From: Armatimonadota bacterium
Lineage (GTDB): Bacteria; Armatimonadota; SYMT01
NCBI GenBank assembly: GCA_046292385.1
Contig: JBKBRF010000001.1
Span: 269,608-333,607, forward strand
Direction of reading: 5' to 3'
DNA: 64,000 bases
Part shown: positions 1 to 64,000 of the stretch, piece by piece
Position numbering within the stretch: the stretch's first letter is position 1
How the letters are laid out: each line of letters opens with the position of its first letter
Translations under genes and position numbers: made by a program
Notes under the pieces: model-generated
What the model saw: the letters and a program-made list of their open reading frames with translations, nothing else
Database searches by the model: none
What the model was told of the DNA's origin: nothing

Positions 1-141
1 CTGGCGGCGATGCGGCTGGATAAGAAGACCCGCGGCTCCGAGCTCCGCTTCGTGCTGGCGCGCGGGATCGGCCGGGTAGAAACGGCAGCGGTGCCGGAGG
101 CGGAAGTCACGACGGCGCTGGATGCGATCTGGCCGGAATAG
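1..141 (+). CDS. aroB: 3-dehydroquinate synthase, C-terminal fragment (runs off window start)
   Basis: Frame 1 reads LAAMRLDKKTRGSELRFVLARGIGRV...WPE*; MxxDKK...RFVL..IG is the AroB C-terminal motif. Confidence 0.85.
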   Translation: MAAMRLDKKTRGSELRFVLARGIGRVETAAVPEAEVTTALDAIWPE

Positions 142-144
142 GGG

Positions 145-510
145 ATGGGGAGCTTGGATCAGAAGCCGGGCCTGGACGAGGCAGTGAACGGGAGCGCGCC
201 GGGCGCGACGGACGGCCCGGGGCGGGGCGGGCTGAAGCTGCTCCTGCAGCTCCCCGCGCTGCTCTGGCTGACGCTAGTGCTGGCGGCGTACGCCCTGGTA
301 GCGCTGCGGCCTCCGCAGCATCCGGACCCGTACGCGCCGGCCGCGGAGCGCCAGGCGTATGCGTTCGCGCCCGTTCCTGGGCTCGCGGAACTCGACGCCT
401 GGGTCGTGCCTGCCCTGGCGCTGCTCGGGATCGCCGCCCTGGCCTGGCACTTCGTCGTTGGACCTGTGAGATCGGCGCCGCCGGCCATCGCCGATCGGGA
501 TGGAACCTGA
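145..510 (+). CDS. Small hypothetical membrane protein (2 predicted TM helices)
   Basis: 121 aa with two hydrophobic stretches; TGATG overlap with the kinase start. Confidence 0.6.
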   Translation: MGSLDQKPGLDEAVNGSAPGATDGPGRGGLKLLLQLPALLWLTLVLAAYALVALRPPQHPDPYAPAAERQAYAFAPVPGLAELDAWVVPALALLGIAALAWHFVVGPVRSAPPAIADRDGT

Positions 511-2315
511 TGCCAGAGAACTCTTCGGCGAACCCGACCGCTGCCGCCGCGACGACGGTCCTGAAGGAGCGCTACGAGCTGGGCGAGCGCCTGGCGGACG
601 GCGCCTTCTTCAACAGCTTCCGCGGGCGGGACACCCATACGGGGCGCGCCGTGGCGATCAAGGTCTTGAAGCCCGAGTATGCCTCGGACGAGGTCTTCAC
701 CGCGCGGCTGCTCTCCGAGGCTCAGTGCGCGATGCAGCTTCGCCACCCGAACATCATGCAGGTGTTCGACGCCTGGCGGGAGCGCGGCACCGTGGTACTG
801 GTCACGGAGTGGGTCCGCGGCATCAATCTGAAGGAGCGGGTGAAGCGCGTCGCCCCGTTCCCGCTCGCGGTGAGCGTCGACATCTTTCTCGCCTGTGCGG
901 AGGCGCTCGCCTACGCACACGAGCAGGGCTGCGTCCACGGCGACATCCGCCCGGATAACATCATCATCACGCCCGACGGGCGCGTGAAGGTGACCGACTT
1001 CGGGATCGGCGTCAGCGTGGCCGCGTCGACCCGCATCCAGCTCAGCGCGCTGCCGCAGGCCGCGTTCTACATGGCCCCGGAGCTGGCCGAGGGGAAGATG
1101 CCGGACGCCGGCAGCGATCTCTACTCCCTGGCCTGCATCCTGTACGAAATGCTCTCCGGCGTCGTCCCGTACGACGCGGACACCCCGATCGCGGTCGCCG
1201 TGAAGCACCTGCACGAGCCGGTGCCGTCCCTCAAGCAGGCCAACCCGGCGGTTCCGAATGCGGTGAACGGCCTGGTGGCGAAGTCGATGCAGAAGTCGCC
1301 GGCGGACCGGTATCCGGACGTGCAGGCGATGCTGCAGGACGGGCACGCGATCCGGGACGCGCTGCGGAACGACCGGCCGCTCACCTGGTCCCCGATGCCG
1401 GTGGAGACGCCGGCGGCCGAGCCGGACGGAAAGAAGGTGCGCCGGCGGCCCCCGCCGGAGCCGGAGCCGGATGGGGGGCCCAGCTTCAAGTTGCTGGCGG
1501 CGCTGGGCGGCCTGATGCTGGCGATGATCGTCGGCATGTTCCTGATCATGAATGCCTATCTGGGCAGCGCGCCGAAGGAGGTCCGCGTCCCGATGGGATT
1601 GGTCGGCAAGACGCAGGGGCAGGCGGAGGAGATGCTTCGCCAGTGGGGGCTGGTCCCGAAGGTCAACGAGGAGTTCGATGACCGGATTCCGGCCGGGCAG
1701 GTGATCCGGACCGACCCGATCGGCGGCACCGAGATCCGCGCCGGGCGCGAGGTGACCCTGGCGGTGAGCAAGGGCGCCGCGCCGGTGGCGGTGCCGAACG
1801 TCACGGACAAGACCGCGGAAGAAGCGCGGCAGGATCTGGAAGACGCCGGCCTGACGGTGCGCCGGGTGACGGACGAGTACAGCGACCTTTACCAGAAGGG
1901 CAAGGTGATCTCCCAGGATCCGGTTGCGGGGACGCAGACGAAGCGCGGCTCCGGGGTCAACCTGATCGTCAGCCTGGGCCCGCCGCCGCCGCCTGCTTAC
2001 GAGGACGTGCCGGTGGAGCCGGAGACGCCCGACACCACCGAGCCGGAGCCCGGCGCCGAGCCGGGAGCCGGCACGGGCGAGATCCGCGAGCAGCAGGTGG
2101 CGATCGACGTGCCCTCGCGTCCGAACGTACCGCAGCGGGTCCGCATCACCGTGCGCCACCCGGACAACACCGAGGAGACGGTCTACGAGGAGATTCACCA
2201 GCCCGGCGCTCACGTGGAGCACACGGTGCCGGTGGAATCGCTCCGGCCCGGAAGTGAGCTCCGCATCTACGTGAACGACCGCCTGATCCCGCCGGCGACC
2301 TACCGTAATGACTAA
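510..2315 (+). CDS. pknB: PknB/Stk1-family membrane Ser/Thr kinase with two PASTA domains (atypical catalytic motifs)
   Basis: [30 protein letters not shown] motifs; TM segment; PASTA repeats ([17 protein letters not shown]...VISQDP). Confidence 0.85.
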
Positions 2316-2994
2316 CAGAGCCCCCGGAGTGCGGATCGCCGCCTCGATTCTGTCGGCCGATTTCGCCGCGCTGGGAAGCGCGGTAGAAGCGGTGGATGCA
2401 GCAGGGACCGACTGGATCCATCTCGACGTAATGGATGGACACTTCGTCCCGAACCTCACCTTCGGGCCGCCGGTGATCCAGGCCCTGCGTCCCTTTACGA
2501 AGAAGCCGTTCGACGTGCACCTGATGGTGGAGCGGCCCGAGGAGCTGATCCCGGAGTACGTGAAGGCCGGCGCCGATCTGATCACGGTCCACGTGGAGGC
2601 GTGTCGCCACCTCCACCGGACGCTGACCTGGCTGCGGGAGCAGCGGGTCAGCCCCGGCGTGGTGCTGAACCCCGCCACTCCGCTCTCCGCGATCGAAGAG
2701 GTGATTCCGGACGTCGACCTGGTCCTGATCATGTCGGTGAACCCCGGCTTCGGCGGGCAGGGGTTCATTCCGCAAAGCGTCGACAAGATCCGCCGCCTCC
2801 GGGAGATGCTGGACCGCGCCGGCAGCCGCGCGGAGATCTCGGTCGACGGCGGGATCGCGCCGGACACGGCGGGGCAGGTGGTAGAGGCCGGCGCCTCCGT
2901 GCTCGTCTCCGGCTCCGCAATCTTCGGCAGCAAGGCCGGCCTGGAGGCCGCGATCGGGGAGCTCCGCAGCGCCGCGCTGGGACGAGGGGGCTAG
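2308..2994 (+). CDS. rpe: Ribulose-phosphate 3-epimerase
   Basis: [38 protein letters not shown] motifs. Confidence 0.97.
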
Positions 2995-2997
2995 CGG

Positions 2998-3387
2998 ATG
3001 GGAGCGGTGGCGTCGCAGTTGATCCTGGTCCTGATCGTCATCTTCGCGATCTACATGGCCTACGAGCTGTGGCGCTGGTTCCGCGGCAATCCGGCGGAGC
3101 TGACGCCGGGGCAGCTCCGCCGGAGACTGGCCGGGGCGGTGCTGCTTGCCGTCTCCCTGGGGCTCGCCTACATGGAGCCGCTGACCGCGGGCGAGCCGGT
3201 CCGCGTGCGCCTGGCCTATCTCCTCACCTCCCTGTCGTTCGCCGTGGTGGCGCTGATCCTGGCGCTCCGGGAGGCCGCTTTCGTGATGCGGCAGTACGCC
3301 CGCTGGCGCACGGAGATGCTGCGCAGCCTCAACACCGACCGGCAGCCGCAGGAGACGCCGCCCCCCGCGGAGGAGCCGCGCCGGTGA
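2998..3387 (+). CDS. Hypothetical membrane protein (3 TM)
   Basis: 129 aa with hydrophobic helices; 3 nt after rpe and GTGA overlap with ribD. Confidence 0.7.
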   Translation: MGAVASQLILVLIVIFAIYMAYELWRWFRGNPAELTPGQLRRRLAGAVLLAVSLGLAYMEPLTAGEPVRVRLAYLLTSLSFAVVALILALREAAFVMRQYARWRTEMLRSLNTDRQPQETPPPAEEPRR

Positions 3388-4538
3388 CCCGCCCCGGAGC
3401 GGAGGAGGCCGATCGCCGGCACATGGCGCGGGCCCTGGAGCTGGCCGCGCGTGCCCGCGGCCGTACCGCCCCGAACCCGATGGTCGGCGCGGTGGTCGTG
3501 TCGGGCGGCCGCGTGGTGGGCGAAGGCTGGCATCCCCGCGCGGGCGAGCCCCACGCGGAAGTCTTTGCCCTGCGGGAGGCGGGGGAAGCGGCGCGCGGCG
3601 CGACCCTCTACGTCACCCTGGAGCCGTGCTGCCACCACGGCCGCACGCCGCCGTGTGCCGAGGCCGTGGTCCGCGCGGGCATCCGGCGAGTGGTCGCCGC
3701 GACGGGAGACCCGTTCCCCCGCGTGTCCGGCGGCGGCTTCGGTCGGCTGCGCGAAGCGGGAATCGAGGTCGAGTGCGGCCTCCTCGCTCGGGAAGCCCTC
3801 GAGCTGAACCGCGCCTACTTCCGCGCCGTCCGCACCGGCCTGCCGTGGCTCACGCTCAAGATGGCGGTCACCCTGGACGGCAAGATCGCCACCCGCACCG
3901 GCGACAGCCGCTGGGTGACCGGCGAGGCGGCGCGGGAGCAGGTCCACCGCCTGCGGGACTGGCACGACGCGGTGCTGATCGGGAGCGGCACCGCCCGTGC
4001 CGATAACCCCCAGCTCACCGCGCGCCTGGACGGAGCCCGGAGCCCGCTGCGCGTGGTGATCGACGCCCGCGCGGAGCTTTCGCCGGAGAGCCTCCTCGCC
4101 CGCACCGCGCGGGAGGTGCCGACCCTCCTCGCCTGCGGCCCGGAGGCGGAGACCGGTCCGCTGGAGCGTTGGGGCGTCGAAGTGGTGCGGCTACCGCTGG
4201 CGGCGGGCCGTGTCCCCCTGGAGCCGCTGCTGCGAGAGCTGGTCCGCCGCGGGATCCACTCCGTCCTCTGCGAGGGCGGCGCGCGGCTGGCGGGGAGCCT
4301 GCTCGACGCGGGGCTGGTGAACGAGCTGGCCTGGTTCATCGCGCCGAAGCTGGTCGGCGACCGGGAAGCACCCGGCGCGGTTGAGGGCGCGGGCATTACG
4401 CGGATGACGGAGGCGCCCGTCCTCTCGGACGTGCGGGTGAGCCAGTTCGGGCCGGACCTCCTCGTCTCGGGTTACCTGACGCCGCTCGACTTTTCGGCGA
4501 GCGACGAGACGGCCGTCGATCTCGCGGCGGAGCGATAA
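3384..4538 (+). CDS. ribD: Bifunctional diaminohydroxyphosphoribosylaminopyrimidine deaminase / reductase
   Basis: PNPMVGAV, HAE, TLEPCCHHGRTPPC, TLDGKIAT, EGGA motifs; GTG start at 3384 inside the longer 2601 ORF. Confidence 0.95.
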   Translation: MTRPGAEEADRRHMARALELAARARGRTAPNPMVGAVVVSGGRVVGEGWHPRAGEPHAEVFALREAGEAARGATLYVTLEPCCHHGRTPPCAEAVVRAGIRRVVAATGDPFPRVSGGGFGRLREAGIEVECGLLAREALELNRAYFRAVRTGLPWLTLKMAVTLDGKIATRTGDSRWVTGEAAREQVHRLRDWHDAVLIGSGTARADNPQLTARLDGARSPLRVVIDARAELSPESLLARTAREVPTLLACGPEAETGPLERWGVEVVRLPLAAGRVPLEPLLRELVRRGIHSVLCEGGARLAGSLLDAGLVNELAWFIAPKLVGDREAPGAVEGAGITRMTEAPVLSDVRVSQFGPDLLVSGYLTPLDFSASDETAVDLAAER

Positions 4539-4579
4539 GCTACAGCTATCGGCCCTGGTGGAAGGAGCGAGCGCCGGAC

Positions 4580-5200
4580 ATGTTTACCGGGATCATCGAA
4601 GAGGCGGGCCAGGTGCTCCGGGTCCAGTCGCAGGACGAGGGCGCCCGCCTCGAGCTGGAAGCCCCCGCGGTGGCGGCTGACGTCCGCCTGGGCGACAGCG
4701 TGGCGGTGAACGGCGTCTGCCTCACCGTAGTGGCGCACGAGGGACCGCGCCTCGCGTTCGACGCGGTCCGCGAGACGCTGCAGCGCTCCAACCTCGGCAC
4801 GCTGCGTCCCGGCCACCGCGTGAACCTGGAGCGCCCCCTGCGCGCCGGCGGCAGGCTGGACGGCCACCTGGTGCAGGGCCACGTGGACGGCACCGGCGTG
4901 TTGAGCTCCGTCGTAGAAGAGGGTGGGTCGCACCGGCTCCGGTTCCAGGCGCTGCCCTCGCTCCTCCGCTACGTGGTGGAGAAAGGCTCCATCGCAGTCG
5001 ACGGGATCAGCCTCACCGTCGCGGCGGTCGGGCCGGACTGGTTCGAGGTAGTGATCATCCCGCACACCTGGCAGGTCACCAACCTCTCCGGCCGCGGGCT
5101 GGGGGAGACGGTGAACCTGGAGGTCGACATCCTGGCGAAGTACGTGGAGCGGCTCCTGGCGGGGCGGCTGCCGGACGCCGGAGCGCCCGGGGGCGCGTAA
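4580..5200 (+). CDS. ribE: Riboflavin synthase (alpha chain)
   Basis: MFTGIIE N-terminus, GDSVAVNGVCLTV, GHLVQGHVDG, VNLEVD. Confidence 0.97.
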   Translation: MFTGIIEEAGQVLRVQSQDEGARLELEAPAVAADVRLGDSVAVNGVCLTVVAHEGPRLAFDAVRETLQRSNLGTLRPGHRVNLERPLRAGGRLDGHLVQGHVDGTGVLSSVVEEGGSHRLRFQALPSLLRYVVEKGSIAVDGISLTVAAVGPDWFEVVIIPHTWQVTNLSGRGLGETVNLEVDILAKYVERLLAGRLPDAGAPGGA

Positions 5201-5243
5201 GAAGTAACAGGGCCGCAGCAGCGGCCCGGCAAGGAGGAGCGGC

Positions 5244-6494
5244 ATGCCGTTCTGCAGCGTGGAAGAAGCGATCCGGGAGATCCGCGCGGGCAAGATGCTC
5301 GTGGTGGTCGACAGCGAGGACCGGGAGAACGAAGGCGACCTGGTGATGGCCGCCGAGTGCATCACTCCGGAAGCGATCAACTTCATGGAGACGCACGCCC
5401 GCGGCTGGGTCTGCGTGCCGCTGGAGGGACAGCGGCTCGACCAGCTCGATCTGCCGCTGATGGTCGCCCGCGGCACCGCCCGCCTCGGGACCGCGTTCAC
5501 GGTGACGGTCGACGCCCGTTACGGCACCACCACCGGCATCTCCGCCAAGGAGCAGGCCCACACGATCCAGGTGCTGCTCGATCCGGACACCCGGCCTTCC
5601 GACCTGCTGCGCCCCGGCCACGTGCGCCCGCTTCGGGCCGCACCGGGCGGCGTGCTGCTGCGCGCTGGGCACACCGAGGCGGCGGTCGACCTCGCCCGGA
5701 TGGCCGGCTTCCAGCCCGCGGGCGTTATCTGCGAGATCAAGCGGACCGACGGCGAGATGGCGCGCGTGCCCGAGCTGACGGAGTTCGCCGCCGAGCACGA
5801 CCTGAAGATCCTGACGATCGCCGATCTGATCGCCTACCGCCGCCAGACCGAGAAGCTGGTCAGCCGGGAGGCGAGCTGCCGGCTTCCGACGAAGTTCGGG
5901 GAGTTCGTGGCGCACGCCTACGAGACGACAGTCGACAGCAAGCCGTACCTCGCGCTGGTGCTCGGCGAGATCGATCCGGAGGAGCCGGTGCTGGTGCGCG
6001 CCCACAGCGGCTGCGTCACCGGCGATATCCTTCACTCGCTGAAGTGCGACTGCGGCAAGCAGCTCCACCGTGCGCTGGAGCGGATCCAGCGGGAAGGACG
6101 CGGCGTGCTGCTCTACCTGCAGGGGCACGAGGGGCGCGGGATCGGCCTGACCAACAAGATCCGGGCCTACGCGCTGCAGGACGCCGGGATGGACACCGTA
6201 GAGGCGAACCAGCACCTGGGGTTCCCCGCGGACATGCGGGACTACGGGATCGGCGCGCAGATCCTCTACGATCTCGGCGTGCGCAAGATGCGGCTGATGA
6301 CGAACAACCCGCGCAAACGCTCCGCTCTGCACGGCTACGGCCTCTCCGTAGTGGAGATCGTGCCGCTGAGCGGCGGGGTGACGGAGGAGAACCAGCGCTA
6401 CCTCCAGACCAAGCGGGACAAGCTGGGACACATGCTGCCGACCGACCTGCGCGTCGAGGCCGAAGATGAAGCGGCGGGCCGGCTCGACGCGTAG
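5244..6494 (+). CDS. ribBA: Bifunctional DHBP synthase / GTP cyclohydrolase II
   Basis: [28 protein letters not shown]...CDCG, EGRGIGL motifs. Confidence 0.97.
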
Positions 6495-6520
6495 CTTCAA
6501 AGGAATCTGGGAACAAGGCG

Positions 6521-6997
6521 ATGGCGAATGAAATCCAGGGTCGGCTCACCGCCGCCGGGGTCCGGGTCGGAATCGTGGTGGCTCGCTTCAACGAGCTGAT
6601 CACCAGCCAGCTGCTGAAGGGCGCGGAGGACGCGCTGCTCCGGCACGGCGGCGATCCGGACGCCGTGGACGTGGCGTGGGTGCCCGGCTCCTTTGAGATT
6701 CCGGTGGTAGCGCAGCAGATGGCCCGGTCCGGGAAGTACGACGCCATCGTATGCCTGGGCGCGCTGATCCGGGGGGCGACGAGTCACTATGACCACCTCG
6801 CCGCCTCCGTGACCGGCGCGCTCCTCGGCATCTCGGTGGAGAGCGGCCTTCCGGTGGTGAACGGGGTCCTGACGACGGAGACGATCGAGCAGGCGCTGGA
6901 GCGGGCGGGAACGAAAGCGGGGAACAAAGGCTACGATGCCGCGGTGACCGCTCTCGAGATGGCCTCCGTGCTCCGGCAGCTCGGCTCCGCCCGTTAG
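6521..6997 (+). CDS. ribH: 6,7-dimethyl-8-ribityllumazine synthase
   Basis: [25 protein letters not shown] motifs. Confidence 0.97.
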
Positions 6998-7040
6998 CCC
7001 ATGCGGCGCTTCCCCGGGAAGAGTAGGGAAGCGGAACAGC

Positions 7041-8135
7041 ATGGGACAGGCGGTGCGCAGTAATCTGATGGCCTTCGTGATCGGCTTCGTCACCTGCGCG
7101 GCGGCAGCGCGGCTGATGCTGCCGACCCCGGTGGCGGCGGTCTCGCCCGGCAGCTTTAGCACGGCGAACCCGGCCGACGTGGTGGCGGCAGTCGCCGCCT
7201 CCGTCGTGAACCTGGAGGTCTACGACCAGACCGGCGAGGGCGGCGAAAAGGAAGGCGTCTGGCCGCGCCTCCTCGGCATTCCGGCCGGCGTGCCGGGCGA
7301 CCCGAGCGCCGTCGCCTCCGGCGTGATCATCGACTCCAAAGGCTTCATCCTCACCAACGATCACGTCGTGGAAGAGGCCGCCCGCATCCGGGCGCGGCTC
7401 TCCGACGGCCGCTCCTTCGACGCCAAGGTCGTCGGCCGAGATCCGCACACCGACCTGGCCGTGGTGAAGATCGACGCGGGCAACCTCCAGCCGGCGCGCC
7501 TGGGCGACTCCCGGCACGTGCGGCCCGGCGACTCGGTGGTCGCCATCGGCAACCCGCTCGGCTTCGAGAGCAGCGTGAGCGTGGGCGTGGTCAGCGCCAA
7601 CCGCGAGGGGCCCTTCCGGATCGACGGCCGTACCCTGGGCGACATGATCCAGACCGACGCGGCGATCAACCAGGGCAACTCCGGCGGCGGTCTGTTCACG
7701 GCGGACGGCAAGCTGATCGGGATCAACACCGCGATCATGGTCGCCAAGGGCGGCAGCGGCAGCATCGGCATCGGCTTCGCCACGCCGACTCACCGCGCTC
7801 GCCCGGTGCTCGAGTCGCTGATCGCCGAGGGCAAGGTCAGCCGCCCCTGGCTCGGCATCCGCTACCGCAACCCGAGCTCCGGTTACCTGGTCCGCCGCGC
7901 GCGGCAGGGGGTCGGTCTGATGGTCGAGGAAGTGCTCCCCCGCAGCCCCGCCTCTCTCGCCGGCCTGATGCCGGCCGACATCCTCCGCCAGATCGGCGAG
8001 TGCCCCATCCGCAGTGCCGACGACATGTACACCTTCATGGCGCGCTACCAGCCGGGGCAGGAGGTGGAAGCCCGGGTGCTGCGCGGCGGCGTGGAAAAGA
8101 AGCTGCGGCTGAAGCTGGCGGCCCGGCCGGAGTAG
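7041..8135 (+). CDS. HtrA/DegP-family serine protease with one PDZ domain
   Basis: TNDHVV (His), DLAV (Asp), QTDAAINQGNSGG (Ser), C-terminal PDZ, N-terminal anchor. Confidence 0.92.
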   Translation: MGQAVRSNLMAFVIGFVTCAAAARLMLPTPVAAVSPGSFSTANPADVVAAVAASVVNLEVYDQTGEGGEKEGVWPRLLGIPAGVPGDPSAVASGVIIDSKGFILTNDHVVEEAARIRARLSDGRSFDAKVVGRDPHTDLAVVKIDAGNLQPARLGDSRHVRPGDSVVAIGNPLGFESSVSVGVVSANREGPFRIDGRTLGDMIQTDAAINQGNSGGGLFTADGKLIGINTAIMVAKGGSGSIGIGFATPTHRARPVLESLIAEGKVSRPWLGIRYRNPSSGYLVRRARQGVGLMVEEVLPRSPASLAGLMPADILRQIGECPIRSADDMYTFMARYQPGQEVEARVLRGGVEKKLRLKLAARPE

Positions 8136-8185
8136 CCGCACTCCGTGGGGGTGGCTCGCCAGCACCGGCAGTCGGCGCTCTTCGG

Positions 8186-8294
8186 CGCGGCCTAACCCCC
8201 CAGCCCCCTTCCCTGAAGTGGAAGGGGGAGCAGGCTTGGCTATCACCGATAGCTCCCCTCTACTCTCAGGAGAGGGGCCTGGGGTGAGGCCGCG
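8186..8294. repeat. REP-like inverted pair of palindromic units
   Basis: CCTAACCCCCCAGCCCCCTTCC..GGAAGGGGGAGC facing GCTCCCCTCT..AGAGGGGCCTGGGGTGAGG, with CGCGGCC/GGCCGCG outer ends; between convergent genes. Confidence 0.7.
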
Positions 8295-8448
8295 TTTGCC
8301 GCATCACTGCCCGGTTTCATCGCGCAGAGACTGACGGACTGCTGACCGAGGCGGGCACCAAGCCGGGAGCGAGGCCAGCCCGTGGCGCGCCACCTCTGTG
8401 CGGTCCGTCTATTGGTTCCTCTGTGTCCGTTTGTGTCGAGAAAGAGCC

Positions 8449-9363
8449 TCAGGAGCCCGGAAGCGACTCCAGGCGCTCCTCGATCTGGCGGCGGAGCGAC
8501 TCCTCCGGCAGCAGGCCGCTTGCGTCGGCGACCGTGGGGTGCGGGAGCGGCTCCGGGGCGACGATCCGCACCTCTTCATTCTCCACGCTCACCGGATAGA
8601 GGCTGATCCCTTCCTGGGCGGGGCCGCTCACCTGCTGGCCGGTGACGACGTTGAACTGCGAGCCGTGCCAGGGACAGGTCACCACCCCGCAGGCGAGGGC
8701 GCCGTCGGAGAGCGGACCGCCTTTGTGTGGGCAGTGGTCCTGGAAGGCGACGATCCGGTTGTCGACGCGCGCGACCACGATCCGGTGGCCGTTCAGGTGG
8801 ACCAGCTTCATCTGGCCCGGCTTCTCGAACTCGCTCATCTCCGCCACGGAGATCCGCTCGCCGGCCGGTCCCTCCAGCTTGCCGCTTTCCCGGTGGCGGG
8901 TGGCGTTCGGGCCGCGGTGGTCTACCCCGATCTGGTTCCGGTAGACGAGTGTGCCGCCGAGCCAGCCCGAGTACATCAGCCCGGCCATGCCGACCAGCGA
9001 GAGCGGAGTGCCGAGCCAGCGGCCCCAGCGGTCCGGGGAGCGCTTCCGGAGCAGCAGGTTGAGCGCATACAGCCCGGTGATGCTGACGTTCATCAGCCCG
9101 TGCGTGGCGCCGCGCTTCTTGGCGGAGCTGTTCGGCGGAATGACGGCGAAGTAGTCGATCGCGCCCGGAACGGCCGCCGCCAGCGCGCCGATGATCCCCG
9201 CGAACATCATGTCGTCCGCGCTCCGGCGGAGCTGGTCGGCCCCATCCCCGTCCTTCGCCGCGGAAGCGAGATCGTAGGCAAAGCTGCCGGTCCAGAGACC
9301 GATCGGCAGCGCGATGAGCATCGGGTGGATCGGGTGGCTTCCGATCGAGGCTCGGCTCTTCAC
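8449..9363 (-). CDS. DUF2231-type membrane domain fused to a C-terminal Rieske [2Fe-2S] domain
   Basis: HPIHPMLIALPIG...HGLMN...GWLGGTLVY membrane domain; CPH...CPWHG Rieske ligands; GTG start after GAAGGAG. Confidence 0.85.
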   Translation of the reverse strand: MKSRASIGSHPIHPMLIALPIGLWTGSFAYDLASAAKDGDGADQLRRSADDMMFAGIIGALAAAVPGAIDYFAVIPPNSSAKKRGATHGLMNVSITGLYALNLLLRKRSPDRWGRWLGTPLSLVGMAGLMYSGWLGGTLVYRNQIGVDHRGPNATRHRESGKLEGPAGERISVAEMSEFEKPGQMKLVHLNGHRIVVARVDNRIVAFQDHCPHKGGPLSDGALACGVVTCPWHGSQFNVVTGQQVSGPAQEGISLYPVSVENEEVRIVAPEPLPHPTVADASGLLPEESLRRQIEERLESLPGS

Positions 9364-9556
9364 GGCGGGCACTCCTTCGCCTGGCCGGCACCCACCCGGG
9401 CGGTGGGCCGCAGTCACAGGCCAGGCTTATTTGCCCTCCCGCAAACAAGCTCCAAACAAGTCTGGAGAAGGAAGACGAAAGAAGAAAGAAGCCTCTCACG
9501 AAGTCTTGGCCGCGCCGGCGAGAGGTGGTGTCCGTCGTGCCCGGTTCTTTCCTCTC

Positions 9557-10504
9557 TCATCTCTCCTCTAAAGGTCTTGTCATCCGCCAACACCGGTGGA
9601 TCTTCTTGTTCCGGTAGTCTTCCGGAATGGTCAGCGCGGTGATCTCGTGCCGGTCGGCGGGGAGCAGCTCCTCCTCTTCCAGGTGGAAGCCGCGGTAGTT
9701 GGTGCTGAAGTAGAGCACGCCGCCCGGGTCGAGCAGCCGCAGGCACCCGTTGATGATCTCCACGTGGCGCTGCTGCACGTCGAAGACCTCCCGCATCTTC
9801 TTGGAGTTGCTGAAGGTCGGCGGGTCGCAGACGATCAGGTCGAAGCGCCGCCGCGCCCGCAGCGCCTCCGGCAGCCACTGCAAGATGTCCGCGCGCTCCA
9901 GGCGGTTGGTCTCCGTGCGGAGGCCGTTGAGCTCGAAGTTGCGGGCCGCCCAGGCGAGGTAGGTGTTCGAGATGTCGACGCTGGTGGTGCCGGCGGCGCC
10001 GCCCGCGGCGGCGTAGACGCTGAAGCTGGCGGTGTAGCAGAAGAGGTTCAGCATCCGCCGGCCTTCCGCTTCGTCCTGGACCATCTTGCGGGTGGTGCGG
10101 TGGTCCAGGAAGAGGCCGGTGTCGTGGTAATCGGAGAGGTTCACCCAGAACTGGTGCCCCTGCTCCCGGACTACGAACTCCTCTCGCTCCTCGGCGACCT
10201 TCTCATACTGGGAGAGACCGCGCTGGCGGGCGCGCTCCTTCAGGTAGAGGTGGTCGTCGTCGACCCCCAGGCCTTCTTTCACCTCGCGGACCACTTCGTC
10301 GAGCCACGCCTCGCGCTGCTCCGGCGTCTCATCCTTCTTCCGGTGCATCGCCCAGACCAGCGCGCGGCCGTCGTACCAGTCGACCACCAGCGGCTGGTCC
10401 GGAATGTCCTTCTCGTAAAGCCGGAAGCAGGTGACGTCGCTGCGCCGCGCCCACTTCCGCAGGTGCCGGTAGACGCGCTGGAGCCGGTTGGCGAGCATAC
10501 CCAT
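9557..10504 (-). CDS. Stand-alone RlmK-like rRNA methyltransferase (C-terminal half of RlmKL)
   Basis: LANRL...FRLYEKDIP, DYHDTGLFLDHR, LNLFCYTAS, DPPTFSNSK motifs; real start about 10504, not 11701. Confidence 0.85.
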   Translation of the reverse strand: MGMLANRLQRVYRHLRKWARRSDVTCFRLYEKDIPDQPLVVDWYDGRALVWAMHRKKDETPEQREAWLDEVVREVKEGLGVDDDHLYLKERARQRGLSQYEKVAEEREEFVVREQGHQFWVNLSDYHDTGLFLDHRTTRKMVQDEAEGRRMLNLFCYTASFSVYAAAGGAAGTTSVDISNTYLAWAARNFELNGLRTETNRLERADILQWLPEALRARRRFDLIVCDPPTFSNSKKMREVFDVQQRHVEIINGCLRLLDPGGVLYFSTNYRGFHLEEEELLPADRHEITALTIPEDYRNKKIHRCWRMTRPLEER

Positions 10505-10606
10505 GGCAGGTCTGATTCTGATCGTGTTTAAGCGGCCGGGCTCCCCAGGTAGGCAATGTCTGGAGCCTAGCTGAATGCGCGGGGGACGGGCCGCGGGAGA
10601 ATTCTG

Positions 10607-11515
10607 ATGGTCGCGATCGATCTGGTCCGGGGGCAGACTACCAGCAGCGAGACTCGCTTCGCAAGCCTGGAAGAGGCGGAGCCGCGGAGCGAGTACAACT
10701 ACTCGCATTTCGGCACTCGCCACCTGCTTCGGGACGCGCAGCGCACGTTCGCGGGGCGCGGCATCCCGCCCGGCGCGCTGGCTCCCGACTTCGAGCTGGA
10801 GAAGGTGGGAGGCGGCACGTTCCGCCTGAGTGATCTTCGCGGGATGCCGGTGCTGCTCCATTTCGGCTCCTTTACGTGACCGGCGACGGTTGGCACGGTC
10901 GTGCCGCTGCGCGATTTGCACGCTGTCTGGGGAGACCGGATCCAGTTCGTCGACGTGGTGATCCGCCAGGCGCATCCCGGCCCGGGAGTGCGGCCTTACC
11001 ACACCTTTGAAGAGAAGCGGAGGGACGCGGAGCGCTACGCCCGGGAGGAGCGAATCCCGTGGACCGTGGCTGTCGACGACCTGGACGGCACCGTCCACCA
11101 GGTCTACGGCGGGATTGCGGATCCGGCCTACCTGATCGGAGCCGACGGGCGCGTCTCGTTCTACAGCATGTGGACCAACGTCCCGGAGCTGGAGAAGGCG
11201 CTCGGCGAGCTGATGACCCAGGACTGGCAGGGGGTGGTCCGCGGCGGCCTGCTGCGCCGGCCGGACATGGTCCCGATCCTGACCGAAGGCTGGCCGGCGC
11301 TGGAGCGCGGGCTGCCGCAGAGCTACCTTGACCTGGAGCTGGCGGCGCCGGGGAGCGCCACGCTCTCCTGGCTCGGGTACCAGCTGCGGCCGGTGGTCCA
11401 GCCTGCCGCGCGCGCGGTCACCTCGCTGCCCGCGCCGGCCCGGGTGGGGCTGGCGATCGGAGCGATCGGCCTGGCGGTGTTTGGCCTCCGGGCCCTGGCA
11501 CGGCGGCGCGGGTAG
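10607..11515 (+). CDS. Iodothyronine deiodinase-like thioredoxin-fold selenoprotein (UGA at 10877-10879 read as Sec), C-terminal membrane anchor
   Basis: ORFs 10607-10879 and 10901-11515 are in the same frame; joined they read APDF...PVLLHFGSFT-U-P...IRQAHPG, matching deiodinase FGSCTUP / EAHP motifs; SECIS-like hairpin follows the UGA. Confidence 0.85.
10887..10909 (+). promoter_or_regulatory. Bacterial SECIS element
   Basis: CGG(U)UGGCAC-GGUC-GUGCCGCUG: 9-bp stem including G-U pairs, bulged U, GGUC loop starting 18 nt after the UGA. Confidence 0.8.
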
Positions 11516-11523
11516 GAGCCGAG

Positions 11524-12624
11524 ATGGAGCTGCGGCCGGTTTCCGACCAGGTAGTGGTGGTGATGGGTGCCTCCAGCGGGATTGGCCGCGACGTCGCCCA
11601 GCGCTTCGCCGCGCGCGGCGCGCGGGTGGTCCTCTCCGCGCGGGACGCCGACGCGCTGGCAGCGCTGGCGGCGGAGATCCGCGCGGGCGGCGGCGAGGCA
11701 ACCTGCTGTCCGGCCGACGTGGCCGTGTTCGAGCAGGTGCGGTCCGTGGCCGACTTCGCCGTCGCCAGGTATGGGCGTCTCGATACCTGGGTGCACCTTG
11801 CCGGAGTGGGGCTCTGGTCCCGCGTGGACGACATGCGGCCGGAGGAGTGGGACCGGGTGATCGCGGTCAACCTGAGCGGCCAGGCCTACGGCGCGATGGC
11901 GGCGCTGCCGCACCTGCGGGCGCAGGGGCGGGGGAAGCTGATCCACGTCTCCTCCCTGGAGGCAGCGACCGCGCTGCCGTTGCAGAGCGCATACGCGGCG
12001 TCGAAGCACGGGGTGCGGGGGTTCGTGCGCGCCCTGCGGATGGAGCTGCAGAGCGAGGGGAGCGGGATCGACGTGACGGAGGTGCTGCCGTCCGGGATTA
12101 ACACGCCGCTCTTCGATACCGCCCGCACCCACATCGGCGTGAAGCCGCGGCCGCTCCCGCCGATGTACGAGCCGGAGGTGGTGAGCGACGCGATCCTCTA
12201 CGCTGCCGAGCACCGGACCGAAGAGGTGGTGGCGGGCGGCGGGGGCAAGCTCGCGGAGCTGGCGCAGCGGTACGTGCCGCGCCTCTGGATGCGCGCCCTC
12301 GTCGCGCTGGCGCCGCGACTGCAGCGGACGGCGGAAGCGAAGGGGGAGGGCGCACCGGACAACCTGTTCCACCCGGCCGAGGGGCCCAGGCCGGCACACG
12401 GCACGTTCGGCGGTGAGTCGCGGCGCGTGAGCCTCTATACCTGGTCGCGCACTCACCCGCTCGCCGCCGGTGCCGTCCTGGCGCTCGGAATTGCCGCGTT
12501 TGCGGCCCTGGCCTCCCGGGGCCGCGGCACGACACCCGACCACGGCGCTTTTGGGCCCTGCTCCGTCCCGGCGGACGATCCGGCGGTAGAGGCCGAGCAG
12601 TCGTGCAGCCTCCGGGCGTCCTGA
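11524..12624 (+). CDS. Short-chain dehydrogenase/reductase with C-terminal hydrophobic tail
   Basis: GASSGIG NAD(P)-binding motif, YAASK catalytic motif; 8 nt after the selenoprotein gene. Confidence 0.92.
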   Translation: MELRPVSDQVVVVMGASSGIGRDVAQRFAARGARVVLSARDADALAALAAEIRAGGGEATCCPADVAVFEQVRSVADFAVARYGRLDTWVHLAGVGLWSRVDDMRPEEWDRVIAVNLSGQAYGAMAALPHLRAQGRGKLIHVSSLEAATALPLQSAYAASKHGVRGFVRALRMELQSEGSGIDVTEVLPSGINTPLFDTARTHIGVKPRPLPPMYEPEVVSDAILYAAEHRTEEVVAGGGGKLAELAQRYVPRLWMRALVALAPRLQRTAEAKGEGAPDNLFHPAEGPRPAHGTFGGESRRVSLYTWSRTHPLAAGAVLALGIAAFAALASRGRGTTPDHGAFGPCSVPADDPAVEAEQSCSLRAS

Positions 12625-12785
12625 GCGGGAGCCGGCGCAGGTGATGGCGATTTAACACTGGACGGGTTGCAGGTCGCTCGCTAGGGGACCAATAATCCGG
12701 TGGGAGGGCATGCGTCGCAGCCGCGCGCCTCCGGATATTCACCGCTCCGCTCACCCTCGCCCGCTGCACCCCAGGTACCCGTTCC

Positions 12786-15380
12786 ATGCCCCGCCATCCC
12801 CGCTTGCACCGTCTCGCCGCGCCTGCCGCGCTGTTCAGCGCCTTACTGGCCACCGGAGCCGGCGCCGCGAGCCTCCCCGACTTCGACATCCAGAGCGGCT
12901 CTCGCGGCACCACGCTGCCGCCGCCGCCCGGCGCGCTCTCTACTTCGGGTAAAGAGGTGCCGGCGGGCACGGTGATCAAGCTCGACGCGCTGACCGGCAC
13001 CGCCAGCCGCGTCTCCCATCCCCGCTCTACGCTGACCCGCCCCAGCTCCCTGCCGGCGGAGCAGGTGGCGCGCGGCTTCCTCCGCAGCGCCTCCGGGCTC
13101 TTCCGCCTGCGCGAGTCGGACCTGGCGGCCGTGACGCGGGTCCACCAGCACTCCACCGAGGGTCCGGGCGTCTCCCACGTCACCTTCGGCCAGCAGTTCC
13201 AGGGCATTCCGGTCTTCAAGGCGGAAAAGCTGGTCCACGTCGACCGGCGCGGCCGCGTGCTCTCCGCCTCCGGCGCGCTGGTGCCGGAGCTGCGCGCCAC
13301 GATCTCCGCGGTCGCGCCGCGCTTGAGCGCCGCGGAGGCGGTCCGGAGGGCGCTGCACCATGCCAGCATTCCGGCTGCGGCTCCCGGCCGGCAGGTGGCC
13401 GGTCCCATCGGAAAGCGGCGGGAGACTCGCTTCGTAAACGACCGGCTGCTCACCCGGCCGGCGGAGGTGGAGCTCTCCTACCTTCCGGTGGCGCCGGGCC
13501 GCACCGCGCTGGCGTGGGACACCACCCTCTGGCTCAAGAATTCGACGGCGGTCTACCACGTGCTGGTCGACGCGACCACCGGCGACCTGCTCTTCCGAAA
13601 GAACTACACGCAGCACGCCGCGAGCGGGTTGATCTACGACCACGAGGCGCCGCAGGACGGGGCGCCCTATCTGGGTACTACCCCGCCGGTGCTCCCACGG
13701 GTGACCGCGCCGTTCAACGGCAGCGATCACTTCCAGGCGTCAGACCCGCACTTCGACTGGTGGGCGGGAGAGTCGCAAACCAGCTCCCTGAGCAACAACG
13801 TCCGCGCGGTGGAGGACAGGGACAACGACGGGCGGCTGGGCGGTCTCTTCGACGTGCAGCAAAGCAACTTCGCCTTCGAGCTCGACCTGAGCAAAGACCC
13901 CGCCCAGTACCTCGCCGCCTCGGTCACCAACCTCTTCTACTGGAACAACTACCTGCACGACGTGTGGTACACGTTTGGCTTCAACGAGGCCGCGCGGAAT
14001 TTCCAGCATAAGAACTTCGGGCTCGGCGGCATTCCGTCAGACTCGATCCTCGCGGTGGCACAGCTCGGCGCGGATGTGAGTGACCCGAAGTTCCGCAACA
14101 ACGCCAGCATGTCGGTGCCGCCGGACGGCCAGGCCGGGCAGATGCTGATGTACGTGTGGGACGAGGCGGGGAGCCCGCTGCGAGACGGGTCGCTCTCCGC
14201 GGACATCATCGCCCACGAGTACTTCCACGGGGTGAGCCTGCGGCTGGTCGGCAACGCCAACGGGCTGAACGGCTTCCAGGGCGGCGCGATCGGCGAGGGG
14301 CTGTCCGACTTCGCCGCGCTGATGGTCCACGCGCGCCAGATCGACGATCCGCTGGGCACCTACCCGATCGGCGGCTACGTGCTGAACGACTTCCGGTTCG
14401 GCATCCGCAAGGAGCCGTACAGCGTCAACCCGAACGTCTTCACCCGCACCTACCGGCGGATCGGCGACCTGCGGAACGGGCAGTTGAGGGTCCACGACGG
14501 CGGAGAGATCCTCTGCAACGCGCTCTGGCAGACCTATGCGCGGCTCTACGAGCGGCTCGGCTTCACGCAGGCGAAGCGGCGGTCGATGCAGCTCCTGATC
14601 GACGCGCTGAAGCTCTCTCCCGCCGACCCGACCTTCCTCGACTTCCGCGACGCGCTGCTCCTGGCGGACCAGAACCGCTACGGCGGCGATTCCCGCACAG
14701 AGATCTGGCGCGCCTTCGCCTCCCGCGGCATGGGCTTCTCCGCCACTACGACCGGTCCGGACGACACCGCCCCGCAGGAAGCGTTCAACACGCCGGACCC
14801 GATTCCCGGAGACACGAACGGGGACGGCTTCGTGAACGTGGTCGACCTGCAGACGCTGGTGAACGTGGTACGCGGCGTCACGCCGAAGAACGTGGAGATC
14901 CAGGACGTCAACGGCGACTCGGACGTCACCGACGCGGATTACGACGCGTTCCTGGAGCTCTACCTGGCGATGGAGGACGACTTCCTCTTCGGCGGCGACG
15001 CCGAGATCCTGGCGAAGAAGAAAAAGAAGGTGCCGTTCTTCGGCTTCCATCCCGGCAAGCTGCAGATCTCGGCGCTCGCCTTCGACCTGATCCCGGGGAA
15101 GAACGACATCGTGGTGGAGCTGAAGCTCGCCCGGAACGACCTCCGCCTCGCCGCCAAGACGCTCGGCAACCGCCGCGGTCGCGTGGTGCTCTTCAGCACC
15201 ACCGGCCAGCCGATCCCGAAGGCCGCGAAGCTGCTCCTCTTCAAGGCGAAGGGCCTGAAGTCGGTAATCCCGCTCGATCCCAGCACCGACAACCGGGGCT
15301 CCGAAGGCGCCTCGCCGGCTGCCACCCTGCACGAGATCCCGTACGTAAAGGGCGGAAAGCGCGGCCCCGGCCTGGGGTAA
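12786..15380 (+). CDS. Secreted M36 (fungalysin) metallopeptidase with FTP/PepSY propeptide and dockerin-like domain
   Basis: Signal peptide; TNLFYWNNYLHD, GFNEAARNFQ, HEYFHG zinc motif, GEGLSD; GDTNGDGFVNVVDL dockerin-type repeat. Confidence 0.88.
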   Translation: MPRHPRLHRLAAPAALFSALLATGAGAASLPDFDIQSGSRGTTLPPPPGALSTSGKEVPAGTVIKLDALTGTASRVSHPRSTLTRPSSLPAEQVARGFLRSASGLFRLRESDLAAVTRVHQHSTEGPGVSHVTFGQQFQGIPVFKAEKLVHVDRRGRVLSASGALVPELRATISAVAPRLSAAEAVRRALHHASIPAAAPGRQVAGPIGKRRETRFVNDRLLTRPAEVELSYLPVAPGRTALAWDTTLWLKNSTAVYHVLVDATTGDLLFRKNYTQHAASGLIYDHEAPQDGAPYLGTTPPVLPRVTAPFNGSDHFQASDPHFDWWAGESQTSSLSNNVRAVEDRDNDGRLGGLFDVQQSNFAFELDLSKDPAQYLAASVTNLFYWNNYLHDVWYTFGFNEAARNFQHKNFGLGGIPSDSILAVAQLGADVSDPKFRNNASMSVPPDGQAGQMLMYVWDEAGSPLRDGSLSADIIAHEYFHGVSLRLVGNANGLNGFQGGAIGEGLSDFAALMVHARQIDDPLGTYPIGGYVLNDFRFGIRKEPYSVNPNVFTRTYRRIGDLRNGQLRVHDGGEILCNALWQTYARLYERLGFTQAKRRSMQLLIDALKLSPADPTFLDFRDALLLADQNRYGGDSRTEIWRAFASRGMGFSATTTGPDDTAPQEAFNTPDPIPGDTNGDGFVNVVDLQTLVNVVRGVTPKNVEIQDVNGDSDVTDADYDAFLELYLAMEDDFLFGGDAEILAKKKKKVPFFGFHPGKLQISALAFDLIPGKNDIVVELKLARNDLRLAAKTLGNRRGRVVLFSTTGQPIPKAAKLLLFKAKGLKSVIPLDPSTDNRGSEGASPAATLHEIPYVKGGKRGPGLG

Positions 15381-15406
15381 GCGTTTACCTCTCTGCCCCT
15401 AAAGCG

Positions 15407-15452
15407 GAAGAGCGCGGCACGGTCTCACAGCCGGCCGCGCTCTTCGTGTTTC
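15407..15452 (+). terminator. Probable intrinsic terminator after the M36 gene
   Basis: GAAGAGCGCGGC / GCCGCGCTCTTC 12-bp stem followed by GTGTTTC. Confidence 0.55.
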
Positions 15453-15604
15453 TGTCGGGCTAGGCGCGGGTTCGCAGCGGGACGATGCCCGTTGACGAGC
15501 CCCGCACTCGCCCCCTCGGAGGATCAGCTCTCAACGTCTGCTGCCGGCGCCGCTTCTCGCGCCTTGAGACAGGTCGCGGCAGTTGAGTCTCGAGCCGGGG
15601 GCAT

Positions 15605-15997
15605 TCAGGTGTCGATGTCGCCCCAAGCCGTCCTCATCGTTTCTCTCGCCATCGCTTCTGTGGGGTACAACTCGGCCCACGCGATCAAGGCAAAGTCGTG
15701 AGCCTGGAGGACGGACCCGGGCTCGGGCTTCCCGAATACCTCGCAGACGTAGACCGCGATGGGCCATTCGGTGACTGGGAATAGTCCTGACCCCTTGTGT
15801 CTCGTCGCGATCATCACCCGATCCAGCTCGCGGCCGGCGCCGGGACCGTCCTCGATCTGGATGGGGGGCGTCACCGCGATCAACAGATAGTCACTCCGGT
15901 GCGTTCCCGCGAGCCGCCACAGGCGAGTGCACTGCCGCGGTTCTGAAAGGGTGAGAATCTCTGTCGAGGCCAGGAAGAAATCCGGGTGAGCTTGCAT
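15605..15997 (-). CDS. Hypothetical protein (130 aa)
   Basis: ATG preceded by AAAAGGGG; globular, aromatic-rich sequence; no family recognised. Confidence 0.65.
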   Translation of the reverse strand: MQAHPDFFLASTEILTLSEPRQCTRLWRLAGTHRSDYLLIAVTPPIQIEDGPGAGRELDRVMIATRHKGSGLFPVTEWPIAVYVCEVFGKPEPGSVLQAHDFALIAWAELYPTEAMARETMRTAWGDIDT

Positions 15998-16128
15998 CTA
16001 AACCCCTTTCCAGAGCGGCGGATCGAGCCGTTGGGGATCACGCCGGCGGCCGTCCTCCTGTAAGCTCCGTACTTGGAGCTACGGGGTTCGGAAGTAAGTA
16101 CTTCCAGGCTCTCGGTTCGACTGGGCTC

Positions 16129-16180
16129 AGCCCGCGCAGGCGGGCTTCGCTCTCTGTAGCCTCGACTTTAGTCCGAGGCG
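16129..16180. repeat. REP-like double hairpin
   Basis: AGCCCGC-GCAG-GCGGGCT followed by GTAG-CCTCGACTTTAGTCCGAGG palindrome. Confidence 0.6.
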
Positions 16181-16527
16181 CGAATCCGGCCCAACTTCCC
16201 GTTCGCCACGTAGACCCTCTGGACCCCATTTGTAGGCATCTTCGTACACATACCCTACACAGCGGTTGGCTGGCAGCTCTGGATTACATAGCGGTCCCAC
16301 CTGATTCCATCAGGCGATCACAGGCGCCGCGTGAGACTTCCGTTCACCAAGGCCGGACGCGCTCTTCTCGTTTCCGGAGATCGGTCGAACCAGACTCGCC
16401 CTCGCGCCGGTATAAACTACCGGGGTCACTTCCGGCCCTTCGCGGCGCCCGTACCGGTGGTGCCGCAACCTGAGTGGGGAAGCACTGGGTGCGATCGGAT
16501 CTCTCCTGGACCACGCCTAAATCGAGG

Positions 16528-17766
16528 ATGCGCTCGGGCACGGCCCGGCTCGGACCGGCGCTCACGCTCAACATCGGGGCGGCGCTTACCAGCCTGCTCG
16601 GCAACGCCTTTCGAGCGGCGCTGACGGTGCTCGGGGTCGTGATCGGTGTCGCCTCCGTAATCGTGCTCGTCGCCTTTGGCGAGGGCGCGCAGCGGGAGAT
16701 CACCTCCCAGATCGACACCCTCGGCGCTTCCGTCTCCATCCTGGTCCCGGGGAAGATGCAGGGCCAGGCCAACTTCAACCCGATGGGCGGAATGGGCCTG
16801 AGCAACATCACCTGGGACGACGTGGAGGCCGTGCGGAGCGTGCCGGGCATCCGGGCCGCGGCGCCGGTCACCTTCATCGGGGGCGGGGTCTACCGCGGCG
16901 AGAAGGCGGCGGAGATCTGCATGCCGATCGCCACCACCCCGGAGTTCCAGAGCATCCGCCGCCTCACGCTGCAGGACGGGCGGTTCTTCACCGGCGCGGA
17001 GCTGGAGCGGAAGGTCTGCATCCTGGGGAAGGGGATCAAGCAGGACCTTTTTGGCGAGGAGCCGGCGGTGGGGAAGGAGATCTCGATCAACGACACCGCC
17101 TACCGCGTGATCGGGGTCGCCGCGGAGCGCAGCATCGGGAGCGGGATGTTCGGCGGCGACGAGCTCGACGCGCTGATCTACCTGCCGTTCTCCGCCGTGG
17201 AGAAGCAGTACGGGATGTCGCTCATCCACCGCGTCTTCGTCGACGTGATGCCGGACCGGGAGCCGGAAGCGGTGCTGGAGCAGGTGCGGCAGACGGTGCT
17301 GCAGCAGCACGGGGGCCGGGACGACTTCTCCCTCCTCGGCGCCAAAGAGCTGCTCTCGATGTTCTACCGGATCTTCACCCTGCTGGCGTCGCTGCTGGTC
17401 GGCATCACCAGCATTTCGCTCATCGTCGGCGGGATCGGGATCATGAACGTGATGCTCGTCTCGGTGACGGAGCGGACGCGGGAGATCGGCATCCGGAAGA
17501 CGGTCGGCGCCCGCCGCCGCGACATCTTCTTCCAGTTCCTCACGGAGGCGGTGGTGCTCTCCGCCGTCGGCGGCGCGCTGGGGATCGGGCTGGCGGTGCT
17601 GGTCTGCCGCCTGGTGGTGATCTGGATGCCGCTGCAGCCGGTCATCACCGGCAGCTCCGTCGCGCTCGGATTCGGGGTCTGCGTCGTCGTCGGCATCCTC
17701 TCCGGCGTGATCCCCGCCGTCGCCGCCGCCCGCAAAGACCCGATCGCGGCGATCCGCCACGAGTAG
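16528..17766 (+). CDS. MacB/FtsX-family ABC transporter permease
   Basis: LTVLGVVIGVASVI, VGGIGIMNVMLVSVTERTREIGIRK, QFLTEA motifs; start uncertain. Confidence 0.92.
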   Translation: MRSGTARLGPALTLNIGAALTSLLGNAFRAALTVLGVVIGVASVIVLVAFGEGAQREITSQIDTLGASVSILVPGKMQGQANFNPMGGMGLSNITWDDVEAVRSVPGIRAAAPVTFIGGGVYRGEKAAEICMPIATTPEFQSIRRLTLQDGRFFTGAELERKVCILGKGIKQDLFGEEPAVGKEISINDTAYRVIGVAAERSIGSGMFGGDELDALIYLPFSAVEKQYGMSLIHRVFVDVMPDREPEAVLEQVRQTVLQQHGGRDDFSLLGAKELLSMFYRIFTLLASLLVGITSISLIVGGIGIMNVMLVSVTERTREIGIRKTVGARRRDIFFQFLTEAVVLSAVGGALGIGLAVLVCRLVVIWMPLQPVITGSSVALGFGVCVVVGILSGVIPAVAAARKDPIAAIRHE

Positions 17767-17773
17767 CCCTCTC

Positions 17774-17866
17774 GGGACAGAGGGACAGAGGGACAGAGGG
17801 ACAGAGGGACAGAGGGACAGAGGGACAGAGGGACAGAGGGACAGAGGGACAGAGGGACAGAGGGAC
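17774..17866. repeat. Perfect 8-bp tandem repeat (GGGACAGA) x11 plus partial copy
   Basis: Directly visible, between convergent stop codons. Confidence 0.97.
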
Positions 17867-17926
17867 CGGCGGGCGAGAGCGAGCCGCACCGTACGCAAAC
17901 AGCCGCCCGGGCGTACGACCTACACG

Positions 17927-18916
17927 CTACCCCCTAAACGCTACACCCTGCCGCTGCGCGGCCCAACAGCGGACGCGGTGCGTGGGGCTGAGCTCCAGCC
18001 ATTCCGGCACCTTCAGGCACTCTTCGTTCGCGGCGGCGCAGCGGGGGCGGAAGGCGCAGCCTTCCGGGATGGAGAGCAGGTCCGGCGGCTGGCCGGCGAC
18101 CATTGGCAGGTGCTCCTGCCGCTCCGCCTCCAGCCGGGGCACGCTGGCGAGCAGCCCCTGCGTGTACGGGTGCCGGGGCTCGTCGAAGATCTCGTAGACG
18201 GTGCCGGTCTCCACCACCCGGCCGGCGTACATCACCATCACGCGGTCGGCCGTCTCCGCCACCACGCCGAGGTCATGGGTGATCAGCATGATCGAGGTCT
18301 GCCGCTCCCGCCGCAGCTCCAGCATCAGGTCGAGCACCTGGCGCTGGACGGTGACGTCGAGGGCGGTCGTCGGCTCGTCCGCGATCACCACCTCCGGGTT
18401 GCAGGCGAACGCCATCGCGATCATCACGCGCTGGCGCTGGCCGCCGCTCACCTGGTGCGGGTAGGAGTGGGCGCGGATCTCCGGATCCGGAAGTCCGACC
18501 CGGTGCAGCATCTGCACCGCCCGCTCCCACGCCTCGCGCCGGGTGACCTGCTGGTGGAGCATGATCGCCTCCGCCACCTGGAAGCCGATCGTCATCACCG
18601 GGTTCAGGGAGGAGAGCGGATCCTGGAACACCATCGCGATCTGCCCGCCCCGGATCGCCCGCATCTCCCGCTCCGGCGCCGCCAGCAGGTCGCGGCCGTG
18701 GAAGCGCACCTCACCGGAGATCGTCGCCGGCGGGGAGGGGACGAGGCGCATCACGGAGAGCGCGGTGACCGACTTCCCGCAGCCGGACTCGCCGACCACC
18801 CCCAGCACCTCGCCCGGAGCGAGATCGAACGAGACGTCGTCGACCGCGCGGAGATCGCGGCTGCCGCGGCGGAAGTCGACGCGGAGGTTCCGGACAGAGA
18901 GGAGCGGTTCTGGCAT
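17927..18916 (-). CDS. Oligopeptide/dipeptide ABC transporter ATP-binding subunit (OppD/DppD)
   Basis: [29 protein letters not shown] and C-terminal GCAFRPRC domain. Confidence 0.95.
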
Positions 18917-18990
18917 GGCGGCGCGGCGCGGCGGAGGAGCGACGGGCTATTTTATCCGCCCGGGCGCCCCGGCGTAGGATCCGGGTACCG

Positions 18991-19266
18991 TTAGCTCGCC
19001 AGCCGCAGGGCCGGGTTCGGCTCCCGGGAGGGCGCGGCGCAGTAGTCCCGCAGGTAGATGTCGAGCGCTCCCCGGCAGCTCTCCGCCAGTCCGGCGGCTC
19101 CCGGCACGCCTTCGGCAGCCAGCTCGTCCAGGCGGCGCTGGCAGGCCAGCAGCGTGGCATAGCCCTCCGCGCCCTCGCCGGCCGCCGCGCGCTCCAGCGC
19201 GTCCGAGATCGCCATCTGAAGCACGCCGAGCTCTCCCTGCAAGAGAGTCAACATCGATCTGCGCAT
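18991..19266 (-). CDS. Small hypothetical helical protein (91 aa)
   Basis: GAGGA RBS; GC3-rich, protein-like composition. Confidence 0.55.
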   Translation of the reverse strand: MRRSMLTLLQGELGVLQMAISDALERAAAGEGAEGYATLLACQRRLDELAAEGVPGAAGLAESCRGALDIYLRDYCAAPSREPNPALRLAS

Positions 19267-19404
19267 GCCCCATCGTCCTCTTTACCGGTACTTCCCGCGG
19301 GGGGTTTACCTCGGACGCGTAGAAATCACACGCGGTGGGCGCACCCGCAGTCGTGTCGACGCCTGGCGCACGCGGGAGCCGGGCGTCGACACGACGAGGT
19401 CGGG

Positions 19405-21450
19405 TCAGTCCAGCTTGAGGACGGAGACGTTGTTATCCTCGAGCTGCTCGTCCACCTGGTCCCCGGGATCGGCCACCGCAAGTAGATACCGGCCGAGCAC
19501 CCGGGTCTTCTTGGACACCCGGGCCTTCATCTTCAGCGAGCGGATCTCCCCCGGCGCCAGCCCACGAACGCGGATCTCCTGCAGGAGCAGGTCGGCATCG
19601 TCCGGCGTGGCGTCATCGGAGAGATACAAGCGCACCCGGGAATCGGAAGGTCCGGCAGCGGCGCCTACGTCGCCCACCTGAACCACTCCGCTGAGTCGCC
19701 GCCAGCGTCCACTTCGAGTCAGCTTCACCCGTTCCCAGGCAACCTGCAGATCCGGCCGTGGATCGAGCTCCGACGTAATCGGAACGACCACCCGGTTGTT
19801 TGCCGCGTTGTAGTCATCACCACTTCCCACGACCGCCTCAACCGGCTCTGTGCCGGTGTAAGTCGGTCGAAGTGTCACCCGAAGGACGGCGGAGGCCCCG
19901 GGCTCGAGCTCGGGGATGCTCCAGCGGACCACCTTCCGCACGCCGGTGGCGAACGACATGTTGAGGAACTCGACGGTCGTGCCTTGCTCGGAAGCGACGG
20001 ACACCACGGCGAACCGGCTGGCGCGGCCACTCACCACCGTGTCCACGTCGAGTGCCGGATTGGGGCCGTGGTTGGTGACCGTGGCCGTGAACGTGATCGC
20101 CTCGGGCCCGGTCACCTGATCCCGATCCGGGGAGAAGTCGATCGAAAGGTCGGCGGGAGCGGGCACCTCCGGGGTAAGCATTGCCACCCGGCGTCCGTAT
20201 CCGCGGATTGCGAAGACGACGATCTGCCCCTGGTTGTTGATGAGCGGCTCTTCCAGCTTCCAGTTTGCTCCCGCGGCTACGAGCTGGTCGAGCCGGTGCA
20301 TCTGCCCGTTCTCCCAGAGAAAGCCTGGAGCATACCCGTCCGCGACCGTGTCCTCGGAGGTGCCGACTACCTGGCCCAGGTCGTTGAGGCCGGTCGGCCG
20401 GCTGTAGTCGCCGCCCAGCGTGCCGAGGTCGATCAGTTGTCCGTTGTCCCACAGGACCGCGCGAGTGACGCTCTGCCTCTCGCCGTCCGGCTCGCTGTAT
20501 CCGGCGATCTGACCGCGCTCGTTGATGAAGGAGGCATAACTGCTGCCCCCCAGCGTGCCGAGGTCCGTCATCTCGCCCTCTTCCCACAGGAAGGCGTGAC
20601 GAATCGGAGCGCCGAAGGAGGTGTACTCACCGGTGGAGTAGTATCCCACCACCTGTCCGCGGTCGTTGATCGCCGTAGCGCTGCTGGAGACCCCGAATTC
20701 CCCGAGCATCTGCAGCCGCCCGTCTGCCCAGATGAACGCGCGGAACACCGGATGGCCGGCCGGGTCGGTTTCACCGGTCGAGGCGCTGCCGACAACCTGA
20801 CCGTGATTGTTGATGTCTACGGCTTCGCTGTACGTGCCGCCCAGGTCGCCCAGGTCGCGGACTAGCCCGTCCTGCCAGAGGGCGGCGTGGAGACGACCGG
20901 GACGTCCGCGCTTCTGGGGCAGCGTGGCCCAACCCACGACCTGCCCCTGGTCGTTCATGTCTTTGATGCTGACCAGGCTGCCTCCGAGACCCGGTAAGTC
21001 AACGCGGGTGGTGCCGTTCCAGAAGAAAGCAGTTCGGATCGCCATCCCCTGTCTGTCTTGTTTACCGGTGTGGTAGTAACCGGCTGCCTGTCCGTTCTTG
21101 TTTACCGCCTGCGTCTCACCGGACCGCGGTAGCGGAATGTTGAGATCGAGGGCCTGGCCGTCTTTCCATACCACCGGTGGTGAGTAGAAGGCCCCATTCG
21201 GAGCCGGCGCTTCCGCGAACCCGCCGACGATGCCGTTGTCGCTCAGGTCCAGAGGGACCGCCTCCGGACCGCCGAGCGTGCCGAGGTCTCGCACCGTATA
21301 CCGTACATCGGACGGTTCCTCGGCCGTGGCAAACCGGGCGGGGACCGTGCCGATAGCGAGAAGTGCCACCAGAAGTGCAGCAAAGGGCACCCTGCGCCGG
21401 CGGCAGTAGGAGGGTGTCAGGGCTTCCGAGCTTGGATCAGGACTGAACAT
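19405..21450 (-). CDS. Secreted HAF-repeat protein with DUF11 and CARDB-like C-terminal domains
   Basis: Signal peptide; repeated DLGTLGG...INxxGQVVG...HAFLW units; TVTNHGPNPA (DUF11); ADPGDQVDEQLEDNN (CARDB). Confidence 0.85.
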   Translation of the reverse strand: MFSPDPSSEALTPSYCRRRRVPFAALLVALLAIGTVPARFATAEEPSDVRYTVRDLGTLGGPEAVPLDLSDNGIVGGFAEAPAPNGAFYSPPVVWKDGQALDLNIPLPRSGETQAVNKNGQAAGYYHTGKQDRQGMAIRTAFFWNGTTRVDLPGLGGSLVSIKDMNDQGQVVGWATLPQKRGRPGRLHAALWQDGLVRDLGDLGGTYSEAVDINNHGQVVGSASTGETDPAGHPVFRAFIWADGRLQMLGEFGVSSSATAINDRGQVVGYYSTGEYTSFGAPIRHAFLWEEGEMTDLGTLGGSSYASFINERGQIAGYSEPDGERQSVTRAVLWDNGQLIDLGTLGGDYSRPTGLNDLGQVVGTSEDTVADGYAPGFLWENGQMHRLDQLVAAGANWKLEEPLINNQGQIVVFAIRGYGRRVAMLTPEVPAPADLSIDFSPDRDQVTGPEAITFTATVTNHGPNPALDVDTVVSGRASRFAVVSVASEQGTTVEFLNMSFATGVRKVVRWSIPELEPGASAVLRVTLRPTYTGTEPVEAVVGSGDDYNAANNRVVVPITSELDPRPDLQVAWERVKLTRSGRWRRLSGVVQVGDVGAAAGPSDSRVRLYLSDDATPDDADLLLQEIRVRGLAPGEIRSLKMKARVSKKTRVLGRYLLAVADPGDQVDEQLEDNNVSVLKLD

Positions 21451-21633
21451 TAACCACTTCTTTCATTGCCAGGCAAGCATGCGACGATTGGCCGAAGTGG
21501 TACGAAACTCCTTTCCGACGCTGCCGAAACTTTCTGCCGGGTGCAGGCGCAGCCGCGGTGCCCGGGGTGGGCGGACCCACGCCCGGCACTCGGCACCTAT
21601 CCGTCGCGGGAGCCGGGGTGCAACCGGCGGAGA

Positions 21634-21984
21634 TCAGCCGGCGATCTTCACCTGGCCGTGGTGGTCGCAGTGGTCGCCGTGCGGGTGGTGGAGGTGGCCG
21701 TCGACCAGGTAGTCGACGTGATCCCCGTGCGGCACCGCTTCGTGTCCGCAGCCGGGACCATGGCGGTGACCCGATTCATGGGCGCCGCAGTGGTGGTCCG
21801 GGGTGCAGTCCGCGGGGTTGCCGGCGTTCACCGCCAGCACGTGCTCGTCCACGTGGTCGCCGTGCAGGTGGTGCAGGTGCCCGTCGTGGAGGTAGTCGGT
21901 ATGGCCTTCGTGCTGGAGGGCGGTGTGGCCGCAGCCGGGACCGTGCTCGTGGTCGTGGCCGCGGTGGGTTTCGCAGTGACCCAT
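21634..21984 (-). CDS. Histidine-rich putative metal-binding protein (internally duplicated)
   Basis: 30 His in 116 aa; two copies of HGPGCGH..H..H.DYL.DGHLHH.HGDH; GAGGGAG RBS. Confidence 0.85.
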   Translation of the reverse strand: MGHCETHRGHDHEHGPGCGHTALQHEGHTDYLHDGHLHHLHGDHVDEHVLAVNAGNPADCTPDHHCGAHESGHRHGPGCGHEAVPHGDHVDYLVDGHLHHPHGDHCDHHGQVKIAG

Positions 21985-22029
21985 TCAACTTCTCCCTCGG
22001 CCCGTCGCTGGAGTGGGCTTCGTGGAGTC

Positions 22030-22056
22030 GTACCCGGCCGGCATGGCGAACGAAAC
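22030..22056 (-). promoter_or_regulatory. SigB/SigF-like promoter
   Basis: GTTT-N17-GGGTAC on the minus strand, 45 nt before the His-rich gene. Confidence 0.55.
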
Positions 22057-22237
22057 GGTGTTGTCAGAGTGACTCCTCCGAGAAGTACCGCTCGGTTCCC
22101 GAGAGGCGTGTGCCGCGGGTGAAGCAGCGGCAGCGCGCAGCGTATTGGACGCCGCGGAGGAGACGGCGGCGCCGTTCCCCAACGTCATCTCACCGGCGCC
22201 AGCCACCGATCGATCTGCCGGGAAAGCGAGCGCTCCG

Positions 22238-23800
22238 ATGTCCCACTCCTTCACCTCCTTCAGCCGTCGCCGTCTCCTCCAGGGCTTCGCACTTGGCTCG
22301 GCGGCGTGCATTCTAGGCGATCTCTCCGCCGGCCCGGCCGGCGCGGCCGTGGGCGGCAGTGGGAAGCTGCGGCGCGGGAACCCGGCGGAACTGGGGGTTG
22401 ACCCGCGGGCGGTCGGCGCGTTCATCGACGCGGTGGAGCAGAAGGTGGGCGGGCTCCACAGCTTCATGCTGCTGCGCGGCGGGCAGGTGGCGGCGGAGGC
22501 GTGGTGGACGCCCTACGCGCCGGCGCACCCGCACATGCTCTACTCGCTGAGCAAGAGCTTTACGTCGACCGGCATCGGCCTGGCGGTGGCGGAGGGGCGG
22601 CTCTCGGTCGAGGACCGGGTCACCTCCTTCTTCCCGGACGACCTGCCCTCCAGCATCGACCAGAACCTGCGGAAGATGCAGGTGCGCCACCTGCTCTCCA
22701 TGTCGACCGGTCACGAGCGGGACGCCACCGGCCCCACGGCGGCGGCGAAGGACGGCAACTGGGTGCGAGCGTTCCTGGCGCTGCCGGTGGAGCGGGAGCC
22801 GGGCACGCACTTCGTCTACAACAGCGCCGCCACCTACATGCTCTCGGCAATCATCCAGAAGCTCACCGGGCAGACGCTGCTCGACTACCTGACGCCGCGG
22901 CTCCTCGCGCCGCTCGGCATCCGGAACGCCACCTGGGAGAGCGATCCGCGCGGCATCAACACCGGCGGCTGGGGACTAAGCATCAAGACCGAGGAGATCG
23001 CCCGTTTCGGGCAGCTCTACCTGCAGCGCGGGAAGTGGGGCGACCGGCAGCTCGTTCCGGAGAGCTGGGTCGCGGAGGCCTCCGGCAAGCAGATCGCGAA
23101 TGGCAGCAACCCGAACAGCGACTGGAACCAGGGCTACGGCTACCAGTTCTGGCGCTGCCGCCACGGCGCCTACCGGGGTGACGGCGCCTTCGGCCAGTAC
23201 TGCGTGGTGATGCCGGAGCAGGAGGCGGTGCTCGCCATCACCAGCGGCATCGGCGACATGCAGGCGGTCCTGAACGCCGCGTGGGAGCACCTGCTGCCGG
23301 GGATGCAGCTCGCCTCCGGCAGCTCGGACGCGGCCGCGGAGCTGGAGAAGAAGCTGAAGTCGCGCGCCGTCTCCGCCCCGCAGGGGAAGGCAAGCTCGCC
23401 GACCGCGGAGCGCGTCTCGGGACGCGTCTATCGCTTCGAGACGAACGACGACCAGATCCGGTCCGGGGCGCTGACGTTCGGCAAGGGCCGCGCCTCGCTC
23501 ACGCTCTGGGACGAGCGGGGGCAGCGCGAGCTCCCGGTCGGATCGGACGAGTGGCTCCGGGGAACCGCGCCGCTGGGCGGCAATCCGATCATCGGGTCCG
23601 CCGGCAGCATGGAGAAGGTGGCGACGCGCGGCGCGTGGGTGGACGACGATACCTACGCGATCAAGACCTGCTACGTCGAGACTCCGTACGTCGAGACGAC
23701 GACCTGGAAGTTCGACGGCGACCGCGTTACCGTCACCCGCAAGATGAACGTCGGCTTCGGCTCCACCGATCGCCCGGCGCTCACCGGCCGCATCGCGTGA
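22238..23800 (+). CDS. Tat-exported serine hydrolase (beta-lactamase/AmpC family)
   Basis: SRRRLL Tat motif; SLSK (SxxK), FVYNS, LLSMSTG, YRGDGAFGQ motifs. Confidence 0.88.
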   Translation: MSHSFTSFSRRRLLQGFALGSAACILGDLSAGPAGAAVGGSGKLRRGNPAELGVDPRAVGAFIDAVEQKVGGLHSFMLLRGGQVAAEAWWTPYAPAHPHMLYSLSKSFTSTGIGLAVAEGRLSVEDRVTSFFPDDLPSSIDQNLRKMQVRHLLSMSTGHERDATGPTAAAKDGNWVRAFLALPVEREPGTHFVYNSAATYMLSAIIQKLTGQTLLDYLTPRLLAPLGIRNATWESDPRGINTGGWGLSIKTEEIARFGQLYLQRGKWGDRQLVPESWVAEASGKQIANGSNPNSDWNQGYGYQFWRCRHGAYRGDGAFGQYCVVMPEQEAVLAITSGIGDMQAVLNAAWEHLLPGMQLASGSSDAAAELEKKLKSRAVSAPQGKASSPTAERVSGRVYRFETNDDQIRSGALTFGKGRASLTLWDERGQRELPVGSDEWLRGTAPLGGNPIIGSAGSMEKVATRGAWVDDDTYAIKTCYVETPYVETTTWKFDGDRVTVTRKMNVGFGSTDRPALTGRIA

Positions 23801-23807
23801 TCCGCAG

Positions 23808-26800
23808 CTAGCCGGTCCGTCCCGGAACGGGGAGGCGTTCGGAGAGAGTGGCGAGGAGCGCGCGGAGAGCCTCGGGATTGACCGGCTTGATCAGGTGGTG
23901 GTCGAACCCGGCGGCTTCGGCCGCCTGGCGGTGCTCCGGATCGCCGTAGCCGGTGAGGGCGATGAGCCCGGCGCCGGCGAACGAGCCGTTCTTCCGCAGC
24001 TCGCGGGCCACCTCGTACCCGTCCATGCCCGGGAGGCCGATGTCGAGGAGGATGATCCGCGGCTCGTACTCCGGCACGGCGGAGAGGGCGGCGCGGCCGT
24101 CCCGGACGCTGCGCACCTCGTAGCCCCAGAGGTGGAGCAGGTCGGTCAGGGTCTCGGCGGCGTCGGCGTTGTCTTCCACCAGGAGCACCCGCCCATTCCC
24201 GTCGGCCGCGGCGGAGGCGCTCGGCACCGCTGCCGCCGCGGGCTCCCGCTCCGGCTCGGCGGGGAGGCGGACGGTGAACTCGGTGCCGAGCCCGGGACCG
24301 TCGCTGTGGACCTGGATGGTGCCGTGGTGCATCTCTACCAGGCGCTTTGCGAGCGTCAGGCCCACGCCCAGGCCGCCCTCCGCCCGGGCGAGGGTGCGCT
24401 CGCCCTGGACGAAGAGATCGAACACCCGCGCCTGCAGCTCCGGGTCCATCCCTCGCCCGTTGTCGCGCACTCGCAGCACCGCCTCGCCCTGTTCCCGCTG
24501 CGCGACGAGTGAGATCTCGCCGCCGTCGTCGGTGTACTTGGCGGCGTTGTTGAGCAGGTTCACCAGCACCTGCACCAGGCGCGTGGGATCCGCCTGCAGG
24601 AAGACCGGCGGCAGCGGGACGGAGACGTTCAGGTGGTGCCCGCGCTCCTCGATCGCCGCGCGAGTGCTGGTGACCGCCTGCTCCACCACCTGCGACAGGT
24701 CGACCCTCTCGGTCCGGAGGGAGATCTTGCCTTCGTTGATGCGGGAGACTTCCAGGAGATCGTCCACCAGCCGCGAGAGGTGGCGCGCGTTCCGCTCGAT
24801 GATCTCCCGCTGCTTCCGGACCACCGGATCGCCGTCGCTGCGCAGCCGGAGGATCTCCGAGGAGGTGACGATCGGCGCGAGCGGGTTCCGCAGCTCGTGC
24901 GCCAGCATCGCGAGGAACTCGTCCTTCCGCCGGCCCTGGGTCTCCAGCACGTGGTAGAGGCGCGCCTTCTCAATGGCGAGCGCGGCCCGGTCTCCCAACT
25001 CCTGCAGCAGGCCCAGGTCCTCCTCGGAGTAGGATCGGCCGGGGGGATTGTGCCGCGCGAGCATCAGCACGCCGAGCAGCCGCCGGCGGCCGCGCAGCGG
25101 TACCGCGAGCATGCTGGTGAGCCCCACCGCGTCCCGCAGCGGCCGGTACTCCGGCTTCATCTGGCGAGTCGCGTCCTCCGCGGCGATCTCCGGGATCAGC
25201 AGTGGCTCGCCCGTCCGGAGCACCTGTCCTCCGTACCCCTCGTCCACGCGCTGCGGGTGGGCCGCGTCGAGCATCCTGATCAGCCGCTCGGCGTCCGGCA
25301 CGGTGCTGTAGACGCCGAAGCTGTCGAGGCGCTGACCGTCCTCGGAGACCAGGCGGAGCACACAGGTGTCGCCGATGAGCTCCGCGGTGCGCTGCACCAC
25401 CGTCCGGAGGAGACGGGGATAGTCCGAGCTCAGCTCGGCGAAGGCGCGGGAGGCCTCGTTCAGCACCCGCAGGCGGTTATTGGCTCGGTCGAGCCGTGCC
25501 GCCGTGGCTTGCAGCTCCTCCTCCCCGCGCCTGCGAGCGGAGATGTCCTGGATTACCGCGATGTAGTACTCCGGACGGCCGTTCACCAATCCGAGAGAGA
25601 CGGTCAGCTCCGCCCACACGGCGCTGCCGTCCCGCGTGACGTAGCGCTTCTCCAGCGCGTAGGTGTCGATCTCGCCGGACCGGAGCCGCTCCACGAGCGC
25701 GAGGTCCTGTGCCAGGTCCTCCGGATGAGTGATCTCCTGAAAGGTCTTCTGCAGCAGCTCTTCGCGGGGGTAGCCGAGAATCTCGCAGAGCTTCTGGTTC
25801 ACCCGCAGCCAGCGGCCGCCGAGGCCGACGTGCGCGACGCCGACCGCCGCCTGCTCGAAGGTGCCGCGGAAGCGCTCTTCGCTGGCGCGCAGGGCCTCTT
25901 CGGCCAGCCGCTGCTGGGTGACGTCCCGGCTCACTCCCACGAGGCGGACCGGCGCGCTCGAGTCGTCGCGCAGGAGCTGCGCGCGGGTCTCGATCCACTG
26001 CGTCTTGCCGTCCGGCCGGACCGACCGCAGCGCCAGCTCGTAGGGCGCGCCCTCCTCCAGCGTGCGCCGGATCGCCTCCAGCACCCGGTCCCGGTCGTCC
26101 GGGTGGATCAGGGCCTGGAACGCCTCGTAGGTTCCCGCGAATCCCCCCGGCTCCAGGCCGTGCAGCGCCTCCAGCCCCTCCGACCACGCGACCCGCCCGG
26201 AGCGGATGTCCCACTCCCAGGCGCCGATTCGCCCGGCCTGAAGCGCGAAGTGGAGCCGGGCCTCGCTCTCGCGCAGGGCGTTCTCGGCGTGGCGGCGCGC
26301 CGTGATGTCGCGGATGATGACCGTGAAGAGCTTGGAGCCGCCGACCGGCACCTGCGAGATCGTCGCCTCGATCGGGAACTCGCAGCCGTCCGCATGCCGC
26401 GCGGTGAGCGGGCGCAGGGAGCCCATCGAGCGGCTCGTGGTGCCGGTGGCGCCGAATTCCTCGACATAGCCGCCGTGCGCGGCGCGATAGCGCTCCGGCA
26501 GCAGCAGCGCGAGCGGCTGCCCCACGATCTCCTCGGCAGGGTAGCCGAACATCCGCTCCGCCGCGGCGTTGAAGACGACGATCTCCTGCCGCTCGTCGAC
26601 CGAGATGATCGCGTCCATCGCGGAGCCGATGATCCCGCTCAGCCGGGCCTCGCTGCGGAGGTGCTCGGCTTCCACCCGCTTCCGCTCCGTGATGTCCTGG
26701 ATGATCCCCATCGTGCGAATGGGGCTTCCGCTCCGGTCGCGGACCACCGCTCCATCTACCTGGACCCACACTACCCGGCCGTCTTTGCGGACGTACCGCT

Positions 26801-27860
26801 TCTCCACAGACCAGGTGTCCCGCTTGCCATGCACGGCCGGAGAGAGGGTCGCCAGGTCGCGCTCGCGGTCCTCGGGATGGGTCAGGTCGAAGAGGGTCCT
26901 TCCGAGGAGCTCTTCTTCGGAATAGCCGGTGATCTCGCACAGCTTGCGGTTGACGCGCTGGATACGGAAGGTTGTGGGATCCGCCTGCGCGGCCCCCGCG
27001 GCGGCAAGCTCAAAGAGGGCGCGGAAGTCGGCCTCGCGGGCACGGATGAGCCGCTCCGACTCCACCTGCTCCGTGAAGTCGACGCAGCTCCCGACGTACC
27101 CGAGGAAGGCCCCGTCCGGCCCAAAGCGGGGGGTGCCGGTGTCGAGCATCCAGCGGTACTCGCCGTCCGCCTTGCGCAGCCGGAACCGCGTGGTGAACGC
27201 GCGCCGCTCTTCCCAGGCGGCCTGGCACTCCGCCAGCGCCGGGAGGTCGTCCGGATGCACCGGCTCCAGCCAGCCCTCTCCCAGCTCCTCCTCCAGCGTG
27301 CGGCCGGTGAACTCCAGCCACTTCTGATTGAAGTAGCTGCCTGCCTTGTCCGGCCCGGACATCCAGATCAGCACCGGGGCGGAGTCGAGGAGCGCGCGGA
27401 AGCCGGCCTCTACCTCCCGCCCGCCGGAGGCGCCGCTCAGCCGCAGCAGCGTGCGAACCGCCGCCCGCAGCGCCGCGGGGTCGATCGGGCCGCGGAGGAT
27501 GAGATCGGCTCCCGCCTCGCCTTCGGGGAGGTCGGCCGCGCTGCGGCCGAGCCAGAGGACCGGCGCGTCGGCCGTCGCCGGGTGGGCCCGGAGCTGCCGG
27601 AGGAGCTCGGCGGCGCAGAGATCCGGCAGTTCGGCGTCGAGCACGACCAGGCGCGGACGCGGCGCGTCCGCACTCAAGCTCCGGAGCGCCTCCCGGGCGA
27701 AGGCGGCGCAGTGTACGACGTGGCCGGCGTCCCGGAGCAGGGCGGCGGTCTCGCCGCGCCGGCGCGCGTCGTGGATGGCGAGAAGGATGGCTGCGGACGA
27801 CGAGGCGCTCACGAGGCTTCCGCCGGACCCCTTGGGCAGAGAGTTGCCAATCCCGGGCAT
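23808..27860 (-). CDS. Cytoplasmic hybrid sensor histidine kinase (REC-like, 5 PAS, GAF, HisKA, HATPase, REC)
   Basis: FLAMLAHELRNPL H-box, NLLNNAAKY, DNGRG, GLGVGL; repeated HPED/HPDD PAS motifs; C-terminal LLDIGLPGMDGY; start may be GTG at 27812. Confidence 0.93.
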   Translation of the reverse strand: MPGIGNSLPKGSGGSLVSASSSAAILLAIHDARRRGETAALLRDAGHVVHCAAFAREALRSLSADAPRPRLVVLDAELPDLCAAELLRQLRAHPATADAPVLWLGRSAADLPEGEAGADLILRGPIDPAALRAAVRTLLRLSGASGGREVEAGFRALLDSAPVLIWMSGPDKAGSYFNQKWLEFTGRTLEEELGEGWLEPVHPDDLPALAECQAAWEERRAFTTRFRLRKADGEYRWMLDTGTPRFGPDGAFLGYVGSCVDFTEQVESERLIRAREADFRALFELAAAGAAQADPTTFRIQRVNRKLCEITGYSEEELLGRTLFDLTHPEDRERDLATLSPAVHGKRDTWSVEKRYVRKDGRVVWVQVDGAVVRDRSGSPIRTMGIIQDITERKRVEAEHLRSEARLSGIIGSAMDAIISVDERQEIVVFNAAAERMFGYPAEEIVGQPLALLLPERYRAAHGGYVEEFGATGTTSRSMGSLRPLTARHADGCEFPIEATISQVPVGGSKLFTVIIRDITARRHAENALRESEARLHFALQAGRIGAWEWDIRSGRVAWSEGLEALHGLEPGGFAGTYEAFQALIHPDDRDRVLEAIRRTLEEGAPYELALRSVRPDGKTQWIETRAQLLRDDSSAPVRLVGVSRDVTQQRLAEEALRASEERFRGTFEQAAVGVAHVGLGGRWLRVNQKLCEILGYPREELLQKTFQEITHPEDLAQDLALVERLRSGEIDTYALEKRYVTRDGSAVWAELTVSLGLVNGRPEYYIAVIQDISARRRGEEELQATAARLDRANNRLRVLNEASRAFAELSSDYPRLLRTVVQRTAELIGDTCVLRLVSEDGQRLDSFGVYSTVPDAERLIRMLDAAHPQRVDEGYGGQVLRTGEPLLIPEIAAEDATRQMKPEYRPLRDAVGLTSMLAVPLRGRRRLLGVLMLARHNPPGRSYSEEDLGLLQELGDRAALAIEKARLYHVLETQGRRKDEFLAMLAHELRNPLAPIVTSSEILRLRSDGDPVVRKQREIIERNARHLSRLVDDLLEVSRINEGKISLRTERVDLSQVVEQAVTSTRAAIEERGHHLNVSVPLPPVFLQADPTRLVQVLVNLLNNAAKYTDDGGEISLVAQREQGEAVLRVRDNGRGMDPELQARVFDLFVQGERTLARAEGGLGVGLTLAKRLVEMHHGTIQVHSDGPGLGTEFTVRLPAEPEREPAAAAVPSASAAADGNGRVLLVEDNADAAETLTDLLHLWGYEVRSVRDGRAALSAVPEYEPRIILLDIGLPGMDGYEVARELRKNGSFAGAGLIALTGYGDPEHRQAAEAAGFDHHLIKPVNPEALRALLATLSERLPVPGRTG

Positions 27861-27963
27861 CGGTTACCGGTTAGAATACGACCCGCCGCCAGTATCCTCC
27901 TCGTCTGGATGTGGAGAGGGGAGGTTCTCCGCACGGGGCTCGCGAGCCGGTTCGGATAGGCTC

Positions 27964-29241
27964 TTACATAAAGTTGGGCGTATGGAGGGCGGAGATTTCG
28001 TCCGCCTGGGCCGGAGTGAACCCCGCGGCCTGGAGGCGGCGCATGCGGTGGGCGTGCATCTCGCTAATCAGCTCGCGGACCTTCGCCAGGCCCTCGGGGA
28101 GGTGATCCGGGTTCAGGCCGCCCGCGGCGAGGATCGCCAGCGCTTCCTGCACGCGGGGGCTCACCTCCGTGACGGAGCTCATGAACGCGGCGCGCTCGCG
28201 GACCGCCCGCAGCAGGCGGTCGTAGTTGCCCGGGTCCTGCGCCAGGTAGTAGCGCATGTGCGCCATCCCGAAGTGGACGTGCCGGGTCTCGTCCACCCGC
28301 GCGCGGCGGCAGATCTCCGCCGTCACCGGGTCCGGCGCGTGGGTCTCGATGAAACGGAGCAGGTCGAGGAAGGTGCCCTCGCCGAGCACCGAGAGGAGGA
28401 ACGAGGCGCTGGTGAAGTCGTGCTGATCGAAGAGCGTCTTCAAGCTGAGCTGGGTCGACGCGGCGGAGTACTGCAGCCCGCCGCCGTTCGCCAGCGCCCG
28501 CTTGGTGAACGCCTCGATGTGGCGCGACTCGTCCATCATCTGGGTGCAGAGGATCATCACCACTTCGTTGAACTGCGGGTTGATCCGCGGCACGAACTTG
28601 GCGGGGACGTAGAGCGCGGAGTACTCGTTCTCCGTCAGGAACGTCATCAACTGGCAGACCGCGCGCTCCAGCGGCGCCGGCAGGGGCGGCAGTTGGTCCC
28701 AGGGAATGTCGCGCGAGGCGTCCCACTGATTCGCCGTCGCCTGCTCGTAGAGGTCGGCCACCTCGGCGGCCCAGACCGCCGAGCGCTCGTTGATGGTGAA
28801 GTCGAACGCCGGGGCGCCCGCTTCCACCACCGCCCCCCGCGGCGCGAAGCCGGTGGTGGTGGGGGCGACCTCCGGCACTTCGCCGACCCGGCCGACCATC
28901 CAGTCGCGCGTGTGCAGCTCTCCGGAGGGCCGCCGCGGCATCTGCACGCCCCAGTCCGGCCGCTCCTCCGCCGCGATCGACTCGTACGGGCTCTTCCGGA
29001 AGTAGTAGACCGCGCCCGCAGCCCCCGCCTCCGAGCCGAGATACGGGTGGGCCATGATGCGGCACCAGGCGGGGAGGTCGTGCGCGACGGTGGGGTGGGC
29101 GGCGCGCACCGCGACCACCGCCTCCGCCGGAAGCGGCTCCAGCGCCTCGCGCAGGAGCATCAGGAGGCCGTTGCCGAGCTCCAGCGAGCCGCCTTCGACT
29201 AACGCTGCCGGCTCCGGGAATGTCTCCGGGGCGCCGCTCAC
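27964..29241 (-). CDS. Ferritin-like diiron-carboxylate protein with N-terminal TusA/SirA-like domain
   Basis: ENE...DESRH...GEG...DETRH ligand pattern; N-terminal HDLPAWCR; GTG start overlaps the upstream TGA. Confidence 0.8.
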   Translation of the reverse strand: MSGAPETFPEPAALVEGGSLELGNGLLMLLREALEPLPAEAVVAVRAAHPTVAHDLPAWCRIMAHPYLGSEAGAAGAVYYFRKSPYESIAAEERPDWGVQMPRRPSGELHTRDWMVGRVGEVPEVAPTTTGFAPRGAVVEAGAPAFDFTINERSAVWAAEVADLYEQATANQWDASRDIPWDQLPPLPAPLERAVCQLMTFLTENEYSALYVPAKFVPRINPQFNEVVMILCTQMMDESRHIEAFTKRALANGGGLQYSAASTQLSLKTLFDQHDFTSASFLLSVLGEGTFLDLLRFIETHAPDPVTAEICRRARVDETRHVHFGMAHMRYYLAQDPGNYDRLLRAVRERAAFMSSVTEVSPRVQEALAILAAGGLNPDHLPEGLAKVRELISEMHAHRMRRLQAAGFTPAQADEISALHTPNFM

Positions 29242-30071
29242 GAGGGCCACTTCTCCGTGAGCCCCTGGCGCTCGACCGCCTCGAAGAGGCCGGCGTAGCC
29301 CGTCATGATCTCCGGGGTCGACTCCAGCCAGCGCTTCAGCCCTTCCAGGTCCATCAGCTCCCGCCACTGGGGCTGGTCGTAGGTCATGCGGAGCAGCGTC
29401 TCCGTCCAGCGGCGGCCCAGCTCCTCCGGGAGCTCCTCCAGTACCGTGAAGTTGCAGTGACAGTAGCCGGGCGAGGTCCAGATCGCGCGGACCTGGCGCG
29501 GGTCGACGCGTCCCTCGGTCACCTGGCGGATCCAGGTGGTGTCTCCCATCGCGCCGGCGTCCGCCTCGCCGTCCCGGAGCGCGCGCAGCACCTCCAGCTC
29601 GCTGGTGCCGGTGTCGCCGTGCTTGCCGACGTCGAGGTTGAAGCGGAGCACGCGGCACTCCCGCTCCGCGTCGACCCCCGCCTCGCGCAGGAACTCGACC
29701 GGCAGGATGGCGGCCTGGCCGGAGTCGGCAGAGCCGAGCGCGAGCCGCTTCCCGCGGAGGTCGGCAAGCGACTCGATGCCGCTGTCGGTGCGGGCGACGA
29801 AGACGGTCTTGAACTCCGCGTCGACGTCCCGCATCGCCAGGGCGCGGCAGCGGTTCCCGGTGCGGCGGCAGACCTTGACCCACGCCAGGTTGGTGTTCCA
29901 GGCGATGTCGATCTGGCGGCTCAGGAGCGCCTCGACCTGGCGGTCGTAGTTGGAGTAGAGGACGTAGTCGATCGGAAGTCCGGCCTCGCGGAAGTAATCG
30001 CGCATGCCTTCCCAGATCGGAACGACGCGCTGGTCGTAAGCGACGGCGCCGATGAGCACGGGGCGGTCCAT
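29238..30071 (-). CDS. PhnD/SsuA-like substrate-binding-fold protein without signal peptide
   Basis: SNYDRQVEAL...DIAW, SLADLRGKRLALGSADSGQA..LP motifs; no hydrophobic N-terminus or lipobox. Confidence 0.8.
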   Translation of the reverse strand: MDRPVLIGAVAYDQRVVPIWEGMRDYFREAGLPIDYVLYSNYDRQVEALLSRQIDIAWNTNLAWVKVCRRTGNRCRALAMRDVDAEFKTVFVARTDSGIESLADLRGKRLALGSADSGQAAILPVEFLREAGVDAERECRVLRFNLDVGKHGDTGTSELEVLRALRDGEADAGAMGDTTWIRQVTEGRVDPRQVRAIWTSPGYCHCNFTVLEELPEELGRRWTETLLRMTYDQPQWRELMDLEGLKRWLESTPEIMTGYAGLFEAVERQGLTEKWPS

Positions 30072-30080
30072 TTCAGTTCC

Positions 30081-31217
30081 TCAGAACAGGGGCATCTCCA
30101 GGAGTGCCTTGCCGATGAAATCGTGGAGAACGTCGGTGGTCGGCGCCATCACCCAGCCGGCGCGGGCGTCGCGGAAGCTCCGCTCCACGCCGAGGTGGCG
30201 GCTGAAGGCGGCGCCGCCGCAGGTCCGCATCGCCAGGTCGGTCACCTGGAGCGCCGCTTCCGCCGCGGCGGCCTTGCTCTCCAGCACCGCCAGCAGCGTG
30301 TCCGGCGCGGGGTTCTCCATCCGCTCCGCCACGTGCCGCAGGAAGGCGCGGTGCACGTCGACCGAGATCTGCATCTGCGCCAGGCGCGCCCGGAGGTTCA
30401 TCAGCGAGGCGAGCGGCTGGTCCAGGTGTTCCAGCCGGGAGGTGCCCAGGTGGCGGCGGGTGGCGTCGGTCGCGGCCGCGGCGATCCCGAGCGAGACCGC
30501 CGCGCTGCAGAGCTGGAACCAGGGCAGGACCACGCTCAGCATCGCCCCGAATCCCTCGCCCTCGCCGCTCAAGCGGTAGGACGCGGGGACCCGCACCGAC
30601 TGGAGGCGCATCGGCGAGCTGGCGTTCCCGCGCAGCCCCATCCCGCTCCACGGACCGGCCACCTCCAGGCCCGGCGCCTCCCGGGAGACGTAGTAGAGGG
30701 TAGAGTGGGTCGGCTCCGTGCCGGTGGCGCTGCCGGTGGAGACGACGTAGCTGTCTGCCTGGCCCGCGCTGGTGACCCACGACTTCTCCGCGCTCAGGAG
30801 GTGGTCCTCGCCGTCCACCCCGGCGCGGCTCACCGGCGCCCAGAAGTGGCTGCGGGAGCCCTTCTCGCTGAAGGCGAGCGTACTCAGGTGGTCGCCGGCC
30901 GCGGCGGCGCGCAGCACGTCCTCCCGGAGGGGGAAGCCCTCCGCCTGCGCGATCACCTGCAGCGCGCAGACGTGCATCATAAAGATCATCGCGGTGGAGG
31001 CGCACTGCTCCGCCAGCGTGCCGACCACTGCCGCCACTTCTCCCGGCGCCGCGCCGAGACCGCCCAGCTCCTTCGGCACGACCAGCCCGAGCAGCCCCGC
31101 TTCGCCCAGTGCGCGGAGCGATTCCGACGGCCATCGCCCCTCGCGGTCGACCTCGTCCGCGTGCGTCGCCAGCACCTCGCGCGCGACCCGCTCCGCCGCC
31201 TCCATGCTCCCGGTCAT
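30081..31217 (-). CDS. Acyl-CoA dehydrogenase-fold flavoprotein (probably monooxygenase-type)
   Basis: VPKELGGLG, AFSE, KSWVT, GMGLRG, CGGAAF...ERSFRDARA motifs; VMAPT in place of IYEGT. Confidence 0.85.
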   Translation of the reverse strand: MTGSMEAAERVAREVLATHADEVDREGRWPSESLRALGEAGLLGLVVPKELGGLGAAPGEVAAVVGTLAEQCASTAMIFMMHVCALQVIAQAEGFPLREDVLRAAAAGDHLSTLAFSEKGSRSHFWAPVSRAGVDGEDHLLSAEKSWVTSAGQADSYVVSTGSATGTEPTHSTLYYVSREAPGLEVAGPWSGMGLRGNASSPMRLQSVRVPASYRLSGEGEGFGAMLSVVLPWFQLCSAAVSLGIAAAATDATRRHLGTSRLEHLDQPLASLMNLRARLAQMQISVDVHRAFLRHVAERMENPAPDTLLAVLESKAAAAEAALQVTDLAMRTCGGAAFSRHLGVERSFRDARAGWVMAPTTDVLHDFIGKALLEMPLF

Positions 31218-31292
31218 TGCCGTGCCCTCCCTCCCGGCGCGCGGTTGCCGGACTGACGATCATGAGTGTACCGGAGCGGCCGTGATGCGTCG

Positions 31293-31309
31293 CATAGGAT
31301 CATCCTATG
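31293..31309. promoter_or_regulatory. Perfect palindromic operator (LysR-type T-N11-A box)
   Basis: CATAGGAT-C-ATCCTATG, 75 nt upstream of the ACAD start; TACACT -10-like hexamer at 31270-31265 (minus). Confidence 0.6.
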
Positions 31310-31375
31310 TAAGCGGCGCGCGCGATAGGAAAGAGCCGCGACCTACTTCTTCGCAGCTTGGTGCTCCGCACCCTA

Positions 31376-31405
31376 TTGACAACCCTCCGCGGGACTCGCT
31401 AATAT
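31376..31405 (+). promoter_or_regulatory. Sigma70-type promoter of tRNA-Gln
   Basis: TTGACA-N18-TAATAT, 10 nt before the tRNA. Confidence 0.75.
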
Positions 31406-31415
31406 TCAGGCACGT

Positions 31416-31488
31416 TGCCGGATAGCTCAGTTGGCAGAGCGACTGACTCTGGATCAGTAGGTCCTAGGTTCGAGCCCTAGTCCGGCAG
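31416..31488 (+). tRNA. tRNA-Gln (anticodon CUG), CCA not encoded
   Basis: TGCCGGA/TCCGGCA acceptor stem (U1-A72), D arm GCTCAGTTGGCAGAGC, anticodon arm ACTGA-CTCTGGA-TCAGT, GGTTCGAG T loop. Confidence 0.96.
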
Positions 31489-31513
31489 TCCAAACGAAGA
31501 TCGGCCCGCATCC

Positions 31514-31557
31514 ATCGAGGCGGGGAGCGCCGCACCGGTACTGCTCCCCGCCTCGAT
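31514..31557 (+). terminator. Strong hairpin between tRNA-Gln and glnS
   Basis: ATCGAGGCGGGGAGC / GCTCCCCGCCTCGAT 15-bp stem; weak U tract. Confidence 0.5.
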
Positions 31558-31672
31558 TGCGTACGGGCCGCGCCAGGGACCGATACGGCCTGCGGCGGAC
31601 GTTATACTACAGTCGGTGCCTGCCTCCCTTTGGGCAGGCGACGCGGCGCGAGCGTGGAGCAGGGAGAGGACA

Positions 31673-33394
31673 GTGGGCGAGGCACACGAGACCAACACAG
31701 TGGCCGCGACTCCGGGGACACCGGGGGGCCGCCAGACCGACTACCTCCGTGAGGCTATCAAGGAAGACCTCCGGACCGGGCGGTTCGACCGCGTGCACAC
31801 CCGCTTCCCGCCGGAGCCGAACGCGTACCTCCACATCGGCCACGCCAAGGCGGTCTGGATCGACTATGGCATCGCGCTGGAGTTCAACGGCCTCTTCAAC
31901 CTCCGCTTCGACGACACCAACCCACTGCGGGAAGAGCAGGAGTTCGTCGACGGGATCATCGAGGACGTTCGCTGGCTGGGTGCCGACTGGGGCGACCGGC
32001 TCTTCTTCGCGTCGGACTACTTCGAGCAGATGTACGCGTGGGCCTGCGACCTGATCCGCAAGGGCAAGGCGTATGTCTGCGATCTCTCCGCGGAGGAGCT
32101 GAGCGCCACCCGCGGCACGCTCACCACGCCCGGAGAGGAGAGCCCGTACCGCAACCGCAGCGTGGAGGAGAGCCTCGACCTCTTCGCCCGGATGCGCGCC
32201 GGGGAGTTCCCGGACGGCTCCCGCACGCTGCGGGCGAAGATCGATATGGCCTCGCCGAACATGGTGATGCGCGACCCGGTGATGTACCGGATCATGCACG
32301 CGCACCATCACCGCCAGGGCGACAAGTGGTGCATCTATCCGACCTACGACTGGGCCCACGGCCTGGAAGACTCGATCGAGGGCGTCACCCACTCGCTCTG
32401 CTCGCAGGAGTACGAGATCCACCGCCCGCTCTACGACTGGTTCCTGGACGAGCTCGGCATCTACCATCCCCGCCAGATCGAGTTCGCGCGCCTCAACCTG
32501 ACTCACACGGTGATGAGCAAGCGCCGCTTCATCGAGCTGGTGAACGGCGGCCACGTGAACGGCTACGACGATCCGCGGCTCCCCACGCTGGCGGGGCTGC
32601 GGCGGCGCGGCTACACGCCGGAGGCAATCAGGGAGTTCTGCCGCAAGATCGGGGTCTCCAAGACCGACAGCCGGGTCGAGGTGGCCTACCTGGAGGACAC
32701 CCTCCGCGAAGACCTGAACCGCCGCTCTCCGCGCGTGATGGCGGTGCAGGACCCGCTCAAGGTGGTGCTGGTCAACTACCCGGAAGGCGAGACCGAAGAG
32801 CTGGACGTGATCAACAACCCGGAAGACCCGGAGGCGGGGACGCGGAAGGTGCCGTTCGCGCGGGAGCTCTACATCGAGCGGGACGACTTCCGCGAAGACC
32901 CGCCGCCGAAGTTCTTCCGCCTGGCGCCCGACCGCGAGGTGCGGCTGCGGAACGGCTACCTGATCACCTGCGTGGATGTGGTGAAGGACGAGAGCGGTAC
33001 CGTGACCGAGCTGCGCTGCACCTACGACCCGGAGACCCGCGGCGGCGACGCCCCGGACGGCCGCCGGGTGAAGGCGACGCTGCACTGGGTCGCCGCGCCG
33101 ACCGCCGTCCCCGCCGAGATCCGGCTCTACGACCACCTCTTCGTGAATCCGGACCCGGATGACGTGGCCCCGGGCGAGACCTACCTCTCCAACCTGAACC
33201 CGGACTCCATGAAAGTAGTCCAGGGCTTCGTCGAGCCGAGCGTCGCCGACGCCGCCCCCGGCACGCGCTACCAGTTCGAGCGGCTGGGATACTTCTGCGT
33301 CGACCCGGATTCGGCCCCCGGGCGGCCGGTCTTCAACCGCACCGTCACCCTGCGCGACACCTGGGCGAAGATCGAGAAGCGGGGAGGGAAGTAG
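31673..33394 (+). CDS. glnS: Glutamine--tRNA ligase
   Basis: [36 protein letters not shown] motifs; GTG start after GGAGAGGA; no YqeY tail. Confidence 0.95.
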
Positions 33395-33426
33395 CCTCGA
33401 TTCAGTAGTTTCACGCGGGACTCGCA

Positions 33427-33527
33427 GCGGGCTGTAAACGACCCGCCTGATGCAGTCGCGGAAGGACGCTGAAGCGCCCTGTACTTACGAGTAAGCGCGC
33501 GAGAGTTCAGGGCGCTTCAGCGTCCTT
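33427..33527. repeat. REP/MITE-like inverted repeat
   Basis: Perfect 20-bp arms AAGGACGCTGAAGCGCCCTG (33462-33481) / CAGGGCGCTTCAGCGTCCTT (33508-33527), preceded by a GCGGG..CCCGC hairpin. Confidence 0.7.
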
Positions 33528-33674
33528 TGAGAAGAGACAGGGTGCTCCTTCAGGGGCACCCGTCCGTAACGCGCTCGCGTCACGCAAGAATTGCCCTCGC
33601 TCCGAAGGGACACCAGCGACCGGGTGCCAATAATCCTACTGGCCGCCGCTGTCTCGCCGCCCATTTCGCTCGCT

Positions 33675-34505
33675 ATGCTCTCTCCCCACGCGCACCACGC
33701 CCTCCGCCGACTTCGGCGCCCGCTCTTGACCACCGCCCTGGCGTTGGTCGCGATCGGCGCTTCCGCGACGCCGCCGGAGCTTCCGGCGGACCGGAACATG
33801 TGGCGCTACGCGGTGATCCACCACTCCGCCAGCCCGAGCGGAAACGCCGCCTCATTCGACCGCATGCATCGCGGCAAGGGCTGGGACGGCCTGGCCTACC
33901 ATTTCGTCATTACGAACGGCAAGGGCGGGGTGGATGGCGGGCTGGAAGTGGGGCGCCGCTGGTGGGAGCAGAAGCACGGCGCTCACGCGGGCGCGCTGGC
34001 GGGTGGCGAAGGGGAAGCCCGGAACGACTTCAACGAGTTCGGGATCGGCATCTGCCTCGTCGGCAACTTCGAGAAGTCGACGCCGACGCAGGCGCAGATG
34101 AAGACGCTCGCCAAGCTCCTGACCCGGCTCCGTGAGGAGTACGGCATCGAGGAGCGGGATATCCTCGGACACCGCCACGTGAAGAGCACCGCCTGCCCCG
34201 GGAAGCAGTTCCCCTGGAAGACGCTCTTCTCCATGTCCGGGATGGGGCAGCCGCACCACCTCTACAAGCGGTCGCAGATCGCCACGCGGGAGCGCTGCCC
34301 CTGGTGCTGGACCGGCGGCGCGGTGGCGAAAGCGCCGCACCCGTTCGCGCCGCAGACTGCCTCCGTGGCCGCGCCGGCTGCCGCTGCGGAGGCCCCGGCC
34401 GATCTGCCCGGCACGCCCGCCGCCGAGGAGCCGAGCGTGGTCCCGGCGGCACCGACCATGGCCTCACCCGGCCCCGCGAGCCGCCCCGAGGGCAACGGCG
34501 GCTAG
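33675..34505 (+). CDS. N-acetylmuramoyl-L-alanine amidase (Amidase_2/PGRP type)
   Basis: VIHHSAS, GLAYHFVI, GAHAG, IGICLVGNF, GHRHV..TACPG; signal peptide; Pro/Ala tail. Confidence 0.9.
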   Translation: MLSPHAHHALRRLRRPLLTTALALVAIGASATPPELPADRNMWRYAVIHHSASPSGNAASFDRMHRGKGWDGLAYHFVITNGKGGVDGGLEVGRRWWEQKHGAHAGALAGGEGEARNDFNEFGIGICLVGNFEKSTPTQAQMKTLAKLLTRLREEYGIEERDILGHRHVKSTACPGKQFPWKTLFSMSGMGQPHHLYKRSQIATRERCPWCWTGGAVAKAPHPFAPQTASVAAPAAAAEAPADLPGTPAAEEPSVVPAAPTMASPGPASRPEGNGG

Positions 34506-36038
34506 CTACGGCTTCCCCGGCTGCGGGAGCTTGAGGCGCGAGTCGCCCAGGTCCAGCCGGTACATCACCTGGTTGTAGTCGTACCGCGGCGTCTGGTCCG
34601 GGTTGCCGGAGAAGGCGTGGGTGTAGGTCCCCTCGAAGTAGATCCGCCGCCCGTCGTCTTTGTCGAACTCCGGGTGGTGGACCGGGTTGTAGAAGCTGTA
34701 GCGCTCGTGGGTCACGATCTTCCGCGGGTGGAGCCACGGCCCCTGCGCGTCGTCCGCTTCGGCGTACCAGACCTCGCCGAGCATCGAAGTGCCGCCGATC
34801 TCGGTGGCGATCATGATCCAGCGGTTCCGGTAGGGGTTCCAGTGGACCGTTCCCCGGTGGATCACCACCGGTTTGCCGGAGTCGGGGTCCTGGAGCACGA
34901 ACCGGCGCTCCTCTCGCTTCAGGTGTCCCTCCTGGATCAGCTTGGCTTCCGCTTCCGAGCCGACCGCGGGAGTATTCCGCTTCCATGCGTAGCGGACCTT
35001 GCCGGCGGCATCCCGGTCGATCTCCGGCTTCTCCAGGCGGCTGTCCTGGCGCAGCGGCGTGAACGCTTCGTACTGGGACAGGTCCCGCAGCGCCGCGGCG
35101 TTGGCGCGGACGCGCACCAGCGGAAACGGATCGCCGAAGTAGACATACTCCACGCCGTCTACCGTCCGCTTGACCGGATGGCCGAACGGAATGATTGGCG
35201 CGTCCATCGGGAACTTGCCGAGGCCGACGAACTGGCCCTTCTCGTCGTCGTAGCGGCAGAGGCCTCGCTCGTACTCTTCCAGCGGCGGCTTGATCTTGCT
35301 GTAGCCGGCGAAGAGCCGCTCGCGCCCGCCTTCCGGCAGCACGACCAGCGCTCCGAGCCAGGTCAGCCCCTCGCCGGGAAGCGGCGCCATCTCCCGGGTG
35401 AAGCCGCTCTCGTTCTGGAAGTACTCCAGGTTCACGCCGCGGTCCGGGTCCAGCCCGCCGTCTTTCGGCAGCGCGGTGGTGGCGCCGGTCATGTGGAAGT
35501 TGCCGAGCGGGTAAGAGAGCTGGCTCGTGTCGCCCCACATCCAGAACATGCGGCCCTGGTAGATCGCGTTCTGCACGCTGTCCTGGCCCACCACCTGCGC
35601 GTTCAGCAGCGGCTCGCGGATGGGGGTTTCCCGGCCGACCAGCACGCTGTCGCGGTAGATCCCCTCGCCGGTGACACGGTAGAGCCGGTGCGCCAGGTTC
35701 TTGCGCCGGATCTTGACCGTGGCGGTCTTGCCCGGCTCTACCTTCAGCCGCACGCCGCGGATGCCGAAGCCGTCCGGCGGCAGCTCGTAGCCGTGGCTGG
35801 TGACGGAGAAAAAGGTCAGGCGGCCGTCGTAGCCGGGCTCCGTGATCGCGGCGAGGCCGTGGCTGTCGGTGACGTACCGCACCGCGTGGACCGTCTTCAG
35901 CTCCACGAGCGGGACACCGCGGCCGGTCTCCTCGTCGACGACCTCGATCGCGAACGGTCGTACCGGCTGGGCGGCGGCGCCGAGAGAGAAGCAGGTGAGG
36001 AGCAGGAGTGCGGAGGGGAGAAGAGCTCGGAGCCTCAT
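34506..36038 (-). CDS. Secreted hypothetical protein (possible beta-propeller, DUF4185-like)
   Basis: Signal peptide; WMWGDT, EVWYAEA..GPW, YNPVHHPEF motifs. Confidence 0.75.
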   Translation of the reverse strand: MRLRALLPSALLLLTCFSLGAAAQPVRPFAIEVVDEETGRGVPLVELKTVHAVRYVTDSHGLAAITEPGYDGRLTFFSVTSHGYELPPDGFGIRGVRLKVEPGKTATVKIRRKNLAHRLYRVTGEGIYRDSVLVGRETPIREPLLNAQVVGQDSVQNAIYQGRMFWMWGDTSQLSYPLGNFHMTGATTALPKDGGLDPDRGVNLEYFQNESGFTREMAPLPGEGLTWLGALVVLPEGGRERLFAGYSKIKPPLEEYERGLCRYDDEKGQFVGLGKFPMDAPIIPFGHPVKRTVDGVEYVYFGDPFPLVRVRANAAALRDLSQYEAFTPLRQDSRLEKPEIDRDAAGKVRYAWKRNTPAVGSEAEAKLIQEGHLKREERRFVLQDPDSGKPVVIHRGTVHWNPYRNRWIMIATEIGGTSMLGEVWYAEADDAQGPWLHPRKIVTHERYSFYNPVHHPEFDKDDGRRIYFEGTYTHAFSGNPDQTPRYDYNQVMYRLDLGDSRLKLPQPGKP

Positions 36039-36060
36039 CAGAATTCCTTTGCGGAGCGGT

Positions 36061-37434
36061 TCAGCACGGGCGGCGGTGGGCGGTCATGCGGACCCCATGC
36101 TTGGGACGGAGCGTGATGACCGGCTGCGGGACGATCGGGTGACCCTTCACCAGCCGGAGCTCCCAGCTGGCGGCGAGCGTGGCGAGGACCAGGATACCCT
36201 CCATCCAGGCGAACTGCTCGCCGATGCAGAGGCGCGAGCCGCCGCCGAACGGATAGTAGCTGAACTTCGGCCGCTCCGCAGAGCGCTCCGGCGACCAGCG
36301 CTGCGGGTCGAACCGGAACGGGTCCGGGTAGAAGCGGGGGTCGTGGTGCGTCACCCACTGGCTCATCAGCACCAGCGCCCCGGCCGGGAGGGTGAAGGCG
36401 CCGAGCGGACACTCCTCCACCGCCTGCCTCGCGATGATCCACGCCGGCGGGAAGCAGCGCATCGACTCGGCGAAGACCATCCGGGTGTAAGGGAGGCGCG
36501 GCACGTCCTCGACGGTCGGAAGCCGTCCGCCGAGCACGGAGTCGACCTCCGCCTGCAGCGCCCGCAGCGCCTCCGGATTCTCGGAGAGGAGATACCAGGT
36601 CCACGCCAGCGCGTTGGCGGTCGTCTCGTGCCCGGCCAGGAGCAGCGTCATCGCCTCGTCGCGGAGCTGAAGGTCGGTCATCTTGCCGCCGTCGCCCTCC
36701 GGATCGGTGGCGAGCAGCAGCATCGAGAGCAGGTCGCCGCGGTCCTCGCCGGACGCTCGCCGCTCCGCGATCATGCGGTAGACGGTGGCGTCGAGCCGTT
36801 CCCGCGCGGTGTTGAACCGGCGCGTCAGGAACGGGAGATACGGCTCTAACCGGCGCGCGAACGGGAGCGTGGCGAAGCGGTAGAGGTGGAGCGACTCCGA
36901 GAGCGCGTCGGAGATGACGCCGATCTCGTCGGCCACGTCGGAGTCGAAGAGCGTCTTCGCGGCGATGCGGATGGTGAGGCCGCGCATCTCCTCCGCCGCG
37001 TCGAGCTCCGCGCCGTCCGACCAGCGCCGCTGCCACTCCGCGGAGTAACCGGACATCACCGCGGCGTAGGCCGCCACTCGCTGCCGGTGGAACGCCGGCT
37101 GCGCCAGGCGCCGCTGCCGCCGGTGGAACGCGCCTTCGCTGGTGAGCAGCCCCTCGCCGAGGAGCCGCTGGGCGACGCGCAGCCCGGGGCCCTTCTGGAA
37201 GCGGCGGTCGTGGTTCACCAGCACCGCCTGGATTAGCTCCGGATCGTTCAGCAGGTAGGCCGGCTGCGGGCCGAGGCGCAGCTCTACCACGTCGCCGTGT
37301 TCTTGCGCCAGCCGGCGCAGGAAGCGCAGCGGATCGACGCGCAGCGGGATCAGTCCGCCGAGAGGCAGCCAGGTGCGGTGCCGCCGCGGGACTGCGCCCG
37401 CGCCCGGGGCGCCGGCTCGTCCGGTCGCCTGCAC
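36061..37434 (-). CDS. Cytochrome P450
   Basis: AGHETT, ESMR (ExxR), PFGGGSRLCIG heme motif. Confidence 0.95.
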   Translation of the reverse strand: MQATGRAGAPGAGAVPRRHRTWLPLGGLIPLRVDPLRFLRRLAQEHGDVVELRLGPQPAYLLNDPELIQAVLVNHDRRFQKGPGLRVAQRLLGEGLLTSEGAFHRRQRRLAQPAFHRQRVAAYAAVMSGYSAEWQRRWSDGAELDAAEEMRGLTIRIAAKTLFDSDVADEIGVISDALSESLHLYRFATLPFARRLEPYLPFLTRRFNTARERLDATVYRMIAERRASGEDRGDLLSMLLLATDPEGDGGKMTDLQLRDEAMTLLLAGHETTANALAWTWYLLSENPEALRALQAEVDSVLGGRLPTVEDVPRLPYTRMVFAESMRCFPPAWIIARQAVEECPLGAFTLPAGALVLMSQWVTHHDPRFYPDPFRFDPQRWSPERSAERPKFSYYPFGGGSRLCIGEQFAWMEGILVLATLAASWELRLVKGHPIVPQPVITLRPKHGVRMTAHRRPC

Positions 37435-37435
37435 C

Positions 37436-38218
37436 TCACGCGCCTCCCGCGCCGGCCGGCTGCGGCCGGTCCCAGCCGAGGACCCGCTCCACCTCCCGCA
37501 GCCACACCCGGTAGCCGGCGTCGTTGAGGTGGAGCCCGTCCGGCGTGTACTCCGCCTTCAGCTCGCCGCCGTCGTCCACGAAGAGGCGGTGGAGGTCGAG
37601 GTAGGGATAGCCGGCTTCCCGCGCCAGGCGCTCCAGACGGCGGTTGAACTCCCGCACCGGCTCGTTCCGGGCTGCGAAGTCGCCCCGGGTCGGCAGGACG
37701 GACTGCACGTAGACGCGCAGCTGCGGGGAATGCTCCTTGACCCGGCGGAGCAGCTCCCGGTAGCCGGTCTCCATCCCGTCGACGGTGTGGCCGCCGTTCA
37801 GGTCGTTAATGCCGATCATCAGGAAGACGTGCGAGGGGGCGCAGTCGAAGATCGACTCGTCGAGTCGCTTCAGCACCCCGCGCGGATCGTCCGGGGCCAG
37901 TTGATTCCCGATCACGTCGCCGCCGATGCCGCGGTTCAGCACCCGGCGCCCGGGGAAGTAGCGCGGGACCTCGAACCCCTCGGTGATGCTGTCGCCGAGC
38001 AGCACCACGTTCCGGAAGACCTGGTTCTGGTCCCGGAAGGCGCGGACGCGGTTCTCGTAGTGGAAGCGGAGCAGGGCGCCGAGATCGACCGGCGCCGGCT
38101 TCTTCTCCTCCTTCGCGGGCTCCGCCTTCGTCTCCGGGCCGGCGGGCGCCGGGGAGGCGGGCTGGCCGCTGCCGGTCCCGATCAGGACGGAGAAGACGAG
38201 CAGGAGGGGGAGCTTCAT
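37436..38218 (-). CDS. Secreted SGNH/GDSL hydrolase
   Basis: GDSIT, NRGIGGD, GIND, DGLH blocks; signal peptide. Confidence 0.92.
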   Translation of the reverse strand: MKLPLLLVFSVLIGTGSGQPASPAPAGPETKAEPAKEEKKPAPVDLGALLRFHYENRVRAFRDQNQVFRNVVLLGDSITEGFEVPRYFPGRRVLNRGIGGDVIGNQLAPDDPRGVLKRLDESIFDCAPSHVFLMIGINDLNGGHTVDGMETGYRELLRRVKEHSPQLRVYVQSVLPTRGDFAARNEPVREFNRRLERLAREAGYPYLDLHRLFVDDGGELKAEYTPDGLHLNDAGYRVWLREVERVLGWDRPQPAGAGGA

Positions 38219-38426
38219 CGGGGGAGCCTCGCGTCTGGCGGCGCGTGCCTCTGGCACTTGCCGGCGGATACACCGGAAGTCTCCTCCACCCGGCAGGCAG
38301 AGGAGTAGGTCCGATGTCCCAGCTTAGTCAGCAAGTAGTCCCAAATGCGCCCCGTTACGGTCCATACGCGGGCGAGGGTCGAGCCCCGCGCTGGGGTCCC
38401 GACCCTCGCAGCGGGGCGGAGCGACG

Positions 38427-39251
38427 TCAGTCCGCCCAGTCGCCGGTGGTCTGCAGGCTCTCGAACTCCCGGAGGAAGAGCGGCTCGACCGGGGTGCCGT
38501 CCGGCTTGCGGGTGATCGCGAGGAACTGGTCCGGGGCAATGCCGCCGTCTCGCGGGTCCTTGATCATCGGGCAGATCGCGTAGCGGAGGGGATCGTTGAG
38601 CGGCCGGACCAGCTTCGTCACCAGCCCCTTCTTGTAGAGCTTGTCGATCTCGCTGGTGGTGCGGAGGATCGGCGTGCCGTCGAGTGCCAGGCCGTTCTTG
38701 CGGGCGAGATCACTCAGCTCCTTCTGGCCGTCCCGCGTGCTGAAGGCGCGCGGCGTGTAGTTGACCCAGACGTGGAGCCAGAGCCCGAGCGGGTTGTTGC
38801 TGAAGTAGCCGTGCCGCATGTCGAGCAGCACCGACTGCCGCGCGCCTCCCAGGCCGAGCGGATCGGCTCCTCGCGCGGGGAAGACGTACTCGATGCTGCG
38901 GTCGGCGATCTGCCGGGCGCGGCGGCCCGCCGCATCCGGCGTGAACCCCTGCGCGCTGAGCCCGCCGAGCACGGTGAAGAACCACGGCTTGCCGCTGTGG
39001 TCGTACGAGGGGAAGGTGAGGAGCGCGCGGACGTCTCGCTGGTAGGCGAAGATCGGCGTGTCCTGCACCGCCAGCGGCGGCACCGCCTGGCGCCGTCCCG
39101 CGATCGCCGCGGGGTTGACGCCGTTCTGAAGGTAGAAGGCGTCGGTGAAATCGTAGAGGCGGTCCGCTACGTCGGCGCGGGCCGGCGCGGCGAGGGAGAC
39201 GAGCAGCGGCGCCGCGAGCAGCGCCAGGGCGGACAGGAGCTTGAGCTTCAT
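38427..39251 (-). CDS. Secreted hypothetical protein
   Basis: MKLKLLSALALLAAPLLVSLAAPARA signal peptide; strong GC3 bias; no family recognised. Confidence 0.75.
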   Translation of the reverse strand: MKLKLLSALALLAAPLLVSLAAPARADVADRLYDFTDAFYLQNGVNPAAIAGRRQAVPPLAVQDTPIFAYQRDVRALLTFPSYDHSGKPWFFTVLGGLSAQGFTPDAAGRRARQIADRSIEYVFPARGADPLGLGGARQSVLLDMRHGYFSNNPLGLWLHVWVNYTPRAFSTRDGQKELSDLARKNGLALDGTPILRTTSEIDKLYKKGLVTKLVRPLNDPLRYAICPMIKDPRDGGIAPDQFLAITRKPDGTPVEPLFLREFESLQTTGDWAD

Positions 39252-39538
39252 CGTGGGTATCCGGTAAGAGGCGGAAGGGTAAGGGGCAGGTCGCTCGAGT
39301 GCGCTCCCCGTCTCCATAAAGGCGGCCGAGGCGCTCCTGATACACCCGCTCCGATCACGAAGAATCCGACACTGCACGGCTGCATCCTGCATGTATCGTT
39401 TCCGAGGTTCCGGGGAACCGTGGTGTCGGGACGTGGGTCTCCACTGCACCGGGACGAGAGCTCCCGTGGGAATAACGAAACGGACCGGGACCTCCGGCAA
39501 AGCGTGTTGGGGTCCCGCGGTGATACGGAGTGGAAGCG

Positions 39539-40621
39539 ATGAAGAAGGCGACTATCTGGATAGCTGGGGTAGGCATCGCGCTGGCGGCGGGCGGCGCCGC
39601 GCAGGCGCAGGGCTCGGCCAGCCTGGTGCCGGTGATGGTGAACGGTGGCCGTCTGGACCGCCCGGGGCTGCTGCTGCGGGACGTGAACCGGACCGTCGTG
39701 CCGATGCGAGCGCTCTTTGAGGCGCTCGGCGCGAACGTGCGGTGGGATGCCTCGCAGCGGGCGGTCTATGCCTGGACGCCGGACGGCAACGGCATCCGCC
39801 TGGGAGTGGGAGAGCGCTCCGCGCAGACGCTGCTGATGGACACCGACCCGGGGCCGGGCGCCTGGGGCCGCGTGACCGGCCAGTACCGGCTCGACGCCCC
39901 CGCGATGCTGCGCGAGGGCACCGTCTACGTGCCGCTGCGGTTCGCTTCCGAGGCGCTGAAGGCCGACGTGCGCTTCGCCGCGCACGAGCCGGCGGTCTAC
40001 GTCCGCTCGCAGCTCGTCGCCGGCTACCGGGAGGGGGACCTGATCGACGGCGAGCTTCCGGCCCGCCCCGACGAGCGGCTCGACCGCCGCGAAGCGCGTA
40101 GAGAGCGCCGGGAAGACCGCCGCTCGACCGAGCTGGAGCTGGAGCGCTCCCGGCAGCGCGAGCTGGAGCTGGAGCGCGAGCTGGAAGCGGAGCGCAACCG
40201 GGAAGTGGTGCCGCCGGTCGACCTGCAGGCCCGCGAGATCGCGGAGAACCTGGAGCTGAAGCTGGAGCTCCCGGCGCGGCGGCTCGACCTCGATCAGAAG
40301 TCGGTGCCGATCCGGCTGGTGGTGCGGAACACCGGCAGGCAGCCGCTCACCGTCCCGTTCCGCTCGGGGCAGCGGTTCAACATCGAGGTGCTGCAGGAAG
40401 GAAAGCTGGTCTGGAGCTGGGCGCACGATCGCGCCTTCACCCAGGCGCTGACGGAGATGACGCTGGAGCCGGGGCAGGCGCAGGTCTTCCCGGTCCGCTG
40501 GAGCCTGGCCGATAACCGCGGCGAGGTGGTCCAGCCGGGCCGCTACACCGTGCGCGGAATCCTGACCACCAGCTTCCGCGAGCCGCAGCTCGTGGTGGAA
40601 GAGCGGATCAACGTCCGCTAA
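39539..40621 (+). CDS. Secreted protein with copper-amine-oxidase N-terminal (stalk) domain and C-terminal BsuPI-like domain
   Basis: VPMRALFEALGANVRWD and YVPLRFASEAL stalk motifs; FRSGQRFN..VWSWAHDRAFTQAL; Glu/Arg-rich linker. Confidence 0.8.
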   Translation: MKKATIWIAGVGIALAAGGAAQAQGSASLVPVMVNGGRLDRPGLLLRDVNRTVVPMRALFEALGANVRWDASQRAVYAWTPDGNGIRLGVGERSAQTLLMDTDPGPGAWGRVTGQYRLDAPAMLREGTVYVPLRFASEALKADVRFAAHEPAVYVRSQLVAGYREGDLIDGELPARPDERLDRREARRERREDRRSTELELERSRQRELELERELEAERNREVVPPVDLQAREIAENLELKLELPARRLDLDQKSVPIRLVVRNTGRQPLTVPFRSGQRFNIEVLQEGKLVWSWAHDRAFTQALTEMTLEPGQAQVFPVRWSLADNRGEVVQPGRYTVRGILTTSFREPQLVVEERINVR

Positions 40622-40625
40622 CCCG

Positions 40626-41981
40626 CTAGCGCAGGTGCGGGGGCCGGCTGGTCGGGCCGGCTCCCGCCTGCTGCTTGCGACCGCGACCCAGGTAGAGCAC
40701 GCAGAAGAACACCGTTCCGGCCACCACCAGCAGCGCGCCGCCCACCACGAAGAGCGCGACCTTCCCGGCAAACGCCATCTGCTTTCGCTGGGACGGCGTG
40801 AGGCTCTCTCCCGTCAGGCCCAGGCCGGCACCGAGCTTCCCCTGTGCGAGCTGTGCCAGGCGGAGATCCTCGCGGAGGTGCTTCGTATCGTCGTGTTCGG
40901 CTCCGAGGTCCTTGTCCGCGATGGTGAGAGCCCGTTGAAAGTGGCGCTCTGCCTCCGCGAACTGATTGAGCTGAGCGCAGCTTTCTCCCAGATAGTGGAC
41001 CGTCTGCAGGTAGTCGCGCGGGTTGGCGCCGAGCTCTTCCCAGTGCCGGAGCGACTGCTCGTAGAGAACCTTCGCTTCCGCGTAGTCCTCCTGGGTGAAC
41101 CTGAGGTCGGCGATCGTGGCGAGCGCCAAGGCAGCTCCGTAGGAATCGGGGCCGTTCTCCCGCAGCAGCCGGAGCTCCTCCCGGTAGTACTTCTCCGCTT
41201 CCGGCCAGTCCTCTTGAGCGTAGTAGAGACGGGCGATGGCTTGCGCCGCCTGGGGGCGTTCGTCGGCGTGGTAGTCCGGTAGCTTCTTCAGGATTGCCAG
41301 TCGCCGCTTCTGGAGAGAGACTGCCTCCGCGTAGCGCTCCTGCTCTTCGTGGACTAAGGCGAGGGTGTCCAGAGCGTCGGAGGTATCGTAGCTCTGCTTC
41401 GAGATGCCTTCCCACCCGCGCAGTGACTGCCGCGCGTAGCGCTCTGCTTCTTCAAGCTCGTCCTGGTTGAGATGGCAGAGTGCGAGGTCTCCAAGCACCT
41501 CGTTGATCTCGTGGTGGCCGGCGGCGAGCCGCTGCTGTTTGAGCTTCAACACGCGCTCGAGCAGCGGTTCCGCTTCCCCCCGCCGATCCTGGTGCTCCAG
41601 GAACTCGGCAAGCTCGAGAAGCAGGTCCTCCAGGCTGGGATGGCGCGATCCGAGGAGCCGCTCCCGCAATTTGAGCGCGGTGCGGTACTCCCGTTCCGCC
41701 GTCTGAAAGTCTTCCCGGCTCCACGCGACCGACGCAAGCTCCTCGTGAACTTCCGCGCGCCGCGGGTCGCGGGGAGGGAACCGTTCGGAGAGCTTCAACG
41801 CGGCCTTAAGCTCCCGCTCCGCGCGGTCGTAGTCTTCGTCCAGGCTCGCCACTCGCGCCGCTTCGATCCGGCGCTGCCAATCGGAGACCGCGCCCAGAGC
41901 CGGAAGTGCAGCCGGTAGGCACACTCCCGCTGCCAGGCAGAAGAGTGCGGAGCTGCGCATCAGCCTGGATAGGGGGCTCAT
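40626..41981 (-). CDS. Tetratricopeptide-repeat protein with signal peptide and C-terminal TM anchor
   Basis: Repeated LA..Y..Q..Y.EAE..Y..AL units; ATGA overlap with the upstream peptidase. Confidence 0.8.
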   Translation of the reverse strand: MSPLSRLMRSSALFCLAAGVCLPAALPALGAVSDWQRRIEAARVASLDEDYDRAERELKAALKLSERFPPRDPRRAEVHEELASVAWSREDFQTAEREYRTALKLRERLLGSRHPSLEDLLLELAEFLEHQDRRGEAEPLLERVLKLKQQRLAAGHHEINEVLGDLALCHLNQDELEEAERYARQSLRGWEGISKQSYDTSDALDTLALVHEEQERYAEAVSLQKRRLAILKKLPDYHADERPQAAQAIARLYYAQEDWPEAEKYYREELRLLRENGPDSYGAALALATIADLRFTQEDYAEAKVLYEQSLRHWEELGANPRDYLQTVHYLGESCAQLNQFAEAERHFQRALTIADKDLGAEHDDTKHLREDLRLAQLAQGKLGAGLGLTGESLTPSQRKQMAFAGKVALFVVGGALLVVAGTVFFCVLYLGRGRKQQAGAGPTSRPPHLR

Positions 41982-44020
41982 CCGTCCACCTCCAGCTGCT
42001 GGAACAGGAAGCTCCAGATGTCTGCCGCCTCCTCGATCACCTTGGCGAGCGGCTTGCCGGCGCCGTGGCCCGCGCGGGTCTCGATCCGGAGCAGCACCGG
42101 CGCGGCGGGGTCCGCCTCGGTCTGGAGCCGCGCGGCGAGCTTGCGGGCGTGGAGCGGGTCGACCCGCGTGTCCGACTCCGCCGCGGTGATCAGGAGCGCC
42201 GGGTAGCGCTGGCCCGGCCGGACCCGGTGGTAGGGGCTGTATGCCAGGAGCGCCCGGAACTGCTCCGGATCGTCGCTGCTGCCGTACTCCGGGATCCAGA
42301 GCCGGGCAATGCTGAAGTGGTGGTAGCGAACCATGTCGAGCAGCGGCACCTGGCAGACCGCGGCGCGGAAGAGGTCCGGCCGCTGGGTTACGACCGCGCC
42401 GACCAGCAGCCCGCCGTTGGAGCCGCCCTGCAGCGCCAGCCGCTCCGGGCGGGTGTAGCCCTCCCGGATCAGGTACTCCGCCGCCGCGATGCAGTCGTCG
42501 AAGACGTTCTGCTTCCGGGTCAGCATCCCGGCGCGGTGCCACGCCTCGCCGTACTCTCCGCCGCCGCGCAGGTTCGCCATGGCGTAGACCCCGCCCCGCT
42601 CCAGGAGCAGGTAGGCGCCGCGGACGAAGGCCGGCGTGAGCGGCACGTTGAAGCCGCCGTAGCCGTAGAGCAGGGTCGGCCGGTCTCCGTCCAGCTCCAG
42701 TCCCTTGCGGTGGACGATGAACATGGAGACCTGCGTCCCGTCGCGCGACGGGTACCAGACCTGCCGGACCTCGTAATCGCCCGGCGAGATCGGGGCCTCC
42801 ACCCGGCCCCAGACCTCCGTCGCGCCGCTGTCGACCTCGTGCCGCAGCACCGTCGGCGGCGTGGTAAAGGAGAGGAAGCCGAGGAACAGCTCCTGCGACT
42901 CGGCGCGGCCTTCCCAGGCGAAGACGCTGCCGATCCCGGGCAGCTCGATCTCGCGCTCCAGCGAGCCGTCGAGGCGGTGGAGCCGGAACGCGGAGGAGGC
43001 GTTCCGCAGCAGCTCGCAGGCGAGGTACCCGCCGGCGACTCCGTGACCTTCGATCACGTCCGGGCCTTCCGGGACCAGCTCGCGCCAGCCGTCTCGCTGC
43101 GGATGATTGGGGTCGACGCGCAGGATCCGGTAGCGCGGAGCGTCGAGGTTGGTCCGCAGGTAGAGTGCGTCGTCCTGCGCCGAGCCGATGAAGAGCGCGT
43201 CGATCCCCTCCGCCACCGGGACGAACCCGCCTTCGGGCTGGTGCCGGTCGAGGAGATAGAGCTCGCTCTTTGCCCAGCCCTGGAACGCGGAGGCGAGCAG
43301 CCAGCGGCCGTCCGGCGACAGCTCCACGGTGAGCATGTCTTCCTTGGCCCGCCCCTCGCCGAAGATCAGCGGGTCGTCGTGCCAGTCGGTCCCCGGCGCG
43401 TGGAAGTAGACCTTCCGGCCGTAGTTCTCATCGCCGGAGGGCACGGTGCCCGGCTCCGGATAGCGGGTGTAGTAGAAGCCGGAGCCGTCCGGCAGCCACG
43501 CGAGCGCGCAGAAGCGGGTGTGAGGGATCCGGTCCGGGAGGTCCTCGCCGGTCGCCACGCGGCGGATGCCGAGAGTCGACTTCTCATCCCCGTGCCGGGA
43601 GATCCCGTAGGCGACGAGCTGCCCGTCGTGCGTGGGGTACCACCAGTCGAGCGCGGAGGCGGCGTCCGGCTCGTAGACCGCCGGGTCGAGCAGCACCCGC
43701 TCCTCGCCGCGCAGGCCCTCGCGCCAGCAGAGAACCGGCTGGTCCTGCGTTCCCTCTCGCCGCTGGTAGAAGTAGCGCCCGCCCCGCTCCACCGGCGGCG
43801 TGAGGACGCCGACCGACAGCAGCTCCGGAAGCCGCTTCTCGATCCGCTCCCTCGCCGGGGCGGCCTGCAGCACCTCCCGCGTGACGGCGTTCTGCGCCTC
43901 CGTCCACGCGCGGACCTCCTCGCTCTCAGAGTCCTCCAGCCAGCGGAACGGATCGGCGACTTCGACGCCGTGGAGGAGGTCGGTGACGGATTCGCGGCGG
44001 GTCTCGGGATAGGACGGCAT
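41978..44020 (-). CDS. Prolyl oligopeptidase (S9A)
   Basis: ADPFRWLED, YGYGGF, GGSNGGLL, DTRV, AGHGAG motifs. Confidence 0.95.
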   Translation of the reverse strand: MPSYPETRRESVTDLLHGVEVADPFRWLEDSESEEVRAWTEAQNAVTREVLQAAPARERIEKRLPELLSVGVLTPPVERGGRYFYQRREGTQDQPVLCWREGLRGEERVLLDPAVYEPDAASALDWWYPTHDGQLVAYGISRHGDEKSTLGIRRVATGEDLPDRIPHTRFCALAWLPDGSGFYYTRYPEPGTVPSGDENYGRKVYFHAPGTDWHDDPLIFGEGRAKEDMLTVELSPDGRWLLASAFQGWAKSELYLLDRHQPEGGFVPVAEGIDALFIGSAQDDALYLRTNLDAPRYRILRVDPNHPQRDGWRELVPEGPDVIEGHGVAGGYLACELLRNASSAFRLHRLDGSLEREIELPGIGSVFAWEGRAESQELFLGFLSFTTPPTVLRHEVDSGATEVWGRVEAPISPGDYEVRQVWYPSRDGTQVSMFIVHRKGLELDGDRPTLLYGYGGFNVPLTPAFVRGAYLLLERGGVYAMANLRGGGEYGEAWHRAGMLTRKQNVFDDCIAAAEYLIREGYTRPERLALQGGSNGGLLVGAVVTQRPDLFRAAVCQVPLLDMVRYHHFSIARLWIPEYGSSDDPEQFRALLAYSPYHRVRPGQRYPALLITAAESDTRVDPLHARKLAARLQTEADPAAPVLLRIETRAGHGAGKPLAKVIEEAADIWSFLFQQLEVDG

Positions 44021-44140
44021 GTTCGGCTCGAGAAGGAATAAGGCGGCGCGGAAGGCGCCCGGGGAACCCTTCACGAGTCAGAGGGGGGTTCTCCTCCCGA
44101 AATCGGCGAGCCGGCGCTCGAACGTCCTTCCCCTACGGGG

Positions 44141-44268
44141 AAGCGTTGGCAAGCCACCGCACTCCACAGACTGCACCGGGGCAGTCTCCCTTTCGACGAG
44201 AGGGAATCTCTTCCGGGCTAGCCTGTGGAGTGCGAATGCTTGCTTTCGCGCCCCGCGTCAGCGGGGCA
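44141..44268. repeat. REP-doublet / MITE-like element, copy 1
   Basis: 44150-44268 matches the reverse complement of 63805-63923 (8 mismatches in 119 nt by manual alignment). Confidence 0.85.
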
Positions 44269-44330
44269 CCCAACGCAGCCAGACGAACTGGCCCGAGGGA
44301 TTCACAAGAGGAGCAGAATCGCGCGGCGGA

Positions 44331-45908
44331 TCATCTTTGCGAGGTGCTCGCCCGCTTGGGAGCCGGTTTCGGCGTGGGCTGGGCCGCCTTCGGTGCCGGT
44401 GGCGGCTGAGCGGCCGGCGTGGCGGCGGTCCTCGGTGCGGGCAGCGTCCGGTGGAACGTGTGTGCCGCGAGAAGGCTCTGCTGGGCCTGGGCGCGCGACC
44501 AGCTCCAGCTGCGCCAGTCACCACTCGAGACGTAGTACTCCCGGTCGAGCAGCTCGGAAGCGAGCGCCGCCGCGCGCGTGCGGGGCAGGCCTGGCAGCGC
44601 GGCGGCGAGGGTGGGGTAGGCGTCCGCGCTCAGGGAAGCGGCATACTCAACGTCGAAGCGGCCGGTGCGGGTGTGGTGCTCCAGGTTGCGCTGCACGATC
44701 CAGGCGTCCGGGTTGAGCAGGTGGAGCCCGGCGGTGACGGCGAACGCGGCCAGCGCCGCCCCCGGGGCGAAGTTGTCGCGCCGCCCGCGGAGCACCGTCG
44801 CCCCGAACCAGGCGATGACGATCCCCAGCCAGAGCATGAACGCGCTGGTGTAGACCCGCAGCTCGGTGAAGCCGTAGGCCGCCTGGTAGAGCCGCATCCG
44901 CTGCCCCGCCGAGACGAGGATGACCAGGAGCATCAGCAGCAGCGGGGCCGCGAGGACCAGAAAGATCCGCTCGCTGCTGGGCGGGTCTTTCGCCAGTGCC
45001 CAGTGCGCCAGCAGCAGCACCGGCAGAGCGAGGGCGGCTGCCGCCACCATCTCGAAGAAGCCGCGGCGGGCGTAGTCGGCGTAGGTGAGGTTCGGCGTGT
45101 GCTGGACCAGGGAGTCGCCGCCGAAAAGGTAGCCGAGCTGGATCAGGACGAAGGCGAGGAAGAGCAGGTTGAGCAGCCCTACGGCGACCCCGATCTCCAC
45201 CATCCCGATCACGCCGGGGAAGGGCGACGAGGCGGGCTCCGGCTCCTCGGCGTGGGCCAGCATCCGGTGCAGCAGCCCCGCGATGCCCCAGGCGGCGGCG
45301 AGCGTGATCCCCAGGTGTGCCAGCGCCGGGCCGAGGTCGATCCGGAGCAGGCCGGTCGCCATCGAGGCGAACACCGGATCCGCGGAGGCGAAGAGGGCGG
45401 CGAAGACGATCAGGAACGGCACCGCCAGGACGAGCCCCCGGGCGGCCGCGCCGAGGTGGCTTCCCCACTCCGGCCGGGAGAGCTGCTGCCACTCCACGTC
45501 CTGGAAGAGCAGCTCGCCGGCGCCGATGCTGGCCTGCCCGAGGGCGCGGAGGACCATCAGCGGGTACTCGCTGACCGCCGCCACCGCCAGGCGCCCCCGC
45601 CGGGAGCGGAGGATGGCGACCGCCAGGATCAGCACGAGCGCGGCGCCGTCGAGCGCGAGCAGGGTGGGGGAGGCGCGCCACGCGAAGCCGGCGGCGAAGA
45701 AGAGCGCCGCGGGGGCGAGGAACAGCAGCTCCGGGCTGAACTGCCGCCACTGCGGACGGATCAGCAGGGCGCTCACCAGCAGCAGCGCGAGCACGCTCAC
45801 CGGCAGGTTGATCCCCCAGGGCGCGGCCCGCAGCAGCAGGTCGCACAGCAGCCCGAGGACGAGCGCCCATCCCGCAATTCGCACTGCGCCGGCCGTCTTC
45901 TCGCTCAT
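44331..45908 (-). CDS. DUF4153/DUF4173-family polytopic membrane protein
   Basis: LFASADPVF, YADYARRGFFE, RMRLYQAAYGFTELR, LSADA motifs. Confidence 0.85.
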   Translation of the reverse strand: MSEKTAGAVRIAGWALVLGLLCDLLLRAAPWGINLPVSVLALLLVSALLIRPQWRQFSPELLFLAPAALFFAAGFAWRASPTLLALDGAALVLILAVAILRSRRGRLAVAAVSEYPLMVLRALGQASIGAGELLFQDVEWQQLSRPEWGSHLGAAARGLVLAVPFLIVFAALFASADPVFASMATGLLRIDLGPALAHLGITLAAAWGIAGLLHRMLAHAEEPEPASSPFPGVIGMVEIGVAVGLLNLLFLAFVLIQLGYLFGGDSLVQHTPNLTYADYARRGFFEMVAAAALALPVLLLAHWALAKDPPSSERIFLVLAAPLLLMLLVILVSAGQRMRLYQAAYGFTELRVYTSAFMLWLGIVIAWFGATVLRGRRDNFAPGAALAAFAVTAGLHLLNPDAWIVQRNLEHHTRTGRFDVEYAASLSADAYPTLAAALPGLPRTRAAALASELLDREYYVSSGDWRSWSWSRAQAQQSLLAAHTFHRTLPAPRTAATPAAQPPPAPKAAQPTPKPAPKRASTSQR

Positions 45909-46021
45909 CGGTGGTCTCCCGGGTCAGGGCCTCGACCGCTTCCGCGGCGTCGAGCGCCGGCTGCCGTCTCTCTGCTACTCCAATGCAAGCGGCGTCGTGG
46001 TGGTTGGCGTTCGAGCGCCGT

Positions 46022-46879
46022 CTATGCCGCGCGGGAAAGGGGCGCGGCGTAGAGCTCCAGCGCCCGCCGGACTTCCTCCACCGTCTCCTCTGGCGTGGAG
46101 GTGCCGGCGGTGAGGCCGACCGTCTCCACGCCCTCCAGCCACTCCGGCTCCAGCTCTTCCACCCGCTCCACCTGGTAGGCGCGCGCTCCTTCCCGCTCGC
46201 ACGCGCGGACGAGCTGCCGCGTGTTGTTGCTGTGGCGCCCGCCCACCACGATCACCACCTCGCACTCGGAGCCGAGGCGGCGCGCCGCAAGCTGGCGCTG
46301 CTTCGTCGGCTGGCAGACGGTGTCGGCGAACTTCACCTGGGCCTGGGGATAGGTCTCGCGGATGCGGTCGACCATCTCCAGCACGTACTCCAGCGGCTGC
46401 GTCGTCTGGCTCACCACGCCGATCCGGCTGCGGCCCGCCAGGAGCGGCAGCTCTTCGGGGCCGGAGAGCACTACGTACTCGTCGAGGTCGCCGATCAGGC
46501 CGCGCACCTCCACGTGCTCCGGCTTACCGATCACCACCGGGAAGTAGCCGTCGGCGACGAGCCGGTCGAGCATCCGGTGGGCGTGGGAGACGAGGGGGCA
46601 GGTCGCTTCCAGCACCTCCAGCCCCTGGCTCCGCAGCCTCGCTACCGCGGCGCGGGAGGCTCCGTGGGCCGTGACCATGGCCCTCCGGGTTTCCACGGGG
46701 GAGTCGAGCGAGGCGACGGTCCGGATGCCCGCTTCGCCGAGCCTTCGCAGCACCACCGGGTTGTGCACCAGCTCTCCCAGCACCGTGAGCTCCTGCGGCT
46801 CCGGAGCTTGCAGCGCCATCTCGATGGCATCCCGCACTCCGAAACACATCCCGTAGCTCTCCGCGACCACTACTCGCAT
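46022..46879 (-). CDS. ispH: 4-hydroxy-3-methylbut-2-enyl diphosphate reductase
   Basis: GMCFGV, ATCPLV, HVEV, TVC..T..RQ, SNNT, TAGTSTP motifs; GGAGG RBS. Confidence 0.93.
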   Translation of the reverse strand: MRVVVAESYGMCFGVRDAIEMALQAPEPQELTVLGELVHNPVVLRRLGEAGIRTVASLDSPVETRRAMVTAHGASRAAVARLRSQGLEVLEATCPLVSHAHRMLDRLVADGYFPVVIGKPEHVEVRGLIGDLDEYVVLSGPEELPLLAGRSRIGVVSQTTQPLEYVLEMVDRIRETYPQAQVKFADTVCQPTKQRQLAARRLGSECEVVIVVGGRHSNNTRQLVRACEREGARAYQVERVEELEPEWLEGVETVGLTAGTSTPEETVEEVRRALELYAAPLSRAA

Positions 46880-46896
46880 ACCGCCTCCGTAAAAGA

Positions 46897-46913
46897 ACTT
46901 TGTAGAATAAAGT
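46897..46913. promoter_or_regulatory. Putative operator upstream of ispH
   Basis: ACTTT-N7-AAAGT inverted repeat in an AT-rich patch. Confidence 0.55.
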
Positions 46914-46996
46914 GCCGCCACCGGGAAAAACGCGACTCGCGTCGCGTTGTCTATATCGTCAGTGCCGGGTGTTTCTCGGCCGGTTCGGTTCTACCG

Positions 46997-47371
46997 CTAT
47001 TTCGCTCCCGCCATTCCCGGGCGCAGCACCGGAGCTCCTTCTCGGGCAGGCCGGGGCTCCTCCAGGGCCTGCGACTGCCGCACGATCTCCTCGAGCGCCT
47101 GGATATACGCCTGGAACGCCTCCCGCCCGGCGGGGGTGAGGGAGTACTCCGTCCGCGGCTTGCGGTTGACGAACGACTTGGTCACCTCCACGAAGCCGCC
47201 CTCTTCCAGGGTGCGCATGTGGACGCTCAGGTTGCCGTCGGTCATCCGCAGCAGCTCCTTCAACTCTCTGAAGGAGAGCGACTCGTTGGCCGCCAGGAGC
47301 GACATGATCGCCAGCCGCCCCTTTTCGTGGATCACGCGATCCAGCTTGTCGAAGGTTTCCAGGTTAAGCAT
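46997..47371 (-). CDS. Winged-helix transcriptional regulator (HTH_34 family)
   Basis: IHEKGRLAIMSLL, TDGNLSVHMRTLEE, KPRTEYSLT..GR.AF..Y motifs. Confidence 0.9.
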   Translation of the reverse strand: MLNLETFDKLDRVIHEKGRLAIMSLLAANESLSFRELKELLRMTDGNLSVHMRTLEEGGFVEVTKSFVNRKPRTEYSLTPAGREAFQAYIQALEEIVRQSQALEEPRPAREGAPVLRPGMAGAK

Positions 47372-47960
47372 CGAGTGCCAGGTGCCGGTTGGAGAGCGCC
47401 CACTGCCGCGCGAAGGTAAGCACCAGTCCGTACGCCAGGTGGATCGCTCCGAAGGTTAGCCCCATCGTCAGCGCGTCGCTGCGCAGATCGAGTCCCAGCG
47501 TGAGGGAGCCGGCGGCCAGAAAGGCGATCCCGAGCATCGAGATCACGCGGGGCGTGAAGAAGCTCATCGCCAGGGCGCCGCACCCCCACAGGAGCATCCA
47601 GACGCCGGGAAGGATCCACTCCACGCGGAGCTCGCTCAGTACGGAGGTGAGCACCAGCCCGGCGCCCAGCGCCGGGAGCAGCGCCATCACCACCGTGCGC
47701 GTCTGCCGGGTCCAGAACGGCTCCCCGTTGGCATGCGCCATCGCCGCCGTAAAGTAGACGCTCGCCGCGGCCGCGGCGATCAGCACTCCGAGCCAGGTCG
47801 GCAGGAACGGCGTGTGGAGCCAGACCCGCAGGCCGCAGCCGATCAGCGTGATGCCCCCGGCGGCCAGGCCGGCGTGACTGGAGAGATGGGTGTAGCGCGT
47901 CCCTCGCTCCATGAGCGTGCGGATTACCGCCAGTGTCTGCTCCGCTTCCCGGCCTTCCAT
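47364..47960 (-). CDS. Hypothetical membrane protein (about 6 TM) coupled to the HTH_34 regulator
   Basis: L..IR.LMER N-terminus, FGAIHLAYG C-terminus; 8-nt overlap with the regulator. Confidence 0.8.
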   Translation of the reverse strand: MEGREAEQTLAVIRTLMERGTRYTHLSSHAGLAAGGITLIGCGLRVWLHTPFLPTWLGVLIAAAAASVYFTAAMAHANGEPFWTRQTRTVVMALLPALGAGLVLTSVLSELRVEWILPGVWMLLWGCGALAMSFFTPRVISMLGIAFLAAGSLTLGLDLRSDALTMGLTFGAIHLAYGLVLTFARQWALSNRHLALDA

Positions 47961-47970
47961 TGAGCGCCTC

Positions 47971-47987
47971 ACTTTGCCCCGCAAAGC
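47971..47987. promoter_or_regulatory. Putative autoregulatory operator
   Basis: ACTTTG-N5-CAAAGC, same geometry as the site at 46897. Confidence 0.5.
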
Positions 47988-48028
47988 TTTCTGCAGAGAG
48001 TGTATCCCGAGCGACACGGAGCGTCAAC

Positions 48029-48592
48029 TCATTCGGCAGCTCGGGTGCCGCCCGCCTCCGCCGTATCCAGGATCGTCAGGTCGTTCGCGTGCAGCACCGC
48101 CGGCTCCGACGCCACGCGCTCGCGCAGGTCGGCGGAGAGCCCCTCCATCCCGTCCGCCGCACTGGGCGCGCGGACCGTGCCGCTAAGGCGCACGTGCTGC
48201 CCGCTCTGCAGCTCCGGCGGGCTGACCAGGATCGCGGGGTCGAGCTGCACGAAGATGCGTTCGCCCTCCGCGGTCGCCCAGAACCCGCCGTCCGCCACCT
48301 CCGCTACGATCGCCGTCCCTTCCACGGGCTGTCCTTCGAACCGGTCCGGGCTGGCGCGAAGCTCCGCCACCGGCAGCGTCTCTCGGGTCGCCGGGTCGTC
48401 ATAGTACTCGCCGCCGATCGCCGGGGCGGTCTGTCGCTCGCCCGCCACGCGTTCCGGTACGTTGATCCCCGCGCTCATGTCGCCGTCCGGGGCCACGAGC
48501 CACCACGCGATGGCGGCGATCAGGACCGCCACTACCAGCCAGACCCAGCCGGGCACGGGTCGGGCTCTCGGATCTCGCTCCAGATCGGACAT
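48029..48592 (-). CDS. Hypothetical single-TM protein with possible OB-fold domain
   Basis: AGGAGG RBS; WVWLVVAVLIAAIAWWLV helix; V.EV.D.GFW...GQHVRLSGTV pattern. Confidence 0.7.
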   Translation of the reverse strand: MSDLERDPRARPVPGWVWLVVAVLIAAIAWWLVAPDGDMSAGINVPERVAGERQTAPAIGGEYYDDPATRETLPVAELRASPDRFEGQPVEGTAIVAEVADGGFWATAEGERIFVQLDPAILVSPPELQSGQHVRLSGTVRAPSAADGMEGLSADLRERVASEPAVLHANDLTILDTAEAGGTRAAE

Positions 48593-48790
48593 CAGGACCT
48601 CCTGCGCGGGGTAGGCGGCGGGCAAGCACCGGAATCAACAGCCCCCGCACACCTCTCTCATCGCCGGATCCTTCCGCGCTCAAACGAGCCTCGAAACGAT
48701 GTCATTTCGACCCGACCAGGGATGAACTGGCCGACCGGTGGGTAAGAACCGCAGGTGGCGCCCAGATCGCGCCGGTCCGGAGGAGTGGGG

Positions 48791-50209
48791 TTGAAGCTGC
48801 AGCTCGCGAGACTGATCGAGGACGTGAAGACGAGCCTCTGGTTCGTGCCGACCGTCTTCGTGGTACTCGCCTGCGGCCTCGCGTTCGGCATGATGCATGT
48901 CGACCGTGTTATGGAGGGCAGGTGGCTGCGCGACACCCCCTGGATCTTCGGCGCCGGGACAGACGGCGCGCGCGAAGTGCTCTCCGCGATTGCCTCCACG
49001 ATGATCACGGTCGTCGGTCTGACTTACTCGGTCACAGTGGTCGCGCTGGTTCTGGCTGCTCAGCAGTACACCCCGCGGGTGCTGCGCCAGTTCACGTCCG
49101 ACCGCGGCAACCAGGTAGTCCTCGGGGGCTTCATCGCAACTTTCGTCTATTCCCTGCTCGTGCTGCGGAGCGTGAGCTCGGAAGAGAACGGCGGATTCGT
49201 GCCCCACATTTCGGTGACGGTGGGGGTAGCGCTGGCCCTGATGTCGATCGGGATGCTGATCTACTTCATCCATCACCTTACCACCACGATCCGGCCGAGC
49301 TGCATCGTCGGCACAGTGGCGAAAGAGACGATCGGGCTGATTGACCGCCTGTTGGACGGGCATAGAGGAGACGATCCGGAAGCGGCACAGCTACCGGCGC
49401 CAAATGAATGGAGCGAGGCCGTGGCAGTGGGCGCTCCGGCCGACGGTTACGTCCAGGGGATCGACTTCGCTCGGCTCCAAAAGCTGGCGCGCGCGCACGG
49501 CTTCGCGTGGCGGGCGGAAGTAAAGGTAGGTGATTTCGTGACCCGCGACGCTCCCATGCTGCGGATCTGGCCGGCAGAGCGGTTGCGGGAGGCTCGCGAG
49601 CAGCGACTGCAGCGTCACGTGTTAGTCGGCACGGAGCGAACGATGCATCAGGATCCGGACTTCGGCGTGCTGGTGATCGTCGACATCGCCGTCAAGGCGC
49701 TCTCGCCCGGAATCAACGATCCGACCACCGCCGCGATCTGCATCGACTACTTGAGCGCGATCCACTGCCGGTACTTGGAGCGGCTCCAGGCGGTGGAAGA
49801 CGTGCGTGTGGCGGCTGGGCGCCGCCGGATTGTCAACCTGCCCGGTTTCGATGAGTTGGTGCGGCGCAGCTACGATCCGATCCGCCGTCACGCGCGGGGG
49901 GAGGTGGCGATCTACCATCGACTGCTGGAGGCACTGGAGCGGATCGCCCGCGTCAGCCGGGCCCCCGCTTACCGAGACGCGGTGCGGCAGCAGGTCGACT
50001 CGATCCAGGCGGCTGCCGTAGACGTTACGAGCGCAGATCGCGACGACATCGAGCGGGCCTGCTGGCGCGTGCTCGCGGCGCTTTCTCCTACCCTTGTCCG
50101 GACCGAGCCGCATGCGGGGGCCGGAGTGGGAGCGCCTGGGCCGTCCGCGAGCGGCACGGGACGACGCGACCGGCAGACGAACTTGCCGCGCGGCACGCAT
50201 CCGGTATAA
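48791..50209 (+). CDS. DUF2254-family membrane protein
   Basis: SLWFVP, QQYTPRVL, LGGFIATFVY, DIAVKALSPGINDPTTA motifs; TTG start after GGAGGAG. Confidence 0.88.
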   Translation: MKLQLARLIEDVKTSLWFVPTVFVVLACGLAFGMMHVDRVMEGRWLRDTPWIFGAGTDGAREVLSAIASTMITVVGLTYSVTVVALVLAAQQYTPRVLRQFTSDRGNQVVLGGFIATFVYSLLVLRSVSSEENGGFVPHISVTVGVALALMSIGMLIYFIHHLTTTIRPSCIVGTVAKETIGLIDRLLDGHRGDDPEAAQLPAPNEWSEAVAVGAPADGYVQGIDFARLQKLARAHGFAWRAEVKVGDFVTRDAPMLRIWPAERLREAREQRLQRHVLVGTERTMHQDPDFGVLVIVDIAVKALSPGINDPTTAAICIDYLSAIHCRYLERLQAVEDVRVAAGRRRIVNLPGFDELVRRSYDPIRRHARGEVAIYHRLLEALERIARVSRAPAYRDAVRQQVDSIQAAAVDVTSADRDDIERACWRVLAALSPTLVRTEPHAGAGVGAPGPSASGTGRRDRQTNLPRGTHPV

Positions 50210-50210
50210 T
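50183..50210 (+). promoter_or_regulatory. Sigma70-type promoter for the riboswitch leader
   Basis: TTGCCG-N16-TATAAT, overlapping the end of the DUF2254 gene. Confidence 0.6.
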
Positions 50211-50253
50211 GGAGGTGGTTGCGCCGGGCGATGCCCCGGTCGCACATAACCAG

Positions 50254-50384
50254 ACGCCTAATCCAAATCTGGAACGGGGGACCCGATCTTTCGGGGCGAA
50301 GGATGTCTGCCTGCCGGCAGCGTCCCGGGTGTCTCTTCTCACCCGAGCCCGTCAGCTAACCTCGTCGGCGTGGCGCGAAGAGAC
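50254..50384 (+). ncRNA. c-di-AMP riboswitch (ydaO/yuaA)
   Basis: ACGCC/GGCGT P1; AATCC..GGAACGGGGGACCC..GGGGCGAA..CCCGAGCCCGTCAGCTAACCTCGT consensus blocks; pseudoknot GTCTCTTC (50331-50338) / GAAGAGAC (50377-50384). Confidence 0.92.
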
Positions 50385-50438
50385 CCAGGCCGCGCGCGTC
50401 CGGACCACAGTGTCCGTTCGTCCGCTCGCCTGCCGAGC

Positions 50439-50469
50439 AGCCACGCACCTTTGCGTGGCTTTTTTTATT
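50439..50469 (+). terminator. Riboswitch expression-platform terminator
   Basis: AGCCACGCA-CCTT-TGCGTGGCT followed by TTTTTTATT, upstream of the next start codon. Confidence 0.88.
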
Positions 50470-50508
50470 CGGTGGGCGCGGCCTGGTTGGCAATGGAGGA
50501 ATCGGCCA

Positions 50509-50736
50509 ATGATGCCCCGATACTCGATCGAGATCGACGGGATGCCGCTGGATGCGGAGCTGGAGACACGCCGCGAGGTGGTGCTCGGCCCGGACGTGAC
50601 GCTGCTGCCGAACGGAGGGAGCTCCGCGCGCAGCACGCCCGGAGCGCCGGATGCACCTTCAGGCTGGATGCTGGAGCTTTGTGGGCTGGAAGGCGACGTG
50701 GTGCGGGTGTTGATTGCGGAGGGTGAAAGCGAATGA
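50509..50736 (+). CDS. Small hypothetical protein (75 aa)
   Basis: GGAGGA RBS; ATGA overlap with the STAS gene; the annotated 50209 start would run through the riboswitch. Confidence 0.6.
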   Translation: MMPRYSIEIDGMPLDAELETRREVVLGPDVTLLPNGGSSARSTPGAPDAPSGWMLELCGLEGDVVRVLIAEGESE

Positions 50737-51137
50737 ATTCGGCGACGTGTACTGTGGAGCTGAGCGAGCCCCAGTTGTCCGTACCGTCGACGTTCCACGT
50801 GACGGTGGCAAGCTCGGGTGACGCCGCAGTGGCCCGCGTGGAGGGGCCGGTCGACCTGGAGACTTCCGCGGAGCTGGTGGAGCGACTGGAGAGCCTCTCC
50901 GGACGCGCCAACCGACTGGTGCTCGACCTGCAGCGGGTCGACTACGTCGACAGCACCGGCGTCCGCAGCCTGATGCAGCTTCAGACGCGGCTTCGCTCCC
51001 GGCGGGCGGAGCTCCGGCTGGTGGTGATGCCGGGCAGCCGGGTCCACCGCACGCTCTCGCTGCTCCGGCTGGAGGACTACTTCCCGATCTTCGACACGGC
51101 GGCGGACGCCTGCGCGCGCCGCACCGAGATCTCGTAA
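50733..51137 (+). CDS. STAS-domain anti-sigma factor antagonist (RsbV/SpoIIAA-like)
   Basis: VEGPVDL, LVLDLQRVDYVDSTG with the phosphorylatable Ser. Confidence 0.9.
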   Translation: MNSATCTVELSEPQLSVPSTFHVTVASSGDAAVARVEGPVDLETSAELVERLESLSGRANRLVLDLQRVDYVDSTGVRSLMQLQTRLRSRRAELRLVVMPGSRVHRTLSLLRLEDYFPIFDTAADACARRTEIS

Positions 51138-51273
51138 TCAGCACCAGATCCTGGCCGTACGCTCTCCGAGGTCTTCGGGAGTGGCGGCCGCTGCGGGGGA
51201 GGGCGGGTCGGTTGACCCGCCCTTTTCGCATGCCGGGTTGCAAGCCGGGTGCCTGCCCCGGCGGTGAGAGCAC

Positions 51274-52467
<1,194 letters not shown>

Positions 52468-52529
52468 TCCTGATCCTCCGTCCGGTCTGTTGGGCATGGC
52501 TGGGCACGGTTCCTTGTTGCGTGGGCGCA

Positions 52530-52556
52530 GGATTGGGCCGGGTTACGCAGGGGTAC
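52530..52556 (+). promoter_or_regulatory. SigB/SigF-like promoter
   Basis: GGATT-N16-GGGTAC, 59 nt before the 52616 start. Confidence 0.5.
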
Positions 52557-52615
52557 AATGCGCCGAACCGCCCGTGAGAGGCGGAACAGGGCTTGTGTGG
52601 AACACCGGAGGAGTT

Positions 52616-53002
52616 ATGTCGATCGAGGCGTCGGGAACGGCGTATGCCGCGGGGCGTATTCAGGAGCTGGAGCGGGAGAACCGGGCGCTGCAGGAGCAGC
52701 TGCGCCGGCTGGCGACGCAGCAGACGGCGCTGCGCGGGGCGATGCAGGAGGTGGAGCACGAGCGGGAGGCGACCACGCGCATCGCTCAGCAGGTCCGCGT
52801 AGAAGAGCAGGCGACTCGCGCCGCGGTGGAGGTCCAGAACAGCAGCCTCAACCTCTCCGTGGTGCTGCAGGTGCTCAACTTCTTCATGCTGATCGTGCTC
52901 GTCTGTGGCCTCTTCTTCTGGCTTCCGAAGGCGGTGGCGGCGTCCGCGGCGGCGGCGCGCCCCTCGGTCACCACCTCCGGCGGCACGGCACTGGTGCGGT
53001 AA
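52616..53002 (+). CDS. Hypothetical coiled-coil protein with C-terminal TM helix
   Basis: GGAGGAG RBS; RIQELERENRALQEQL heptads; FFMLIVLVCGLFFWLP helix. Confidence 0.75.
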   Translation: MSIEASGTAYAAGRIQELERENRALQEQLRRLATQQTALRGAMQEVEHEREATTRIAQQVRVEEQATRAAVEVQNSSLNLSVVLQVLNFFMLIVLVCGLFFWLPKAVAASAAAARPSVTTSGGTALVR

Positions 53003-53009
53003 GGCCGAG

Positions 53010-53300
53010 ATGAGCACGCTGCTTCAAAAGCTGCTGGTCGCCCTCGGCCGGCGCGGGGTGCAGACGCCGATCGACGGCACGCTGGGCGCCGCCTATCGCG
53101 CGCTCCAGCAGTACCACGAGCGGTATCCGAACGTCTTCACCCACGCGGCGGAGATCCTGCTGGCGGAGGTGGAGGGCGGCGCCACCACGGTAGACCAGAT
53201 CCCGCAGCGGATGGGACAACTGGTCCAGATGCTGGATCGCCTGCACCGGGAGGAAGACGTCGCCGCCTGGGCCGAGCAGGACGTGGTGGTAGTGGTGTAA
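53010..53300 (+). CDS. Small hypothetical protein (96 aa)
   Basis: 7 nt after the previous gene; GC3-biased; followed by a hairpin. Confidence 0.7.
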   Translation: MSTLLQKLLVALGRRGVQTPIDGTLGAAYRALQQYHERYPNVFTHAAEILLAEVEGGATTVDQIPQRMGQLVQMLDRLHREEDVAAWAEQDVVVVV

Positions 53301-53308
53301 CGCGCCGC

Positions 53309-53350
53309 GGGCCGCCTCTCCACGGAGAGGCGGCCCACCGATCCTTCTTT
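53309..53350 (+). terminator. Probable terminator
   Basis: GGGCCGCCTCTC / GAGAGGCGGCCC 12-bp stem, pyrimidine-rich tail. Confidence 0.55.
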
Positions 53351-53489
53351 CCACCCTCGTCTCGCCTCTTCCCGCCCGCCCCGGAAGGCGGAAGCCGGGC
53401 ATGCGGTGAACGTTACCCGTCCCGACGCGGCGAAGCGGCGCGGGGCCCGCGGCGCGGAGGGTGCCGCCGGGGTGGGAAGGGGACGGGAA

Positions 53490-54455
53490 ATGGTCCAGCA
53501 GGTAGGATCGCGTGGGGCGGTGCGCGCCCTCCTAGGGATGGGGGCGTGCGCGCTCGCGCTGGGTCTGGCGCCGGTCGCGGCGCAGGCGCCGGAGAAGGTG
53601 CTCTTCATCTCGAATCGCGGCGACGGCGAGATGCTGAACGTCTACGTGATGAACTCGGACGGCTCGGACCAGAAGCTCGTCGCCAAGAGCAACGCCATCG
53701 ACATCGGCCCGCGGTTCTCCCCGGACGGCAAGCAGATCGCCTTCTCCTCCGCAAACCCGGCGGAGCAGAAGGTCGGCATCTACGTCATGAGCCCGGACGG
53801 CTCCGGCCGCAAGCTGGTCTCCCCCGCGACCATGCAGGCGTTTGCGCCCTGCTGGTCCGGCGACGGCAAGCGCATCCTCTTTACCCAGCTCGAGACGGCC
53901 GCCGGCGGGCCGCCGAAGCTGAACCTGGTGGCGATGGACGCGGACGGCAAGAACGTGCAGCCGCTCGCCGGCGTCCGCGGCATGATGGCGACCTGGTCGC
54001 CCGACGGGAAGAAGATCGCCTACACCTCCGTGCCCACCGGCCCCGACGAGAAGCCGCTGGTCTACGTGATGGACGCCGACGGCAAGAACTCGAAGGCGCT
54101 CACCAAGGATGTCGCGATGATGGCGGAGTGGTCGCCGGACGGCAAGCAGATCGCCTTCATCGGCGAAGGCGGCGGCTCCCAGCCGGATGTCTTCCTGATG
54201 AACGCGGACGGCTCGCAGCTCCGGCAGCTCACCAAGACGCCGGACGCGGAGATCGGCGTGGAGTGGTCTGCCGACGGCAAGCTGCTCCGGTTTACCCGCG
54301 TGCCGCAGGGCGGGCCGGAGCAGCTGGAGAAGGCGGACATCTTCTCGATCGGCGCGGACGGCAAGAACGAGAAGCGCCTGACCGATGCCCCGGGCGCGGA
54401 GCTGGTAGGCAGCTCCGGCATCATGCTGATGATGAGCCGCATCAGCGGCGGTTAA
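53490..54455 (+). CDS. Secreted TolB-like PD40-repeat beta-propeller protein
   Basis: Repeated WSPDGKxIAF / YVMxxDG units; signal peptide. Confidence 0.88.
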   Translation: MVQQVGSRGAVRALLGMGACALALGLAPVAAQAPEKVLFISNRGDGEMLNVYVMNSDGSDQKLVAKSNAIDIGPRFSPDGKQIAFSSANPAEQKVGIYVMSPDGSGRKLVSPATMQAFAPCWSGDGKRILFTQLETAAGGPPKLNLVAMDADGKNVQPLAGVRGMMATWSPDGKKIAYTSVPTGPDEKPLVYVMDADGKNSKALTKDVAMMAEWSPDGKQIAFIGEGGGSQPDVFLMNADGSQLRQLTKTPDAEIGVEWSADGKLLRFTRVPQGGPEQLEKADIFSIGADGKNEKRLTDAPGAELVGSSGIMLMMSRISGG

Positions 54456-54476
54456 CGCCCGCGTAACGCTTCGTCA

Positions 54477-54520
54477 GCGGCCTCTCCGGGGGAGCTCCCG
54501 GGGAGGCCGCGGTGGTTTTT
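54477..54520 (+). terminator. Probable intrinsic terminator
   Basis: GCGGCCTCTCCGGG / CCCGGGGAGGCCGC stem, then GGTGGTTTTT. Confidence 0.6.
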
Positions 54521-54656
54521 AGGCCCGGTTTCCTCGCAAACTCAGCGTCTCGCGGAGGCGCGGCTCACGACGGATGCGTTATGATTCGGTGGCAGAGTCG
54601 CCACTGCTGCTCGTCACCCTAGCCCAGGTTTGCCAACAGGAGTAGTCACACCCCCC

Positions 54657-55499
54657 GTGCATGTTGAGCCAGTCGACTTTCTAAATATCCTGATCCTGAT
54701 CGCCCTGGAAGGCATCCTGAGCGGGGACAACGCGCTCGTGCTGGCGGTCCTGGTACTCCCGCTCGGCTTCGCCGAACAGCGGAAGGCGCTTCGCTACGGC
54801 ATCATCGGGGCGTTCGTGCTCCGCGCCATCGCCACGCTGCTCGCCGTCCAGCTCACCCAGATGAAGTGGGTCAACCTGCTGGGCGGGCTCTACCTGCTCT
54901 ACCTGCCGTACAAGCACTTCACCGCCCATCCGGACGAAGCACCGGATACCGCCGCGGAGATCAAAGCCGCTGCCACCGGGTTCCTGGGCCTCTCCCTCTT
55001 CTGGTCCACGGTGATTCGCGTGGAGCTGACTGACCTCGTCTTCGCGATCGACTCGATCCTGGTGGCGGTGGCGATCTCCAAGAAGACCTGGGTCATCGTC
55101 ACGGGCGGACTCCTGGGCATCCTGATGATGCGGATGCTCACCCTGCAGGTGCTGGCGCTGGTAAAGAAGTACCCGAAGCTGATCGACGGCGCCTACATCG
55201 TGGTGGCGTGGGTGGGGGTGAAGCTGCTCTGGGAGTACATTCACGTGACCACTCACCTGCTGCCAGAGCTGCCGAAACAGATCGGCATCGGAGTGGTGAT
55301 CGTGCTTTTCGTGGCAGCGTTTCTTTACGCGCGGCAGTTCCCCGCGCCCCCCGAGGAAATCGCCGCGACCTCCTCCGCCGAGGCGCTATTCGGGGTGGAG
55401 GCGCCTGCGGTGGTGGAAACCGTCCCGCCGAACGGCTCCGCGCCGGGGGCGGCGTCCCCGCCGGCCGAGGAGCACGAGCCGCCGGTGCGCACCGGGTAG
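54657..55499 (+). CDS. TerC-family membrane protein
   Basis: LEGILSGDNALV, GIIGAFVLR, DLVFAIDSI motifs; start uncertain. Confidence 0.9.
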   Translation: MHVEPVDFLNILILIALEGILSGDNALVLAVLVLPLGFAEQRKALRYGIIGAFVLRAIATLLAVQLTQMKWVNLLGGLYLLYLPYKHFTAHPDEAPDTAAEIKAAATGFLGLSLFWSTVIRVELTDLVFAIDSILVAVAISKKTWVIVTGGLLGILMMRMLTLQVLALVKKYPKLIDGAYIVVAWVGVKLLWEYIHVTTHLLPELPKQIGIGVVIVLFVAAFLYARQFPAPPEEIAATSSAEALFGVEAPAVVETVPPNGSAPGAASPPAEEHEPPVRTG

Positions 55500-55556
55500 T
55501 CTCCGTTTTGCCGGAGAGGGATTTCGCGCGCGTCCCTCTCCGGCGAAGAGCCGCCT

Positions 55557-56711
55557 TCAGACGATCGGCCACGGAAAGCGGGTGCGGAGCGGGATGCGGC
55601 GACCGCTCTGCGCCGACTCCCGCGCCGCCACGATCACCTCCAGCACGTGCAGCGCGTGCTCCGGGCGGATGAGCGACTCGCCCCCGGCTGCCAGGCATTT
55701 CGCTGCGTAGGAGGCACCCTGCTCCCAGACGTAGCCCTGCGAGTCGGTCACGTGCCGCCGCGGCTTGGGGTGGTCCGCCGTCGCGAGATCGACCCCGTGC
55801 GGCGCCCAGTCGTAACCCACCAGGTGCATGCTCCCGCCGGTGCCGACCAGTGAGATCGTGGAGCGCTCCTGGCCCGCGCCCTCGTGCCCGTGCGGATCGA
55901 AGTAGTTGAAGCCGCACTGCACGTGGGAGAAGACGCCGCCGCCGTGGTCCATCAGGACGGTCGCGTTGTCCTCCGCCTCCACCCGGATCTCGCCCTTCCC
56001 GGCGATCTCCCGGGTCGGCGTGTTGATGCTGGTCATCGCCATCACCGACCGGGCCGGCCCGAGGATGCCGGTGAGGGTAGTGAGGTTGTAGACGCCGAGG
56101 TCCGGCAGGCTGCCGCCGCCTTTCTGGTAGAAGAAGGCGGACCAGTTCGGCCCCAGGTGCCCGTAGCTCGCGTGGGCCGCCGCCGGCTTACCTAGCGTCC
56201 CCTCCTTGACCGTGCGGGCCATGAAGGCGAACTGCGGGCTCAGCACCACGGCCGGCGCTCCCCAGAGCCGCACCTTCTTTCGCTCCGCCGTCTCCAGCAG
56301 CCGCTGCCCCTCCGTCACCGTGTTGGCCAGCGGCTTCTCGCTCCAGACGTTCCGGCCCGCTTCCAGCGCCTGGAGGTTCAGGTGGCCGTGCTCCTGCATG
56401 TCGGTCAGGTTGACCAGCAGGTCGAACGGCGCGCCGGCGAGCATCTTTTCGAGCCTGGGGTAGTGGCTCGGGATGCCGTACTTCGCCGCGGCGGCGCTGG
56501 CGCGCTCCGGGATCCGGTCGCAGGCGCTCACCAGCTCCACGTGCGGCGACTTCTTCAGGTCCGGGAAGTACATCCCGGAGACGCTGCCGCAGCCGATCAC
56601 GCCGACGCGGATCTTTTTTCCCGCCTCGCCCGCGGCCGCCGGGACGGCGGGTGCGACGGCGAGCGCGGAGCCGACGGCACCGCATTGGCCCAGGAAGGTC
56701 CGACGATCCAT
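55557..56711 (-). CDS. Tat-exported Gfo/Idh/MocA oxidoreductase
   Basis: MDRRTFL Tat motif, IGCGSVS, SEKPLA, GGGSLPDLGVY. Confidence 0.9.
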   Translation of the reverse strand: MDRRTFLGQCGAVGSALAVAPAVPAAAGEAGKKIRVGVIGCGSVSGMYFPDLKKSPHVELVSACDRIPERASAAAAKYGIPSHYPRLEKMLAGAPFDLLVNLTDMQEHGHLNLQALEAGRNVWSEKPLANTVTEGQRLLETAERKKVRLWGAPAVVLSPQFAFMARTVKEGTLGKPAAAHASYGHLGPNWSAFFYQKGGGSLPDLGVYNLTTLTGILGPARSVMAMTSINTPTREIAGKGEIRVEAEDNATVLMDHGGGVFSHVQCGFNYFDPHGHEGAGQERSTISLVGTGGSMHLVGYDWAPHGVDLATADHPKPRRHVTDSQGYVWEQGASYAAKCLAAGGESLIRPEHALHVLEVIVAARESAQSGRRIPLRTRFPWPIV

Positions 56712-56891
56712 GACAGGCTCCTCTCTTCGAGAGTTGGGTCCGTTTCGTGCGATCCAGTACGCCGCCGCGAAGGAGAGTCCTCTGCTCCGCGCGACGGACC
56801 GATTCCGGGGAAGGGAGACGCCGGTCCGGCGGGGAAACCGACCGACGACTGGGCGGCAGCCACCCGATGCCGCCCCGCGCCGGAGCCCGCG

Positions 56892-58046
56892 ATGATCTCT
56901 TCGATTCCCCGGTTCACCTTCAATGCCCCGCCGAAGCTGATCTTCGGATCGGATAGCCTGGAGCAGCTTCCCGGCGAGGCCGCGCGCCTCGGCCGCCGGC
57001 CGCTCCTCGTCACGGGCCGCTCCCTCCGCGCGTCCGGCACGCTCGATCGCCTTCTGGCAGCGCTCCGGGACGCGGGTCTCGAGCCGCGGCTGCACGAAGG
57101 CGTGCCGCCGGAGCCGGACCTCGACGCGCTGCAGGCCTGCAGGGAGGCGGGTGAGGAGTGCGACAGCGTGATCGCCGTCGGCGGCGGGAGCGTGCTCGAC
57201 ATCGCCAAGGGGGCGGCGGCGCTCTCCGGGCGGGGAAAGAGCGCGCGCGACTACTTCGCGGGCGAGCCGGTGCCGGAAACCGGCAAGCCGCTGATCGCTG
57301 TGCCGACCACCTCCGGCACCGGAAGCGAGGTGACCTGGGTCTGCGTGCTGGTGGACCACCAGACCCGCCGCAAGGCGAGCATCCGCGGCGGCGCCATGAT
57401 GCCGCAGGTGGCGCTGGTCGATCCGCGGCTCACCGTCACCTGCCCGCCGCACGTGACCGCCCACTCCGGGATGGACGCCTTCGTCCAGGCGGTCGAGTCG
57501 TTCACCTCCCGTGGGGCGAACCCGATGACCGACGCCCTCTCGCTCCGCGCCGCCTGCCTGACGGCCGAGTGGGTGGAGACCGCCTACCGGGAGCCGGAGC
57601 ACCGCGAGGCGCGGGAGGCGATGGCGCTGGGGAGCATGCTCGCCGGGCTGGCGCTGAACACCAGCCGGCTGGGGCTGGTCCACGGCCTCGCCCACCCGCT
57701 CGGCGCCGTCACGGGCGCGCCGCACGGCCTGCTCTGCGGGCTGCTGATGCCGCCGGTGCTGCGCTTCAACCGGGTCGCCGCCGCGGAGAAGTACGCCCTC
57801 CTGGCCCGGGAGCTGAAGCTGGCATCGGAGCACATCGACGCTCTCGACGCCGCCGACGCGCTCCTCGCGTTCACCGAAGAGCTGCTGCGCCGCCTCGAGA
57901 TCCCGCTCCGGCTCCGCGAGATCGGCTTCCGGGAGGCGGACCTCGACTGGGTCGCGGCGGAGACGATGCCGAGCGGCAGCACGAAGGCGAACCCGCGTCC
58001 CGTCACCGAGTCCGACGCGCGCGAGGTAGCGGAGTCGGCGATGTAG
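56892..58046 (+). CDS. Iron-containing alcohol dehydrogenase family protein
   Basis: GGGSVLDIAK, PTTSGTGSEVT, GLVHGLAH, PHG motifs. Confidence 0.92.
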   Translation: MISSIPRFTFNAPPKLIFGSDSLEQLPGEAARLGRRPLLVTGRSLRASGTLDRLLAALRDAGLEPRLHEGVPPEPDLDALQACREAGEECDSVIAVGGGSVLDIAKGAAALSGRGKSARDYFAGEPVPETGKPLIAVPTTSGTGSEVTWVCVLVDHQTRRKASIRGGAMMPQVALVDPRLTVTCPPHVTAHSGMDAFVQAVESFTSRGANPMTDALSLRAACLTAEWVETAYREPEHREAREAMALGSMLAGLALNTSRLGLVHGLAHPLGAVTGAPHGLLCGLLMPPVLRFNRVAAAEKYALLARELKLASEHIDALDAADALLAFTEELLRRLEIPLRLREIGFREADLDWVAAETMPSGSTKANPRPVTESDAREVAESAM

Positions 58047-58113
58047 CGGTTGGAAGTCGGCTCCGGTCCGCAGCGTCCCCTCTCGACGGACTGGTAAACG
58101 TCCGGGGCAGACT

Positions 58114-58253
58114 TTGGACTGCGGTGGCTTGCCACCGCTTTGTGGAGCCTCTCTCCCGCGATAGCTTGCTCCGGGCGGGAGCACGCTTACGCAGGTTGCG
58201 GCGGGCCGGAATCGGAGACGGCGGCGAAAGCGGTAGCAAGCTACCGCACTCCA
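58114..58253. repeat. Inverted REP pair (same family as 44141 and 63805)
   Basis: TTGGACTGCGGTGGCTTGCCACCGCTTT ... AAAGCGGTAGCAAGCTACCGCACTCCA. Confidence 0.8.
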
Positions 58254-58339
58254 GAAACCGCACCGGTGGGCAGCGTCCACCTTCGGATTAGAATTACGAG
58301 TAGGAGTGGCCGCATCCGCGGCCCTGCCTTTCCGGAGTA

Positions 58340-60676
58340 TTGGAGCACCCGTTGCCGCACCCCCGCACGCTCTCGCTGGATGGAGAGGACTGGACGACGT
58401 ACTGGCTCCTTCCCGGCGAGTGGGAGTCGCGCCGCGTCTGGGAAGCCGAGCCCCCCGAAGCTGCCGGGCGCCGCATCGCCGCGGTTGTGCCGGGGCACGC
58501 TCAAGATGCTCTGCGCCGTGAGCTGCCGGATCCGTACCTCTATCAGAACGCGACCGAGTGGCAGTGGGTCTCCGAGCGGGACTGGATCTTCGAGAAGCGG
58601 CTCGCCGTGCCGGACGACCTGGCGGGATTGCGCTTTCGCCTCCGCTTCGAGGCGATCGACGATTCCGCGCACGTCTTCCTGAACGGGGTTCGCGTCGGCA
58701 GCCACGAGGGCCGGTACACCCCTGCGGAGTGGGACGTCACCGACCGCCTCACCCCTGGCGCCGAGGCGCACCTGCTCGTCGTCGTCCAACTCCGTGACGA
58801 GCGCTTGCTTCCCCCGGGAGTCGACTGGCCCAAGGGATTTATCCCCGTCGGCATCCCGGAGTCGGTGACGGTGGAGGCGACCGGACCCGCGTGGTTCCGG
58901 ACCGCCGCCGCCTACACCAACCTCTCCGAGGAACGCTCCGAGGCCGCCGTAACCGTGGTAACGGAGCTGGCGGCGCTCGAACGCACTGCCGCGGTGATCG
59001 TCGCGGAGATCATGCAAGCAGGGCTGCCGATCGACACGATCGAGGATGCCGTCACCGTCTTCCAGAGCGACACTTCGCTGGTGCAGTCCACGATCCTCCC
59101 GCGGGTGCAGCTCTGGCAGCCGAACGGAAGCGGAAGACCCACGCTCTACCAAGTGCGCCTCTCGCTCTTCGATACCCGGCAGCGGCTGCTCGACCGCCGG
59201 GAGCTGGAGTTCGGCGTGCGGCACGTGGAAGCAGTCCCGTGCGAGGGCTCCCCTCCGGACGCGCCGCTGAGCTGCCTGGTGGTGAACGGCCGCCGGACCT
59301 GGATCCGCGGGTGGAGTTGGGTCCCGCTCGACGTGCTTTCCGGTACCGTCGATCTGGATCGGTACGAGCAGGTGCTCCGGCTGGCGCGAGACGCGAACGT
59401 CAACCTGCTGCGGGTCTGGGGCGGTGGAGGCGTGGAGAAGGAGGTCTTCTACCGCCTCTGCGACCGCTACGGGATCATGGTTTGGCAAGAGCTCCCGCCC
59501 GCCGGCGAAGCGCCCTCCCTCACCGCGCTCCAAGAGCAGACCGAAGCGATCCTGGCGCGGCGGCGGTGGCACGCTTGCCTCGTGGCATGGTCACCTGCCT
59601 CCGGAGACGCGGACTCTGCGGCACTGCAGGAGCTGCGAGAGGCGGTCGCGATGGAGGACCCGCTGCGCCTCTGGATGCCGGCTCCGCCCGATCCGGCTGC
59701 CGCCATAGGTGGGCGCGGGCTTTCGGAGCTGGCGGTGTTCTACGACACCCTCCAGACGCCGCTCCTCGACAGCTTCGGCCATCCGGCCGCGGCAAACCGC
59801 GGCACGTTCCGGTTTTTCGGCGACGAGATCCCCGAGCCGGACCGCTCGGCGGACCCGGTGCGGGAAGCGTTCGGGGCAGTGGCAGAGTTCGAGGACTGGG
59901 TGCGCGCGAGCCAGCTTCTGCAGGCGCTGGAGCTGCAGTGCGCGATCGAGGCCCAGCGGCGCCGGGGCGAGCGCTCGGCGGGGGTGATTCCGTGGCATCT
60001 CGATGAGCCGTGGCCGACCGCATCCGGTACCAGCTCGGTGGACTACCGCGGGATGCCCAAGCCGGCCTTCTCTGCGGTGAAGCGCGCCTACGCGCCGTTC
60101 CACGTGAGCGCGCAGCTCTCCACCTTTCACTGGGACGGCGAGAGCCACTTCCGCGCGGCGGTGTGGCTGCACAACGACGGACCGGAGCGGAGCCTGCTGA
60201 ACGTGGTCGCCACCATCGTCGACCTGAACGGACGCGAGCTGTACCAGGAGAACCTCGCCGCCGAAGCGGCGGAGGACGCCTCCGAGCAGGTCGACGACAT
60301 CTCCTGGCGCTTCCCCGCCGGCTTCGCGAGCCCGTTCCTCCTTTTGCTGGAGGTGATCGACGAGGAGGGGGAGACGATCGCCCGCAACGCGTATCCGCAC
60401 TCCCGCGCGGGGGATGAGCCGTTCGCCGGGTTCCTGCACGCGCCGAGCACCAGCCTGGAAGCGGAGTGGCGTGAGGACGGGCTCTGCGTCAAGAACCGCG
60501 GGACCGCGCCCGCGCTCTGGGTGGAGATCCGGAACGGCCGAGAGCCGGTGGAGGATAGTCACTTTCCGCTGGGTGCCGGGGCTGAGCGGACGCTGCAAGT
60601 AACGCCCGGCCGCAAGACGGTCGCCGTCTACGCCTGGAACGGAGAGAGCGTGAGCGTCGCGCCCCGAGGCGCCTGA
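58340..60676 (+). CDS. GH2 beta-mannosidase-like protein, catalytic residues apparently lost
   Basis: LWQPNGSG.PTLY, FGVRHVE, NLLRVWGGG..E...FY.LCD.YGIMVWQE, EPWP...VDY.G.PK motifs; TTG start after GGAG. Confidence 0.8.
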   Translation: MEHPLPHPRTLSLDGEDWTTYWLLPGEWESRRVWEAEPPEAAGRRIAAVVPGHAQDALRRELPDPYLYQNATEWQWVSERDWIFEKRLAVPDDLAGLRFRLRFEAIDDSAHVFLNGVRVGSHEGRYTPAEWDVTDRLTPGAEAHLLVVVQLRDERLLPPGVDWPKGFIPVGIPESVTVEATGPAWFRTAAAYTNLSEERSEAAVTVVTELAALERTAAVIVAEIMQAGLPIDTIEDAVTVFQSDTSLVQSTILPRVQLWQPNGSGRPTLYQVRLSLFDTRQRLLDRRELEFGVRHVEAVPCEGSPPDAPLSCLVVNGRRTWIRGWSWVPLDVLSGTVDLDRYEQVLRLARDANVNLLRVWGGGGVEKEVFYRLCDRYGIMVWQELPPAGEAPSLTALQEQTEAILARRRWHACLVAWSPASGDADSAALQELREAVAMEDPLRLWMPAPPDPAAAIGGRGLSELAVFYDTLQTPLLDSFGHPAAANRGTFRFFGDEIPEPDRSADPVREAFGAVAEFEDWVRASQLLQALELQCAIEAQRRRGERSAGVIPWHLDEPWPTASGTSSVDYRGMPKPAFSAVKRAYAPFHVSAQLSTFHWDGESHFRAAVWLHNDGPERSLLNVVATIVDLNGRELYQENLAAEAAEDASEQVDDISWRFPAGFASPFLLLLEVIDEEGETIARNAYPHSRAGDEPFAGFLHAPSTSLEAEWREDGLCVKNRGTAPALWVEIRNGREPVEDSHFPLGAGAERTLQVTPGRKTVAVYAWNGESVSVAPRGA

Positions 60677-60702
60677 CTCAGGAAAGCAAGGTAGGGAGCG
60701 AG

Positions 60703-61293
60703 ATGGAAGATCCGAGGGCGCACCTGGTGCGCGTCTGCAAGCTGGCGTACGACCGCAAGATCCTCGACAGCGCCGGGGGGAACGTCACCACGCGAATCGG
60801 CGGCGACATCTACATGACGCGCAGCTACGCGGGCGGTAAGCACCAGTGGGACCTGCGCCCGGGGGACATCCTGCGGCTGAACCTGGAGGGCGACGTCCTG
60901 GACGGCGAGGGCGAGTTCTCCCGCGAGGGAGCGGTCCACATGGCGTGCTACCGGGAGTTCCCGGAAGCCGGCTGCGTCTTCCACGCCCACTCGCTCAACC
61001 TGATGGTCTTCGTGGCCAACCAGGTTCCGATGCCGCCGATGAGCGAGCAGACCGACAAGTACGGCACCATCGGCTTCTGCGAGTGGGCCGCCACCCACAC
61101 GCCGGAGCTGGCGGTGAACGTGGTCGCCGCCCTCCGCCCCCAGGCGCACCTGATCCCGAAGCAGCCGATCGCCACCTTCATCCCGCGGCACGGGATCTTC
61201 GTGGTCGGTAAGGACCTGAACGCCACGTACGACGCGCTGGAGCGGCTGGAGCGGAACGCCTACATCGCGCTGATGTCCCGCCTGCTCCGATGA
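60703..61293 (+). CDS. Class II aldolase/adducin family protein
   Basis: GGNV, SRE..VH, HAHS, RHG zinc ligands. Confidence 0.88.
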   Translation: MEDPRAHLVRVCKLAYDRKILDSAGGNVTTRIGGDIYMTRSYAGGKHQWDLRPGDILRLNLEGDVLDGEGEFSREGAVHMACYREFPEAGCVFHAHSLNLMVFVANQVPMPPMSEQTDKYGTIGFCEWAATHTPELAVNVVAALRPQAHLIPKQPIATFIPRHGIFVVGKDLNATYDALERLERNAYIALMSRLLR

Positions 61294-62219
61294 TCCTCAC
61301 CGTCACGCCGAACACCGGCCTCGACCGCGTCCTCTTCCTCCCGCGCCTGGAGCCGAACCGCCGCAACCAGGCGGTCGACGTGGTGGAGGCAATGGGCGGC
61401 AAGGGGTGCGACGTCTCTCTGATCCTGCGCGTCCTGGGAGTGGAGAGCGTGGCGACCGGCCTGGCGGCGGGGGAGACCGGCCGACGCATGGAGCAGATGC
61501 TTCGTCGCGCGGGGGTGACGGCCGACTTCGTCTGGACCGGCGGCGAGACGCGGCTCAATACCGTGCTGATCGAGACGGAGACCGGCGGCCACACCACGGT
61601 CTGCGCGGCCGGGCTGGAGCCGGACGACGACGCCCGCTCCGGACTGCTCGCCTGGCTCGACCGCTGGACGCCCTCCGCCGAGGTGGTGGTGCTGGCGGGA
61701 AGCCTGCCGGAGCGCTGGCCGCCGGAGGTCTACGCGGAGCTGGTCCGGCGGGTGAAGCGCGCCGGCAAGCCGGTGGTGGTCGACGCCTCCGGTCCCTCGC
61801 TTACCGCCGCCGTCGCCGCCGGAGTCGATGCCGTGAAGCCGAACCGGGACGAGCTGGAATCAGTGGCCGGGCCGCTCCGGGACGAGGCGGAGGTGCTGCG
61901 GGCGGCGCGAGGGCTGCGCGAGCGCGGCGCGGGGCGAGTTCTGGTTTCACTTGGCGCGGAGGGGGCTATCTTGGTGAGCGAGCGAGGCGCGTGGAAGGCC
62001 TCGCCGCTGCGCGTTCCGGTGGTCAACCCGGCCGGCGCGGGAGACGGCGCCACCGCCTGCCTGGCCCTGGGCGCGGCCCGGGGCTGGGACGAGCCGGAGA
62101 CGCTGCGGTGGGCGACCGCCGTCTCCGCCGCGATCGTCACCACCCGCGGGACCGCCGAGGTCTACCGGCACGACGTGGAGCGGCTGCTCCCGCAGGTGCA
62201 GGTGGCGCCGCTCGGCTGA
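61290..62219 (+). CDS. 1-phosphofructokinase/tagatose-6-phosphate kinase family (PfkB)
   Basis: MILTVTPN..LD, GGKG, AGSLP, KPNRDEL, GAGD motifs; ATGA overlap. Confidence 0.9.
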   Translation: MILTVTPNTGLDRVLFLPRLEPNRRNQAVDVVEAMGGKGCDVSLILRVLGVESVATGLAAGETGRRMEQMLRRAGVTADFVWTGGETRLNTVLIETETGGHTTVCAAGLEPDDDARSGLLAWLDRWTPSAEVVVLAGSLPERWPPEVYAELVRRVKRAGKPVVVDASGPSLTAAVAAGVDAVKPNRDELESVAGPLRDEAEVLRAARGLRERGAGRVLVSLGAEGAILVSERGAWKASPLRVPVVNPAGAGDGATACLALGAARGWDEPETLRWATAVSAAIVTTRGTAEVYRHDVERLLPQVQVAPLG

Positions 62220-62265
62220 CCCCCACCCCGCCGCGCATTCCGACTTCCCAGCGGAGACCCGATAG

Positions 62266-63255
62266 ATGCCTACCGTGCTCGTCACCGGTGGCGCCGGCTA
62301 CATCGGCAGCCACACCATCCGCCGCCTCTCCGAGGCCGGCTACGAGATCCTCGTTTACGACACCCTGGAAAAGGGCCACGCCGCCGCCGTTGCCAACTAC
62401 CGGCTGGTGGTGGGCGACATCCAGGACGGTCTGAAGCTCGACCGCGTCTTCCGCGAGTTCGACGTGCAGTCGGTGGTCCACTTCGCCGCCTACATCGAGG
62501 CGGGCGAGTCGGTGAAAGACCCCGGCAAGCACTTCCGCAACAACACCTGCGGCACGCTGAGCTTGCTGGAGGCGATGGTCCGCAGCGACGTCCGGCAGCT
62601 CGTCTTCTCCTCCACCGCCGCGGTCTACGGCGAGCCGGAGCGGGTGCCGATCGAGGAGACCGACCGCAAGGAGCCGACCAACGCCTACGGGCTCTCCAAG
62701 CTGATGGTGGAGCAGATGCTCGACTGGTTCCACCGCGCCCACGGTCTCCGCTCGATCAGCCTCCGCTACTTCAACGCCGCTGGCGCCGACCCGAGCGGGG
62801 AGGTGGGGGAGTGTCACCGGCCGGAGACACACCTGATCCCGCTGATCCTGCAGGTTCCGCTGGGCCAGCGGGAGAAGATCCTGATCTTCGGCGACGACTA
62901 CGATACCCCGGACGGCACCTGCATCCGGGACTACATCCACGTGGTCGACCTCGCCTCCGCGCACGTGGCGGCGCTGAAGGCGTTGGACGGCGGCGCGGAG
63001 CGGAACGCCTACAACGTCGGCAACGGGAACGGCTTCTCCGTCAAGCAGGTGATCGAAGTGGCGCGCGAGGTGACCGGCCACCCGATCCCCGCCGAAGTGC
63101 AGCCCCGCCGGCCCGGCGACCCCGCGCGCCTGGTTGCGAGCAGCGAGAAGCTCCGGAGAGAGCTCGGCTGGGAGCCGAAGTACCCGGACCTGCGCGACAT
63201 CGTGGGCAGCGCCTGGAAGTGGTTCCAGTCCCGGCCGGAGGGATACGCGCGGTAG
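62266..63255 (+). CDS. galE: UDP-glucose 4-epimerase
   Basis: TGGAGYIGSH, FSSTAAVYG, YGLSK, LRYFNAAGA, DGTCIRDYIHV motifs. Confidence 0.96.
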   Translation: MPTVLVTGGAGYIGSHTIRRLSEAGYEILVYDTLEKGHAAAVANYRLVVGDIQDGLKLDRVFREFDVQSVVHFAAYIEAGESVKDPGKHFRNNTCGTLSLLEAMVRSDVRQLVFSSTAAVYGEPERVPIEETDRKEPTNAYGLSKLMVEQMLDWFHRAHGLRSISLRYFNAAGADPSGEVGECHRPETHLIPLILQVPLGQREKILIFGDDYDTPDGTCIRDYIHVVDLASAHVAALKALDGGAERNAYNVGNGNGFSVKQVIEVAREVTGHPIPAEVQPRRPGDPARLVASSEKLRRELGWEPKYPDLRDIVGSAWKWFQSRPEGYAR

Positions 63256-63804
63256 GGTAGAGCCGGCCCCGCCGGATCAGCGCCGGTGACGGCCTGGGCC
63301 GGCGTGGGCACGGCTCGGCTCCCGGGGGGCATCCTGACCAACGGGAAGGATCTACGGCACTCTGCTTTCCGGAGTACGGTCAACTCCACGTTCGGGAGTG
63401 CCCCGCGAGGCCGGGTCCCCGCCACCCCTCTACACTGCAAACCCTGAGAATCTTGCCGGGACGCGCAGATTCTGACGGCGGACATCGCGTGCGTGGACCT
63501 CGCGAAGCGGGAGGGTGGGACTTGAGGTGTTTTTGCTTCTCTTGGAAATGCAGCCTCGATCCCGGGAACCGTCCCCGAGCCCTTGTGCCGGGAGGCAGCC
63601 CTCCCGCGACGCAGGCCCTCCGCGGCCCTTTCACACGCCGCTGCGCTCCGTTAGCAGGCCGCTGCGGGAGCTCACGTCGAGAAGCTCTTCCCGCGCCAGG
63701 AAGCGTAACCCGTGTCGGCAGGGGAGCTCACGGGCTGCCTCCCGACCCTTCGAGCTACCACCTTTGGCGAGATTCCGTTGGCGATATCGGGGAGCTGCCC
63801 CGGA

Positions 63805-63923
63805 TGCCCCGCTGGCGCGGGGCGCGAAAGCAAGCATTCGCACTCCACAGGCCGGCCCGGGACAGATTCCCTCACGTCCAAAGGGAGACTGCCTCGGTGC
63901 AGTCTGTGGAGTGCGGTGGCTTG
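63805..63923. repeat. REP-doublet / MITE-like element, copy 2 (inverted relative to 44150-44268)
   Basis: About 93% identical to copy 1 by manual alignment. Confidence 0.85.
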
Positions 63924-64000
63924 TGTCACACGCTGTAAAGTTACGCCGCTGGTGGCGCAGGAAGGTTTTGCCGCATCGCTCGCTTGCGCGAAGGAGGCCG

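Follow-up and report, generated by a model that had tools for sequence, protein, structure and literature searches.

Deiodinases carry their membrane anchor at the N-terminus, and their SECIS element is located in the 3'-UTR. According to PMC11592359, their catalytic center contains a proton relay made up of Ser, Thr, Glu, His, Tyr, and a second His, and a Trp of loop-D stacks on the His. Bacterial deiodinase-like selenoproteins were predicted in 2005 for the Sargasso Sea (Zhang, Fomenko, and Gladyshev; PMC1088965), a precedent that the earlier note on the DNA analyzed here had stated correctly. According to that report, these proteins occur in Sec- and Cys-containing forms and possess a SECIS element of the bacterial type, and its authors presumed that they have a redox role. 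A review from 2026 lists a "Deiodinase-like protein, PF00837" with the motif UxxC (PMC13188914), and a review from 2022 contains a corresponding entry.

Positions 10607–11515 (plus strand) of the window, i.e., of the whole 64,000-nucleotide stretch that was analyzed, would represent one gene encoding a Sec-containing oxidoreductase with the thioredoxin/peroxiredoxin/deiodinase fold, a reading to which we assign a probability of roughly 0.9. It builds on the single frame, on continuous homologs that contain Cys, and on an AlphaFold model that runs across the TGA. Translation of this region confirmed that the ORF at 10607–10879 ends with FGSFT-TGA and that the same frame continues to 11515, giving 302 codons in which this TGA is the sole internal stop; the frame is closed by a TAG at 11513–11515. 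The TGA is codon 91 (10877–10879, plus strand) and forms part of the predicted active-site motif S-x-x-U in the context LLHFGSFT-U-PATVGTVVPL; in an alignment with mouse Dio3, it coincides with the Sec position. A Shine–Dalgarno-like GGGAGA (10590–10595, plus strand), recognized by reading the sequence, may belong to the ATG at 10607. The list of ORFs predicted with translation table 11 splits the gene into two parts, 10607–10879 (90 aa) and 10901–11515 (204 aa, with a GTG start). This split is what one would expect if the TGA were a nonsense mutation or an assembly error and the locus a pseudogene or a pair of small genes, and the hairpin next to the TGA, taken from this single sequence, also lacks statistical significance (see below).

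The homologs tell otherwise. A protein search yielded 209 matches, the best 120 of which were examined. Twenty of these are full length (285–508 aa); at the position of U91, 18 of them have Cys, one has Ser, and one has a deletion. The other 100 of the best 120 are pieces of approximately 185–230 aa that cover only the part past codon 91, the downstream ORF of the gene itself being one of them, as would be left by a gene caller stopping at a UGA; those that bear a name are labeled "hypothetical protein." An exhaustive HMMER search retrieved 169 representative clusters with E ≤ 1e-30, a number that rose to 1754 with E ≤ 1e-10; here, too, many clusters start at profile positions 88–114, which points to truncated gene calls. 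For a comparison at the DNA level, one genome per species was scanned, 138 relatives were found, and the best 80 were kept. The motif could be located in 77 of these 80 loci but not in the remaining three, and one further TGA locus that duplicates another was counted once. At the position of codon 91, 69 of the 77 loci, which belong to at least seven phyla, have TGA, six have TGC or TGT, and one each has TCG and CGA. The in-frame UGA is aligned with Cys in most of the full-length homologs, as expected of a bacterial selenoprotein gene.

The genome that holds the gene (G000; 7.04 Mb, 98% complete) is very G+C-rich, and spurious ORFs and stems are abundant in it. It encodes the complete set of selA (578 bits), selB (367 bits), selC, i.e., the tRNA-Sec (66.6 bits; called SeC(tca) by ARAGORN), and selD (362 bits), all above curated cut-offs and all of them genes whose presence the earlier note had wanted verified. 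The genes selA and selD and the tRNA-Sec are located together on one contig (C11), and selD has an in-frame TGA of its own (KCGG-U-ASK) followed by a hairpin with a GU loop. Among five genomes with the TGA form that were checked, four contain selB above cut-off, including that of Pseudonocardia nigra DSM 104088. Furthermore, the TGA is spanned without a single difference by contigs from three other studies, namely runs X2 (record 9, 10754–10928), X3 (record 15, 10810–11107), and X4 (record 22, 10848–11051); run X1 was left out of this check because it may be the source of the same DNA. The identity of the TGA in contigs of other studies speaks against an assembly error, and its conservation in 69 of 77 loci, the covarying hairpin beside it, and the complete Sec machinery against a nonsense mutation. 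Two separate small genes would in addition cut the modeled fold within the active site. On these grounds we discarded a pseudogene, an assembly error, and a pair of genes as explanations, and we regard them as having next to no probability. A genome-wide variant code in which TGA is a sense codon was considered as well and is unlikely, because homologs have Cys as the alternative residue, the genome encodes a machinery dedicated to Sec, and the TGA goes together with the hairpin. That UGA91 is recoded as Sec, as proposed earlier, is in our view highly probable, given the machinery, the 69 of 77 TGA loci, the covarying hairpin, and the TGA in contigs of other studies.

The SECIS element of E. 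coli fdhF has a bulged U and a GGUC-containing apical loop at a similar distance from the UGA. In the gene described here, the bases from the TGA onward read UGA CCGGCGA CGGUUGGCAC GGUC GUGCCGCUG, and the putative SECIS hairpin (10887–10909, plus strand) consists of CGG-U-UGGCAC, a GGUC loop (10897–10900), and GUGCC-G-CUG, with a conserved core at 10891–10906; it was delineated by local folding and by covariation within the family. The conserved part begins 11 nt past the UGA and has a G+C-rich stem of 5–6 bp, and the loop starts with the 18th base past the TGA, leaving 17 nt in between. Local folding of 39 or 29 nt produces GGCAC-GGUC-GUGCC, extended by UGG/CUG and further pairs, with a single bulged U. 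For this sequence alone, however, the stability of the hairpin is at chance level when compared with shuffled sequences (z −0.84 and −1.10; 35 and 29 of 200 shuffles, respectively, folded equally well), and in a 64-nt context the minimum-energy fold is another structure. A scan of positions 10000–12000 against Rfam with E-values up to 10 returned three chance-level matches and no SECIS family, a result without weight as Rfam may hold no bacterial SECIS model.

It is the comparison of homologs and not the single-sequence fold that lends support to the hairpin. Covariation was analyzed in 68 distinct TGA sequences, using 45-nt segments starting at the TGA and pairing helix columns 15–21 with 24–30. 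Standard base pairs fill 98.7% of the 476 cells, and changes on both sides occur in six of the seven stem pairs, amounting to 40 cells. None of 500 shuffles matched the real alignment on any of five measures, and in a control in which the partner strand was slid by 1–3 columns only 21–49% of the positions paired. The most common core is GGCUC/GAGCC (49 loci); GGCGC/GCGCC, GGCGG/CCGCC, AGCGG/CCGCU, GGCGG/CUGCC, and GGUUC/GAACC are also present, and GGCAC/GUGCC is found only in the gene at 10607–11515. Since the stem occupies codons 5–9 past Sec, RNA pairing constrains the protein, and the stem variants UC/GA, AC/GU, GC/GC, and GG/CC correspond to the amino acid pairs S/E, T/V, A/A, and G/P, respectively. 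The loop is either GGUC or, in 9 of the 68 sequences, AGUU. The two bases at its ends covary (G..C in 59, A..U in nine), and an exposed, invariant GU remains. All TGA forms have the complete hairpin core, which is incomplete in all six Cys forms and in the Ser form. The CGA form retains it and may have arisen by a recent change or through an error.

In the earlier note, the hairpin had been described as a stem-loop with a bulged U and a GGUC loop 18 nt downstream, and had been likened to the fdhF SECIS. The first description fits this sequence as stated, but column 15 is a C–G pair in 55 of the 68 sequences, so the bulged U is a peculiarity of this gene copy. The likeness to fdhF holds for the position just past the UGA, the near-equal distance, the GGUC apical loop, and the bulged U of this one copy; it does not extend to the family, in which the bulged U is not conserved, the stem is shorter, and the loop can be AGUU. 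As judged from the alignment, the family-conserved element is a short stem with a (G/A)GU(C/U) loop. By binding this in-gene hairpin 11 nt past the UGA, SelB would be recruited and would deliver the Sec-tRNA(Sec) that decodes UGA91.

A catalytic domain resembling thioredoxins, peroxiredoxins, and deiodinases spans approximately residues 45–207 (10739–11227, plus strand) according to Pfam AhpC-TSA and VIA-align. The AlphaFold model computed on the alignment (pLDDT 92.2, pTM 0.87) extends this fold across the TGA. The Pfam model AhpC/TSA (PF00578) is passed with 28 bits (cut-off 26) and is matched by all 21 aligned family members. Together with the S88-x-x-U91 motif, the thioredoxin- and peroxiredoxin-type matches of this model uphold the previous proposal of an SxxU enzyme with a thioredoxin fold. 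In VIA-align comparisons, which cover residues 45–207 only, the top match is mouse Dio2 (9h48; Z 17.5, rmsd 1.8, 157 aligned positions), followed by mouse Dio3 (4tr3; Z 15.9), and the margin of the deiodinases is small, as ResA, TlpA, and peroxiredoxin folds form a plateau at Z 15.7–14. Mouse Dio3 is also the best sequence match in the PDB (E 3e-4). By contrast, Foldseek E-values prefer ResA, with ResA/TlpA-like chains matching best, and such proteins are the best profile matches in the PDB.

In the alignment with Dio3, U91 coincides with the Sec site, FGSFT-U-P lying over FGSCT-(Sec)-P, where the solved chain has (C). S88, T90, U91, H123, and P124 each align with their counterpart in deiodinases, where the corresponding Ser, Thr, Sec, His, and Pro belong to the active site and the proton relay. 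The QAHP motif proposed earlier was found within RQAHPG (residues 120–125; 10964–10981, plus strand), the counterpart of EEAHPS, with IRQAHP aligning with IEEAHP of Dio3. In the family alignment (A1), R120 and Q121 never vary, and the same is nearly true of A122, H123, P124, and G125. A comparison of RQAHPGPG with EAHPSDGW shows retention of His and Pro, Gln in place of Glu, and no DGW; an 8-residue gap relative to Dio3 coincides with the part of loop-D that contains DGW, and the position of the relay Tyr is occupied by Val. The profile T4_deiodinase of Pfam (PF00837) scores 19.6 bits, below its cut-off of 27, and is matched at E ≤ 0.01 by 18 of the 21 family members. NF038285 (deiodinase_rel, "deiodinase family protein") is the best NCBIfam match of all 21 members, each far under the cut-off; for the protein described here the score is 59 bits (cut-off 250) and the match covers only profile positions 179–324 of 347. 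The designation "deiodinase-like" is thus justified by the Dio3 sequence match and the Dio2 and Dio3 structures, but with scores below both cut-offs the protein is a deiodinase relative and not a filed member of either family.

With Dio1–3 (PDB 4TR3, 9H48) the protein shares FGS-x-T-U-P, the His-Pro of (E)AHP, the top structural matches, and the nature of a membrane-anchored selenoenzyme, although its putative anchor would be C-terminal. It differs in the Gln in place of Glu, the shorter loop-D without DGW, the lack of a distal Cys, and the in-frame SECIS of the bacterial type. These similarities, and the consistent match of the whole family to deiodinase_rel, raise the question whether we are dealing with a genuine reductive dehalogenase, in which the selenolate would strip a halogen from halogenated phenolics or other aromatics at the membrane as in animal deiodinases. 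Missing or altered deiodinase features argue to the contrary: the loop-D Trp is missing, Glu200 is replaced by Gln, the relay Tyr by Val, and there is no distal Cys. Moreover, both deiodinase cut-offs are missed, no dehalogenation-related genes were found in the neighborhood, and a redox role of a general kind is what the authors of the first prediction of such bacterial proteins had expected (PMC1088965). We thus consider dehalogenation rather improbable for this protein; by analogy to the animal enzymes it is a possible activity, but an unsupported and speculative one.

More can be said about the redox chemistry. The protein has no Cys anywhere and hence neither CxxC nor UxxC, the residues after U being P-A-T, and 50 of 70 Sec forms are likewise devoid of Cys in the region examined. 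A second Cys at +95 (AFCGTWGQ) occurs in four of six Cys forms, whereas all 70 Sec forms lack it. Such a distribution fits oxidation of the nucleophile followed by its resolution, for which the Cys forms would have recruited a resolving Cys and the Sec forms would need an external reductant, and argues against a disulfide exchanger of the CxxC type. It also bears on the reading that the Foldseek and PDB profile results would favor, a thiol-disulfide oxidoreductase that reduces protein disulfides in the manner of ResA and TlpA. These two proteins act outside the cytoplasm. The protein described here has no signal peptide, and with its lack of any Cys and the 50 wholly Cys-free Sec forms a ResA/TlpA-type function appears very unlikely.

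The peroxiredoxin motif comprises PxxxT/SxxC and a conserved catalytic Arg. S88-x-x-U91 is present in the protein, but the Pro (P81) is at −10 instead of −7. Like 1-Cys peroxiredoxins such as AhpE of M. tuberculosis (Z 14.4–14.6) and like Sec-peroxiredoxin, the protein passes the AhpC/TSA model and has (S/T)-x-x-(C/U) at the start of a helix; as in these enzymes, there is a single redox residue, and an external reductant would be needed. Peroxiredoxins differ from it in the position of the Pro and lack the additional C-terminal domain and tail. In the proposed mechanism, Sec91 as the sole redox residue is positioned at the N-terminus of helix 92–108, and its selenolate would most likely attack an electrophilic oxygen, namely that of a hydroperoxide, or some other electrophile. 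The resulting selenenic or selenenyl intermediate would have to be reduced by an external thiol system, as there is no Cys in the protein that could resolve it. The fold and the absence of a CxxC motif suggest a peroxidase, and overall we propose a 1-Sec peroxidase or reductase that resides in the cytoplasm and is anchored by its tail.

Downstream of the catalytic domain, a conserved helical region comprises approximately residues 208–275 (11228–11431, plus strand), as indicated by model helices and alignment conservation. The C-terminal helices at 221–268 are modeled with a pLDDT of 93–95 for residues 211–260 and 79 for 261–270, and P219, H220, G228, R234, G235, D242, P248, G249, and P262 are conserved. 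Judging from the alignment and the model, this region is particular to the family of the gene at 10607–11515, with the reservation that the structure comparison covered residues 45–207. It is followed by a hydrophobic C-terminal helix (model helix 276–301) and RRRG, which together form a putative tail anchor (11444–11512, plus strand). Among all 19-residue segments of the protein, 280–298 has the highest hydrophobicity (Kyte–Doolittle mean 2.02), in line with the C-terminal hydrophobic anchor segment that had been suggested, and the hydrophobic maximum is at the C-terminus in 15 of the 21 family members. Hydropathy revealed neither a signal peptide nor a hydrophobic N-terminus. The tail is probably an anchor that would insert into the membrane, although R279 and R295 are separated by no more than some 15 residues without charge, a short stretch for a membrane span. 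The helical region and the Arg-flanked hydrophobic tail would probably keep the enzyme at the membrane on its cytoplasmic side, and such a location suggests lipid-soluble substrates, for example lipid hydroperoxides.

A gene for an SDR-family oxidoreductase (11524–12624, plus strand; Pfam adh_short 1.2e-47, NF005495 363 bits) begins 8 nt past the stop codon of the selenoprotein gene, and the AGGAG ahead of it overlaps this stop codon. Both genes are probably co-transcribed. Homologs of the SDR gene adjoin the selenoprotein gene in 9 of 81 loci according to tblastn and in 11 of 81 according to ORF clustering, which revealed no other conserved neighbor among the 81 loci. A divergently oriented gene for an RNA methyltransferase-like protein (RlmK/L-like) is located upstream. 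Of the other ORFs of the window that were compared, this one, the M36 peptidase, and HtrA are adjacent in none of the 81 loci, and the Rieske/DUF2231 ORF was matched in only two.

The features of the catalytic domain recur in other bacterial proteins. Relatives of the genome analyzed here carry another version with an in-frame TGA (FGSxTUPPFR ... YIREAHPxDGW ... WPDR), which by eye has hydrophobic, signal-peptide-like stretches at the N-terminus. In contrast to these apparently secreted relatives, the family described here has no signal peptide, contains RQAHPG, and has approximately 95 extra C-terminal residues and a hydrophobic tail. With the bacterial deiodinase-like selenoproteins (PMC1088965), it has in common the bacterial origin, the existence of Sec and Cys forms, the in-gene SECIS with a G in the small apical loop, the thioredoxin-type fold, the Sec at the deiodinase position, and the presumed redox function. 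It is unlike the listed PF00837 family with its UxxC motif (PMC13188914) in having U-P-A-T and no Cys and in missing the PF00837 and NF038285 cut-offs. Because it falls below these cut-offs, lacks Cys and DGW, and possesses the added C-terminal helical region and tail, the family is, by its sequence features, a distinct and mostly Sec-using branch of the predicted bacterial "deiodinase-like" selenoproteins. A literature search found no paper on this subfamily, whose members may be listed as "deiodinase-like" or "Prx-like" in supplementary tables of selenoproteome surveys.

Carriers among the best 80 of the 138 relatives are Acidobacteriota (many of them Pyrinomonadaceae), Chloroflexota and Thermomicrobiales, Armatimonadota, Gemmatimonadota, several deltaproteobacterial lineages, and, within the Actinomycetota, Rubrobacter, Thermoleophilia, and P. 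nigra DSM 104088. Several genomes contain two to four copies of the gene; the cultured strain P. nigra DSM 104088 has two copies, both with the TGA, in addition to selB. In a quick maximum-likelihood tree of 77 rows, calculated without the short row L066 and with the Sec site masked by X, the non-Sec forms nest within the Sec forms, and five state changes are required, four of which are forced by well-supported branches. As the tree is unrooted, Sec can only be inferred to be the ancestral state of the family.

Because gene callers cut at the UGA, standard annotation shows neither the family nor its active site, and it hides that these phyla use selenium in this way. One might go further and see in this gene the founding example of an unrecognized selenoenzyme family, widespread, about 90% Sec-using, mostly Cys-free, tail-anchored, and common in bacteria of soil and desert crust (Acidobacteriota, Chloroflexota, Armatimonadota, Gemmatimonadota, Rubrobacter and other Actinomycetota, and several deltaproteobacterial lineages), which performs deiodinase-type chemistry, i.e., selenolate-driven dehalogenation or the reduction of a membrane-soluble electrophile. 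We hold this wider proposal to be rather improbable; if it were true, the family would offer a bacterial model for the origin of deiodinase chemistry from a peroxiredoxin scaffold. Sec is very strongly retained over Cys in aerobic soil lineages, and the family provides an exceptionally clear example of how a hairpin in the RNA can dictate paired amino acid changes in the encoded protein. Its members would be Cys-free "1-Sec" relatives of the deiodinases with a testable chemistry, and one carrier, P. nigra DSM 104088, is available in culture.

Of the selenocysteine (Sec) machinery of the genome that holds the window (G000), tRNA-Sec, selD and selA adjoin one another on contig C11 (C11:87438–90122; loci L001, L009, and L018). 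This selD has an in-frame TGA of its own (KCGG-U-ASK) and, downstream of it, a hairpin with a GU loop, UGGCGCAG-GUG-CUGCGCCA, in which the loop begins 33 nt 3′ of the UGA. The loop is more distal from its UGA than that of the deiodinase-like gene at 10607–11515, where it starts at the 18th base. The only tRNA gene in the 64,000-nt window is a tRNA-Gln (ctg; 31415–31492, + strand). Other genes on the + strand of the window are the riboflavin genes at 5244–6997, namely ribBA, for DHBP synthase fused to GTP cyclohydrolase II, and ribH, for lumazine synthase, as well as genes for an HtrA-like trypsin/PDZ protease (7041–8135) and for a metallopeptidase of the M36 fungalysin type that also contains an FTP propeptide and a dockerin domain (12786–15380). 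The − strand encodes a membrane protein in which DUF2231 is fused to a Rieske 2Fe-2S domain (8449–9417).

A separate, second deiodinase protein family with an in-frame TGA is encoded in the relatives G009, G003, G016, G001, and G002 (loci L022–L026). Its members share the pattern FGSxTUPPFR ... YIREAHPxDGW ... WPDRxY, their N-termini are hydrophobic and, judged by eye, signal-peptide-like, and each locus has its own hairpin 3′ of the TGA with a GGUC, AGGU, or GGCC loop. At L024, the same open frame runs on into a WCPPC thioredoxin domain.

Within the family of the studied gene, two members from Chloroflexota MAGs, L067 and L080, carry a C-terminally fused DUF1990 domain and extend about 425 residues beyond the active site, which is Ser (TCG) in the former and Sec in the latter. 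Locus L066 contains an extra in-frame TGA 16 codons past the first (HAR-U-GDR), at a position occupied by Trp in other members. At L090, the hairpin is intact but the Sec codon is replaced by CGA (Arg), apparently reflecting recent mutation, pseudogene formation or an error in sequencing.

The actinobacterial Cys forms (L102, L107, L116, L118, and 10 proteins in the alignment of full-length homologs, A1) possess a second Cys 95 residues after the active-site position (AFCGTWGQ), whereas the Sec forms have Tyr there. This second Cys is a candidate resolving cysteine, which may have been acquired jointly with the switch from Sec to Cys.
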